A DNA stretch of 52,686 nt from Candidatus Xenobia bacterium (GTDB lineage Bacteria; Vulcanimicrobiota; Xenobia; Xenobiales; QWHO01): contig BTUM01000056.1 in assembly GCA_045863235.1 (NCBI GenBank), positions 1-52,686 of the forward strand, written 5' to 3'. Position 1 is the first letter of the stretch; every line of letters starts with the position of its first letter. Made by a program: the position numbers and the translations under genes. This document shows positions 1 to 52,686 of this stretch, one piece after another. A model generated the notes under the pieces. The model had not been told where the DNA came from. It did no database searches and was given only the letters and a program-made list of their open reading frames with translations.

Positions 1-33
1 AAAAGAGCGCGGCCCTGGGGCCGTTCCCCAAGT

Positions 34-64
34 AAAAGAGCGCGGCCCTGGGGCCGCGCTCTTT
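34..64 (-). terminator. Rho-independent terminator downstream of metK
   Basis: Perfect inverted repeat aaagagcgcggccc-tg-gggccgcgctcttt (35-64), followed by a T run on the minus strand, about 100 bp after the metK stop. Confidence 0.75.
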
Positions 65-161
65 CAGCGCCCGGCCAGACCTGCCGCTCCTGGAAGGGTC
101 GGCAGGTGGCACTTGGTCCTCGAAACACGCGACTTTCTTCACCGCGCGCCCGAGCGCAAAG

Positions 162-1391
162 TCAGGCCGGGACTTTGTTAAAACTGGAGGCTGCCTGACG
201 AAGCGCCTCGGCCTTGTCGATGCGCTCCCAGGGCAAGTCCAGCTCAGGGCGACCGAAGTGCCCGTAAGCCGCCACCGGCGTGTAAATGGGGGCGCGCAGG
301 CCCAGCTGCCGGATGATGGCGCCCGGACGCAGGTCGAAGTGCTGGCTGACCAGGGCGCTGATCTTCTCGGGCTCGATGGTCTGAGTACCGAAGGTTTCCA
401 CCGCGATGCTGACCGGCTGAGCCATACCGATGGCGTAGCTCAGGGCCACCTCGCAGCGCGAAGCCAGGCCAGCTGCCACGATGTTCTTGGCCACCCAGCG
501 AGCGGCGTAGTTGGCCGAGCGGTCCACCTTGGTTGCGTCTTTGCCGGAGAAGGCGCCGCCGCCGTGGCGGGCCATGCCGCCGTAGGTGTCCACGATGATC
601 TTGCGGCCGGTCAGACCGGTGTCGGCCTCGGGGCCGCCCACCACGAACATGCCGGATGGGTTGATCAGGATGCGGGGAGAAACAATCTCGCCCTTCTCGA
701 TCTTCAGATACTGGGGATCGACCACCGGCTTGATCACGTGCTCGATCAGGTCCTGGCGGATCTTGGCCTGGGGCACGTTGGGGTGGTGCTGGGTCGAGAT
801 CAGAATGCAGTCGAGGCCAACCGGCTCGCCGTTCTCGTAGCGCACGGTCACCTGGGTCTTGCCGTCGGGGCGCAGGTAGTCGACCACGCCGTGCTTGCGC
901 ACGTCGGCCAGCTTCTGGGCCAGGCGCTGGGCCAACTGGATGGCCAGCGGCATCAGCTCGGGAGTCTCCTTGCAGGCGTAGCCGAACATCAGGCCCTGGT
1001 CGCCGGCGCCCAGCGAATCCTCCTCGGTCTTCGAGCCCCCTCCGCGGACCTCCAGAGCTTTGTCCACCCCGGCTGCGATGTCAGGCGACTGGCCGTCCAC
1101 CGAGAGCAACACGGCGCAGCTCTTGGCGTCAATCCCGAAGGCAGGATCGGTGTAGCCGATCGCTGTCAGCATCTGGCGCACGACATGCTGCAGATCCACG
1201 TTGGCTTTGGAGGTGATCTGCCCGGCCACGTGCACGCACCCGGTGTGAATGAAGGTCTCGCAGGCCACGCGCGAATACGGGTCTTGCTTGAGATACGCGT
1301 CCAGGATGGCGTCCGAGATCTGGTCGGCGACTTTGTCCGGGTGTCCCTCGGTAACCGATTCCGAGGTGAACAGATGATACTGCTGATTCAT
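162..1391 (-). CDS. metK: S-adenosylmethionine synthetase
   Basis: Motifs [30 protein letters not shown] and [19 protein letters not shown] upstream of ATG. Confidence 0.99.
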
Positions 1392-1674
1392 TCCTATCCT
1401 CCTGCTGATGGGGACTGACTCTTGTACGTTTTAAGACCCTACAATCCAACATGGGGAGGGCCGCTGTCAAGTGCCCGCAAAAAACGTTGATTTAAAGCCA
1501 TTGCTCGCCGTTAGAGACAGAGACTTTTCGACCAGAGCTCAGCTTGCTCGAAGAGAACCCGCCAGGGCAGGGAGGGCTTTGGCCTGGAGGCCGGATTTCC
1601 TGCTTGCGGTTGAGTTCCGAGGGCAGATTCGTCGAACGCTCCTGTCCTCTCTGAATAGACGCCGTTCCCGTCGA

Positions 1675-1727
1675 CGCTGATAGCCCATCCATCAGCTCCT
1701 GTCTTCGCTGATAGCCTATCCATCAGC
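1675..1727. repeat. Two 22-bp direct repeats, each an internal palindrome GCTGAT-N9-ATCAGC
   Basis: cgctgatagcccatccatcagc (1675-1696) and cgctgatagcctatccatcagc (1706-1727), one mismatch, 31-bp period. Confidence 0.85.
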
Positions 1728-1761
1728 CGGCGTAGTCTGAACCTACCAGCGGGAGGCCTGG

Positions 1762-2724
1762 ATGAACGTGCAGAGGGAACCTTTCGCCCGAGCGCGTAAT
1801 ATCCACAGAACTCGCAGAAGCGCGGAGCACGAACAGCCAGCCGTACCGATGCCAATCTCCATCACCAACATGTCGGGACCGTGGGATAGCCCCGCCAGGC
1901 CATCGGCGCCGGCTTCCGAGCCGTTCGCTCCGGAATCGCCGCAAGAAGATCCCTCTCCCCACACGGTCAACAGGTACTCCTGGTTTGCTGAAGTCTACGA
2001 TGTCTTCGGCTCGGAGGACTTCTGCCTGTCGATGACCGAGTACCTCGTGGAGGCAGCCGACCGCTACGGCATCGAGCCGGGCTCGCGCTGCCTGGACGTG
2101 GCTTGCGGCACCGGGGTAATCACGGTGGAGTTGGCCCGGGCCGGGTTCGAGATGACCGGTTTGGACCGCTCCCGCCAGATGCTCGCCTACGCCAAGCTGC
2201 GAGCCCGCGAGGCCGACCAGAACATCCCCTTCATCGAGCAGGACATGCGCTACTTCTCGGTGAGCGAGCCCTTCCCGTGGATCATTTGCACCCACGACAG
2301 CCTCGACCACCTCATTGAGGAAGTGCACCTGAACATGGCTTTTCAACAGATCTCCGAGGCGCTCTCCCCGGGGGGCTGGTTCATGTTCGACATGAACTGC
2401 TGGGAGGGGATCCGCCACCTCAATGGCAAGACCGTCTTCGTGGAAGCCGAGGATCGGGCCGCGGCTTACTACCTCGAGAGCAAGGACAATCGGCTCAAGA
2501 CCAGCATCGTCATCTTCATCCGCAAGCCGGATTCGGACCTCTACCAGCGCTTTGACGAGACACTGTATCAGCGCTGCTACTCCGACGAGCAGGTCATGGC
2601 GGCGCTGGATCGCTACGGGCTGAGCGTGCGCGAGAAGGTGGCCGTGCAGCACCTCAAGGGCCACACCTTCAAGCAGCTGTGGATCTGCCAGAGCACCCGG
2701 CTCCCCGTCCCCGACGTCCTGTAG
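1762..2724 (+). CDS. Class I SAM-dependent methyltransferase (true start may be ATG 1849 or 1870)
   Basis: Motif I LDVACGTG, then GLDRSRQML, QDMRYF and LSPGGWFMFD; divergent from metK. Confidence 0.9.
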   Translation: MNVQREPFARARNIHRTRRSAEHEQPAVPMPISITNMSGPWDSPARPSAPASEPFAPESPQEDPSPHTVNRYSWFAEVYDVFGSEDFCLSMTEYLVEAADRYGIEPGSRCLDVACGTGVITVELARAGFEMTGLDRSRQMLAYAKLRAREADQNIPFIEQDMRYFSVSEPFPWIICTHDSLDHLIEEVHLNMAFQQISEALSPGGWFMFDMNCWEGIRHLNGKTVFVEAEDRAAAYYLESKDNRLKTSIVIFIRKPDSDLYQRFDETLYQRCYSDEQVMAALDRYGLSVREKVAVQHLKGHTFKQLWICQSTRLPVPDVL

Positions 2725-2775
2725 ACAGATCGTGCCAGGATCCCGGCCCGGGAGTTCCTCCTAGCGAGCTCCTAC

Positions 2776-2798
2776 TAGCAGGCTGAGTCAGCCTGCTA
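2776..2798. terminator. Hairpin between convergent genes, possible bidirectional terminator
   Basis: tagcaggctga-g-tcagcctgcta perfect 11-bp inverted repeat; no clear T tract. Confidence 0.4.
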
Positions 2799-2841
2799 CA
2801 CAATCTGTTGAGGCGCAGGATGACGCTCTTCGAGGACTCTG

Positions 2842-4392
2842 CTAGAGCCACTGATTGACGGATTGCATGCTGTCCGAGCCGGTGGACGTGGTATGTCCCT
2901 CGGCGGCCATGCGGAACTCGCCCGCCATATCAGAGTGGTAGAGGGCTTCCTCCTTGGTGATCAGGCCCTTCTGGTAGAGCTGCAGCATGGACTGGGCGAA
3001 GGTCTGCATCCCCTCGCTGGCTCCTCGGTCCATCAGAGGGTAGATCTCCTCGGTGCGCCCTTCCAGAATGTAGGAGCTGATGGCCGGGGTGCACACCATG
3101 ACCTCGACCGAGGGGATGCGCCCTTTGCCGTCGCGACGCACGAGCAGCCGCTGGGAGAGGACGGCTCGCAGGCTCTTGGAGAGCTGGGAGCGGATCTGTT
3201 TCTGAGAGTCGGCGGGAAACGAGTCGATGATGCGGTCGACGGCCTGCACCGTGTTGGGGGTGTGCAGGGTGCTCAGCACCAGGTGACCGGTCTCGGCCGC
3301 GCTGACGGCGGTAGTGATGGTCTCGGCGTCGCGCATCTCGCCCACCAGGATGACGTTGGGGTCCTGGCGCAGCGCCTGGCGCAGGCCGTCGGAGAAAGAG
3401 AGAGTGTCCGGGCCCACCTCGCGCTGGGTGATGAAGGACATCTTGTCGTGATGGAAGTACTCGATGGGGTCCTCGATGGTGACCACGTGCACCTTGCGGT
3501 TCGTGTTGATGTAGTCCACGATGGCTGCCAGCGTGGTGGATTTCCCCTGGCCAGCCGGACCGGTGACCAGGATCAGGCCGTTGTTCAAGGTGGCCAGCTT
3601 GCGCAGGACGGGCGGCAGGCCGAGGTCTTCGAAGGCGGGCAGGTCGCTTCGCAGCAAACGATAGGCGGCGCTGAGGTTGTTGCGTTCGTAGAAGGCGTGC
3701 ACGCGGAATCGAGTCGAGCCGAGCAGGGTGGCAAAGTCGACTTCCTTGTGGCGCTTGAGCTTGCGCCGGCGCTCGGGAGAGAGAACCGAGAAGACCAGCT
3801 TTCGGGTCTGAGCCTCGCTCAACGGCTCTTTGCCGATGGGCAACAGGTCGCCGTGCAGGCGCACGGTGGGGGCCGAACCACTCTTGATGTGCAGGTCCGA
3901 GGCGCCGTGCTTGATCATCACCCGCAGCAGGTCCTCCAGACCGAAGGGCAGATGCACCGGGCCGTCTTCATCCTCGCCCTTCTTCTCGGTGGAAGCCCTG
4001 GACTTGCGCGCGGGAGACGGTGAGTGGCCAGCTCTCAGCTCTCGGACCTGGCCGGCCAGGTCAGCCACCTCCTGGCGTAGCTGCTCGACCGCGTCGAGCT
4101 TCTCGCGCAACTCGTCGAGATCGCGTTTGGACACCGTGGAATCCACCCGCTGGGAGAGCAAGAAGAGATCACGCTGCAGCTCGCCCATGGGGCCAGTGAA
4201 GCTGCGCGGAGGCGTGCCGGTCTGCGGCTCGGAGGAGCGAGCCGGGATGGAAACACGGAAGGAATCACCACTCGGCCGCTCTGGCTCAGCCTCAGGGGCT
4301 GGCTCGGGCTTCGGCAACGGATCGATCGGAATAGAGGTCAAATCGGGCAGACCTCCAAGCCTCCGCCGCGTCTGCCGCTCTTCCAAAGCCAT
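2842..4392 (-). CDS. pilT: PilT/PilU-family type IV pilus retraction ATPase with long N-terminal extension
   Basis: GASDLH, Walker A GPAGQGKST, Asp box TIEDPIE, Walker B LVGEMRD, His box TLHT; start ATG 4392 chosen from GGAGG RBS. Confidence 0.92.
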   Translation of the reverse strand: MALEERQTRRRLGGLPDLTSIPIDPLPKPEPAPEAEPERPSGDSFRVSIPARSSEPQTGTPPRSFTGPMGELQRDLFLLSQRVDSTVSKRDLDELREKLDAVEQLRQEVADLAGQVRELRAGHSPSPARKSRASTEKKGEDEDGPVHLPFGLEDLLRVMIKHGASDLHIKSGSAPTVRLHGDLLPIGKEPLSEAQTRKLVFSVLSPERRRKLKRHKEVDFATLLGSTRFRVHAFYERNNLSAAYRLLRSDLPAFEDLGLPPVLRKLATLNNGLILVTGPAGQGKSTTLAAIVDYINTNRKVHVVTIEDPIEYFHHDKMSFITQREVGPDTLSFSDGLRQALRQDPNVILVGEMRDAETITTAVSAAETGHLVLSTLHTPNTVQAVDRIIDSFPADSQKQIRSQLSKSLRAVLSQRLLVRRDGKGRIPSVEVMVCTPAISSYILEGRTEEIYPLMDRGASEGMQTFAQSMLQLYQKGLITKEEALYHSDMAGEFRMAAEGHTTSTGSDSMQSVNQWL

Positions 4393-4500
4393 CCCGCCTC
4401 CCTCACACCTCTGCGCCTGGCCTTCCAAGTTCTCTTTCCGGCGGGCGCGATCCTGTGTTCCCGGCAGGACCGCGGTGCACGCGGAGGGAACCGGCCCCTC

Positions 4501-4953
4501 GTGAAGCTCGAACTCGAGGTGGCCGGTCAGTCGGTGACGGCCCTGTCAGAGGACCAACTGGGTGACGGAACCGGTTTTGGCTCGGTGATCGACCTGCGTC
4601 GCTCGTTCGAAGTCAAGTCCGACCCCGCTCCCGGCCTCAAGGAGAAGAACGTGGCCTACTACCGAATGGCCATCGACGCGGGCAGCCTGTCCGAGCAGGA
4701 CATGGACCACCTGCGTCGCGAGCTCGCACGTCGCCAGGGTCCCTATGCCGTGGTCTCCAGCGCAGGCAAGCGGGCGGCCACGATGCTGTTGATGCACGCA
4801 GCACGCACCCTGGGTTGGAGCGCCGAGGAAGCCCTGAAGCGCTGCTCGGATGTGCGCGAGGACAAGATCCTGAGCCAGGAAGTGAAGAGCTACCTCGAGC
4901 AGCACAAGGATCGCAGCGCCAGGCACTGGAGCCAGGAGGCGGGCAGCAGTTAA
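4501..4953 (+). CDS. Protein-tyrosine-phosphatase/DUF442-like fold protein lacking the catalytic Cys
   Basis: SVIDLR ... GPYAVVSSAGKRAA matches the VINLR ... PVLVHCxSGxR pattern with Ser in place of Cys. Confidence 0.6.
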   Translation: MKLELEVAGQSVTALSEDQLGDGTGFGSVIDLRRSFEVKSDPAPGLKEKNVAYYRMAIDAGSLSEQDMDHLRRELARRQGPYAVVSSAGKRAATMLLMHAARTLGWSAEEALKRCSDVREDKILSQEVKSYLEQHKDRSARHWSQEAGSS

Positions 4954-6188
4954 GGACCGACGGTTTCGGCGTCGCGGCGAGCGCTGGCCGGCTCCAGGGC
5001 CGGGTTGAGCGCCAGGGCGCGGCTCCAGGGCTCGCGCGCGGCTGATTCCATGCCCCGCTCGTAGAGGAGGTCGCCAAGCAAGAGCTGGGCCTCGGCCAGG
5101 TCGGGGTCGAGGCGAGCTGCCCGACGGGCGTGAACCAGGGCCCGCGAAGCCTTGGCCATGGAACGCAGCACCTGGGCCATCAGGAAGTGATACCAGGGAT
5201 TGTCGGGCTGAGATTGGATCGCCTTCTGGACGAACTCACGAGCTTTGAGGAAGTTGCCGGCCCGGTAGGCGACCTGGCCCAGCGCGCCGAGCGCTTCGGG
5301 ATCGCGCGGATCTTGCACCAGCACGGCCTGGAAACGCTTGACGGCCTCGTCGTCGAGGTTCTGCTGCAGCTCGAGGCTACCCAGCAAGAGCAAGCCTTCG
5401 ATCATCATGGGGTCGAACTCCAGCGCCTGGAGCAGCACCGTGCGCGCTTCCTCGAGCTGGCCTCGGTGGGCCAGGGCGTGGCCCAGGTTGTAGAGGGCGT
5501 CGGGATTGGTGGGTGACAGCCGCACCGCGCGCCGGAACTCGAGGATGGCCATGTCGATGAAGCCCTGGTGCATGTAGACCACGCCCAGGTTCATCCGCGA
5601 GCGCGGGAAGGCCGGATCGAGCTCGACGCAGGCGCGTAGCTCGCGCTTGGCGCGGTCGAGGTCGCCCTTGTGGAGGTAGATCACCCCCCGCAGGTTGAGC
5701 GCGTCCAGGTGATAGGGCTGAACCTTGAGGATCTTGTCGATCTGGCGTAGACCCTTGGTGTGTTTGCCCAGCTCGATGTAGGCTTCGGCCAGCGACAGCC
5801 GCAGCTCGAGGTCCTCGGGGTCGAGGCGCAGGGCGCCGGACCAGACCCGGGCAGCCTTCTCCATCTCGTCGAGCTGAAAGTAGGCCAGGCCCAGGTAGTA
5901 ATGGGCCTCGGTGCAGCTGGGATCGAGCTCCATGGCGTTCTTGAAGCACAAGATGGCCTGATCCAGCATCCCCTTCTCGGCCAGCACCACCCCCAGATCG
6001 AGACGCACCTCCACGTGGGCGCGGTCGAGCGCGGCCGCGCGCTGCCACTCGCGAATGGCCTCGTCGAGGCGGCCCTGCTCGCGATAAAGACGCCCCATCT
6101 CGTAGTGGCTGTCAAAGCTCTGGGCCCGACGGAAGGGGTGCAGCTGAACGACCTTGGGAGAAGTTTTCTCCGGACCTACAGGTTCCAC
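4950..6188 (-). CDS. Tetratricopeptide repeat protein
   Basis: About 11 consecutive 34-aa TPR-type units (e.g. AHYYLGLAYFQLDEMEKA, ALYNLGHALAHRGQLEEA); start uncertain, GTG 6188 chosen. Confidence 0.9.
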   Translation of the reverse strand: MEPVGPEKTSPKVVQLHPFRRAQSFDSHYEMGRLYREQGRLDEAIREWQRAAALDRAHVEVRLDLGVVLAEKGMLDQAILCFKNAMELDPSCTEAHYYLGLAYFQLDEMEKAARVWSGALRLDPEDLELRLSLAEAYIELGKHTKGLRQIDKILKVQPYHLDALNLRGVIYLHKGDLDRAKRELRACVELDPAFPRSRMNLGVVYMHQGFIDMAILEFRRAVRLSPTNPDALYNLGHALAHRGQLEEARTVLLQALEFDPMMIEGLLLLGSLELQQNLDDEAVKRFQAVLVQDPRDPEALGALGQVAYRAGNFLKAREFVQKAIQSQPDNPWYHFLMAQVLRSMAKASRALVHARRAARLDPDLAEAQLLLGDLLYERGMESAAREPWSRALALNPALEPASARRDAETVGP

Positions 6189-6258
6189 GCCTCGTTGTTC
6201 GCCTGCCGGTCGCCCGCATCCTCTTCGGGGCTTCTCCGACCGCGAGGTCCATCCCAAG

Positions 6259-6291
6259 AAAAAACGCCCGCCGGGTCCAATCGGCGGGCGT
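6259..6291 (-). terminator. Rho-independent terminator
   Basis: Stem acgcccgccg/cggcgggcgt followed by a T run on the minus strand, just after the 6319-6720 gene. Confidence 0.8.
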
Positions 6292-6318
6292 CACCTGTCG
6301 TCTCTCGAGCTTTTGGCC

Positions 6319-6720
6319 TCACAGGCCCTGTTTCTGTCTCCAGGCCTGGAAGTCGCGGAAATCGAGCTCGATCTCCCGGAAGACGTGATCGAAAACCGCT
6401 TCGACCGATTCGGGCCGACGCCAGAAGTCGCGCACGTCGCGAGTGCAAGAGAGGTAGTGGAAAGCGGCGGTGGCGAGGATCAGCGTATGATAGCTGGGCC
6501 CACGGCACTCGCCGCGCTGGTACCAGTAGAGGAGTAGGAAGAGATCCATGGCTTCGCGTTGGAACCTGGCCAACTTGCCGTTCGGCTTGATGGCCAGCTC
6601 CAGGGGCTTGCGGGTACGCATCAGAAAGCTGAGCTGCTTATTCGAATCCCGGAGCAGACGCTCGGCCGTTTGGATGGAGTGTCGCCACGTGTGCGACTGC
6701 GGCATCGTCATCGTCGGCAT
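6319..6720 (-). CDS. Hypothetical protein, distant YkvA/DUF1232-like
   Basis: AAAGGAG RBS and own terminator; C-terminal half resembles the DUF1232 pattern by eye. Confidence 0.7.
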   Translation of the reverse strand: MPTMTMPQSHTWRHSIQTAERLLRDSNKQLSFLMRTRKPLELAIKPNGKLARFQREAMDLFLLLYWYQRGECRGPSYHTLILATAAFHYLSCTRDVRDFWRRPESVEAVFDHVFREIELDFRDFQAWRQKQGL

Positions 6721-6804
6721 CGGTGGTATCTCCTTTGAGTCTGGGTTGTCCCCGTCGCCATTCTATCCCGGCCAGGGAAAGCTGGCTGTATGCCGGCTCA
6801 CATG

Positions 6805-8001
6805 TCAGGCTCGGCGAGAGGGATGCACGAAGCGATGCTGACCGGAGGAGACCAGCTGCCGGTAGCTCCCGAAGCGCTGCTCGGGGTCGCCCACCTGGTC
6901 GAGCGGGGTCTCGCCCCCCTCCAGCAGCGAGTAGGTTGTGGTGCGCTGGGCCGGGATGCGGCCCAGGTCCTCGATCAGCCGGCGCAGCTCGCGGGGGGGC
7001 ACGAGCTGGCCGAAGGAGGCTCCGGCCGAGGTGGAGATGCTCTCGTTGATGAGGGTGCCGCCCAGATCGTTGCAGCCGGCCTGCAGCAGGACCTGGGCCA
7101 GGCGTGGGCCTTCTTTGACCCAGGAGGCCTGGATATTGCGAAAGGTGGGGCCGAGATAGAGGCGGGCCAGGGCGTGCAGGCGCAGCACCTCGGCCCCGGT
7201 GGCCCCGGCTCGCACGCCCTCGAGCAGGCGGTACATAGGGGCCTCCTGATGCACGAAGCTGAGGGGCACGAACTCGGTAAAACCGCCTGTTTCGCGCTGG
7301 ATCGAGCGCAACAGCTCGAGATGGGCCACCCAGTGACGGGGCTCTTCCAGGTGACCGTACATCATGGTGGAGGTGGTGCGCAGGCCCAGCTCGTGAGCCG
7401 TCTTGATCACCTCCACCCACTGCTCGACCGTGATCCGGCCGGGAGCGATGGTATCGCGCATCGGCTGATCGAGGATCTCGGCCGAGGTGCCCGGCAGGGT
7501 GTCCAGCCCGGCGGCCTTGAGCTCGCAGAGGTACTCGCGCAGGCTGCAGCGCGATCGCACTGCTCCATAGAGCACCTCCTCGGGGGAGAAGGCGTGGATG
7601 TGGAGCCTCGGGAAGCGCTCTTTCACGCTGCGGGTGAGTTCGACATAGAAGTCGCCCTCCAGCTTGGGAGAAAGGCCCGCCTGCAGGCAGACCTCAGTGG
7701 CCCCCAGCGAGACGGCCTCCTCCACCCGGCGCATGATCTCTTCGCGAGGCAGGAAGTAGCCCTCCTCGGTGCGATGGTCCCGGCTGAAGGCGCAGAAGGC
7801 GCACTTCTTGATGCACACGTTGGTAAAGTTGATGTTGCGGTTGATGACGTAGGTAACCACCGGGCCGCAGTGGCGCTCGCGCAGCTCGTCGGCCACCCGC
7901 ACCAGGTCGTGCAGGTCGGCGCCCCGAGCCGAGGCCAGGGGCAGGGCCTCCTCGGGGGTGAGCTCCTGACCGTCGAGAGCTTTCTTGAGGGTCAGGTTCA
8001 C
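6805..8001 (-). CDS. cofH: FO synthase subunit CofH (radical SAM)
   Basis: VTYVINRNINFTNVC, CxxxCxxC (CIKKCAFC), PGTSAEIL, NIQASWVK, GGTLINESIS; adjacent to cofG, which favours CofH over MqnC. Confidence 0.92.
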   Translation of the reverse strand: MNLTLKKALDGQELTPEEALPLASARGADLHDLVRVADELRERHCGPVVTYVINRNINFTNVCIKKCAFCAFSRDHRTEEGYFLPREEIMRRVEEAVSLGATEVCLQAGLSPKLEGDFYVELTRSVKERFPRLHIHAFSPEEVLYGAVRSRCSLREYLCELKAAGLDTLPGTSAEILDQPMRDTIAPGRITVEQWVEVIKTAHELGLRTTSTMMYGHLEEPRHWVAHLELLRSIQRETGGFTEFVPLSFVHQEAPMYRLLEGVRAGATGAEVLRLHALARLYLGPTFRNIQASWVKEGPRLAQVLLQAGCNDLGGTLINESISTSAGASFGQLVPPRELRRLIEDLGRIPAQRTTTYSLLEGGETPLDQVGDPEQRFGSYRQLVSSGQHRFVHPSRRA

Positions 8002-9092
8002 GCCAGCACCGGCTCTCGGGCGGGCAGGCCCTCCTGGGCTCGCCGCACGCGCTCGCGCAGCTCGGGGTGCACCTGCTCGAAGTGCTCGGGATAGACGGCC
8101 AGGCGCTCGGCCAGGGTGAAGCCTTCCTGCTCGCAGGTGCGAGCCAGCTCGGCCAGGTGGGGCCAGGGAGCCTCGGGATTGATGAAGTCGCGGGTCACCG
8201 GGGAGATGCCTCCCCAGTCGTTGAGTCCCGCCCGAATCAGCAGGCGGTGACCGGACGGGCTGAGATTGGGAGGGGCCTGCAGGTTGGCCCGGGGGCCCAG
8301 GATGAGTCGGGCCAGGGCCACGGTGCGGGCCAGCTCCTGGTCGTCGGGCTCGCCGGCGGCGGCCATGGGCGTATCGGGCTTGGACCGGAAAGGCTGCACG
8401 ATGGTCTCCTGGATGTGGCCAAATTGCTCGCTCAGCTCGCGGATGGCAAGCAAGGTATCCACCCGCTCCTCGACAGTCTCGCCGATGCCGATCAGAAGGC
8501 CGGTAGTGAAAGGGATGCCCAGCTCGCCCGCCTCGCGCAGCATCCGCAGGCGCACCTCGGGACGCTTGTCGCGGGCCGAAGCGTGAGGCCCACCGGGCTG
8601 GCAGAGGCGCTCGGAGACGTTCTCGAGCATAAGCCCCAGGCTGACGTTGACCGGCTGCAAGAGCTGCATCTCCTCCCTGGTCAGCACCCCGGCGTTAGTA
8701 TGGGGGAGCAAACCCTCCTCCAGGGCCAGGCGGCAGGCCTGCTCGACGTAAGCCGCGGTGGAGGCAGCGCCGTAGCTGTCGAGCAGCCGGGCGTAGCTGG
8801 GATAGGCCGTCTCGGGGCGGTCTCCCAGGCACATCAGGGCTTCCTTGCAGCCGGCCTGGCGGGCCCGTCGGCTCTGGGCGCGGATCTCTTCGGGCGCCAT
8901 GGTGTGGGCCTTTGGGTCGCGCGAGCTCTTGCGGAAGGTGCAGTAGGAGCAACGATCGCGGCACAGGTTGGTGACCGGCAGGAAGACTTTGCGCGAGTAG
9001 GTGAGCCGGCGGCCGGGCCGCAGCTCGGCGGCCGCCTCGAGCAACTCGTCCAGAGGCCTCTTGAGCCAGGCCAGGGCTTGCTCGCGCTTCAT
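7998..9092 (-). CDS. cofG: FO synthase subunit CofG (radical SAM)
   Basis: TYSRKVFLPVTNLCRDRCSYCTF, LPHTNAG, PFTTGLLIGIGET, QAPPNL, NDWGGISPVT; 4-bp overlap with cofH. Confidence 0.93.
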   Translation of the reverse strand: MKREQALAWLKRPLDELLEAAAELRPGRRLTYSRKVFLPVTNLCRDRCSYCTFRKSSRDPKAHTMAPEEIRAQSRRARQAGCKEALMCLGDRPETAYPSYARLLDSYGAASTAAYVEQACRLALEEGLLPHTNAGVLTREEMQLLQPVNVSLGLMLENVSERLCQPGGPHASARDKRPEVRLRMLREAGELGIPFTTGLLIGIGETVEERVDTLLAIRELSEQFGHIQETIVQPFRSKPDTPMAAAGEPDDQELARTVALARLILGPRANLQAPPNLSPSGHRLLIRAGLNDWGGISPVTRDFINPEAPWPHLAELARTCEQEGFTLAERLAVYPEHFEQVHPELRERVRRAQEGLPAREPVLA

Positions 9093-9165
9093 GGGTGGGC
9101 CAGGCCGCCCAGCGGCGCGCAAACGAGCCCCGCGCCAGCCGACCGGCTCCCAGGCGCGGGCCGCG

Positions 9166-10233
9166 TCACGGCGCCATCCAGTGGCGCTGAAGGTATCCCT
9201 GCACCAGCAGGTCCGTTCCCAGGCTCTGGCAGGTCATGTCCTCGAGCACCCAACCTCGGGTGACCTCCTCAACTCCTTCGCCTTCCAGGCCGGTGGGGGC
9301 GCGCTCGCCTCCCAGCAGGCGGGGAGCGACGAAGCAGGCCACTTTGTCTACCAAACCGGCGGCAACCGCCGAGGCATTCAGGGTGCCGCCTCCTTCGAGC
9401 AGCACGCCGGTCAGTCCCTCCTGGCCCAGACGTTGCAGGAGTTGGGCCAGGTCGTGGTTGAGCCAGACCTCCACCCCGCGTTCCTTCAACCCGGCGCGCC
9501 AGGCAGCCGGGCTCTGCTCGGAGGTGGCCAGGATGCGCCGGGCGCCCGGCTCGAACAGCCGGCTGGTCAGCGGGGAGCGCCCCCGACGGTCGACCACCAC
9601 CCGGGCCGGCTGACTGGCTCCCTCGAGCCGGGCGGTGAGGCGCGGATCATCTCGCAGCAGGGTGCCGCTCCCCACCAGGACGGCCGCCAGCTGGCTGCGC
9701 TGGCGGTGCACCCAGTGACGCGACTGGGAGCTGGAGATCCAGTGCGAGTGACCGGTGCGGGTGGCGATCTTGCCATCCAGCGACATGGCATACTTCATGA
9801 CCACGAACGGGCGGCCGGTCTTCACCCAGGTGAAGAACTCCTCGTTCTGGCGGGCGCAGTCGGGGCAATCGAGCACCTCCACCTCGATCCCCGCCTGGCG
9901 CAGGGCGGTCAGCCCGTCCACCCGGGGGTTGGGATCGCGCGCCCCCACCACGACCCGGCTCACTCCGGCGGCGATGAGGGCCCGGGTGCAGGGTGGAGTG
10001 CGCCCATAGTGGCTGCAGGGCTCCAGGGTGACGTAGAGGGTGGCTCCCCGGGCCGCCTCGCCGGCCTCGCGCAGGGCCACCACCTCGGCGTGCGGACCGC
10101 CGGCTCTCTCGTGCCAGCCCCGGCCCACCACCTCGCGGCCGCGCACCAGCACCGCCCCCACCAGAGGGTTGGGGCGAGTGCCGCCGCGGCCCTGCTCGGC
10201 CAGTTGCCGGGCCTGGTCCATCCAGGAGATCAC
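9166..10233 (-). CDS. ribD: Bifunctional riboflavin deaminase/reductase RibD
   Basis: PNPLVGAV, HAE, TLEPCSHYGRTPPC, KYAMSLDGKIAT, LEGGG; start GTG 10233 or ATG 10221. Confidence 0.97.
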   Translation of the reverse strand: MISWMDQARQLAEQGRGGTRPNPLVGAVLVRGREVVGRGWHERAGGPHAEVVALREAGEAARGATLYVTLEPCSHYGRTPPCTRALIAAGVSRVVVGARDPNPRVDGLTALRQAGIEVEVLDCPDCARQNEEFFTWVKTGRPFVVMKYAMSLDGKIATRTGHSHWISSSQSRHWVHRQRSQLAAVLVGSGTLLRDDPRLTARLEGASQPARVVVDRRGRSPLTSRLFEPGARRILATSEQSPAAWRAGLKERGVEVWLNHDLAQLLQRLGQEGLTGVLLEGGGTLNASAVAAGLVDKVACFVAPRLLGGERAPTGLEGEGVEEVTRGWVLEDMTCQSLGTDLLVQGYLQRHWMAP

Positions 10234-10329
10234 GGGCGGCCGTTCGGCAACCGGGGGTGAACTCCCGCGGACCACAAAGTTAACATGCTCGTCACCATCG
10301 CGTCGTGCTGCCAGGGTATCCTCCCGGGC

Positions 10330-11349
10330 ATGAAGATCTCCGCCGCCGCTCTGCCCCCGGTCTTATCCTTCAAGCGCCGCGAATTGCTCGGGCCGGTCAT
10401 CGACGACGTGCTTTTGATCGGCGAGTATGCTGGCGTTGGCACCGCCTACAAGATGATCGGAGCTCGGGTCGAGGCCGCCGAGGCGAAAGAGAATCCCCTC
10501 AAGGACATGCCCCGGGTCAAGCTGCAGCGCTCCTTCGTGATGGTACCCGGCTGGACCACGAACCTGGAGCGCTTCGAGGCGCTGGGCCGCCACCTCACCA
10601 AAGGCGGCCTGAACGGCGGCACCATCCACTTCATCAAGGATGGGCAGTTCTACTTCGACCGCAACTGCACACGGCCCCGCGACGCCTCCAGCATCAGCAA
10701 AGAGGCCCGGGTCTTCGAGGTGCTCTTCAACGATCCCCACGATCCTCCGCCTGAGATGAAGGCCCAGCTGACCCGGAACTTTGCGGCCATCTCAGCCATC
10801 ACTGGCGAGAACAAGCTGGACGTGGACGCTTACAGCATGGGAGGCCTGGGCACGAGGCTCTACCTCGACGAGGGGGGCGACAAGGTGGGGCGCCTGATGT
10901 TGCTGGGCTCCCCTGCCAAAGGCTCGCGCTTTGCCGACCTGTCACGCCAGATTCTCGAGCGCGACATCAAGTGGGCTATCGACATGGGCGGGCTCAAGGT
11001 GGCCGACCTGCCGGCCCTGACCTGGCTCTCGGTGGATGATGGAAAGGGTATCAACAATCCTCACCTGACCGAGCTGAACGCCAACTGGTCGCGCCAGAAG
11101 GCCAACCTGGAGGCAGTCGTGGCCGTGGGCGGGGGCGGAGTGGTGACCCCCAAACCAGGGCTGATCAACGTGGGAGCTGGCGACGGGCTGGTGCCGGTCG
11201 GACACCTGGCCCCTCCCGGGGAGACGGCAGTGGTAGTCGACGGGCTGACCCACCACGGCTACCTCAACTCCAACCCCAAGGTTTTCCAGGAAATGCAGAA
11301 GTTCTTCGGCTGGCAGCCGGTCGATTCCCAGGAAACCGGCCCTCGCTGA
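10330..11349 (+). CDS. Alpha/beta-hydrolase (lipase/esterase-like)
   Basis: VMVPGW oxyanion region, nucleophile elbow AYSMGG, LLGSPAKGS, GDGLVP and C-terminal His. Confidence 0.8.
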   Translation: MKISAAALPPVLSFKRRELLGPVIDDVLLIGEYAGVGTAYKMIGARVEAAEAKENPLKDMPRVKLQRSFVMVPGWTTNLERFEALGRHLTKGGLNGGTIHFIKDGQFYFDRNCTRPRDASSISKEARVFEVLFNDPHDPPPEMKAQLTRNFAAISAITGENKLDVDAYSMGGLGTRLYLDEGGDKVGRLMLLGSPAKGSRFADLSRQILERDIKWAIDMGGLKVADLPALTWLSVDDGKGINNPHLTELNANWSRQKANLEAVVAVGGGGVVTPKPGLINVGAGDGLVPVGHLAPPGETAVVVDGLTHHGYLNSNPKVFQEMQKFFGWQPVDSQETGPR

Positions 11350-11455
11350 CAAAGTCGCTTCTCCCTGCAGTTTCGCCCTGGCGGGACCGGGGACAGTCTG
11401 TTGAACGGCGCCGCGCCCATTCCTGAGGCGTTCAACGTCAGGAGGATGATCGAAC

Positions 11456-12535
11456 TTGCTCCGATTTCGGATCCTTTTGCTGGGGCTGGCCGCCAGCCTG
11501 ATGCTCCCGGTTCTGGCTCAACCCATCGGCGTGCGGCTAACCGCCTCCCAACTGCGCGAGAAAGGCATCAACACGCACACCTTTCGCCCCGTCGCGTTCA
11601 CCTCCGACGGGTTGACCCTGATCGCTCAGGAGAAGACTCCCCCCTCCGAGCGCATCAAGGGCAAGCTCAACCGCCTCTGGAAGGTGACCTACGGGGTGGA
11701 GGGAGCGGTGCGCGCGATGGAGAGCATCGAGGTGAACGTGCCTTCCATCGAAGCCCTGGCCCTGACCCCGGACGACAAGACGGCGGTGATCGCGACCCTC
11801 ACGGGAGCCACCTTCATGCGGGTGCCGCTCGACGGCGGCCCCATCACCCCCATCATGGAGCACAAGCGAGGCCAGCCAGGCTTTCGCGGCAACCCGAGCT
11901 ACCTGCGACCCATCACCGGCGACATCCTCACGATGGGCTACTTCTATGACAAGGACGACTTTTCGGGCGACAACCTGCTGGCCACCCTGAACGCTGGCGC
12001 CACCGGCCAGGACGCCTTCACGCCCGGCGGGGACATCCAGAAGCTGGAGAAGGACATCCCCGGCTTTTACGCATCCAACTACACCGGGCCGCGCAGCGGC
12101 TACCTGGCCGCTCGCCAGGGCACCCGGTCGCAGCTCTACTGGTGGGACGGACAGACCCCCCGCGTCGTGGACGAGGGAGACAAGCTCAGCTCGTTCTGGG
12201 CCTCCCAGGACCGCGTCTGCTATACGATCCACCGCACCACGGGCAGCCACGCGATGTTCTATGACGCTACCCGCGGCCAACAGGTGGAGTTGGGCAAAGG
12301 AGGCAACTTCGCCTATCCATTCCTGTCCGACGACGGTCGCGCCGCAGTGGTGTGCCAGCTCGACCTGGCCCAGGCCAAGATGGACGTGCTGTGCGCCAAG
12401 GAGAACGACAGCTGGAAGCTCAAGCCGGTGCCCAGCCTGCAAAAGGTCAAGATGGGGGCCATCCGGGTTTCCCCCAACGGACGCTTCATGGCCTTCTACA
12501 ACGGGGACTTCCTGCAGTTCGTCGAGCTGCCCTGA
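11456..12535 (+). CDS. Secreted beta-propeller-like protein
   Basis: Signal peptide (RILLLGLAASLMLPVLA-Q); TolB/WD-like turns FTSDG, LTPDD, LSDDG, VSPNG; AGGAGG RBS. Confidence 0.7.
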   Translation: MLRFRILLLGLAASLMLPVLAQPIGVRLTASQLREKGINTHTFRPVAFTSDGLTLIAQEKTPPSERIKGKLNRLWKVTYGVEGAVRAMESIEVNVPSIEALALTPDDKTAVIATLTGATFMRVPLDGGPITPIMEHKRGQPGFRGNPSYLRPITGDILTMGYFYDKDDFSGDNLLATLNAGATGQDAFTPGGDIQKLEKDIPGFYASNYTGPRSGYLAARQGTRSQLYWWDGQTPRVVDEGDKLSSFWASQDRVCYTIHRTTGSHAMFYDATRGQQVELGKGGNFAYPFLSDDGRAAVVCQLDLAQAKMDVLCAKENDSWKLKPVPSLQKVKMGAIRVSPNGRFMAFYNGDFLQFVELP

Positions 12536-12848
12536 GAACTCGGGACCCGGAGCGAGCACGACCCGGCTTGCTTGTCGGAGTCCGGAATGCGCCCGGATGT
12601 GCGGGGAACTCTCCGCACATTTCTGATCTCGGGTGGGCCCGGCCCGCGGTCATCCGGGCTGTCCGGGAGGGTGCGCGCGGACATGCCGGAAACCTTTTCC
12701 TTGTCCGGCTGCGCTTCCAGACTCTATTGCATGGACGACAAAGTGCGTTTCGAATTCTGCCAAGAAACACGGCCATTCCCGTCCAATACGCAGGATTCCC
12801 GCGAGTGCACCCTTTTCTGGGGGCAATCTGAGTGGTATGTTTTGCGAC

Positions 12849-13316
12849 GTGAGTCGTCAGCAAGGCTTCAGCCTGTCGGAGATCATGATCGCCATCGGTG
12901 CGTTCGTTGCAGCCATTTTGATCGTCCTGGCGCTTTCCATCTCGCTGACTCGCATGAATCGCGAAACGGTCGACCGGTCGGTGGCCACTTCGTTGGGAAC
13001 CCGAGTGCTCGAGCGCACTTTGCGCGAGATCCGCACGAGCGACGTACCGGTGACCCAGGCCAGTTTCTGGCAAAACGATTACCCGACCGGCTCGCCCCTG
13101 GCCACCGGCACGGTCCGGGTCGGAACAACCGACTTCTCTTACCAGATCACGGCCATGACGGTGATGTCGGGGGCCAACCCGGTCGGCTCGCTGGCTCCTG
13201 ACAACCGCCTCAAGCGCGTCTCCATCGAACTCGAATGGTATGGCGGGGAACGGGCCGGCTACGGGCGCACGAGCGCCCGCTTGACGCGCCTGGTTCGGCA
13301 GGGAGAGGAATGGTGA
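12849..13316 (+). CDS. Type IV minor pilin, PilV-like
   Basis: Prepilin site RQQG-FSLSE followed by hydrophobic helix; C-terminal LKRVSIELEW; start GTG 12849 or ATG 12838. Confidence 0.85.
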   Translation: MSRQQGFSLSEIMIAIGAFVAAILIVLALSISLTRMNRETVDRSVATSLGTRVLERTLREIRTSDVPVTQASFWQNDYPTGSPLATGTVRVGTTDFSYQITAMTVMSGANPVGSLAPDNRLKRVSIELEWYGGERAGYGRTSARLTRLVRQGEEW

Positions 13317-14119
13317 AGTGGCGCGGGTTCACCATCCAGGAGGTGCTGGTCAGCATGGCGATCTTCTCCGCCATGATGATCGTTCTGCTGGTCTGCCTGT
13401 CCCAGGCCAGCACCATCTGGCGACGCTCGTCCGGCCTTGCGGTGGCCCAGCATCAGCTGGCTCGAGCCTCCGAGGCCTTGAGCCTGGACCTGCGTCGGGC
13501 GAGTTGGGACGAGCTGGCCGCGGGCCCGGGCCCGGCCAGCCTTTCAGCCACGCCCGACGGCTCGGCGATCTGGTTCTTGTCCCCCGTGGACCCGGCCACC
13601 GGGCAATCTCTGCGCAAGGCCGACGGCAGCCCCTTCTGGCAGTGCAACATCCTTTATTACGCGGTCGTCCCCGATCTGCACGACCAGACCTTCGGCATGA
13701 GCTGCGCGGGTGGGGCGGGACCCAACGGGCTGGATGATCGCTGCCCCCACAAGGTCCTGGTGCGCAAGGTGATCGACTCGGGGCCCGCGACGATACCGGC
13801 GGACGAGACCACCGAGGAGACGCTCCTGGGAGCCGGCCCGGTTGCCGCGTACCTGACCCGGCCGCAGGGTTACGACCTTTCGAACCTGAGTGCCGAGCCG
13901 GGAGTGAGGTCCGTCGAGCTGCGGGGCAACAGCCTGCTGCAGCTGTCTTTTCGCCGGGCGCCAGACCCTGCAGTATCGGACCGTGAGGTCGAGCTCGACC
14001 TGCGCGCGCTGATCATTCCGGCTGCACGCCGCGAGCTGGCGGTCGGACAGGTGTCCCTGGCGGACAGCGCGTTCACGATACGCAGACTGCTGTCGGTCTT
14101 TCCCCAGAACGGAGGATGA
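13310..14119 (+). CDS. Type IV minor pilin, PilW/PulJ-like
   Basis: KWRG-FTIQEVLVSMAIF, followed by LSLDLRRA; overlaps the previous stop. Confidence 0.85.
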   Translation: MVKWRGFTIQEVLVSMAIFSAMMIVLLVCLSQASTIWRRSSGLAVAQHQLARASEALSLDLRRASWDELAAGPGPASLSATPDGSAIWFLSPVDPATGQSLRKADGSPFWQCNILYYAVVPDLHDQTFGMSCAGGAGPNGLDDRCPHKVLVRKVIDSGPATIPADETTEETLLGAGPVAAYLTRPQGYDLSNLSAEPGVRSVELRGNSLLQLSFRRAPDPAVSDREVELDLRALIIPAARRELAVGQVSLADSAFTIRRLLSVFPQNGG

Positions 14120-14120
14120 G

Positions 14121-16310
14121 GTGGCTGTTATGAATTTGAGACGGCGCGGAATTTACTTGGTCACCAGCCTCATCTTCGCGCTCATGGTGGTGATGTTCGT
14201 GAGTGCGGGGTTGATGCTCGGGCGCGGCGGCACCCACGCGGCGGTGCACGCGGCGGACCTGGAAGCGGCCGATTTGGCCGCCCAGTCGGGCCTGCAGTAC
14301 TGTCTGGCGCGGCTGGTCGAGAATCCTGCCTGGCGTGGCAATGGAAACGCTCGCGTCGTAGACACGCCTGAACTCGTAGTCGAAGAAGACAATGGAAACA
14401 TTGTCGGGCTCATCCTCGACCAGGGACGCGTGAGCCAGTTCCGAGTGCGCTTCAACTATCAAGACGATGCGCACGGAGATGCGGACGGCACTCCCGATCC
14501 GGCCCTGACCATCCAGCATCCCTTCGTCTCCGTCAACAACCTCGTCAGCGGCGGCTCGGCCGGGCTGCCCCGAGCGGACGGACCCGCCTACTCCGTTCTG
14601 CCGACCAGCCCTCGCCCCGCCAACATTCCCGGCCACTCGGTCGCCCTGCTGGTGGAAGGTCGCACCGGCCCCGGCCTGCGCGACCACACCGGGGCCGCTC
14701 CCAATGCCGCGCCTGCTGGCAGTGTGCACACGCGGGTCCTCGAGGCGACCTACCGGGTCGAGCACTTGCCGGGAGCGAACGCCGTGGCCCAGGGGGGGAG
14801 CCACATCGAGGCCCGGCTCCAGGACGTCGCCGGGGTGATGAGCGTGACCTCGGCCAGCGGCGGGGAGACTCCCCGGGTTCGCAGCAAGGGCACGGTCAGC
14901 GTCACAAACCCTGACGGCAGCGCGCTGGCCAACTACGCGTCCGATGGCGGAGAGGTTCTGAGCGGCCCCGGAGCGCTGAATGCGAACTACGACGCCGGGC
15001 AGGTCACGGTCAATACGGAAGCCGCAGGCTCGGGCTTTTACAACCTCACCTGGAGCGACGTCAAGAAGGCCGACGCCAGTGACCCCACCTTGCCGGCCGG
15101 AACCTACGTCTGGTGGGATGACGGCACGCTGCATTACTACGACATGAACTATTCGGATTACGTTACGTTCATCGAAGGCAGTCCGACCAGTGGCGGAACT
15201 CTGGTGGATCCGAGCTCGCTGCCTTCCGGGTTGTCCGTCGACCTTGCCGCCCGCAAGGTCACCATCACGGGCGATCTGTCCATCGCGCCCACCGGAGCTG
15301 GAAGCACGGATTTTGCGATGATCCCGCGCAGCGGAGCTCAGGAAGAGCCCGACTCGGCGGCGGCGGGCGGCCCGGCTCCCGCGCTCCCGGCGGCTCCTCC
15401 GGCCGACGCTGCCGGCGCGGCTGCCTACTTCAATGCCATGGGCGATTTCAACGTGGGCTCCCCCTTTCACCAGTTGTTGATGACACTCGGCCCGACCGGG
15501 ACGATCGACGATGGGAGCGGCAACACCATCAACTGGGACGGCAGCAACCTGAACATGAACAACGATAAGCTCGCCGCAATGCAGCACTTCTTCTCGGGAG
15601 GCAACTTCCACACCGTGACCCCGCCTCCGGTCCTGGTCAACGGCAGCAACAGTCCCTTCACGCTCAACATCGCGAACTTCAATAGCTGGGTCAGCGGTGC
15701 ACCGTTGGGCGGGCAACCGCAGGGCGAGCTCAACCTGGGCGCGGTCACAGATAGCCTGACGGTAAAGGACCTGGAGGTCCACTTCCAACCCCCCAGCGGA
15801 CAGTCGGCCACCCTGTCCGCCACCGGCAACGTGCGGATCGGCGCCGGAGTCTTCGGAGAGGGCGGCTCGATCACGTCCGAAGGCGAGATTCGCATCGTGG
15901 GAGCGCGCACGGACCTGGCTGCCAACCCGAACGGGGTCGAAGGCGTCAACCTCTATGCCAAAGGCGACATCGTCTTGAGCGCTCTGGTGCCGGACACGGC
16001 CAGCCCCGGCAACTTCCAATACGAGAGCTTCAACCTGAAGGGCGTCGTCTACACCTGGGGCAACTTCGTTGCCCAGCTTGGCTATCAGGGACCCGATGTC
16101 GGCGCCTGGGGCGATCTCAACATCCACGGTGCCATCATCGCCTACGGCGGAGATCCAGCCACGCAGCAACCGGGGGACGGGGGTGGAGGGGCCATCCGGG
16201 TTACGGCCCACGGGGCCAACTTCGTCTATGACCCCGCCTATCTGTTGGGGGTCCACCAAACCCTGCCACCCAGTCCGCTCAGTCCGCTTTACTGGGATCG
16301 ACTTCACTGA
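14121..16310 (+). CDS. Large PilX-like minor pilin with extended C-terminal domains
   Basis: RRRG-IYLVTSL without Glu5, AADLAAQSGLQY typical of the PilX N-terminus; GGAGG RBS. Confidence 0.75.
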   Translation: MAVMNLRRRGIYLVTSLIFALMVVMFVSAGLMLGRGGTHAAVHAADLEAADLAAQSGLQYCLARLVENPAWRGNGNARVVDTPELVVEEDNGNIVGLILDQGRVSQFRVRFNYQDDAHGDADGTPDPALTIQHPFVSVNNLVSGGSAGLPRADGPAYSVLPTSPRPANIPGHSVALLVEGRTGPGLRDHTGAAPNAAPAGSVHTRVLEATYRVEHLPGANAVAQGGSHIEARLQDVAGVMSVTSASGGETPRVRSKGTVSVTNPDGSALANYASDGGEVLSGPGALNANYDAGQVTVNTEAAGSGFYNLTWSDVKKADASDPTLPAGTYVWWDDGTLHYYDMNYSDYVTFIEGSPTSGGTLVDPSSLPSGLSVDLAARKVTITGDLSIAPTGAGSTDFAMIPRSGAQEEPDSAAAGGPAPALPAAPPADAAGAAAYFNAMGDFNVGSPFHQLLMTLGPTGTIDDGSGNTINWDGSNLNMNNDKLAAMQHFFSGGNFHTVTPPPVLVNGSNSPFTLNIANFNSWVSGAPLGGQPQGELNLGAVTDSLTVKDLEVHFQPPSGQSATLSATGNVRIGAGVFGEGGSITSEGEIRIVGARTDLAANPNGVEGVNLYAKGDIVLSALVPDTASPGNFQYESFNLKGVVYTWGNFVAQLGYQGPDVGAWGDLNIHGAIIAYGGDPATQQPGDGGGGAIRVTAHGANFVYDPAYLLGVHQTLPPSPLSPLYWDRLH

Positions 16311-16704
16311 TCCACTGACTGAGCAGGCTACCGGGCGCCTGGTTTTCCATTGCCCGCCACCTCTCGAATCGGACCCGTTGACGCGCCGATGGCCATGAAT
16401 CACGCTGGCCCATTCCGAGCCCAGGCCGATCCGGAATGGTGCGCACCCACGTGCGCGTGGCCGGTCCAGGGGAAAAACTGAGCGATTTTCCCTTGCAGCG
16501 AGAGACCGGATCCCACTACCATATACTCACAACGAGAACAATCTTGAGCCTGTTGGTCGGGAGTGTTCTCTGCAGCGGTTGTCCGCCCCCGAGCCGCCCG
16601 CCTGAACACGTGCAGGTGATGAGCCTGATGCGGTTCTAAAAATTTCCCGGCGGGAGATAACCTTCAGAGAGGACAAGCTCTCCGGGTGCCGGGTGGGATG
16701 AGCC

Positions 16705-16763
16705 GCGCTAATGTGCTCGCACTTTGGTTTTGCACATCAGCACAATCTGACGAACGCGCGGGA
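16705..16763 (+). repeat. Left arm of inverted repeat flanking the TA module
   Basis: gcgctaatgtgctcgca (16705-16721) and tgacgaacgcgc (16748-16759) are exact reverse complements of 17540-17556 and 17526-17537. Confidence 0.75.
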
Positions 16764-16822
16764 GTGTAACGACGAAGCTCGGCCTGACACCAATGGCGGC
16801 GGAACAGGGGATTTCCTTCCAG

Positions 16823-16844
16823 GGTAAGAGAATATGATCATACC
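16823..16844 (+). promoter_or_regulatory. Putative -10 element and palindromic operator of the TA operon
   Basis: TATGAT at 16833-16838 inside palindrome TATGATCATA, 6 nt before the ATG; no RBS, so probably leaderless. Confidence 0.5.
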
Positions 16845-17180
16845 ATGCCATCCTCACGAGTTACCGTGACGTTGCCGGACGAGCTCTTGCAAGAGATCGA
16901 CCGTCAGGATCGCAACCGAAGCCGGTTCATCCAGGAAGCCGTCGTGCAAGAGTTGGATCGGCGAAGGAAGGAGCTTTTGCTGGCATCTCTCGAGAATCCA
17001 CATCCAGAATCCACCGAGATGGAGCAGCGGGGTTTGGAGGAGTGGCTTGCCAACGCAGACTCCGATGACACAAACCTGGTGGACATGGAGCTGTTCCAGC
17101 CCGTTCGCTGGACCTCCGAGGACGGCTGGAAGGAGCAATGCCGCCGTGGAGCGAGGAACCGTCGTTCTGGTCGGACTTGA
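16845..17180 (+). CDS. Ribbon-helix-helix (CopG family) antitoxin
   Basis: RVTVTLPDELLQEID...NRSRFIQEAV RHH signature, acidic C-terminal half, upstream of a MazF-type toxin. Confidence 0.88.
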   Translation: MPSSRVTVTLPDELLQEIDRQDRNRSRFIQEAVVQELDRRRKELLLASLENPHPESTEMEQRGLEEWLANADSDDTNLVDMELFQPVRWTSEDGWKEQCRRGARNRRSGRT

Positions 17181-17481
17181 CCCGACCCTGGGACACGAGC
17201 AAAAGGGCACTCGCCCCTGCGTCGTGATCAGCGATCCGCTTGTCCTGAACACGCAGCGCTTTCCCCTTGTCGGGGTGGTGCCCCTGACGAGCACACCCGG
17301 AGAAGGCGCGCTCTATCCCGCTCTCGAGCCCGGACCGTCGGGCCTGCGCCATCGCTCCTGGGCTCTGATCGACCACGTGCGGGCAGTGGACAAACAGCGG
17401 ATCCTGGGTCGATTTGGCGTTCTTGCCGCGCCTGAGCTGGCCTCCATCGACCTGGGCCTGCGGCTCTTTCTGGGCCTTTAA
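17146..17481 (+). CDS. PemK/MazF family endoribonuclease toxin
   Basis: RGTVVLVGLDPTLGHEQKGTRPCVVIS, VVPLTS, DHVRAVDKQR. Confidence 0.93.
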   Translation: MERGTVVLVGLDPTLGHEQKGTRPCVVISDPLVLNTQRFPLVGVVPLTSTPGEGALYPALEPGPSGLRHRSWALIDHVRAVDKQRILGRFGVLAAPELASIDLGLRLFLGL

Positions 17482-17521
17482 GGCGCAAGGCCATTGCACT
17501 TTAAGGCGCCGCGAACGCCGT

Positions 17522-17556
17522 TCCGGCGCGTTCGTCAATTGCGAGCACATTAGCGC
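17522..17556 (-). repeat. Right arm of inverted repeat flanking the TA module
   Basis: Matches the left arm at 16705-16763; overlaps the stop codon of the sugar dehydrogenase gene. Confidence 0.75.
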
Positions 17557-18695
17557 CGATAGGTGATGCGATACACCTTGCCGGCGTAATCGTCGGAAAC
17601 GAGCACCGAGCCGTCGCTCAGCTCTTGCAGATCGACCGGCCGGCCGGAAACCCTGCGACCTTGCAGCCAGCCGTGAGCGAAAACGGTGGCCCGCGAGCCC
17701 TGCACGGTGACCACCCGGTAGCCCAGCGGCGTGGAGCGGTTCCAGGAGCCGTGTTGAGCGATGAAGGCCTGGTTCTTGTAGGCAGCCGGGAACATCGACC
17801 CTCGGTAGAATCGCATTCCCAGCGGGGCCACGTGGGCCTCCATGAGCACGGCCGCAGGGGTGAAGGTCAGCCCCGCGGGGGCCCGGTTGCCCCACTCGGG
17901 GTCTTTCTGGTTGTTGCCAAAACGGTAGGGGAAGCCGAAATGCTGGCCCACCCGGGTAAGGCGGTTGAGCTCCTCGGGAGGCAGGTCGTCGCCGAGCATG
18001 TCGCGCCCGTTGTCGGTGAAGTAGAGCTCGCGGCTGACCGGATGCCAGTCGAAGCCCATGCTGTTGCGAATGCCGCGGGCCAGAATCTCGAAGCCCTGGC
18101 CATCGCTCTTGAGGCGAGCCAGCGTGCCGTAGGGATCCTCCACCTCGCCGGCGTTGGTGGGAGCGCCCAGCGAGACGTAGAGCAGGCCGTCGGGGCCGAA
18201 GCGTAGCACGCGATAACCATGGTGGCGCTCGGGCGGTAGATTGCGTACCAGCACCGGGTTGGGCGGGACACCGAGCGTGCGGGCCAGGGCCGGGTAGCGA
18301 CGGATGCGGTCCACCTCAGCCACGTAGACGTCGTCGCCCTGAACCGCCACGCCATTGGGACCGTTGAGACCGTCGAGCACTTTGACCACCCGGTCGGCCT
18401 TGAAGTCGCGGTTGGCGTCAGGGATCGCGTAGACGGCCTTACCCATGGTGCCCACCCAGACGGTGCCGCGCTCGTCCACGGTCAGGTGGCGAGCTCCGGG
18501 GACCTCGGCGTAGAGCTCGAGGCGAAAGCCGGGGGGAAGCTGGACGGCTCCCTGGGCCAGAGATCCGCCCAGGAGCAAGGCCAGGAGGACCAGGGTGGCG
18601 GGCAGGGCTGCAGCCTGACCGGGTCGAGGGTCAAAAGACAGCTGGGGGCCTCCTGGGAAAACGGCCACAAATCCCCTCGGGACCTGAAGGTCCAC
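17550..18695 (-). CDS. PQQ-dependent glucose/sorbosone dehydrogenase family protein (start uncertain)
   Basis: FGPDGLLYVSLG, GIRNSMGFDWHP, DNGRDMLGDDLPPEELN, HGSWNR, GRPVD, VSDDYAG; hydrophobic signal-like segment. Confidence 0.9.
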   Translation of the reverse strand: MDLQVPRGFVAVFPGGPQLSFDPRPGQAAALPATLVLLALLLGGSLAQGAVQLPPGFRLELYAEVPGARHLTVDERGTVWVGTMGKAVYAIPDANRDFKADRVVKVLDGLNGPNGVAVQGDDVYVAEVDRIRRYPALARTLGVPPNPVLVRNLPPERHHGYRVLRFGPDGLLYVSLGAPTNAGEVEDPYGTLARLKSDGQGFEILARGIRNSMGFDWHPVSRELYFTDNGRDMLGDDLPPEELNRLTRVGQHFGFPYRFGNNQKDPEWGNRAPAGLTFTPAAVLMEAHVAPLGMRFYRGSMFPAAYKNQAFIAQHGSWNRSTPLGYRVVTVQGSRATVFAHGWLQGRRVSGRPVDLQELSDGSVLVSDDYAGKVYRITYRR

Positions 18696-18767
18696 AAGTC
18701 CTTGCTGAGGGGCCCTGGGCCTTTCCTGCAGCCTGAGCCTGATACCCGCTCGGGCGCTGGACGTGCC

Positions 18768-19235
18768 TCACCAGTTGGACCGCAGGCGCGCTCGGGTCCG
18801 GATCTCTTCGATCAGCTCATCGAAGTTCTCATAGGAGCGAGGGATGTGCAGGGTCCCCTGGCGGTCACGCAGGACCAGTTCGAGGGTGGTGCCCACCTCG
18901 CTCAGCTCGGCGATGTCGCGCCAGGCCACCCGGCGTTCGTTGCCGCCCTCCTCGAAGACCAGCTCGTCGTCGGTCAGGACGACCCGGGAGCGGCCACTGC
19001 GGCGCCACCCTCGGAAAGGGGCGGCGGCCCCCCCGATCATGACGATCCCCATCACCGCCCAGATCGCGCCCGCCTGGGTCTGCTGTCGAGAGCGGTAGCC
19101 GCGGCTCTGCGGAGGCTCCATCATGGTGGCCACTCCGACCACCACGACAAATCCCCCCACCAGCACCAGGGCCACCACGGCCAGAAAATAGAGCAGGCGA
19201 GTGCCGGGCGCGAAATCGAAGCTCTTCGGCTGCAT
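18768..19235 (-). CDS. Membrane protein with two TM helices and a PH-like C-terminal domain
   Basis: Two hydrophobic segments then VVLTDDELVF...RVAWRDI; start reset to ATG 19235 to avoid overlap with the opposite gene. Confidence 0.65.
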   Translation of the reverse strand: MQPKSFDFAPGTRLLYFLAVVALVLVGGFVVVVGVATMMEPPQSRGYRSRQQTQAGAIWAVMGIVMIGGAAAPFRGWRRSGRSRVVLTDDELVFEEGGNERRVAWRDIAELSEVGTTLELVLRDRQGTLHIPRSYENFDELIEEIRTRARLRSNW

Positions 19236-19299
19236 CCTCAAGATTTCCACCTTGCGCTCGCAGGTCCTGGCGGGCTCCCCGCGGAATCGGCCCGGCGCC

Positions 19300-20529
19300 A
19301 TGACGAAACTCGTCCTCTTCTTCGCTCCCCTGTTCACCGACAACGCGCTCCACCTGCTGGCCTCGGTCAGCACGATGGAGGGGGCGCGCACCGCCCTGGT
19401 GAGCCAGGACGCGCTCGACAACCTGCCCCGCGAGCTGCAACGGCACCTGGTGGGGCACTGGCAGGTGGCCGACATCCTCGACAGCGACGAGCTGACCCGG
19501 GCCGCCTCCGGGCTGCAGTCACAGCTGGGCCGGGTGGACGTCTTGATGTCGGCCAACGAGCAGATCCAGATTCCCGTGGCCACCGTCCGCGAGCGACTGG
19601 GAATCGCGGGCATGGGGGTGGAGGTCACCCGCAACTTCCGCGACAAAGCCCAGATGAAGGAGCGGTTCCGCGAGGCCGGGGTGCCCTGCGCCCGCCACTG
19701 CAAGGCCACCAGCGAGGACGACGCCTGGGCCTTCGTCCAGGAGGTGGGCTTTCCGCTCTGCATCAAGCCGGTGGACAGCGCGGCCACCCAGGCCACCTAC
19801 CGGGTGGAGTCGTCCCAGGCTCTGCGCGAGCTCTTGCGCGCCTCCACGCCCCGACCCGACCGGCCGCTGCAGATCGAGGAGTTCGTGGTGGGGGCCGAGC
19901 ACTCGTTTGAGACCTTCAGCCTCAAGGGCAAGCACCTGTGGCACTCGCTCACGCGCTATCTGCCCAATCCGCTGGACGTGGTGCGCAACCCCTGGATCCA
20001 GTGGCGCATCGTGTTGCCCCGGGAGGTGGACAGCCCCGAGTACGACGACATCCGCGAGGTGGGCAAGAAAGCGCTGGACGCGCTGGGAGCGCGCACCTGC
20101 CTGACCCACCTGGAGTGGTTTCGCCGCCCGAACGGGACCATCGCCGTGGGCGAGGTGGCGGCCCGGCCGCCGGGGGCGCAGCTCTTGACCTTGATGAACC
20201 GGGCCCACGACATCGACGTTTACCGGATGTGGGCGCGCTTGATGATCTTCCACGAATTCAAGGTGCCCAAGGAGCGGAAGTACTCGGCCGGAGTTGCCTT
20301 CCTTCGTGGCCTGGGGGGCAACCGGGTCAAGTGTGTGCACGGACTGGACCGGGTGCTCTCCGAGCTCGGGCCCATGGTGACCGACCTCAAGCGCCCCCAA
20401 CCGGGCGACTGGGCCAGCCACCTTTACGAGGGACAGGGATACGTGGTGCTGCGCCACCCCGAAACGGCAGTGGTAGAGTCAGCCCTGGAGTATGTGATCA
20501 ATCAGGTGCAGGTGGAAATGCTGCTGTGA
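19300..20529 (+). CDS. ATP-grasp domain protein
   Basis: FRDKAQMKERFREAGVP, GFPLCIKP, IEEFVVGAEHS, HLEWF, EVAARPPG. Confidence 0.88.
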   Translation: MTKLVLFFAPLFTDNALHLLASVSTMEGARTALVSQDALDNLPRELQRHLVGHWQVADILDSDELTRAASGLQSQLGRVDVLMSANEQIQIPVATVRERLGIAGMGVEVTRNFRDKAQMKERFREAGVPCARHCKATSEDDAWAFVQEVGFPLCIKPVDSAATQATYRVESSQALRELLRASTPRPDRPLQIEEFVVGAEHSFETFSLKGKHLWHSLTRYLPNPLDVVRNPWIQWRIVLPREVDSPEYDDIREVGKKALDALGARTCLTHLEWFRRPNGTIAVGEVAARPPGAQLLTLMNRAHDIDVYRMWARLMIFHEFKVPKERKYSAGVAFLRGLGGNRVKCVHGLDRVLSELGPMVTDLKRPQPGDWASHLYEGQGYVVLRHPETAVVESALEYVINQVQVEMLL

Positions 20530-20545
20530 GGCCCTCTCTATCACC

Positions 20546-21763
20546 TCAAGGCTGCACGCCGATGATCGAGAAAGTGGACGTACTCGGGTCGTTGCGTTGC
20601 ACCCATAGATAGCCATCGTCATCGGCGTTCAGGTTGCTCAGATTGGTGGCGTAGGTCGTGGGGTTCTGGTTCTGGTAGGAGAGGGCTGGGACCGGCGGCA
20701 GGGCGCTCCAGGAGCCAGCGGTCGAGCCCGGGGCGGCGGTATCGAACTTGTAGATGACCGAGGCTTCTCCCGGCTGGTTGGAGGCCACGAACACATCGCC
20801 CGAGCTGTCGACCGCCAAGCCACCGGTGAAGTTGGGCGGGGCTCCCCCGCTCGTGAGCGCGGCTCCGGTAAGGGGGTCGTAGTGGGCGGGCACCGGAGCC
20901 GGCAGGGCCGACCAGCGCTTCGTCGTGAGGTCACAGATCTGGACACCTTCCTGGCTCCCATCCGAGGCGGTGGCGTAGGCGAAACTCTGCCCGGTGGGAT
21001 GAGCGGCCACGTTGGTGAGGCTGGTTCCCGCCGGAGCGGCCACCTGAGTCCAGTTCAAGCTGGTGCCCAGCGGCAGGACCATCAGCGTGTTGTCGGACCC
21101 TCGGCCGACCAGGCGGATGTCCCCTCCGACCGAGAGGGAAGTCAGGGAGACCCCGGCGGGTGTGTCGGGCATCTGCCGCCAGCCCTGGCCCGTGCGGTAG
21201 CGCCAGAGGATGTTGTTGGTGGGCCCCTGGGTCAGGGCGAAGACATCCAGGTTGGGTGCCCCGGCCGTGGCGATAATCTTGTTCTGCCCGGGAATCGGGG
21301 GCAGGGGATGCCAGCCGCTGGTGCTCTTCGAGGTCCAGGCGATCAAGTCCGGGCCTCCGGAGAGCGCGGGAGTGATCGAGAGAACCTGGGTGTCACTTTC
21401 GTTGAGCCGGAGCAGAGGCACGTCCAGGTGGGCCGATTGGGCGCCGATCCGGGCCTCGCTGCGCAGCATCATCTGACTGTTGGTGACTTCCGCCCAGCAC
21501 TCCGCGCCCGGGGTGGTGGTGGTGTCGGCGTTGGACCGGCCGTTGTGGGCGGTCAGCCAGGCCGGATTGGTGTTGACCTGGGCCAGGCTGCGGTTGATGG
21601 CGGTCTTGGCCAGATAGTAGCACTCCGATTTTCGGTAACTGAACTTCACCGCCCCCGACTGAAAGTTGGCCCGAGCGGTGGCGGCTATGGCCCACAGCAT
21701 CATGATCATCGCCACCACGAGCGCGATGAACAGGATCATACCGGTTCGTCGTCTTCTGACCAT
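20546..21763 (-). CDS. PilX-like minor pilin with a repeat-rich (propeller-like) C-terminal domain
   Basis: RRRTG-MILFIAL without Glu5, CYYLAKTAI; repeated W-x-x-L-P-P units. Confidence 0.7.
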   Translation of the reverse strand: MVRRRRTGMILFIALVVAMIMMLWAIAATARANFQSGAVKFSYRKSECYYLAKTAINRSLAQVNTNPAWLTAHNGRSNADTTTTPGAECWAEVTNSQMMLRSEARIGAQSAHLDVPLLRLNESDTQVLSITPALSGGPDLIAWTSKSTSGWHPLPPIPGQNKIIATAGAPNLDVFALTQGPTNNILWRYRTGQGWRQMPDTPAGVSLTSLSVGGDIRLVGRGSDNTLMVLPLGTSLNWTQVAAPAGTSLTNVAAHPTGQSFAYATASDGSQEGVQICDLTTKRWSALPAPVPAHYDPLTGAALTSGGAPPNFTGGLAVDSSGDVFVASNQPGEASVIYKFDTAAPGSTAGSWSALPPVPALSYQNQNPTTYATNLSNLNADDDGYLWVQRNDPSTSTFSIIGVQP

Positions 21764-21772
21764 GGTCTGCTC

Positions 21773-22333
21773 CTACTCGTTGTTCGTCAGGTAGATCTCA
21801 ACGTGAAACTTTTGCATGCTATCTCGGGTGACCTTGAACTGGTCCCTCTGGCCCAGCTCCCCCGACAGGGTCAGGGTCCGCAGGCCCGGTGACCAGTTAA
21901 AGACGATCCGGCCATCGGGGCCTACCGGCGCCAGGCGGGACGTGGTGCCCTGGAAGCTCTTCCAGAGCATTCCCGTGTTGACATACATCGTTGCTACGTC
22001 CGGATCGGCCGGATACCCGGGCAGCCAGTCGGCGAGGCCCTTGGGGGTGAGCTGAGGCCCGGCGTTTGTTCGGCGCAGGATCCAGTACTGCAATCGGCCG
22101 CTCGGATCCACGCCGACGACCCGACCCGAGCGCATCTCCTGACGCACCTTCTCGAACACCAGCAGGACCTCCGAAGTGGCGTCGGTGCGGCTGGAGATCT
22201 TCTCAGAAGCTCGCTGGTTCTGCAGCATCAGGGCCAGCACCACCGTGGTCATGCCCATGAAAATCCCCACGGTCACCATGACCTCGAGCAGGGTCAGACC
22301 CTCAGTAGTTGTAGAACGTGCTCGCGAGCGCAT
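21773..22333 (-). CDS. Type IV minor pilin, PilW-like
   Basis: EG-LTLLEVMVTVGIF; VRQEMRSG. Confidence 0.8.
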   Translation of the reverse strand: MRSRARSTTTEGLTLLEVMVTVGIFMGMTTVVLALMLQNQRASEKISSRTDATSEVLLVFEKVRQEMRSGRVVGVDPSGRLQYWILRRTNAGPQLTPKGLADWLPGYPADPDVATMYVNTGMLWKSFQGTTSRLAPVGPDGRIVFNWSPGLRTLTLSGELGQRDQFKVTRDSMQKFHVEIYLTNNE

Positions 22334-22706
22334 AGTCCCGGGGTACACCTTTCTCTTGCCAGAACACGCGGATTCGGATGGCCCGCAGAGTTCGGCCCGT
22401 ATCCTCGTAGCCCAGATCCTCCACCACATAGTCAAAGGTGGGAAACTGGGTGGAAGTCATGCGCGGGGTGTTGATGTCGACCGGGGGAGCGTGGAAGTTG
22501 ATCTTGAGCAGCGACTCGGCCAGGGCCATCTGGCTGCAGGCCAGCTGATTAGCGATTTGACGGTTTTGATTTCCTTGCGTGGCCGTCAGAGTGTAAGCGT
22601 TGACGCTGATGATGGCAAAAAGCGCGAGGGTGAGAACCACCATCGCGACCATGGTTTCGGTCAGGGTGAAACCAGTCGAGCCCTTAGAACTCGCCGACCG
22701 GCACAT
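22302..22706 (-). CDS. Type IV minor pilin, PilV-like
   Basis: TG-FTLTETMVAMVVL; C-terminal LRAIRIRVFW. Confidence 0.85.
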   Translation of the reverse strand: MCRSASSKGSTGFTLTETMVAMVVLTLALFAIISVNAYTLTATQGNQNRQIANQLACSQMALAESLLKINFHAPPVDINTPRMTSTQFPTFDYVVEDLGYEDTGRTLRAIRIRVFWQEKGVPRDYALASTFYNY

Positions 22707-23130
22707 ACCGCACCGTTCCTACTGGAAGGCCGGGCCCTATCCCCATGCCGATCTGCCCGGTAGTGAACGTCGGTTGCTCGATGAATTTCAGGGCCGCCTG
22801 TCGGTAGCTGAAATCGGGCCGGTCCTCGACGACCGAATAGCCCGTCAATGGGCCCGGAGCCGTCACATTCGGAACGGGAGCGACGACCGAAGGACTCACA
22901 ACCAGAGGACTCGCCTTTGCAGATGTAGTTCTGAGCGAGGCCGTCTTCATCAAGCTACGAACAGGCATGCTCTTGGCCGGGACCGACTGAACATTGGACG
23001 GAGCGCTGGCTCCCCCGCTCATAGAGCTCATGCTCAGGCTCTTTCCGCTCAGAGTCGGCGCGGCACCCGAGCCGTTGGAGCCCAGGGCGAAGAGCACGAG
23101 TGCCCACAGCGCCACAGAAACACGCCTCAT
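22684..23130 (-). CDS. Secreted Ser/Pro-rich hypothetical protein heading the second pilin operon
   Basis: Signal peptide MRRVSVALWALVLFALG; GAGG RBS and promoter upstream. Confidence 0.6.
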   Translation of the reverse strand: MRRVSVALWALVLFALGSNGSGAAPTLSGKSLSMSSMSGGASAPSNVQSVPAKSMPVRSLMKTASLRTTSAKASPLVVSPSVVAPVPNVTAPGPLTGYSVVEDRPDFSYRQAALKFIEQPTFTTGQIGMGIGPGLPVGTVRYVPVGEF

Positions 23131-23157
23131 AGAAACCTCACCGCCCTTCCATCCTTG

Positions 23158-23209
23158 ATGTTACCATCTTTGGCGCCCACTTTCAAGATTTTGTAAAAAA
23201 AATGTTACA
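23158..23209 (-). promoter_or_regulatory. Sigma70-type promoter with upstream palindromic site
   Basis: Minus strand TTGAAA-17 bp-TAACAT with extended TG; TGTAA-N8-TTACA palindrome at 23192-23209. Confidence 0.6.
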
Positions 23210-23234
23210 GATGTGTTTCCAAAACATGAACACC

Positions 23235-24275
23235 CTACGGCTGGATCAGGTTGTAGATCGGAAGAAAGGCCGCCACCATAGTGGTCCCGATCACCACTCC
23301 CATGCAACCCATGAGCAGTGGCTCCAGGACGGCGGTGACCATGCCGACCTTGTCGTTGAGGTTGCTCTCGATCAGGTCGGCCACCCGGTAGAGACTGCGA
23401 TGGGTGTCGCCCAGCTCGTCGGAAACGGACAGCATCCCGGACAGGAAGGTGGGAAACACCGCCTGTCGCGAGAAGCTCTCACCCAGGAGCCCGCCCACTC
23501 GGACCTCGCGGCAGATCTGATCGTAAGCCTCCTTGACCAGGATGCTCTCCTGGCCCACTAGATAAGCATAGTTGAGCGCTTTGAGCAGAGGGATCCCGCA
23601 CTCGATCATCAGGGCCAGCTGCCGGATGCTGATCAGGACCCTGGTCTGGGCATAGAAATCCCCCATGGGGGTGTATTCCTCATACAACCGCCGGATGTGC
23701 GGGCCGACGACGGGATGACGGCTGGCGACGAACAGTGCCGCCACCGGAATCGCCGACAGGCAAAGGAGGATCAGCATTTTGGGGCTGGTCAAGAAGATCA
23801 GGGCGCGGGTGAGGGCCGGGGGCTCGACACCGGCGTCGGCAGTCACCTTGACGATCATGGGGAACACGAAGAAAAGGATCACGAACACCATGGCCGCGCA
23901 CGACACGAGCAGGAAGGTGGGATAGACCAGGGCGCTCTTGAGCGCGCGCGAGGTGCGGTTCTGCCGCTCCAGGGTGGCCGCCAGCCGGCGCAGGCAAGTG
24001 TCAATCGTTCCGGTGGCCTCGCCGATCTCCACCACCCGGTAATATTCGGGCGGAAAGCTCTCCGGCAAGCGCGCCAGGGATTTGGAGAAGGAGTGCCCGA
24101 CCTGAAGAGACGAGCTGAGGGCTCGGCAGGTCTCCCCCACGAGGCTGTCATCGCCCCGGCCCAGCGCATCCACCGCCGAGCCCAGCGTCATCCCGCAGCG
24201 GAGCAAAGTCTCCAGGCGGACCGTCAGCCCCAGGAGCTCTTCCGAGTTGAGACCTTTCCGGCGGAACCACTCCAC
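23235..24275 (-). CDS. Type II secretion F / PilC family platform protein
   Basis: Two GspF repeats: GEATG...LKSALVYP and DELG...LEPLLM...FLPIY. Confidence 0.92.
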   Translation of the reverse strand: MEWFRRKGLNSEELLGLTVRLETLLRCGMTLGSAVDALGRGDDSLVGETCRALSSSLQVGHSFSKSLARLPESFPPEYYRVVEIGEATGTIDTCLRRLAATLERQNRTSRALKSALVYPTFLLVSCAAMVFVILFFVFPMIVKVTADAGVEPPALTRALIFLTSPKMLILLCLSAIPVAALFVASRHPVVGPHIRRLYEEYTPMGDFYAQTRVLISIRQLALMIECGIPLLKALNYAYLVGQESILVKEAYDQICREVRVGGLLGESFSRQAVFPTFLSGMLSVSDELGDTHRSLYRVADLIESNLNDKVGMVTAVLEPLLMGCMGVVIGTTMVAAFLPIYNLIQP

Positions 24276-24439
24276 AAAGGAGTATTTCGCTTTGGACGCG
24301 AGTTCTCATTCCGGGAGACCCCGCCGTCTGTCTCGTCGGGCCAGCGCCATCACCACGGCAGCATTCGGACGTGTTCTGTTGCCGAGCTGCTGGATGCGCA
24401 GGGCAGGGAATCTCGTTTCGCCAGCCTAATTATGCGGCC

Positions 24440-24733
24440 GTGCGACGACTGGCTCTACTCGTTCTGCTGGCGGCTTTTCTGGCTCAGGCCTTCGAGCTTT
24501 GCTGCCTGAGCGAGCCCTGCTGCTGCTGCAGCGAGTCGACTCCCTGCGAGCACAGCCTGACGCTGTCTTCGGTGGAGCCTGCGGCTCTGCCTCAGAGCCA
24601 GGTCCGAGTGGAAGGCCCCGTCGAGACGGCAGCGACGCCGGCCGGGAGCCTCGCCCGGGACCCGGTGCCGAGCGCCCGACTTGCATCCAGACTCTTGCTG
24701 CGGGGGCCTCCCGCATCCCTTGCCTTGAACTGA
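24440..24733 (+). CDS. Secreted Cys-rich leader peptide with C-terminal RGPP motif (DUF2946/CutF/CruR-like)
   Basis: GTG start; signal peptide MRRLALLVLLAAFLAQA; CCLSEPCCCCSESTPCEH; ends LLLRGPPASLALN. Confidence 0.75.
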   Translation: MRRLALLVLLAAFLAQAFELCCLSEPCCCCSESTPCEHSLTLSSVEPAALPQSQVRVEGPVETAATPAGSLARDPVPSARLASRLLLRGPPASLALN

Positions 24734-24748
24734 ATTCAAAGCAAGGGA
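24716..24748 (+). promoter_or_regulatory. RBS-sequestering hairpin between the leader and downstream gene
   Basis: tcccttgccttgaa (24716-24729) pairs 13/14 with ttcaaagcaaggga (24735-24748), which contains most of the AAGGGAG RBS. Confidence 0.75.
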
Positions 24749-24758
24749 GAGAATCGTC

Positions 24759-25382
24759 ATGGACTTCAAGATCCTGGCGCTGGCCTTTTTGCTGGCGCTG
24801 AGCCTGCCCGTCCGGGCCCAGAGCAGCGTACCCTCCTGACCCGGCTGACCCGCTGAGGGCGCCCCGGTCCGGGGCGATGAAGACATAGCAGCCGCGCGCT
24901 GGACGTACTCGGTGCGTGTGATTCCCGGCGAGATCGATCGCGCCGCCTGGCGCAACACCCTGATGTACCGAGTGGGGGAAGATTTCCAACTGGGAGTGGA
25001 ATACAACCCGCTGGTGGGGCAGGTGGGACCGCTGGTCAACTGGCGCGTGATGCGCGAGTCGGACAGCCAGCCTGCCATCATCCTGGGCACCAGCTCGGAC
25101 CGCATCGGCACGCCCTACGGGCAGGCCTACTACCTGACCGTCAGCAAGGAGGTGACTGATGGGCTGAGCCTCTATGTGGGAGCCTCTTACAGCGAGTTCG
25201 AGGACAAGATCCTGTACCCGGCCGGAGCCACCTTCCAGATCGACGAAAACTGGGGCGGGATGGTGCTCTACGATGGGCGCAATTTCACGCCCGTCGCCAG
25301 CTACAGCTGGGATACCTACAGCCTGTCAGTGCTTGTGGCCCGCATGCGCCATCCGGGGGTGGCCTTCTCGGTCGGGTTTTAG
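24759..25382 (+). CDS. Putative selenoprotein: outer-membrane beta-barrel-like protein with N-terminal UxxU motif (207 aa with two Sec)
   Basis: ATG 24759 with RBS; signal peptide MDFKILALAFLLALSLPVRA; TGA at 24837 and 24846 in frame with ORF 24912-25382; alternating beta-strand pattern, ends VAFSVGF. Confidence 0.8.
24860..24876 (+). promoter_or_regulatory. Putative bacterial SECIS element
   Basis: Stem cgcccc/ggggcg with apical GGUCC, starting 11 nt after the second UGA. Confidence 0.7.
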
Positions 25383-25488
25383 GCTCTGAGTTGAGAATGA
25401 TGGGAGAATGCGTTGGAGGAACGACCTGGCCGATGGTCCTGAAGAGACGCGGCGATGCCCGCAGGATGAGCCCGGGCCAGCCTGAGGG

Positions 25489-26343
25489 GTGAGCGACCAG
25501 GTCCGGATCACCAGCCCCGAGCGGGTGGTCTATCCCGAGTCGGGATTCACCAAGCTTCAGGTGGCCGAGTATTACCGGGCGGTGGCCGAGCGCATCCTGC
25601 CGCACGTGGCCGGGAGACCACTCTCGCTGGTGCGCTGCCCGCAGGGGCTGATCCGGCCCTGCTTCTACCACCGCCACCGCACGCGGGGCTTTCCGGCCTC
25701 GGTGCGGGGGGTGATGGTGCAGCAGTTGGACGGGCCCGAGGAGCACCTGGTGATCGACGATCAGGACGGGCTGCTGGCTCTGGTGCAGTTCGGAGGGCTG
25801 GAGATCCACCCGTGGGGCTGTCGGGCCGACCGGCTGGATGAGCCTGATCGGCTGGTACTGGACCTGGACCCCGATCCCGAGCTGCCCTGGGCGGCCGTGA
25901 TCGAGGCCACCCTGGAAGTGCGCGAGCGGCTGCTGGGGATAGGCCTGGAAAGCTTCGCCAAGACCACCGGGGGCAAGGGGATGCACGTGCTGGCGCCCTT
26001 CGAGCCGGGGCCGAGCTGGGAGCAGCTGGGCACGTTGGCCCGCTCGCTGGCGGGCGTCATGGTGGCTGACTCGCCGGACCGCTATCTGGACGTGATGACC
26101 AGGAAGAAGCGGCGCGGAAAGATCTACCTCGACTTTCAGCGCAACAAGCCGGGAGCCACCTCGGTGGCGGCCTACTCGACCCGGGCCCGCCCGGGAGGAC
26201 TGGTCTCCACCCCGGTGGCTTGGAGCGAGGTCACCCCGGCGCTCGATCCGCACGGATTGACGCTGGCCACGGTGCCGGGGCGGGCCGACCCCTGGGTAGG
26301 GTTCTTTGAGCTGCGTCAGGCGCTGCCGTCATCAGGAGAGTGA
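25489..26343 (+). CDS. LigD polymerase (primase-polymerase) domain protein
   Basis: RPLSLVRCPQG, LEIHPW, PDRLVLDLDP, KTTGGKGMHV, YLDFQRN, YSTRARPG. Confidence 0.92.
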   Translation: MSDQVRITSPERVVYPESGFTKLQVAEYYRAVAERILPHVAGRPLSLVRCPQGLIRPCFYHRHRTRGFPASVRGVMVQQLDGPEEHLVIDDQDGLLALVQFGGLEIHPWGCRADRLDEPDRLVLDLDPDPELPWAAVIEATLEVRERLLGIGLESFAKTTGGKGMHVLAPFEPGPSWEQLGTLARSLAGVMVADSPDRYLDVMTRKKRRGKIYLDFQRNKPGATSVAAYSTRARPGGLVSTPVAWSEVTPALDPHGLTLATVPGRADPWVGFFELRQALPSSGE

Positions 26344-26594
26344 GCCGAGCCATCTCGGGACGTTGCTCGACCCTTCTCAGGGCGCATCCCCAACGAGGAG
26401 GTCCTCGATCAGGCCAAGCTCGAGCCCCGCGTGGGCTCGCTGATCTGGTCTCACGGCCTCTCGGCGAAAGTCGGCTTTCAGGCGGGACGAGACGGCGGTG
26501 AGGGCGAAGCTCGGGTCGCGCCTGGACGCAAACCTGGACCTCGGCCGGGCTCCCAGCAAGGAGGGTGGATGCTCTTTTTCCGGGTGGCCAGCAC

Positions 26595-27716
26595 GTGAAG
26601 ATCATCCTCCTGGCGCTGGTGCTTTCGGTGGCTCTGGCGGTGGGGATCTATCTGGCCCAACCCGGAGTGCCGCCCAAGATGGCCTCCATCCATCGCGGCG
26701 TGCTGCAACGGCTGCAGGCCCGCCAGGCCGTCCCTCTCGAGGAGAACGGCTACCCCCTTCTGGAGAGGCTGCTCATGCAGGGGTCCACGCCCGAGCTCCT
26801 GGCCGTGCGGGAGCTGGCCGACACTTTCGCCACTCAGCACCGGCCCACCGCCGCCCAGCTGGCCGCTTTCGAGCGGCACAAGCCGAAGCTGGATGAGGCC
26901 ATCGATCGCCCGGCGCTGGTCTGGCCCTGCTCGTCCCCCGGAAACAGCGCCCAGCTCACCCAGCTGGTCGCCCTGAGGAGCCTGGCAATGGCCTACCGAG
27001 CCCACGGCCAGCCGGGCAGCTACCGGCGCTGCTGGCAGCTCGGCCATCGCATGCTGGCCAACGAAAGCGTGAACGAGTTGACGCTGGCGACGTCAGTGCT
27101 GATGATCGCCCTGGAGCCTCTGCAAGAGCAGGTGGCCGGTGGGCGACTGACCCGCCCAGGGCTAAGAGAGCTGCAAGCCTTCCTGTTGGCTCATCAGGTC
27201 CCGCGTGAGGCACTGGTGCGCGCCACTGACTACAACGCCTACGAGCAATCGGTCCTGACCGACATGCTCAAGAAGGGCCAGTTTCAATACCCGGGGATGC
27301 CCGCGACCGGCCCACCCACCATGCTGGAGGCGGCCTGGCTCGATCACCAGTTGCGCGAGAGCAACCGCACCTACCTGAGGTTTCGGCCCTGCTTTCTGGA
27401 GGTGGTGCCCTTTGCGTCCAAAGGCCTCAGCGCACGAAAGAGCGCAGGCTGGCTGGACTTTCTCTCCCCCATCAACTTACCCACCCTGGAACAGTGCACA
27501 CTTCAGTACCGGCACCTGCTCGATGCCCAGCAGCTTCTGCTGGCCAGCCTGGCCTTGCAGCTCGATCCCGAAGCCAGGCTCGACGACCCCCGGGTCGAGT
27601 GGGACCCCTCCACCCGCCTGCTGCGTTTGGAAGACCGCGAGGTCTACCTCAACTCAGGTCGGCCGGGGCCCCGTGCAGAAACTGCACCGCAGCCGAGTCC
27701 TCCCCCACCGCCGTGA
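26595..27716 (+). CDS. Hypothetical membrane-anchored helical protein
   Basis: N-terminal hydrophobic anchor MKIILLALVLSVALAVGIYLA; long ORF with coding-like codon usage. Confidence 0.6.
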   Translation: MKIILLALVLSVALAVGIYLAQPGVPPKMASIHRGVLQRLQARQAVPLEENGYPLLERLLMQGSTPELLAVRELADTFATQHRPTAAQLAAFERHKPKLDEAIDRPALVWPCSSPGNSAQLTQLVALRSLAMAYRAHGQPGSYRRCWQLGHRMLANESVNELTLATSVLMIALEPLQEQVAGGRLTRPGLRELQAFLLAHQVPREALVRATDYNAYEQSVLTDMLKKGQFQYPGMPATGPPTMLEAAWLDHQLRESNRTYLRFRPCFLEVVPFASKGLSARKSAGWLDFLSPINLPTLEQCTLQYRHLLDAQQLLLASLALQLDPEARLDDPRVEWDPSTRLLRLEDREVYLNSGRPGPRAETAPQPSPPPPP

Positions 27717-27771
27717 GCGCACGTCCCCACCGTTGTGGGATCCGCTCGCGCCTTGCCCCACCGCCCAGCCC

Positions 27772-30147
27772 TCAGGCCTCCCACTTCCAATCGCGAATCT
27801 CGGGCATGTCGTCGCCATGCTGGCGGATGTACTGCTTGTGCTCCACCATCTTGTTGTGCAGCCACTGCTTGGCGTGGGCTCCGACGGGCTGCAGGCGCGG
27901 CACGCGGTCGATGACGTCGTCGGCCAGGCTGAATCGATCCAGCTCGTTGAGGAACACCATGTCGAAAGGCGTGGTGGTGGTGCCCTCCTCCTTGTAACCC
28001 CGCACATGAAGGTTGGCGTGGTTGGTGCGCTTGTAGGTCAGCCGGTGGATCAGCCAGGGGTAGCCGTGGTAGGCGAACACGATCGGCTTGTCGACCGTGA
28101 AGAGCGAGTCGAAATCGCGGTCGCTCAGGCCGTGCGGGTGCTCGGAGGGCGACTGCAGGGTCATCAGGTTGACCACGTTGACCACCCGGATCTTGATGTC
28201 CGGGAAGTGCCCTCGCAACAGCTGCACGGCTGCCAGGGTCTCCAGGGTGGGAACGTCGCCGGCGCAGGCCATCACCACGTCCGGCTCGACTCCCTGGTCG
28301 TTGCTGGCCCAGTCCCAGATTCCGATGCCGTTGGCGCAATGCTTGACCGCCTCGTCCATGGTGAGGAACTGGAGCGCGGGCTGCTTGCCGGCCACGATCA
28401 CGTTGACGTAGTGGCGGCTGCGCAGGCAGTGGTCGGCCACCGACAACAGCGTATTGGCGTCCGGCGGCAGGTAGACCCGGATCACCTCGGCCTTCTTGTT
28501 GACCACGTGGTCGATGAAGCCCGGGTCCTGGTGGCTGAAGCCGTTGTGGTCCTGACGCCAGACGTGGGAGGTCAACAGGTAGTTCAAAGACGCGATGTCG
28601 CGGCGCCAGGGAATGTGGCGGGTGGTCTTGAGCCACTTGGCGTGCTGGTTGAACATCGAGTCCACGATATGGATGAAGGCCTCGTAGCAAGAGAAGAAGC
28701 CGTGCCGGCCGGTGAGCAGGTAGCCCTCCAGCCAGCCCTGGCAGGTGTGCTCGCTCAGGATCTCCATCACCCGCCCATCGGGGGCGAGGTGCCCGCCGTC
28801 CTGGTCCTCGGGCAGCGTCTCGGCCACCCAGGTGCGAGCGGTGCACTCGAACAGCGAGCCCAGACGGTTGCTAGCCGTCTCGTCCGGGCCCACCACGCGG
28901 AAATTGTGGCCGTTGAGCTTCATGATGTCGCGCAGGAACTTGCCCAGCACCCGGGTTGCCTCACAGGTGGTGGTGCCCGGCGAGGGCACCTGCACGGCGT
29001 AGTCACGAAAGTCGGGCATGCGCAGATCCCGCAGCAGCATCCCCCCGTTGGCGTGGGGGTTGGCGCCCATACGACGCTCGCCGGTGGGTGCCAGCTCGGC
29101 CAGCTCGCTCGAGAGCCGCCCGCTCGAGTCGAACAACTCCTCGGGCTTGTAGCTGCGCAGCCACTTCTCGAGCAGCTCGATATGCCCCGGGCTCATCTCG
29201 CTGAAGGGCACCTGGTGCGAGCGCCAGGAGCCTTCGGTCTTGGAGCCGTCCACCTCGGCCGGGCCGGTCCAGCCTTTGGGCGTCTTGAGGATCAGCATCG
29301 GCCAGCGAGGCCTGGCGGGGTCGTTCTTCTCGCGCGCGTGACGCTGCAGGGCGGCGATCTCGTCGAAGATGACATCCAGGGTGGCGGCCATGCGCTGGTG
29401 CATGTCGGCGGGATCGCTGCCTTCGAGCAAGTACGGATGGTAGCCGTAGCCTTCGAACAGCTTGATCAGCTCTTCTTCGCTGATGCGGGCCAGCACGGTG
29501 GGATTGGCGATCTTGTAGCCGTTGAGGTGCAGGATGGGGAGCACGGCGCCGTCGGTGATGGGGTTGAGGAACTTGTTGGAGTGCCAGGAGGTGGCCAGGG
29601 GGCCGGACTCGGCCTCGCCGTCGCCCACCACACAGGCGGCCACCAGGTCGGGATTATCGAAGACGGCCCCGAAGGCGTGCGAGAGCGCGTAGCCAAGCTC
29701 GCCGCCCTCGTGGATGGAGCCGGGGGTTTCGGGGGCCACGTGGCTGGGGATGCCCCCCGGGAAGCTGAATTGCTTGAACAGGCGGCGCATGCCGTTGGAG
29801 TCCTGGGAGATGTTTGGGTAGACCTCGGAGTAGGTACCCTCGAGGTAGGTGTTGGCCACCAGGCCCGGCCCTCCGTGGCCCGGTCCGGCCACGTAGAGCA
29901 CGCTGAGGTCGCGCTGCTTGATGACCCGGTTGAGGTGGACGTAGATGAAGTTCAGCCCGGGCGTGGTGCCCCAGTGGCCCAGCAGACGGGGCTTGATGTG
30001 GTCTTTGGTGAGTGGCTCCTGGAGCAGCGGGTTGGCATAGAGGTAGATCTGACCCACCGAAAGATAGTTTGCGGCGCGCCAGTAAGCGTTCATCCGGTCC
30101 AGCTCGCGGGCGGAAAGGATTGGTTTTGTTTCGGTTGCAGGCGTCAT
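27772..30147 (-). CDS. xfp: Phosphoketolase (xylulose-5-P/fructose-6-P)
   Basis: [61 protein letters not shown] before ATG 30147. Confidence 0.97.
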
Positions 30148-30207
30148 GGCGGCTCCTTCCCCGCGAGGCACGAGAGGCCTCCCGGGGATCGCGGCGAACC
30201 ATGACCG

Positions 30208-32667
30208 GTGATTCCTGTCGACCGGGTGCAGCTCAACCTGTCCAACGCGGCCGCCAGCCGCCCTCGCAAGAAGAGCCCGGAGGCCGCTCCGGCCGAGCCT
30301 CGGGACGTGCTGGCCCTGCTCTGCAAGGATCACCGCGGAGACGACCCGCCCCGGCTTTCCGACCTGGTCCGGTTTGCTCCCCTGGCCCACAGCCCCGATC
30401 CGTTGCTGCGCCGCATCGCCCACGACGGCTCCGAGCGGCTGGCCGATAACCTGCCCGCGACCCGAGAGCGCCTGCGCGTTCGGCCGGAAACCTGCGCGGC
30501 CCGGGGAGTCGAGGGCCTGACCGACGGGCTCTCCGACATCGTGGGCTGGATCGGCACCTACCCCAGGAAAGAGCTGCCCGTGGCCCGGTTGCTGAAGCTT
30601 CTGGACCAGGAAGTGGGCCAGGGGCCGGTGAGCGAGAAGACCCTGCGCCAGGTCGCCAGGCTGACCACGGCCGCCCTGCAAGAAAAGCATGCCCAGAAGG
30701 AGTGCCTGGACCTGTTGACGCGCTGGCAGGCCGGGGGGCAGATCCAGCTGGAGGGCTCACCCGAGCAGCTCGCTCGCGGCAGCGCCCGGGTGCAGGGCAA
30801 CCACCTGCTGCCCCGGCCGGCCCGCCCACCTCTCTCCCCACTCAGTCAGGGACTGCTGGCCAGCAAGGACGCCCTGCCCGAAACGTTGCCGGCTGACCTG
30901 CAGCCGCTGGAGCTCTTGCTCGATCATCCCAGGCTGCTCGACCACGCCCTCGAGACGGCCAGGCGGGTGCCGGAAGACTTCTTGAGCACCTGCGTCGAGC
31001 ACGGCGTCTTCGACAGTTACGGAGAGGACCGGGAGAAGCTGGTTACCCTCTACCAAAAGAGCCATCCCGATCATCCTCAGGAGCTTTTGCAGTTGCTTGG
31101 CCTGCGCCATTTTCAGGCCGAGCAGGCGGCCGTGGACGCACTCAAACAGGCGCCCCCGGATCTGCAGGCTCAGGCTGCCTCGCGCATGATCGAACGAGTC
31201 GACTCGGAGAGGGCCCGCAGTCACCATTTCGAGCTTCTGAGCACGGCACTGGATTCGGGTTGGAAACCGTCCCCCACCGAGGCTCGTTGGATGGTGGCCC
31301 AGCTCTTCGACTCGCGCTATCTGCGCGGCCGCTCCATCACCTGCGACTCGAGCGGATTTGCCCACGTGAGCCAGCTGACCACGCTGCTCGCCCGGGCCGA
31401 GAAGCTCCATCCTGGCCTCTTTGACGGCTGCCAGCTGCCGGACTGCTCGGGCAAGCTGGTGGACCTGCGGGGGGCCATGGTGGACATCATGCGCCACAAC
31501 TCGGAAGATCAGCCGGCCGCCCGGGTCGATCCGGCCAAGAATCCCAAAATGAAGGGCTACTTCGAGCTGGCCCGCCCCAACCGCGAAGAAGCGCAGGGGA
31601 TGCTGGCCGACCTGAGGGAGAGCCTGGACGAGAAAGGCCTGTTGAAGGACCTTGCCTGGGGCAAGGGCCAGATGGCCCTGACCCTGCTCTCGCTGGCTGC
31701 CGAGCAGGGCGACCTGCACCCCGAGGAGCGAGAGGCGGTGCAGGACCTGGTGCGCCCCACGCTGGCGGTGGAGGCCTGGCCGCGCGACCGGAACTTCGCC
31801 ACCGTGCCGATCGTGCTCAACCGCTTTCGCGATCGCGAGCTGGAGGGGGCCGAGCAGCGGCTGGGCGACCTGGCGGAAGGGGCGCGGCTGCTGCTGGTGG
31901 CTGCCCACCGAGGTCAGGACCAGGCCACCCGCAAGCAGGCGGCCGAGCTGGCTGGCAAGATCTGGCAGCAGCTCGACGAGCCCACCCGCGAGAGCATCTT
32001 TGCCGAGCTGGGCAATTTGCCCGCGCCGCTCGACGACCTGGAGCCCGAGTCGATGGGTCGGGTGATGCTGGCCGCGCTGGTCGACCCCGAGCGCGCCCGG
32101 GCCGGGCTGGGTGCGGCCCTGGGAGAGTTGAGCACGGCAAGGTATGCCAAAGGCTTGCCCGGCAAACTATTGCTCGAGCTGCGCGATCGCGAGCACTACC
32201 TGGCGCTCGAGGCTCTGCGCACCGGGACGGTTGCGCCTTCAGAGCAGCCGTCTTTGATCGAGTCGCTGGTCGCCTTCCGGGCCGACAAGCTGGAGGAAGA
32301 GGGCAAGAAAGCCCTCCAGACGGTGCTGGAGGCCTGGGAGGCGGGGGCTCGGGCCGGGGGGCATCCGGTGGAGCAGGTGCCTTACAAGACCTTCACCCTG
32401 CTGGCCGAGGTGCGGGGGGATCGGGCCTGGGAGTCGCTGCCGTTGTACCAGCGCCTGGCGGAGAAGATCGAGGAGCCCGAGCAGGCTTTCCGGGACCTGT
32501 GCGCGCGCATCGACCAGGGAATGAGCCAGGATGAGGCGCTGCAGGAAACCCTGCGCTTCTACGTGCTGGGAAGCTCTCTGCCCAGCTCGGAGGGAGCCAC
32601 CATCGGGATGGTGGGAGACAGTTTGCGCGTGGGTGGGACCTTGCTTCGCTTGCGGCCACGCTCTTGA
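30208..32667 (+). CDS. Large hypothetical helical protein
   Basis: 819-aa ORF, Leu/Ala/Glu rich, no recognisable family motif. Confidence 0.7.
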
Positions 32668-32816
32668 CTTGCCACCCCTCGGCCGGAGCTCTCCCCGCTC
32701 CCCATCGAGACCCTTTCGACCGCCTCCTGGCTGCCCAGTCGCAAGGCCAGGGAATGGCTCTGGTCACCTCTGACCCCGCCTTCGGGTCCTTCCAGGGATT
32801 GACGGTCATCTGGTAA
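32664..32816 (+). pseudogene. C-terminal fragment of a VapC/PIN-domain toxin
   Basis: Manual translation gives AGALPAPHRDPFDRLLAAQSQGQGMALVTSDPAFGSFQGLTVIW-stop; the N-terminal LLDT half is absent. Confidence 0.8.
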
Positions 32817-32868
32817 TCGCCCGGGTGAAGTTCAAGGGCCTTTCAGGCCCTCGAGCTACCTTCAGGTC

Positions 32869-33606
32869 GTGCAGGCCGCCAACGGGGTGCGATTCGAGTC
32901 AAAGGACCAGGGCTGGAAGGCTGTCCTTCCGGCCGGGCCGTACCTGCCCGAGGATCTGGTCGTGGAGAAAGGTCCGCTGGGCCTGTCGGCTCACCTTCAA
33001 GAGCCGGTCGACCGGGTGACGCTCTCGTGTCGTGAAGGGGACGACGGCCTGGTGCGGGTCTCCTTCCCTGGCAGCTGGCAACGCCTGCTGTTTCGGCCCG
33101 ACACGCAGGAGTATGGAATCGAGTCGGGCTACGCTGGCTGGGTGCGCCAGGAGACCCGACTGCCGGATGGCAGCCTGCACTTTTGCGCCCTGGCTGGAAA
33201 CCATCTCCACGAGGCCGTGCAATCCCCGGACGGCAGGGTGGAGGCGACCTCTCGCCAGGGCGAGCGGGTGCGTCACGGAGCCAGCGTAAAAGACGGCCAG
33301 GTCCACTTCCTCCCCGTTCGCTCGCTGGCTGAATGCCTGCGCGAGGAGGGGCTGGTTTCGGGTCTCTTCAGCTGCGCGGCCTCCCAGTTCAACACGCCTG
33401 TCAGTTTTGCCCTGGAGGCGGGACGGGCGGAGCTTTCCTCCGACCTCAAGGCCGCCATCGAGACGGCTCGCGAGCAAACCCTGGAAGAGTCCCGGCTGCC
33501 CAAGAGCCTGCTCGCCCCCCCGACTGGAAACACCGTAGGGCTGTCTGCGCGCTCGGTCGTGCTGGCCGGCGTGAGCCTGCGGACAGCGGGGCGTTGCCAG
33601 GGCTGA
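32869..33606 (+). CDS. Hypothetical protein
   Basis: 245-aa ORF; start weak, frame is open from 32803. Confidence 0.55.
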   Translation: MQAANGVRFESKDQGWKAVLPAGPYLPEDLVVEKGPLGLSAHLQEPVDRVTLSCREGDDGLVRVSFPGSWQRLLFRPDTQEYGIESGYAGWVRQETRLPDGSLHFCALAGNHLHEAVQSPDGRVEATSRQGERVRHGASVKDGQVHFLPVRSLAECLREEGLVSGLFSCAASQFNTPVSFALEAGRAELSSDLKAAIETAREQTLEESRLPKSLLAPPTGNTVGLSARSVVLAGVSLRTAGRCQG

Positions 33607-33610
33607 GGGC

Positions 33611-34369
33611 TCAGTCGCTGGCTGTGAGAAGTGCTCGGTAGAAGGCGTCCCGGTCAACGTCGTCGGGCAGTCCGGCCACCTGGCCGTCGCCCAGTTCCAC
33701 GATGATCCATCTCTCGCCCAGGGGGGCGATGTCCATCGAGAAGAACCGACTGGGGACGGAGCGGGCCAGGGTCACGAAGGGCTCGCGTGGCTCGCCCCAG
33801 ATCAGCTCCCCGTCCAGGAAGAAAAGGCGCGTCTCCCGAGCGCGATCGAGCTCGACGTACTCCCGGAAGACGAGCCCTCCCTGGAAGTCCGGCCCTTGCA
33901 GCTCGAGGAACCTGGCGACCACGAGGGGCACGTCGGCCGGCGTGGGAATGAAGCAGGCCTGGTCCCATTCGTGCTTGCGGGACTTCACGTAGTCTTTGAC
34001 GACCAGGGAGCGCGAGCCGAAGGGGGCCAGCAGGCCCTCGGGGATTTCCGGGCCTTCGGTCCACACCGAGCGCGGCGTGTAGGGCTCAATGAGCGGGTAG
34101 CTGGCCGGAAACTCGTGACAGCAGCGGTAGGCCTGGGCATCATTGATGAGTCGCCAACCCTGAGCGCAGAGCTCGGCGTAACGCGCGCTCGGGAGCATCC
34201 ACCCGCGGTAAATCAGAAGCTCTTCTCGAGGAGCGCGGCGGACCCGCAGCTCTTCGAAGTCAAGCAGAGCCCAGCCCAGGCCGGCGCGCTCAGCGGCCTG
34301 GACTTCGTCCAGCCAGCAAGAATCGGGCTCCCCGGGAGAGAGGGGGTCGCTGCAAAAGAGGATCTTCAC
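33611..34369 (-). CDS. ATP-grasp domain protein (short, DUF4343/R2K-like)
   Basis: YRGWML, VKDYVKSRKHEW, VFREYV, ETRLFF, FFSMDIA, IVELGDGQVAG. Confidence 0.8.
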   Translation of the reverse strand: MKILFCSDPLSPGEPDSCWLDEVQAAERAGLGWALLDFEELRVRRAPREELLIYRGWMLPSARYAELCAQGWRLINDAQAYRCCHEFPASYPLIEPYTPRSVWTEGPEIPEGLLAPFGSRSLVVKDYVKSRKHEWDQACFIPTPADVPLVVARFLELQGPDFQGGLVFREYVELDRARETRLFFLDGELIWGEPREPFVTLARSVPSRFFSMDIAPLGERWIIVELGDGQVAGLPDDVDRDAFYRALLTASD

Positions 34370-34515
34370 TGGTTGCTCACAGTTCTGAGCCGGTCTTGTG
34401 AAGCCTCCGTTTACCTCATGTTCACATTGGATACATTCCAGCAACAAGAGCATTGCGTTCTCCCCCGCCTTCCTGGGCTACAAAAGAAGCAACTAGCGCA
34501 AGGGAGCCAACCACC

Positions 34516-34923
34516 ATGCTCAACCAGATCGATCCCCTCAATAACCCCCTGCAGCCGGCCGGAATCGGAGGGCTGCCCAACACGGCGGCGTTCGGCCCGG
34601 GGGCCCAACTCGGGAGCGCTACGGCCCGCTGCGAGCGCTGCCTGAACACGGAAGGCAAGAGCGTTCAGGGCGAAATGGCCAAAGCGCGGATGGACCCGCT
34701 GGGCGAGATGGCCCGGGACACGATTCGAGCCAGGAAGGCAGGGATGAGGGCCAAGCTGGCGGCGCTGCAGGGCGACGCCCTCGGGGCCGCATTCTACGGC
34801 CGCATGAGCCAGAATGCCCAGCGTGAGATGGGGCTGAACCTGGCAGCCAACCTGACCGCGCCGCCGATGGGAGGGATTGGTGGCTTCCAGGGTCTTGGGC
34901 CCAACCCGCTCCTGGGCCTGTAA
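34516..34923 (+). CDS. Hypothetical protein
   Basis: AAGGGAG RBS before ATG 34516; Gly/Ala/Met rich. Confidence 0.65.
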   Translation: MLNQIDPLNNPLQPAGIGGLPNTAAFGPGAQLGSATARCERCLNTEGKSVQGEMAKARMDPLGEMARDTIRARKAGMRAKLAALQGDALGAAFYGRMSQNAQREMGLNLAANLTAPPMGGIGGFQGLGPNPLLGL

Positions 34924-34929
34924 GGCCCC

Positions 34930-35757
34930 GTGAACCCGATCCTGAGCGCACTGGCCGAGAGCTTCACCGGCTCGAAGCCGCCGGTGCTGGACGAGCCGAC
35001 CAGCGTCCAGGAGTTGCTCGAGTCGCTGGAGGCTTTGCAGGAGGAACGCTGGACCTTCCCCCAGGCCCTGGACGCGACCGACCGGCTGCTCGACCAGGCG
35101 CGCCAGAGCCTGGCCTCGGCGCTGGAGTTCGTGACCGCCAACCCGCAGTTCTGCGGGGAGTATCGCGCCCTGCTCGACCAGCTGATAGCCGGCTACGGGC
35201 GGGGGGTGGAGGCTCTGGAAGCTCTGCGCGAGGAGCTCTGGGAGAATCGGCTCTCAGCGCCGACCCTGACCGAACTGGGGAGTTGCCGGAACCAGTCGCG
35301 GCAGGACTACCAGGCGGTCTCGGAGTGGATGGCCCGCGCCGTGGCGCGCTGCCCTCGCTGCGGCGCGCCCGGGGAATACTGCCCGGAGTGCTCGCTGGAG
35401 GGCCTGATCCCGGATAGCCAGGCCCGGCCGAGCGCCGATCCGGAGGCGATGACACCGGCCATGCTGGCCCTTTACCAGGCCGCCACGGCGGTCTCGGCGG
35501 GGATCGCCTCGGCCGAGACGCTGGGCGAACCGCTGGCGGCCCTGCACGAGGAGATCGCCATGGGGGCTCAACGCGTCCAGGCCATGCCGGACTCGCCCCG
35601 GCGCGCTCAATTGCTCGAGCACGCCGAGGCGATGCTGGAGGGACTGGAGCGGATGGAGACTTTGTTCGACCACAGGATGCTGGAGACTCTGCACCAGGGC
35701 TGGGACCAGGTCTACCGGCACCACTGCGCCATCCTGGAGCTCCTGGCGCCGGACTGA
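34930..35757 (+). CDS. Hypothetical helical protein with zinc ribbon
   Basis: CPRCG...CPEC between two helical regions. Confidence 0.65.
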   Translation: MNPILSALAESFTGSKPPVLDEPTSVQELLESLEALQEERWTFPQALDATDRLLDQARQSLASALEFVTANPQFCGEYRALLDQLIAGYGRGVEALEALREELWENRLSAPTLTELGSCRNQSRQDYQAVSEWMARAVARCPRCGAPGEYCPECSLEGLIPDSQARPSADPEAMTPAMLALYQAATAVSAGIASAETLGEPLAALHEEIAMGAQRVQAMPDSPRRAQLLEHAEAMLEGLERMETLFDHRMLETLHQGWDQVYRHHCAILELLAPD

Positions 35758-35781
35758 CTGGCCGGGTTGGAGCGCGCATGC

Positions 35782-36420
35782 TCAGGCCCGTCTCGCCGCG
35801 GCCAGAGCAAGTCCCGTGACGGCTCCCACCGAGCCGCCTACCGCTCCCCCGACAAGACCGCCCAGGAAGTGACCAAGCTTCCAGCCAGGACGCGCTACCC
35901 TGGGAAGGGCTGTGGCCACGGCTCGAGCTGACTCAAATCCAAGCTTGAGACCCGAGGGTAACCCGCCCGCCAGGCAGCCCAGCCCCAGGCCCAGGAAGCG
36001 CCCCACGGTCGCGCCCCCACGCATGCCCGCCCGGGCAGCCAGGGGCACCAGGCGCAAGCCCAGGGGCGGGATCAGCAGGGTCACCGCACTGGCCACCGCT
36101 CCCAACGCCCCGCCCGCGGCGGCCAGGACGGCGCTGCCTGCGGTAGCTCCCCAGCGGGCGGCCGGTCCCGGGCGCACAGCTCCCCTCGCGGCTCCGCCCA
36201 GGAATCCGGCGATGGCTGCCGCCGGGGTGAGGGTGGCCGCCAGAGCCGTAGCCGCCGCGCTGGTGACCGCGCCCAGCAACCAGGAGGCGGGACGGCCCGC
36301 CAACTGGCGGCCGACGTCCCAGCCGAGCTGGACCTGATCGACCACCCCGTGGGCAGCGGGTGGCTTGGATTCGGGCTTCTTCACGGGAACGGGAGCTGAG
36401 GCCGTGGAGGTGATCTTCAT
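35782..36420 (-). CDS. Gly/Ala-rich hydrophobic (glycine-zipper-like) protein
   Basis: Repeated GxxxG segments, e.g. GHFLGGLVGGAVGGSVGAVTG. Confidence 0.6.
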   Translation of the reverse strand: MKITSTASAPVPVKKPESKPPAAHGVVDQVQLGWDVGRQLAGRPASWLLGAVTSAAATALAATLTPAAAIAGFLGGAARGAVRPGPAARWGATAGSAVLAAAGGALGAVASAVTLLIPPLGLRLVPLAARAGMRGGATVGRFLGLGLGCLAGGLPSGLKLGFESARAVATALPRVARPGWKLGHFLGGLVGGAVGGSVGAVTGLALAAARRA

Positions 36421-36625
36421 AGATCAAGCGTACAGAGGAGAGCTTTGGAAAAGCTTTGCGCCGTCATGTCCGGTGCTGGCTCGAGGCCTGTGGCCGGCCC
36501 CGCGCCGGAGCGGTCAGCCCGAGGCAAAGAGGCCGTTCGGGCACGCTGCTTCGTCTTTGAACCGCAAAGCGGCGGAGAGACTCTGTCGAGCCAACCGGCC
36601 GAGCTGCGGTTGGTGGCCGAGTTGC

Positions 36626-38266
36626 TCAGGAGGGCCCGCCCCACCGCAGCCAGGCGTTGGGACGCGGAAGGGGCCCACAGAACTCGTCCGGTTTCAGACC
36701 GGCCATCTGCTGGCGATGCTGAGCCAGCTTCCGCTCGGTCTCCTGGCGGCTCAGGCCGGGGGGAACCACGCTCACGGTCTGCATCATGCCCACGCACTCG
36801 TGGGTGAGAATGTGGCAGTGCAGGACGTAGACTCCCTCAAAGTCCAGGAAGCGCGTTCGGAAGGTGATGCTGCCTGGGGTCCCGGCTGCCATGGCGGGCA
36901 GGATGATGGTATCTCGCCAGACCGGGGTCGCCAGGGGAACCCCGTTCTGCTCGATGACCAGAAACGGGTTGACGTGGATGTGAAAAGGATGCTCGAAGGG
37001 AGTGGTGTTGAAGACGGTCCACTCCTCCACGGCGCCGAGCTCGACGAGCTGGTCGATGCGGTCGGGGTCGAACTTCTGGCCGTCGATCTCAAAGCCCGCG
37101 ATGGGGAAATCGGGCTGGGGCGGGATCACCTCGAAGGTCAACTGGCGGCGATTGGTTACCTCCTCGGGCTCGATGAAGCGCAGCAGCGAAGAGACCGGCA
37201 GGCTGGTGGGAATGCCCATGTCGATCGGGGGGGCGTCGAGCACCTTCACCGTGGCCATGGTGAATGGTTGGGTGGGCCCGAAGCCCTGATCGTGAGACAG
37301 GGATTGAAGCGCGTAGGTTCCGGGTTGACCGGCCCGGATGAGAAAGTCGGCCCGGTTGGCATTGCCGAGCAGAATCTGGCTCAGCTCCACGGGCTGGGGG
37401 AAGTTGTTCCCGTCGGCCGCGATCTGGAAGAGGGTGTGCTGCTCGAGGGCGAGCAAGATGAACGCGGCCACCCCTGCGTTGATGAAACGGACCCGAACCA
37501 CCTCGCCGGGGAGCATCTCCAGGGTGGGATTGACCAGGCCGTTGAGAAGCGCGATCTGCTCGGTATCGTTGAAGAAGGTGGAGAAGTCGAGGGGTGGCAC
37601 CCGTCCGGAGCTGTCCACCCGCAGCACCTGCTGGATCATCACGATGTCGCGGGCGGCGGCGATCTCAGGGACCTGGTCGATCTCGCCCTCGATGAGGATG
37701 GCTCCGGCCATGCCCCCGAACATCTGCACCGAAACCGAACCGTGGTTGTGGGGATGGTACCAGTAGGTGCCGGCGGGATGGTTGCCGGGCAGCTGGTAGC
37801 TGTAATCGTGCACGGCCCCGGGAGCCAGGGTCAACAGGACGTTGTCTCCCGGGTCTTGCGGGGTGACGTGGAATCCGTGGGTGTGCAGATTGGTGATGCT
37901 CGGATTCTGAGGCGGCAGGTTGGGATTGGCGGGGGCCGGCTGGTTGGAGACGGGCAGCTGGTTCTGGAAGCGCACGTTGAGCAGCTCCCCCTGGCGCACT
38001 CTCAAGGTGGGACCAGGGATCATGCCATTGTAGGTGCTGGTCAGAAGGCTCCGACCGGCGATCGTGCTGGGAGTGTTGGCCGCCACCAGCTCGGTGGCCA
38101 GCACGCCGTCACGGGAGCTCAGAACGGGTGGCTGGGGAAAGGGGCTGACCGCGGGAAGCGGGGGGACGGGCTGCACGGGGCTCACGGTGGAGGTGCCACA
38201 GCCGGCGGCCACTCCCAGGGCTCCGCACAGAGCCGTCTGCAGGAGCTGGCGACGAGTCAATGACAT
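36626..38266 (-). CDS. Multicopper oxidase, Tat-exported lipoprotein
   Basis: TRRQLL Tat motif, lipobox AAG-C; copper motifs HTHG, YWYHPH, HPFHIH, HCHILTHECVGM. Confidence 0.95.
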   Translation of the reverse strand: MSLTRRQLLQTALCGALGVAAGCGTSTVSPVQPVPPLPAVSPFPQPPVLSSRDGVLATELVAANTPSTIAGRSLLTSTYNGMIPGPTLRVRQGELLNVRFQNQLPVSNQPAPANPNLPPQNPSITNLHTHGFHVTPQDPGDNVLLTLAPGAVHDYSYQLPGNHPAGTYWYHPHNHGSVSVQMFGGMAGAILIEGEIDQVPEIAAARDIVMIQQVLRVDSSGRVPPLDFSTFFNDTEQIALLNGLVNPTLEMLPGEVVRVRFINAGVAAFILLALEQHTLFQIAADGNNFPQPVELSQILLGNANRADFLIRAGQPGTYALQSLSHDQGFGPTQPFTMATVKVLDAPPIDMGIPTSLPVSSLLRFIEPEEVTNRRQLTFEVIPPQPDFPIAGFEIDGQKFDPDRIDQLVELGAVEEWTVFNTTPFEHPFHIHVNPFLVIEQNGVPLATPVWRDTIILPAMAAGTPGSITFRTRFLDFEGVYVLHCHILTHECVGMMQTVSVVPPGLSRQETERKLAQHRQQMAGLKPDEFCGPLPRPNAWLRWGGPS

Positions 38267-38369
38267 GGGCAACCGCTTCGCTCTCGAGAGGGCAAGCCCT
38301 GGAAGCAGCCTCGTAACCCGGGATCAGGCGCCACGCGCTGCACACTTCGGGAATGAGCGCGGCGCCGTG

Positions 38370-38936
38370 TCAAGGCTCGGGACTGTAGCTCAGGCGGTAG
38401 CCGAGCAGTTTGCCCAGCCAGGCCAGCCCGCCCACCAGCATGGTCTGCAGTCCGACAGGAAGACCCTCCAGGTAGCTCTCGGGATGAAGACCCTGAATCA
38501 TCACGGCGGCGTGCAGGGGGTTGCGCGGCAGGCCCTGGCGGTTGACCTTGCGGTCGCGAGCCATGGCCCCCAGGCTCCGAAAAATGGTCTCCACGCGCTC
38601 CATGGCCTCCAGGGCAGGCTCGGGGGAGTGGATGGTCTGGATGAAATGAAGCTCCTCGCTCCCGGTATTCCAGGGATGGATGTGGGGCACTCCCGCCGGC
38701 AGCTCCACGGTCTGGCCGGCGGCCACCGGCAGGATCTCGCGGCCAAGCCGGTAGCTGCCCTCTCCGGACAGAACCTGGAAGCTCTCCCTCAAGCGAGGAT
38801 GGAAGTGGGCCACCATCTCGCGCGCCCCACCGGGCTGCACCCAGTACTCGATCTGCAACCGGGTCCCGGGCGGGGCTTCCAGGTCGTGATGAAAACAGAG
38901 CTTCATTCCCAACACGGGATTCTCGATCAGGTCCAT
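38370..38936 (-). CDS. Cupin domain protein
   Basis: HFHPRLRESFQVLSG and GQTVELPAGVPH cupin motifs. Confidence 0.85.
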   Translation of the reverse strand: MDLIENPVLGMKLCFHHDLEAPPGTRLQIEYWVQPGGAREMVAHFHPRLRESFQVLSGEGSYRLGREILPVAAGQTVELPAGVPHIHPWNTGSEELHFIQTIHSPEPALEAMERVETIFRSLGAMARDRKVNRQGLPRNPLHAAVMIQGLHPESYLEGLPVGLQTMLVGGLAWLGKLLGYRLSYSPEP

Positions 38937-39024
38937 GACAGGGCACTCTTCGCCCGGGTCCACCTGCTCCCCTCGACTGACGCAAATCATCGCTCCCGAG
39001 CCCCAGGGTGAGTAGGCTTCAAGC

Positions 39025-40875
39025 GTGAGCCTGGAAACGATCTACAAGGAGCTGCGGGAGGTGGAAGCGCGGGTTTCGACCTTCGTTTCCGAGCATGCCG
39101 GCCTGCTCTCTCGTGTGCACCCGAAGTATCGCGCCAGCGCTGAGAACCTGCTGGTCTATGTGGGGCTGCGCCAACTCGACCTGAGGGACCTGCAGCAGAG
39201 ACTGAGCGAGTGGGGCCTTTCCTCGCTGGGTCGCTGCGAGGGACACGTGCGCTCGAGCCTGCGCGAGTTGCACGCTCGGGTGGAGGATTCGCTGCACCTG
39301 ACAAGGGCACCGGTCTTCTCCGACCAGAGCGCCGTTTCGCGCGTTCAGGCCAGGCGGCTGTTGCGGCAGCACACCCGGGCGCTGCTGGGCGAACCTCCCC
39401 CGGAGCGCCACGTTCTCATCATGGTGACGGCTCCAGATGAGCCGCCCACCGAGGAGGAATGCGCCGCGCTTCTTGAGTCCGGGGTGAACGTGCTGCGCAT
39501 CAACACCGCTCACGGCTCGCTGGGGGAGTGGCAAGAAACAGCTGAGCGGATCCGCAAGGTGGCCGCCCGCCTGGCTCGCACGGTCTCGGTGGAAGTGGAT
39601 CTGCAGGGCCCCAAAGTTCGCACTGCTGCCATCGAGCCGGGGCCATCCGTGATCCGCTTTCGGCCGCCCAAGGATCAGCTCGGCCGGGTCACCTGCGCTC
39701 TGCGCGTGCCCATCGTGGGCGCCTCCGAGAGCGGGCTCGAGCTTGGCCAGCCGGCCCTGCGAGTGAGCGACTCGTGGGTGAGGAACATGCGTCGCGACGA
39801 TGAGATCGTCACCCGCGACAGTCGCGACCGGCCCCGAGTCTTTCGTCTCAGCGAGGTGGCCCCACGCTGCGCGATCGGCGAGCTCGAGCGGACCTGCTAC
39901 CTCACTCCGGACTGCCAGCTGGTCTGGCGCCGGGATGGCCAGGTGCTCGGCCGCTGTCAGCCCCACGGCATCGAGCCGTTGGAGGGCTTCCTGTCGCTGA
40001 GCGCCGGGGACGAAGTGCACCTCCTGCTGGATGGCAGCCAGGGTCAACCGGGGATGCGTAATCCGCTGGATGCTCGCTCCTGGTCGGTCGTGCCGCGTCT
40101 GGGGCTGCTGCTGGAGGAGTGCTCCCTGACGCTCGCCCCCCGACAGCGGGTCATGATTGACGACGGTCAGGTGGAGGTGGTGGTGGACTCGGTGGAGGGG
40201 AACCTGGTGCGGGCGCGGGTCAGCAAGGCGGCCCGGACCAACGTAAAAATCAGAGCCGAGAAGGGGGTCAACTTCCCGGACACCGTGGTCAGCGGCCCTG
40301 CCCTGTCGTCCGGCGATCGGGAGATCCTGCCCGAGGTGGTCAAGTTCGCCGACGTCCTGGGCCTGTCGTTCGTTCGCACGGCCGCCGACGTGCGCAAGGC
40401 CCGGGAGGAGATCGAGCGAGCCGCCGGGGGCCGAGCGATGCCGGGCATCGTGGTCAAGATCGAGACGGCCCAGGCCCTGAGCAGCCTGCCCGAGGTCTTG
40501 CTGGAAGCGCTGGTTCAATTTCCGGTGGGTATCATGATCGCCCGGGGCGACCTGGCCGCCGAGGTCGGCTTCGAGCGGTTGGCCGAGGTCCAGCAGGAGA
40601 TCCTCTGGTTCGCAGAGGCCGCCCACCTGCCCGTGATCTGGGCCACCCAGGTGCTGGATACGCTGGCCCGCACCGGTATCCCCTCGCGGGCCGAGGTAAC
40701 GGACGCCTCGATGTCGGTGCAGGCCGAGTGCGTGATGCTGAACAAGGGGCCTTTCGTGACCGAGGCCTGCCGCACTCTAGACGCCATCTTGCACAGCATG
40801 GAGGCTCACCAGTATAAGAAGCTGAGCCTGTACCGGCCACTGAGGATCTCCACCCTCCCCCTGGCCCAGGTCTGA
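39025..40875 (+). CDS. pyk: Pyruvate kinase (long form)
   Basis: RINTAH, DLQGPKVRT, KGVNFP, VKIET, MIARGDL, WATQVL, PSRAEVTDA. Confidence 0.92.
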   Translation: MSLETIYKELREVEARVSTFVSEHAGLLSRVHPKYRASAENLLVYVGLRQLDLRDLQQRLSEWGLSSLGRCEGHVRSSLRELHARVEDSLHLTRAPVFSDQSAVSRVQARRLLRQHTRALLGEPPPERHVLIMVTAPDEPPTEEECAALLESGVNVLRINTAHGSLGEWQETAERIRKVAARLARTVSVEVDLQGPKVRTAAIEPGPSVIRFRPPKDQLGRVTCALRVPIVGASESGLELGQPALRVSDSWVRNMRRDDEIVTRDSRDRPRVFRLSEVAPRCAIGELERTCYLTPDCQLVWRRDGQVLGRCQPHGIEPLEGFLSLSAGDEVHLLLDGSQGQPGMRNPLDARSWSVVPRLGLLLEECSLTLAPRQRVMIDDGQVEVVVDSVEGNLVRARVSKAARTNVKIRAEKGVNFPDTVVSGPALSSGDREILPEVVKFADVLGLSFVRTAADVRKAREEIERAAGGRAMPGIVVKIETAQALSSLPEVLLEALVQFPVGIMIARGDLAAEVGFERLAEVQQEILWFAEAAHLPVIWATQVLDTLARTGIPSRAEVTDASMSVQAECVMLNKGPFVTEACRTLDAILHSMEAHQYKKLSLYRPLRISTLPLAQV

Positions 40876-40876
40876 C

Positions 40877-42100
40877 TCAGCCTGTGGCTGTCGGTTCTCG
40901 GCCCGGGTCCGGGCAGGCAAGCCAGGCCACCTGGCACAGAGCGATCGTGGCCCAGAACCAGCCAAACCGGGGCGCATCGCGGGTGACCAGGTGAGCGAGC
41001 ATGAGGACCGCGGCGAGCGCCACCAGGCGAACTTCCGGCCGACTCCAGTCGGAGCGAGTCCATGCAATCGGCCCTCCCGCCAGGACGAGGGTCGCGCTGG
41101 ACCAAACCAGTCCCCCCAAACAGAGGAAGAAGAGAAATCCGCTGTGAGGGCCAAGCGGTGTCTGGAGAGCTGACTCAAACTCGGCCTCCGAGGGGCTCAG
41201 AGGCGCGTAGGCTCGCTCCAACAACTGGCGAGATTTGAACTCCTGGCTTCTGAGAGCGGCCGATGGCCAGCCAAACCCGACCAGCTTCTCCCACCAGGTC
41301 GCGTTCCAGTAAGCTCGGACGTACGGCTCGTGAGCCACTGCCCGGTAGAGGCTTGGGGTCCTCCAGTCGATACGGGTCGGCAGGACCATATGCTCGCGCG
41401 TGAGGCACCCCAACACGATGACCGCGAGCAACCCTCCCGCGGCCAGCCCCCAGATCCGACTCCAGAGGCCGGCCCCGGCCCGCAGGCGGCCAAGCCAGAG
41501 GAGCAGGCAGAAGGTCAAGAGCGAGTCTCTTCCGCGGGTGAGGATAGACAGGCTGACCAGCACGGTCAAAGCCACAAGCTCCAGGCGAGTCAAAGGCCCT
41601 CTGGCCAGAGCCAGGGCCGCAACCAGACTCACGAAGAACAGATAGGAAGCGTGCTTGTTCCCGCCGCCAGAGAAGAGGGAGAATCGGATCGTGAGCCAGC
41701 CCGAGACATCCTCGTAGCCGGCCACATACTGAAAGAGCGGGACGCCCGCCAGCCCCGCGAGCAGGAGAAGCGAGGTGAGCGCCAACCACCACCGCAGAAC
41801 CAGACGGCAGAATGGACCCGGTCCAAGATTCCTGGCGACCACGAAGACGGCCACATAGATCAAGAAGAAGAAGAACTGAGCCAACCATACCTTCCGCTCC
41901 GGATGCACCACCAGCAGGAAAGCGATTCCACCCACGTAGACCAGGAAGGCCCGCCGCGCGGCAAACGGCAGTTTGTGCAGGTACCCCGCCCTGGCAATCG
42001 CGAACAGGGCCAGGAGCAAGGGGGGAACAGCCACCAGGGTGGTCAGGACTCCGACCTGCAATAAAGCCAGGCTCAGCGCCAGCAGGTGGGCCGGACTCAA
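40877..42100 (-). CDS. Polytopic membrane protein, O-antigen ligase/polymerase-like
   Basis: About 10-12 TM segments, LTRGR, periplasmic loop with VGFG and PHSGFL. Confidence 0.6.
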   Translation of the reverse strand: MSPAHLLALSLALLQVGVLTTLVAVPPLLLALFAIARAGYLHKLPFAARRAFLVYVGGIAFLLVVHPERKVWLAQFFFFLIYVAVFVVARNLGPGPFCRLVLRWWLALTSLLLLAGLAGVPLFQYVAGYEDVSGWLTIRFSLFSGGGNKHASYLFFVSLVAALALARGPLTRLELVALTVLVSLSILTRGRDSLLTFCLLLWLGRLRAGAGLWSRIWGLAAGGLLAVIVLGCLTREHMVLPTRIDWRTPSLYRAVAHEPYVRAYWNATWWEKLVGFGWPSAALRSQEFKSRQLLERAYAPLSPSEAEFESALQTPLGPHSGFLFFLCLGGLVWSSATLVLAGGPIAWTRSDWSRPEVRLVALAAVLMLAHLVTRDAPRFGWFWATIALCQVAWLACPDPGREPTATG

Positions 42101-42484
42101 GACTCAGAGCGCCCGACGCGCCGACGCACAGAGCAGGCGGGCCACCTCTTGAGGAAAGTATGGCGCGGCACCGTGGGCAAGGTCGAACACGGCGGTCTCC
42201 TCGGAGGAAAGGATCTGGAGAGGGGCGCGCGCACGGTCATCCAGTCCTGCACCCCCCGCCGGACAACCTCCTGCCTCCAGCCAGCTGACACGACAGAGTC
42301 GTTGCACCGGCGTGAGCGCACCCAATCCCGGCCAGGTGACGAAGTGGCCACGCCTGGCAACGGTCGCGGATTCTGCTCTTCTGGCAGTGGATGAAGAGGC
42401 TCAGTCCTGCAAGACTCGACTTTCAGATCGTTTTCGCCCCGATGCCCTACCATGGCAGCGATTCATCCGAGAGGAGAGATTTCC

Positions 42485-42730
42485 GTGCAGGTTCGTTCCG
42501 TCAAAGAAACGGTGGCGGTCATGGTTGTGGTGGCCGGGTACCGGCTGGAGGGCGAGGTTCACGTATCGCCAGGCGGGCGTCTGACGGACGAGGTGAACCG
42601 CGAAACCGAGTTCATCCCCATGACGCGCGTAACGGTGTTCACGCTGGCCGGGCAAAGGGTGGTCGCGCTCGGATTCCTGACCCTGAACAAGAGAAACATC
42701 CTCTTCATGGCGCCACTCGAGAAGTCATGA
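42485..42730 (+). CDS. Small DUF6812-like protein
   Basis: YRLEGEVHV...RLTDEVN...FIPMT...LNKRNI pattern; GAGGAG RBS; ATGA overlap with the next gene. Confidence 0.7.
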   Translation: MQVRSVKETVAVMVVVAGYRLEGEVHVSPGGRLTDEVNRETEFIPMTRVTVFTLAGQRVVALGFLTLNKRNILFMAPLEKS

Positions 42731-43938
42731 TCGCGGACCGTTTCCGCTCGATGATGTCGGACCTGGATCCGACAGTCTACGAGAGCTACATCTATATGGC
42801 GGTGCGACTCGGATCGAGCGACATCCACTTCGAGCCGCTGGAAGGGGAGTTGCGGGTCCGCTTGCGGGTGGACGGTGCGTTGCACGAGCTGGCGCGCATC
42901 CCGCACGTGGGGGCGGCAGCCAAGAAGGCTCACCCGCTGATCGTCCAGATCAAAGCGGCCTCGGGAATGCAGCTGCAGTCGCGCGTGCCCGAGGACGGAC
43001 GTCTGGAAGCGGTCGTGCAGGGCCACCCGCTCTCGCTGCGCGTGGCCAGCATGCCCCAGGTTTTCGGCGAGAAGGTCGTGCTGCGTCTGTTCGACGTGAG
43101 CAAGATCCAGACCATGGAAGGCCTGGGATTTCGTGAGAACCAGCTGGACCGGGTGCTGAACGCCATCGGGAGGAAGTCGGGCATCGTGCTGGTGGCCGGG
43201 CCGACCGGCTCGGGGAAGACGACCACCCTGTACGCGATTTTGAACCACCTCAACAAGGAGAGCCGCAACCTGGTGTCCATCGAGGACCCGGTGGAGCACC
43301 ACCTGACCAACGTGAACCAGATCCAGGTCTCGGCCACGGGCGTGAGTTTTGAGACGGCGATGCGCGCGCTGCTGCGGCACGATCCGGACATCATCATGGT
43401 GGGCGAGATCCGCGACCGGGTGACGGCGGAAATGGCCTTTCACGCAGCCCTGACCGGACACCTGGTGCTGACCACCGTGCACGCCCAGGATACCGTGGGA
43501 GCGCTGATGCGGCTGGTGGACCTGCAGGTGCCGCAGGTGATCATGGCTCACGCCATCAACGGAGTGGTCGCGCAGCGACTGATGGGACGCCTGTGCGACT
43601 GCGCCATCCCGGGAGTGCACCCGCCGCTCGAGCGGGTGAATACCTACGAGCCGAACGGGTGCGACCGATGCATGGGCACGGGCTACGTGGGGCAGCAGGG
43701 GGTCCAAGAGGTGCTCGTGCCCACGGACCGGCTGCGCAAGGTGCTGAGCTTCCGGTTCAGCGATGAGGAGTTCCGCATGCTGGCGCTCAAGGAGGGGATG
43801 GAGACGCTGAAGGAGGACGCCATCTACAAGTCGATCGCCGGGCAGATCCATTACCGGGACGCGCTGGGGGTCACGGATGAGCCGCTGAACCGCATTCTGG
43901 CGGACATCAACCGGATGCTGGACAGGTTGGCCGGTTAA
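42727..43938 (+). CDS. GspE/PilB family assembly ATPase (short N-terminus)
   Basis: SDIHFEP, RLRVDG, GEKVVLR, GPTGSGKTTT, IEDPVE, MVGEIRD, zinc Cys pairs CDC/CDRC. Confidence 0.93.
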   Translation: MIADRFRSMMSDLDPTVYESYIYMAVRLGSSDIHFEPLEGELRVRLRVDGALHELARIPHVGAAAKKAHPLIVQIKAASGMQLQSRVPEDGRLEAVVQGHPLSLRVASMPQVFGEKVVLRLFDVSKIQTMEGLGFRENQLDRVLNAIGRKSGIVLVAGPTGSGKTTTLYAILNHLNKESRNLVSIEDPVEHHLTNVNQIQVSATGVSFETAMRALLRHDPDIIMVGEIRDRVTAEMAFHAALTGHLVLTTVHAQDTVGALMRLVDLQVPQVIMAHAINGVVAQRLMGRLCDCAIPGVHPPLERVNTYEPNGCDRCMGTGYVGQQGVQEVLVPTDRLRKVLSFRFSDEEFRMLALKEGMETLKEDAIYKSIAGQIHYRDALGVTDEPLNRILADINRMLDRLAG

Positions 43939-44172
43939 GGTTCTGGCCTTGCTTGAAGGCGACGTCTCTGTGCTCGGGCACGGTGGAATGGGAGCGCTCC
44001 CGGGCCACCCGGACCGATTTCACGGGCCTGTCGGCATATTGACGCTGGTGCACCTGCCACAGGGCCGGGCTTCGGAGCCCGGCCAAGCCTCGCTGGTTTC
44101 AGGGGTTGTTCGTACGGACGGGGCTCGACGGGCGAAAGGGAGCCGATCGGCCCGGGGCGAATCCCCGCAGCT

Positions 44173-44526
44173 GTGAGCTTCAATCCTCTGGCCCTGCAGC
44201 CTGATCGGCGCCTGCCCGTCCCTCCCGAGCTGAGCGAGGAGGACGCCGGGATGCTGCTGGGGCAGCTCGGTCAGGCGCTCCAGAATCAGGGGATGTATTT
44301 CGACCAGTTCCCCCACGCCAGCATCGCCCTGGCCACTTCGCTCGAAATGGGGGTTTTCCGGGTGGGCGACTCGGGCGCCCTGATGCCCCGCTCTCACGAG
44401 ATCGAGAACGGAGGCTGGGAGGTCATTGGCTTCGGTCTGCCCATCGATCCGTCGCGCTCCCCCGAAGCGGCAGTTGTGGCTGTATGGGCCTCCGACCTCG
44501 TCCCCGACCGGCCGGACGAGGACTGA
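44173..44526 (+). CDS. Hypothetical protein
   Basis: 117-aa ORF with coding-like codon bias. Confidence 0.55.
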   Translation: MSFNPLALQPDRRLPVPPELSEEDAGMLLGQLGQALQNQGMYFDQFPHASIALATSLEMGVFRVGDSGALMPRSHEIENGGWEVIGFGLPIDPSRSPEAAVVAVWASDLVPDRPDED

Positions 44527-44532
44527 GATTCG

Positions 44533-44562
44533 TTGACACCCCTCGCGCCGATGTGGTATAAC
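44533..44562 (+). promoter_or_regulatory. Near-consensus sigma70 promoter
   Basis: TTGACA-18 bp-TATAAC with extended TG. Confidence 0.75.
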
Positions 44563-44645
44563 TAGAAAGCTTTCCTGCGCCGTGCGGGCGCGATGCCTTA
44601 TCCCATTCGGGGTAAAGCGAGCAGAATGACGGAGGCGGCCGGCTA

Positions 44646-44858
44646 GTGCATTTTGTCCTGCTCTGGCTTACCATGGGGCTAGGCGTCCTGATACACTGCG
44701 GCATTGAAGACACGGTAACATATCTGGCGCTGGATGCGGCGTCCAGGGGCGACGAGACGGCCGAATCGAGCACGACCTACATCACGGTCTGTATGCTCTT
44801 GATGGTTCTGATGTGGCCCGTGGTCTTGCTCGAAATGGTGCGTAGCAACCAGCGCTGA
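44646..44858 (+). CDS. Small two-TM membrane protein
   Basis: 70 aa, two hydrophobic segments, GGAGG upstream. Confidence 0.45.
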   Translation: MHFVLLWLTMGLGVLIHCGIEDTVTYLALDAASRGDETAESSTTYITVCMLLMVLMWPVVLLEMVRSNQR

Positions 44859-44871
44859 GAAAACGACATAA

Positions 44872-44947
44872 GTGCCCATAGCTCAATGGATAGAGCGTTT
44901 GGCTACGGACCAAAAGGTTGGGGGTTCGAGTCCCTCTGGGCACGCCA
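44872..44947 (+). tRNA. tRNA-Arg (anticodon ACG)
   Basis: Acceptor stem GTGCCCA/TGGGCAC, anticodon arm TTTGG-CTACGGA-CCAAA, GTTCGAGTC T-loop, encoded CCA. Confidence 0.98.
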
Positions 44948-44950
44948 GAT

Positions 44951-44979
44951 AAAGGCCTCGCAGCGATGCGGGGCCTTTT
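44951..44979 (+). terminator. Rho-independent terminator after the tRNA
   Basis: aaaggcctcgca-gcga-tgcggggccttt stem-loop ending in TTTT. Confidence 0.85.
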
Positions 44980-45120
44980 GCTATCTTCGGATCCTGGAGG
45001 CACTCCTGCGCTCCGTAGCCGATGTCGCACCGGGTTGTCTTCGGAGAGCCCGGGGAACTGTCGTTCGGGCTCAACGTTTGGCAGGGGGACAACTGCCCGT
45101 GTCCCATCGACTCGCTGCAA

Positions 45121-45984
45121 TCAGATCGTTCGCTCGCAGAAGCCGCACATCTGGGCGCCGGGGTTGACGGGGCGCTGGCAGTGGGGGCACTTGCGGCCGA
45201 CGAGGGGCATCGCGACGGGGGTGGGGCGCTGAGCTGGAGCGGAGCGGACGCGGGGGGCGAGGTGGAACATGGGATGGTGCTCGAGCATGCCCTGGGACAT
45301 GAGCACGTAGATCTGCACGGCCTCGAACATGGGGAAAAGGCCAAACCAGACGCCGCTGGCCATCAGCACGGCCCCGGCCAAGAACGAGAGGGTGGCCACG
45401 GTGATGGCCACGCGGCGGGGGGGCCAGCGGGTGATGAGGAGGGCCACCAGGACGCGGCCGCCGTCCATGGGGTAGGCGGGCACGAACAGGTTGAGACAGA
45501 ACAAGATGGCCTGAAGGTGCAGGGCATACTGCAGGGCCAGCAGCCAGAAGCCCCCGCTCTCGGGAGCAAAGGTGAAAGGGTTGAGCAGGGCTGGCTTGGG
45601 TTGCAGGCCCAGGGCAAAGAGCAGGGCGGCGTAAACTGCGGCCTGAGGCAGGTGGGTCAGGGGTCCGGCCAGGGTGACCTTCAGGTCGTCCGAGGCGGTG
45701 CGACAGGGGCTGATATAGGCCAGGCCTCCCAGGGGCCAGAGCAGGATCTCGCGCACGGTGGAGCCCACCTTGCGCCCCATGAAGGCGTGGCCGAGCTCGT
45801 GGATGAGCACCGACAGGAACAAGAACCCCATCACGGCTGCGCCCAGGGCTCGGTCTTCAAAGCGGGCGATCTCCATCAGGATGAAGACGGGGAAGATCCA
45901 GTGGATGCGCAGAGGAAAGCCGAACAACCGGCCCAGCGGGAAGCTGAGGTTCAAGATCTGCATCAGGGACGGCTGCCGGGTCAT
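45121..45984 (-). CDS. Site-2 protease (peptidase M50) with C-terminal zinc ribbon
   Basis: HELGH, LWPLGG, AGP, NLFVPAYPMDGG; CPHC...CGFC. Confidence 0.92.
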   Translation of the reverse strand: MTRQPSLMQILNLSFPLGRLFGFPLRIHWIFPVFILMEIARFEDRALGAAVMGFLFLSVLIHELGHAFMGRKVGSTVREILLWPLGGLAYISPCRTASDDLKVTLAGPLTHLPQAAVYAALLFALGLQPKPALLNPFTFAPESGGFWLLALQYALHLQAILFCLNLFVPAYPMDGGRVLVALLITRWPPRRVAITVATLSFLAGAVLMASGVWFGLFPMFEAVQIYVLMSQGMLEHHPMFHLAPRVRSAPAQRPTPVAMPLVGRKCPHCQRPVNPGAQMCGFCERTI

Positions 45985-46023
45985 AGCCAGGATTTCTCGC
46001 TCGGGGGCGTTTCCCCCCGTTAC

Positions 46024-47493
46024 CTAAAAGTGACTGCGATTCACCAGCATGTGGACCAGGATGGAGGCTGCGTATCCAAGCGCCACGGCCCAGCTCCAGC
46101 GAAGATGCGAGCCAAAGGTGTAGAGGCCGCGAGCCTGTCCCATGAGGGCCACGCCGGCGGCGCTGCCGATGGACAGAATGGAGCCCCCTACCCCGGCCGT
46201 CAGCGTCACCAGCAGCCACTGTCCATGGCTCATGTCCGGTTGCATGGAGAGCACCGCCACCATGACCGGAATGTTGTCCACCAGGGCTGAAGCCAGACCG
46301 ACCAGGACATTGGCCAGAGTCGGTCCCAGGGCACCATAAGTGGCCCGGGAGGCCAACTCGAGGTAGCCCAGCGTGCCCAGGGCCCCCACGCACAGGATGA
46401 CCCCGCAGAAGAACATCAGGGTATCCCACTCGGCCCGTTCCAGGATCTTGAAGATGTCGACCCCCCTGGGATGGGGCTCGCACTCGACTTCGGCGAACAG
46501 GTCGTCTGGCTCATTGACACCCGCATCGTGGGCCAGGGCGGGTCGCTTCCAATCCAGCGTCAACCAGTAACCGTAGAGCTTGAGCATTCCCAGACCGAGC
46601 AACATGCCCAGCACGGGAGGCAGGCCCAGGCTGGCATGAAAGGTCACTGCGGCAACGATGGTGAGTAGGAAGAGCGCCACGATGGCCAGGGCTCCAGGCT
46701 TCAGGATGGCACCTTCGCCCTCGACCGCCTCGGGCACGGCCGACTCGACCGCAAGCACCATCAAGGCAGCCGGCACCAACCAGTTGACAAGCGAGGGCAA
46801 GAAGAGGGCGAAGAACTCGGTGAAGGTCACCAGGCCCTTCTGCCAGACCATCAGGGTGGTGATGTCTCCGAACGGGCTGAAGGCTCCGCCTGCATTGGCC
46901 GCCACCACGATGTTGATGCAACCGACCGAGCTGAAGCGAGGGTACTGACCGCCCACGGCCAGCAAGACGGCTCCCATCAAGAGCGCGGTAGTGAGGTTGT
47001 CGGCCACCGGCGAGAGCAGGAAAGCCAGCAGCCCGGTGAGCCAGAAGAGAGCTCGCAAGGAGAGCCGACGGGAGATCAGCCAGTCTCGCACCCGAGCGAA
47101 GACGCCCCGCTCCTCCATGGTGTTGATGAAGGTCATGGCCGAGAGCAAGAACAAGAACAGCTCGACGAACTCGAGCAGGTAGTGGCGCACGGCCTGCTCG
47201 GCCAGCTCGGAGTGGCCCGAGCGGGCGGCCGCGAGCCCGAGCAGGCCCCAGAGGATGCCGGCGGCCACCAGAACCGGCACGCTCTTCTTGAGATGGAGGG
47301 CTTCCTCGGCCATCACCACCCCATAGGCTACGGTAAAGATGGCCAGGCAAGCGTAGCCTGCCCAGTGGTCGTGAAGCTGCAGGCCTTCGCCCCCCAGCGC
47401 CAGGACCGGAGCGGCCAGGGCCAGCACCAGGCCGGCCAGGAGGGTCGGACGCCCCGCCTGACCGGCGGGATTGCGTCCGACCCGCCAGGTCAT
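46024..47493 (-). CDS. nhaD: Na+/H+ antiporter NhaD family
   Basis: HLKKSVP, SPVADNLTTAL, AANAGGAFSPFGDITT, DNIP, GGSILSIGSAAGV; start overlaps the aldolase stop. Confidence 0.92.
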   Translation of the reverse strand: MTWRVGRNPAGQAGRPTLLAGLVLALAAPVLALGGEGLQLHDHWAGYACLAIFTVAYGVVMAEEALHLKKSVPVLVAAGILWGLLGLAAARSGHSELAEQAVRHYLLEFVELFLFLLSAMTFINTMEERGVFARVRDWLISRRLSLRALFWLTGLLAFLLSPVADNLTTALLMGAVLLAVGGQYPRFSSVGCINIVVAANAGGAFSPFGDITTLMVWQKGLVTFTEFFALFLPSLVNWLVPAALMVLAVESAVPEAVEGEGAILKPGALAIVALFLLTIVAAVTFHASLGLPPVLGMLLGLGMLKLYGYWLTLDWKRPALAHDAGVNEPDDLFAEVECEPHPRGVDIFKILERAEWDTLMFFCGVILCVGALGTLGYLELASRATYGALGPTLANVLVGLASALVDNIPVMVAVLSMQPDMSHGQWLLVTLTAGVGGSILSIGSAAGVALMGQARGLYTFGSHLRWSWAVALGYAASILVHMLVNRSHF

Positions 47494-48566
47494 CAGGCGA
47501 TGGTGACGTCTTTGCTGAGGTAGACGTCCTGAATGGCGTTGAGCAGGGCCACGCCGTCCTTCATGGGGCGCTGGAAGGCTTTGCGGCCCGAGATGAGACC
47601 CATGCCTCCGGCCCGCTTGTTGATGACGGCGGTGCGCACGGCCTGGGCCAGGTCGTCGGCGCCCTTGGACTCGCCGCCGGAGTTGATCAGGCCGGCCCGG
47701 CCCATGTAGCAGTTGATGACCTGGTAGCGGGTGAGGTCGATGGGGTGGTCGGTGCACAGCTCGGAGTACATCCGCTTGTCGGACTTGGCGAACTTGATGG
47801 CAGTGAAGCCGCCGTTGTTCTCGGGCTGCTTCTGCTTGATGATGTCGGCCTGGATGGTGACGCCCAGGTGGTTGGCCTGGCCGGTGATGTCGGCGGCCAC
47901 ATGGTAGTCGGTGCCGTCGTGCTTGAAGGCGTTGTTGCGGGCGTAGCACCATAGCACGGTGGCCATGCCCAGCTCGTGGGCGTGCTGGAAGGCCTCGGCG
48001 ATCTCGACGATCTGGCGGCGCGACTCCTCCGAACCGAAGTAGATGGTGGCACCCACGGCCACGGCGCCCAGGTTCCAGGCCTCTTCCACGGTGCCGAACA
48101 TGACCTGGTCGTAGCTGTTGGGATAGGTCAGCAGCTCGTTGTGGTTGATCTTGACCAGGAAGGGAATCTTGTGGGCGTACTTGCGAGAGACGGCTCCCAG
48201 CACGCCGAAGGTGGTGGCCACGGCGTTGCAGCCGCCCTCGATGGCCAGCTTGATGATGTTCTCGGGGTCGAAATAGAGGGGGTTGGCGGCGAACGAGGCG
48301 CCGGCAGTATGCTCGATACCCTGGTCCACGGGCAGGATGCTCACGTAGCCCGTATGGGCCAGGCGGCCCGAGCCGAAGAGCTGGCCCAGGCTGCGCAGCA
48401 CCTGAGGGTTGCGGTCGGACATGGTCCAGATTCGGTCGATGAAGTCGGGGCCGGGCAGGTGGAGCTGGGCGGCGGGGACGGTCTTACACTCGTGCTCGAG
48501 CAGAGACTTGGCATCCTCTCCCAGAGTCTTCTCGATGTCGATGGTGCGATCTACGGTAACGGTCAT
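47493..48566 (-). CDS. fbaB: Class I fructose-bisphosphate aldolase
   Basis: [42 protein letters not shown]; start ATG 48566. Confidence 0.96.
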
Positions 48567-48903
48567 GAAGGCCAGATTCCTTTCCAATGTGTTGAGCGTT
48601 TCAGGCTGAAGGTTCTGCCAATCGGGGGCGCCTCCACACAAGTGGAGTCGGCGCAAGCTCCTGCAAAACCTTCAGCTTTCACTTTAGCAGTCGGGCCGCA
48701 ACCCAGGTGTCATGCAGGGCGGCGCGGCCGGGCTGCTTCTCTCGGGGTGCTGGGAGGCTATCATAGTCTCTGCCCCGCCGAATCGCAAGGTCCTCTCGAA
48801 ACAATGTTCCAGTCAAAGGAATTCCCATGCGATGGCTGGAAAGGGCGCTGCCCCGGAGGTCCGAGCCGACTCCGCCCCATCCCCCTCTGCAGGAGGTCGT
48901 TCC

Positions 48904-51705
48904 GTGTCCAAGTCTCTGGTAGTGGCCGAGAAACCCAGCGTGGCCCGCGACATCGCCCAGGCCCTGGGTGGCTTTCAGGAAGCGGAGGGGTTCCTGGAGA
49001 GCGACCGGTTCGTGGTCTCCTGGGCGGTGGGGCACCTGGTCGAGTTCGTGGAGCCCGAAGAGATCGATCCCCGCTACAAGCGCTGGCTGCTCGAGGATCT
49101 GCCCATCCTGCCCGAGCCTTTCACCTACAAGCCCAAGTCGGGGGCCCGCGATCAGCTGCGGGTGCTCAAGAAGCTGTTCGAGCGCAGGGACGTCGAGGAG
49201 CTGATCAACGCCTGCGATGCCGGGCGCGAGGGGGAGCTGATCTTCCGCGAGCTGCAGGCCCACTTCAAGTCCAGCAAGCCGGCCCGCCGGCTCTGGCTGC
49301 AGTCGATGACCCGGGAGGCGATTCGCACGGGGTTTCAGGACCTCAAGCCGGGTCGGGACTATGACGGGCTGGGAGATGCGGCCTTCTGCCGCTCGGAGGC
49401 CGACTGGCTGATCGGCATCAACGCCACCCGCGCCCTGACGCGCCGCATGAAGACGCGCACCGAGACCACCGCCTGGTCGGCCGGGCGGGTGCAGACGCCC
49501 ACCCTGGCCCTGCTCGTGGACCGCGAGCTGGAGATCCTCAAGTTCCGGCCCGAGCCCTTCTGGCGCATCCTGGCTCGCTTTCAGGCGCCCGATGGGCACC
49601 AGTATGAAGGGACGTGGTTTGATCCCAAGTTCCTCGAGAACCCCGACAGCCCGCGCAAGGACGACTGGATCACCGAGGCGGCCAAGCTGGAAGCCATCCT
49701 CAAGTCGCTCGAGAACCGCGTCCCCGGGGCGGCCTCCGAGAGCCGCAAGGCGCGGCGTGAGTCGCCTCCGGGCCTGTTCGACCTGACGACCCTGCAGCGC
49801 GAGGCCAACCGGCGCTTCGGGATGTCGGCCCGACGCACGCTGGGAGCGGCCCAGAGCCTGTACGAGCGCCACAAAGCGCTTACCTACCCGCGCACCGACT
49901 CCAAGTTCCTCCCCGAGGACTATCGCGCTCACGTGGACCAGGTGGTGGATCTGTTGGCCCACGGCGGCACGCTCTACCAGAAGTCCGCCTCGCGCCTGCG
50001 CGCTAAAGGCCTGGAGAACACCAACAACAAGAAGGTGTTCGACAACGCCAAGGTCAGCGACCACTTCGCCATCATCCCCACCACACAGATCCCCGCCGGA
50101 CTGCAAGGCGACGACCAGAAGATCTACGACCTGGTGGTGCGCCGCTTCCTCGCCGCCTTCTACCCGGCGGCGGTGTGGACCCAGGTGGAGCGGCTCACGC
50201 TGGCCCCCTCGCCCGGGGTCGAGCACCACTTCCGCACCCGGGCTCGGTTCTTGAAGGAGCCCGGCTTCTACGAAGTCTACGGGCGCGACGTGGAGGAGGA
50301 CAAAGCCCTGCCCCCGCTGGTGGCGCTACCCCCGGGCACGGAGGAGCAGCTGGTCGAGGAGTTGCAGGGCGAGACGTCTCGGCGCGTGGTGGTGCCGGTT
50401 GGCGAAAGAGTGCCGGTCACCACCCTGCAGGCCGAGTCCAAGGACGACCAGACGCGTCCCCCGGCCCGCATCACCGAAGCGCGCCTGTTGAGCCTGATGG
50501 AGCACGCGGGCCAGCACGTGGACGATGAGGACCTGTCCCAGATCTTGAAGGGGAAAGGGCTGGGCACTCCGGCCACCCGGGCCGAGATCATCGAGAACCT
50601 GATCGGCAAGCAGTACGCGGTGCGCGCCGAGCGTTCGCTGCGGGCCAGCGCCAAGGGCATCCTGCTGATCGACCTGCTGCGCCGCATTCAGATCCGCCAG
50701 CTGGCCTCCCCCGCCCTCACGGGCGAGTTGGAGAAGCACCTGAGCGAGGTGGAGCTGGGCCAGCGTACCCGCAACGCCTTCATGGACGAGATCGTGGCCT
50801 ACGCCCGGGAAGTGGTGGAGAAGGCCAAGACCTTCCAGTACGACGAGCTGTATCGCAACGATCCCCCGCTGGGCCAGTGCCCGGGCTGTCGCACGGCCCA
50901 GGTGGTGGAACAGGCTCGTTTCTACGCTTGCCAGACCAACACCGGCAAGGATAGCGTCTGCAACTTCATCATCTGGAAGGACCGGAGCGGGCGTTACATC
51001 GACCGCGCCACCGTGGCCGAGCTGCTGGAGAAGGGCGAGACGCCCGTGCTGGAGGGCTTCTTGTCCAGTCGGGGCGAGGGCTACAAGGGTCGCCTGAAGC
51101 TGGTGGACGGCAAGCTGGAGCTGATCCCCGAGGGCCAGGCGGAGAAGGGCCAGGGGCCGGACGAGGACGGGGCCACCGCCACCGGAGAGCCGATCTGCCC
51201 CTGCCCGCTCGCTCCCGAGCGGTGCAAGGTGCTCGAGCTGCCGCTCGCCTATCGCTGCGAGGCGCACTGCGTTGAGGACAACCCCCGTCGCAAGGTGGGG
51301 GCCACGCTGCCCCGCGAGGTGTGCAAGCGGGAGATCACGCGCGAAGAGGCGCTGGACTTTTTCCAGAAGGGTTCGACCGAGCAGTTCGACGACTTTGTGT
51401 CGCGCTTCGGGCGGCCTTTCTCGGCCAGGCTGAAGCGCAACGAGAACGGGCGGCACGAGTTCGAGTTCCCGCCCCGCGAAGGGGGCGAGCGCAAGGCTCG
51501 CAAGGGGAAGGCGCCCTCCAAGGCCAAGGCGGCCCCGCGCAAGAAGGCGGCCGCCGAGGAAGCGCCCGCCAAGAAGAAGGCCCCTGCCGCCAAGAAGGCG
51601 TCCGCTGGCGCAAAGAAAGCGGCTGGCGGGAAGAAGGCGGCCGGCGCCACGGCCGTGGCCGAGTCGCCCAAGCCCAGGGTGCGGCTGGTCAAGCGGGAGC
51701 AGTAG
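48904..51705 (+). CDS. topB: DNA topoisomerase III (type IA) with Lys/Ala-rich tail
   Basis: AEKPSVARDIA, NACDAGREGELIF, RLWLQSMT, GRVQTPTL, TYPRTDS, GLGTPATRA; AGGAGG before GTG 48904. Confidence 0.93.
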   Translation: MSKSLVVAEKPSVARDIAQALGGFQEAEGFLESDRFVVSWAVGHLVEFVEPEEIDPRYKRWLLEDLPILPEPFTYKPKSGARDQLRVLKKLFERRDVEELINACDAGREGELIFRELQAHFKSSKPARRLWLQSMTREAIRTGFQDLKPGRDYDGLGDAAFCRSEADWLIGINATRALTRRMKTRTETTAWSAGRVQTPTLALLVDRELEILKFRPEPFWRILARFQAPDGHQYEGTWFDPKFLENPDSPRKDDWITEAAKLEAILKSLENRVPGAASESRKARRESPPGLFDLTTLQREANRRFGMSARRTLGAAQSLYERHKALTYPRTDSKFLPEDYRAHVDQVVDLLAHGGTLYQKSASRLRAKGLENTNNKKVFDNAKVSDHFAIIPTTQIPAGLQGDDQKIYDLVVRRFLAAFYPAAVWTQVERLTLAPSPGVEHHFRTRARFLKEPGFYEVYGRDVEEDKALPPLVALPPGTEEQLVEELQGETSRRVVVPVGERVPVTTLQAESKDDQTRPPARITEARLLSLMEHAGQHVDDEDLSQILKGKGLGTPATRAEIIENLIGKQYAVRAERSLRASAKGILLIDLLRRIQIRQLASPALTGELEKHLSEVELGQRTRNAFMDEIVAYAREVVEKAKTFQYDELYRNDPPLGQCPGCRTAQVVEQARFYACQTNTGKDSVCNFIIWKDRSGRYIDRATVAELLEKGETPVLEGFLSSRGEGYKGRLKLVDGKLELIPEGQAEKGQGPDEDGATATGEPICPCPLAPERCKVLELPLAYRCEAHCVEDNPRRKVGATLPREVCKREITREEALDFFQKGSTEQFDDFVSRFGRPFSARLKRNENGRHEFEFPPREGGERKARKGKAPSKAKAAPRKKAAAEEAPAKKKAPAAKKASAGAKKAAGGKKAAGATAVAESPKPRVRLVKREQ

Positions 51706-51831
51706 CGCGGACGGGAGGAAGGCGGCCAGCGCCACGGCCCTTGCGGAGCCCAGGGTGCGACTGAGCAAGCGAGTGCAGTAGCGCGGGCGGGAGGAAGGCG
51801 GCCGGAGGCACACGGCCGTGGCCGAGCCGCC
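51625..51831 (+). repeat. Degenerate tandem repeat (about 2.5 copies) of the topB 3' end
   Basis: Units begin at about 51625, 51710 and 51786 and share gggar-gaaggcggcc...cacggcc; the first two also share agcccagggtgcg...gcagtagcgcg. Confidence 0.85.
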
Positions 51832-51924
51832 AGGTATCGCGGCTTCATCCGGAGGTGGCGCGGAGCCTGCCTTCCATCTCCGGCCGCGGGCAGGACGGCA
51901 AATGGGCGTAAGGAACTCTGACCT

Positions 51925-52302
51925 GTGCGCAACTCCGTGCTGGTATTGCTGGTCGTGGTGCTCTGCTCGACTGCGTTCGGGTGGTGGGCAATCCTGGAGC
52001 CACCCCAAGAACCCGCGCCAGTCCGGAGTTACAACCCGGGATTCACTTACGACAGACCCTCGTGGAGGCAAAAGTCTCACACGCCGCCGGGGTTCGAGCC
52101 GATCGTCTCCTCCTTCGGACCGGCACCCTTCGGGCCCCCTGACCTGGCACTGTGGCAACTCTGTCGCCGGCCCCCGCAGTCAGCGCGTCAGGCATTCAAG
52201 GTCTTCGCGGTCGAATTGACGGCGGCGGGCTCCGGCGGAACAGGTCCGGGAGAAACGGCAGGTAGTGCGGCGGCTCGGCCAATCAGCATGGCCCGAGTCT
52301 AG
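51925..52302 (+). CDS. Hypothetical protein with N-terminal hydrophobic segment, possibly truncated
   Basis: MRNSVLVLLVVVLCSTAFGWW; TAAGGA upstream; low-complexity tail. Confidence 0.4.
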   Translation: MRNSVLVLLVVVLCSTAFGWWAILEPPQEPAPVRSYNPGFTYDRPSWRQKSHTPPGFEPIVSSFGPAPFGPPDLALWQLCRRPPQSARQAFKVFAVELTAAGSGGTGPGETAGSAAARPISMARV

Positions 52303-52344
52303 TCGCCAGGCGGAAATCACTCCGGAACCGGTCCTGTCGCGCCC

Positions 52345-52686
52345 CGCTCGACCGCAGGGAGCGAACGCCACCAGTCTGTCCCCGCCGGGTACGAACGCCT
52401 GCTCGCCCACCCCGAAGCAAGCCAGACGGGGACCCCCGTCCCTCCGTCGCTCAACCGAACACGCCAGGTACGAACGCCTGTGCCCCCCGCCCCGCTCAAT
52501 CGAACACCAGTTTGTCTCCGCCGGGGACGAACTCTTGCTCGCCCACCCCGGGCAGGACCGTCGCCCGAACAGCTTGTTGCCGCAGGGTGGAACGAACACT
52601 TGCTCGCCCGACCCCGGGCAGGACCGTCGCTCGACCGCGGGGACCGAACGCCAGTTTGTCCCCGCCGGGGACGAACGCTTGCTCGC
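52345..52686. repeat. Mosaic intergenic repeat region running off the window end
   Basis: About 43-bp unit ccagtYtgtcYccgccgggKacgaacKcYtgctcgc at 52371, 52507 and 52651, plus repeated sub-blocks at 52534/52599 and 52345/52628. Confidence 0.85.

Follow-up and report, generated by a model that had tools for sequence, protein, structure and literature searches.

The DNA analysed here (hereafter the window) is a stretch of 52,686 nucleotides of contig BTUM01000056.1 from a Candidatus Xenobia bacterium (GCA_045863235.1). On its forward strand, a short leader ORF with an export signal, a hairpin that hides a ribosome-binding site, a gene for an outer-membrane beta-barrel protein with a UxxU motif (U, selenocysteine, Sec) and a SECIS-like hairpin follow one another (Table 1). 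These four parts had been recognised in a preliminary description of the DNA, and our analysis finds all of them in place. The locus is flanked by a divergent PilC/GspF gene (23235-24275) and a stand-alone LigD polymerase domain (25489-26343); the latter also lies beside the barrel gene in genome G002, and neither flank is conserved in other lineages.

Table 1. Features of the leader-barrel locus, in window coordinates
Feature	Position	Strand	Basis or remark
Leader ORF, 97 aa, CutF-like uORF	24440..24733	+	Export signal, Cys/His cluster, RGPP
Putative Sec signal peptide of the leader (Arg-Arg, hydrophobic core, AQA)	24440..24490	+	Inspection and hydrophobicity rule
Putative metal-binding cluster of the leader: Cys21, Cys22, Cys27-30, Cys36, His38	24500..24553	+	Conserved in G000 (host), G002 and G004
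RGPP codons of the leader, predicted stall site (Pro-Pro in P/A sites)	24701..24712	+	Analogy with CruR toeprint
Anti-Shine-Dalgarno (anti-SD) hairpin across the leader stop	24716..24748	+	5' arm (24716-24723) would lie under an RGPP-stalled ribosome
Shine-Dalgarno-like AAGGGAG of the barrel gene	24743..24749	+	Sequence; paired in folds
UxxU outer-membrane beta-barrel selenoprotein gene (very probable)	24759..25382	+	207 aa including two Sec
Putative barrel signal peptide, ending VRA	24759..24818	+	Sequence inspection; inspected homologues have an in-frame signal peptide 5' of the TGAs
TGA-CCC-GGC-TGA, very probably Sec27-Pro-Gly-Sec30	24837..24848	+	TGA conservation; CxxC homologues
Bacterial SECIS, 7-bp stem, GUC loop	24860..24876	+	Covariation; fits the model of PMC13188914
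12-stranded barrel domain with C-terminal Phe	24900..25379	+	AlphaFold2 model

Selenocysteine codons and fold of the barrel protein

The barrel reading frame crosses TGA at codons 27 and 30, and its product consists, in order, of a signal peptide, QSSVPS-U-P-G-U-P and 177 residues up to the terminal Phe. Contigs that span both TGAs were recovered from three out of four further sequencing runs and show no other letter there, so the TGAs are not assembly errors. The locus sample comprised the 80 best of 583 confirmed metagenome loci together with 10 genome loci; counting the window's own, 78 distinct loci have enough upstream DNA, and all 78, from three lineages, have TGA at both positions and TAA or TAG at neither. 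The codons around them vary synonymously, Pro being written with all four of its codons and Ser with both AGY and TCN, which shows that the protein is under selection across the stops. In a survey of the phylum, 11 of 301 genomes match the barrel and all 11 carry the two TGAs. Among 32 distant homologues retrieved out of 150 listed matches, eight have CxxC and one has CxxW at the UxxU site, two further CxxC homologues came from a separate search, and the CxxC and UxxU motifs fall in the same alignment columns. One homologue (P0160) reads CVGW at this position, reflecting either a gene caller's translation of TGA as Trp or a Sec-to-Trp change.

The host carries tRNA-Sec (selC), selA, selB and selD; its SelD gene (G000 C23:78929-79858) itself has one in-frame TGA. 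Among 41 related genomes, SelB scores above the cut-off in all 10 barrel carriers and the barrel gene is present in none of the 15 SelB-negative genomes, all of one family; 16 SelB-positive genomes also lack the gene. When the downstream part was used as query, 667 relatives (protein clusters at 90% identity) were confirmed out of 728 candidates; the 120 relatives listed begin at or after UxxU, and none of them includes the motif. A protein search of genome contigs yielded one true relative, L001 (identical to G002), and one spurious match of 16 residues.

The SECIS hairpin is 17 nt long and begins 11 nt past the second TGA, its loop lying 18 nt from the second UGA and 27 nt from the first. 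These spacings, the 7-bp stem and the G-first GUC loop agree with the published bacterial model, which has a G in the first two loop positions, a distance of 16-37 nt past the UGA and a stem of 4-16 bp (PMC13188914). Although the hairpin is not significant when folded as a single sequence (z 0.34 and -0.67), covariation across 38 loci supports this element of the preliminary description: 80.6% of cells are paired, 46 cells are changed on both sides compared with 16 in shuffles (0/500) and 5-23 in slid controls, and the covariation score is 0.434 against 0.138 for shuffled alignments. A second hairpin directly after the second UGA might have served the first UGA as a SECIS of its own, but was rejected for lack of covariation; since, in addition, both distances lie within 16-37 nt, a single SECIS probably serves both UGAs. 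We conclude that the barrel protein very probably carries two selenocysteines, and insertion of Sec at both UGAs by SelB using one SECIS is the step of which we are most confident.

Modelled with AlphaFold2, the barrel has 12 strands (pLDDT 93, pTM 0.84). The nearest fold is KdgM (4pr7; Z 16.8, rmsd 2.6, 152 aligned), and the COG4313 channel Pput2725 (4rl8; Z 15.7, rmsd 2.9, 158 aligned) and FapF (5o65; Z 15.6, rmsd 2.5, 158 aligned) score similarly, at sequence identities of only 8-15%; these proteins share the 12-stranded fold, which shows no shared function. When the N-terminus was modelled with Cys for Sec, residues 3/9-27 aligned with the N-terminal segments of the COG4313 channel, FapF and EstA, which we take to be lumen plugs. 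The UxxU segment itself has a pLDDT of about 50 (48-56), so its location in the lumen is tentative. A weak YjbH signal (PF06082) was found in 12 of 69 barrel members at E <=1 (best 7.7e-4) and one Atlas cluster at 0.95 is 83% YjbH, whereas the window's own protein has no match to PF06082 at E <=1. None of KdgM, the COG4313 channel, FapF and YjbH is known to carry Sec or a CxxC plug. On this modelling it is highly probable that the product folds as a 12-stranded outer-membrane barrel, with the UxxU segment probably in its lumen. Sec recoding and the barrel fold are thus both strongly supported, and the earlier proposal that the regulated gene encodes a Sec-containing envelope protein is upheld by the conserved TGAs, the CxxC homologues, the SECIS and the barrel model.

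The leader and the hidden ribosome-binding site

The leader starts with GTG, has a hydrophobic N-terminus, contains seven Cys and one His within residues 21-38 and ends with RGPP at residues 88-91, six residues ahead of the stop. Over codons 1-45, it and its G002 orthologue are separated by 15 synonymous and 3 non-synonymous changes, indicating purifying selection. Orthologues occur in all three barrel-bearing genomes of the genus and in neither of two barrel-lacking ones. In the host and in G002 the leader directly adjoins a bare barrel gene; in G004 it heads a YHS-TlpA gene, which the barrel gene follows.

The preliminary description had likened the leader to both DUF2946-type and CutF leaders. 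It has no match in NCBIfam or in Pfam (E up to 1 for Pfam), and a genome-wide search with PF11162 gave four weak matches, none at the leader. In the DUF2946 family of CruR a CXXC precedes the RAPP motif by 45 plus or minus 2 residues (PMC9426467), whereas here the distance to the motif is 51 residues from the last Cys and 57 from C27-C30. We therefore rejected the DUF2946 assignment, although the C-terminal RAPP-class motif and the N-terminal export signal (by the hydrophobicity rule) are shared. The rule given for CutF-like leaders (<150 aa, PP in the last 15 residues, a signal peptide and a same-strand gene at <=1000 nt; PMC9973294) does describe it, with 97 aa, PP at 90-91 and the next ATG 25 nt away. 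An Atlas search with the leader returned unnamed clusters and a DUF6769 lead that shares few features. Judged by its sequence features, the leader is a fresh member of the known class of CutF-like arrest-peptide leaders, so that only the CutF half of the earlier assignment stands.

The 71-nt region of the anti-SD hairpin folds at -28.7 kcal/mol (z -3.39, with 0/200 shuffles as stable), and widening it to 101 nt lowers the z score to only -1.62; in G004 the anti-SD arm and the SD have changed together. In CruR, toeprinting places the stalled ribosome with Pro codons in the P and A sites (PMC12992588), and we infer by analogy that a ribosome stalled at the leader's RGPP would cover the 5' arm of the anti-SD stem. 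The predicted effect on SD opening is a modest rise in the host, from 0.07 to 0.31 (0.11 to 0.09 in the shortest folding window), and in G002, from 0.23 to 0.39, and a reversal, from 0.24 to 0.10, in G004.

The positions of -10-like boxes suggest that the leader and several MerR-driven copies are carried on leaderless mRNAs. A -10-like box is present at 24427-24433, and such boxes 6-7 nt 5' of start codons also occur at L096, L099, L017 and L018. A sigma-70 consensus scan of the window found no promoter, this box included, and Rfam has no match in 24200-25600. Among contigs from four RNA-library runs, which cannot show transcription, the leader is covered in one run and the UxxU region in three, and none spans both leader and barrel.

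The host genome holds further ORFs of this kind: eight fit a signal-plus-RAPP/RGPP rule, compared with four for AAPP/AGPP. Three of the other seven head TolC-CzcB-CusA/CzcA operons (on G000 contigs C87, C13 and C5; loci L117, L118 and L119), two of these leaders being His-rich, and this genome seems to use arrest peptides generally to control metal efflux. A 12-Cys RAPP leader (G000 C51:16499-16852, L120) is followed by a secreted, metallothionein-like 135-aa protein of repeated Cys-Cys units, and RAPP/RGPP leaders also stand before a CNNM/CorC-like pair (G000 C15:23499-23750, L121) and a CPA2 antiporter (C114:2228-2521, L122).

Regulators and partners of barrel genes across lineages

We surveyed the regulators of 82 distinct loci and judged the 42 with at least 1600 nt of upstream DNA, the other 40 being too short. 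A Cys-rich Pro-Pro leader is present in 17/42, a divergent MerR gene in 8/42 and neither in 17/42. The leader rule, which was written after seeing the leaders, picks out 1 of 600 random windows. As read from a quick tree, three leaders are RGPP types in the host's genus, three are RAPP/RGPP types whose clade includes a named Armatimonadota protein, and the remaining 11 end in PP...LRI, in a clade that holds named Acidobacteria proteins. A leader family that has a membrane segment and Cys clusters and ends in DPPLxRLxxLRI lies about 1.0-1.15 kb 5' of the barrel at L029, L035, L037, L039, L044, L050, L057, L059, L066, L072, L078 and L087; the five members scanned have no Pfam or NCBIfam match, and the family is a candidate arrest-peptide class mostly devoid of the Arg of RAPP.

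At seven of the eight MerR loci, a TTGAC(T/A)-19/20 bp-TAnnnT promoter is oriented toward the barrel operon; L050 was not counted, since the operator-like site of its MerR points to merR and away from the barrel operon. The MerR proteins at the seven loci carry Cys76, Cys80, Cys111 and Cys117-120, and the five scanned score best on CadR-PbrR or MerR models, none reaching a family cut-off. In the MerR family, a Cys that opens the dimerisation helix marks a sensor of divalent ions (CueR has Ser there), and promoters with 19-20-bp spacers are activated upon metal binding (PMC11672702). All seven loci sit in one lineage of the quick tree and may thus reflect a single event. The leader is therefore one of two interchangeable regulators of the barrel gene, the other being a divergent MerR, and replacement by MerR argues for induction by an excess of a divalent soft metal and not for Cu uptake. 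In light of these results, the thiophilic-metal link drawn in the preliminary description holds for a soft-metal context, with Cu uptake the less likely use. Barrel homologues do have upstream leaders, in 17 of 42 loci and across lineages; the adjacency is recurrent and not obligatory, in view of the seven MerR loci and the 17 with neither regulator.

Many barrel homologues begin with a signal peptide and a TlpA/ResA-like thioredoxin, the latter preceded by a YHS or a CCxxC domain, which read in frame into the UGAs; others have YHS-TlpA as a separate gene immediately upstream, and some have YHS only, or nothing, before the motif (partner domains were confirmed for selected ORFs). The TlpA/ResA-like thioredoxin is fused or adjacent in most homologues, and YHS domains are present on long CxxC homologues. 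Five of six Cys homologues have no NCBIfam match and the sixth has only a weak match to a YHS domain. In the host genome, no orthologue of the YHS/TlpA partner was found, the best full-domain match having 26% identity. In Acidobacteria-like fusions (L029:2050-2988 and related loci), TlpA is preceded by an N-terminal CCxxC domain that no Pfam model matches.

Neighbours were compiled for 43 loci and selected ORFs among them identified. CDF efflux genes neighbour the barrel at four and CusA/CzcA or CusB/OEP genes at two, and other neighbours are CopA with CueR (one locus), HMA, ArsA and a chromate transporter. Some operons contain a second, larger barrel-like protein (L033:757-2010, L044:3906-5252, L042:3694-5043 and L072:4012-5355), with a weak PF13557 match in L033, and some of these loci add a second thioredoxin and HMA or PCYCGC proteins. 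A Cys-rich secreted protein is encoded 5' of the barrel at L022:215-688.

A proposed selenium-dependent response to soft metals and its relation to known systems

In the mechanism that we propose, the leader would be exported during its synthesis, and a pause of the ribosome at RGPP would open the lower anti-SD stem and allow translation of the barrel, which by analogy with CutF and SecM we regard as likely. Metal bound to the leader's periplasmic Cys cluster would, with somewhat less assurance, prolong the pause, so that excess metal switches the barrel on. Once SelB and the SECIS have supplied Sec at both UGAs, the product would form the outer-membrane barrel described above. When selenium is lacking, the window's product would end after the signal peptide and six residues, and fused homologues would release a free periplasmic YHS-TlpA protein. 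Slightly favoured on balance is a last step in which a pore diselenol would catch soft ions (likeliest of the Hg/Cd/Pb/Zn type, possibly Cu/Ag), a periplasmic TlpA would keep it reduced and YHS carry the metal, the ions being either trapped or exported from the periplasm. Stalling, its polarity, the ion and the direction of movement are all what we infer at this locus. Taken together, our results point to a soft-metal-induced, selenium-dependent envelope defence module, to which we give a probability of about 0.52 and which more likely handles Hg/Cd/Pb/Zn-type ions than serves Cu uptake; the 17 of 42 loci with neither regulator count against it, as do the modest and in G004 reversed prediction for SD opening, the confinement of the seven MerR loci to one lineage and the failure to find a YHS/TlpA partner in the host genome, and at one locus the flanking genes are CopA and CueR, a point in favour of Cu. 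A more specific version remains tentative and rather doubtful, namely a diselenol-plugged outer-membrane pore, recharged by thioredoxin and made only when a toxic soft metal (sensed by arrest peptide or MerR) and selenium are both present. If true, selenium supply would also determine, for the fused forms, whether the thioredoxin stays tethered to the outer membrane or is set free in the periplasm, and bacteria would have a dedicated genetic route for using selenium against Hg/Cd-type toxicity.

Other readings have to be weighed against the defence module. That the TGAs are true or leaky stops, with the barrel arising from re-initiation or selenium-free readthrough, is highly improbable. Both are followed by C, UGA-C being a weak stop context, and databases start the barrel downstream; yet no locus of 78 has TAA or TAG, CxxC homologues exist, the SECIS covaries, and SelB accompanies the gene in 10/10 carriers while 0/15 SelB-negative genomes (one family) have it. 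The proposed restart codon is moreover GTC or GTT in 22 of 78 loci, the window included, and a restart product would be devoid of a signal peptide. Very unlikely, too, is a leader that senses cysteine supply, as a polycysteine attenuator, or secretion capacity, in the manner of SecM or ApdP: its CC and CCCC runs and probably leaderless GTG ORF do resemble mycobacterial attenuators (10.1101/834739), and RGPP motifs serve Sec monitoring as well (PMC12992588), but the Cys run lies about 170-190 nt 5' of the hairpin whereas RGPP abuts it, a metal-type MerR replaces the leader, and His-rich sister leaders head metal efflux operons.

Two readings keep the metal signal and change what the barrel does with it. 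In the first, which we consider unlikely, metal stress would induce a selenol/thiol relay from TlpA to UxxU that reduces disulfides or metalloid oxyanions, outside the cell or in the envelope, with metal neither passed nor held. A thioredoxin fused to the barrel or encoded beside it in most homologues, the redox nature of most known selenoproteins (PMC13188914) and the ArsA and SenA-like neighbours at single loci are consistent with such a relay; TlpA is, however, missing from the window's copy, some homologues have YHS only or nothing before the motif, and the regulators and most neighbours are metal-specific. Improbable in our view is uptake of the CruR kind, with stalling as the default under metal scarcity, relief by metal and a pore that imports Cu or another needed metal. 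CruR, which has a RAPP motif, works in this way (PMC9426467), the fold resembles the uptake porins KdgM and NanC, and YHS domains and CopA/CueR occur at some loci. MerR-activated promoters at seven loci nevertheless imply induction by metal, the sister leaders head efflux pumps, and the short intergenic region with its SD-hiding stem is CutF-like, CruR having a 162-nt region and Rho termination.

The defence module thus remains our preferred reading, and the data suggest that the leader probably switches the pore on under toxic soft metals, as part of a selenium-dependent metal defence at the cell surface. The locus bears on a possible direct role of selenocysteine in countering the toxicity of soft metals to bacteria. 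Arrest-peptide control and Sec recoding meet here on a single short mRNA, a compact system in which to ask if two UGAs three codons apart can share one bacterial SECIS. The natural swap of leader and MerR is a rare handle on non-Cu ligands and on the switching direction of such leaders.

The barrel has no Pfam match and matches none of the NCBIfam 20.0 families at E up to 1. Compared by description, its family has no row among the 119 catalogued prokaryotic selenoprotein families in Table 1 of PMC13188914, and term searches of the available text of BSepDB (PMC13326102), deep-Sep (PMC12013277) and PMC4807772 returned no barrel entry. Our literature search, which covered article texts, found neither a description of the barrel family nor an arrest peptide that regulates a selenoprotein; the supplementary uORF lists of PMC12992588 and PMC9973294 may include these leaders. 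The family is widespread and uncatalogued; databases contain just truncated pieces of its proteins, and the lineages that carry it have seldom been searched for selenoproteins. Sec in an envelope barrel is shared with the MtrB/PioB-type GSU2204 (NF041027) and the FCYXU TonB-dependent receptor (NF049945), and a two-Sec UxxU motif tied to metal binding with the UxxU metal-binding protein (NF041115), as these are catalogued in PMC13188914. In contrast to them, the window's protein is a 12-stranded barrel of 160 residues with both Sec on its N-terminal segment, in a family with YHS/TlpA partners and no NCBIfam match.

Among arrest peptides, the closest likeness is to CutF of Rhodobacter capsulatus (PMC9973294; bioRxiv 10.1101/2025.02.05.636593), in the forms described there: both have fewer than 150 aa, a signal peptide, a Cys cluster, a C-terminal Pro-Pro and an SD stem-loop, and CutF-like leaders often precede CusC/CzcC operons, as do three sister leaders in the host. 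The leader differs in having RGPP and not PPP, CC-x4-CCCC-x5-C-x-H and not CxxxC, a selenoprotein barrel as target instead of a multicopper oxidase, and a MerR that replaces it in relatives. With CruR of Bordetella pertussis, as characterised in PMC9426467, it shares an exported Cys-containing uORF, a RAPP-class motif and an outer-membrane protein gene downstream; the difference lies in a 25-nt intergenic anti-SD stem as opposed to 162 nt and Rho termination, in the predicted opposite polarity and in a small barrel where CruR has a TonB-dependent transporter. The RAPP/RGPP arrest peptides surveyed in PMC12992588 likewise combine a small exported ORF, a C-terminal RGPP and a metal-homeostasis context, and thioredoxin-domain genes are an enriched class downstream of them; as described, that survey dropped downstream genes annotated as unknown, which would exclude a truncated, unannotated barrel gene. 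The regulator is thus of a known type, and the selenoprotein family placed under it is new.
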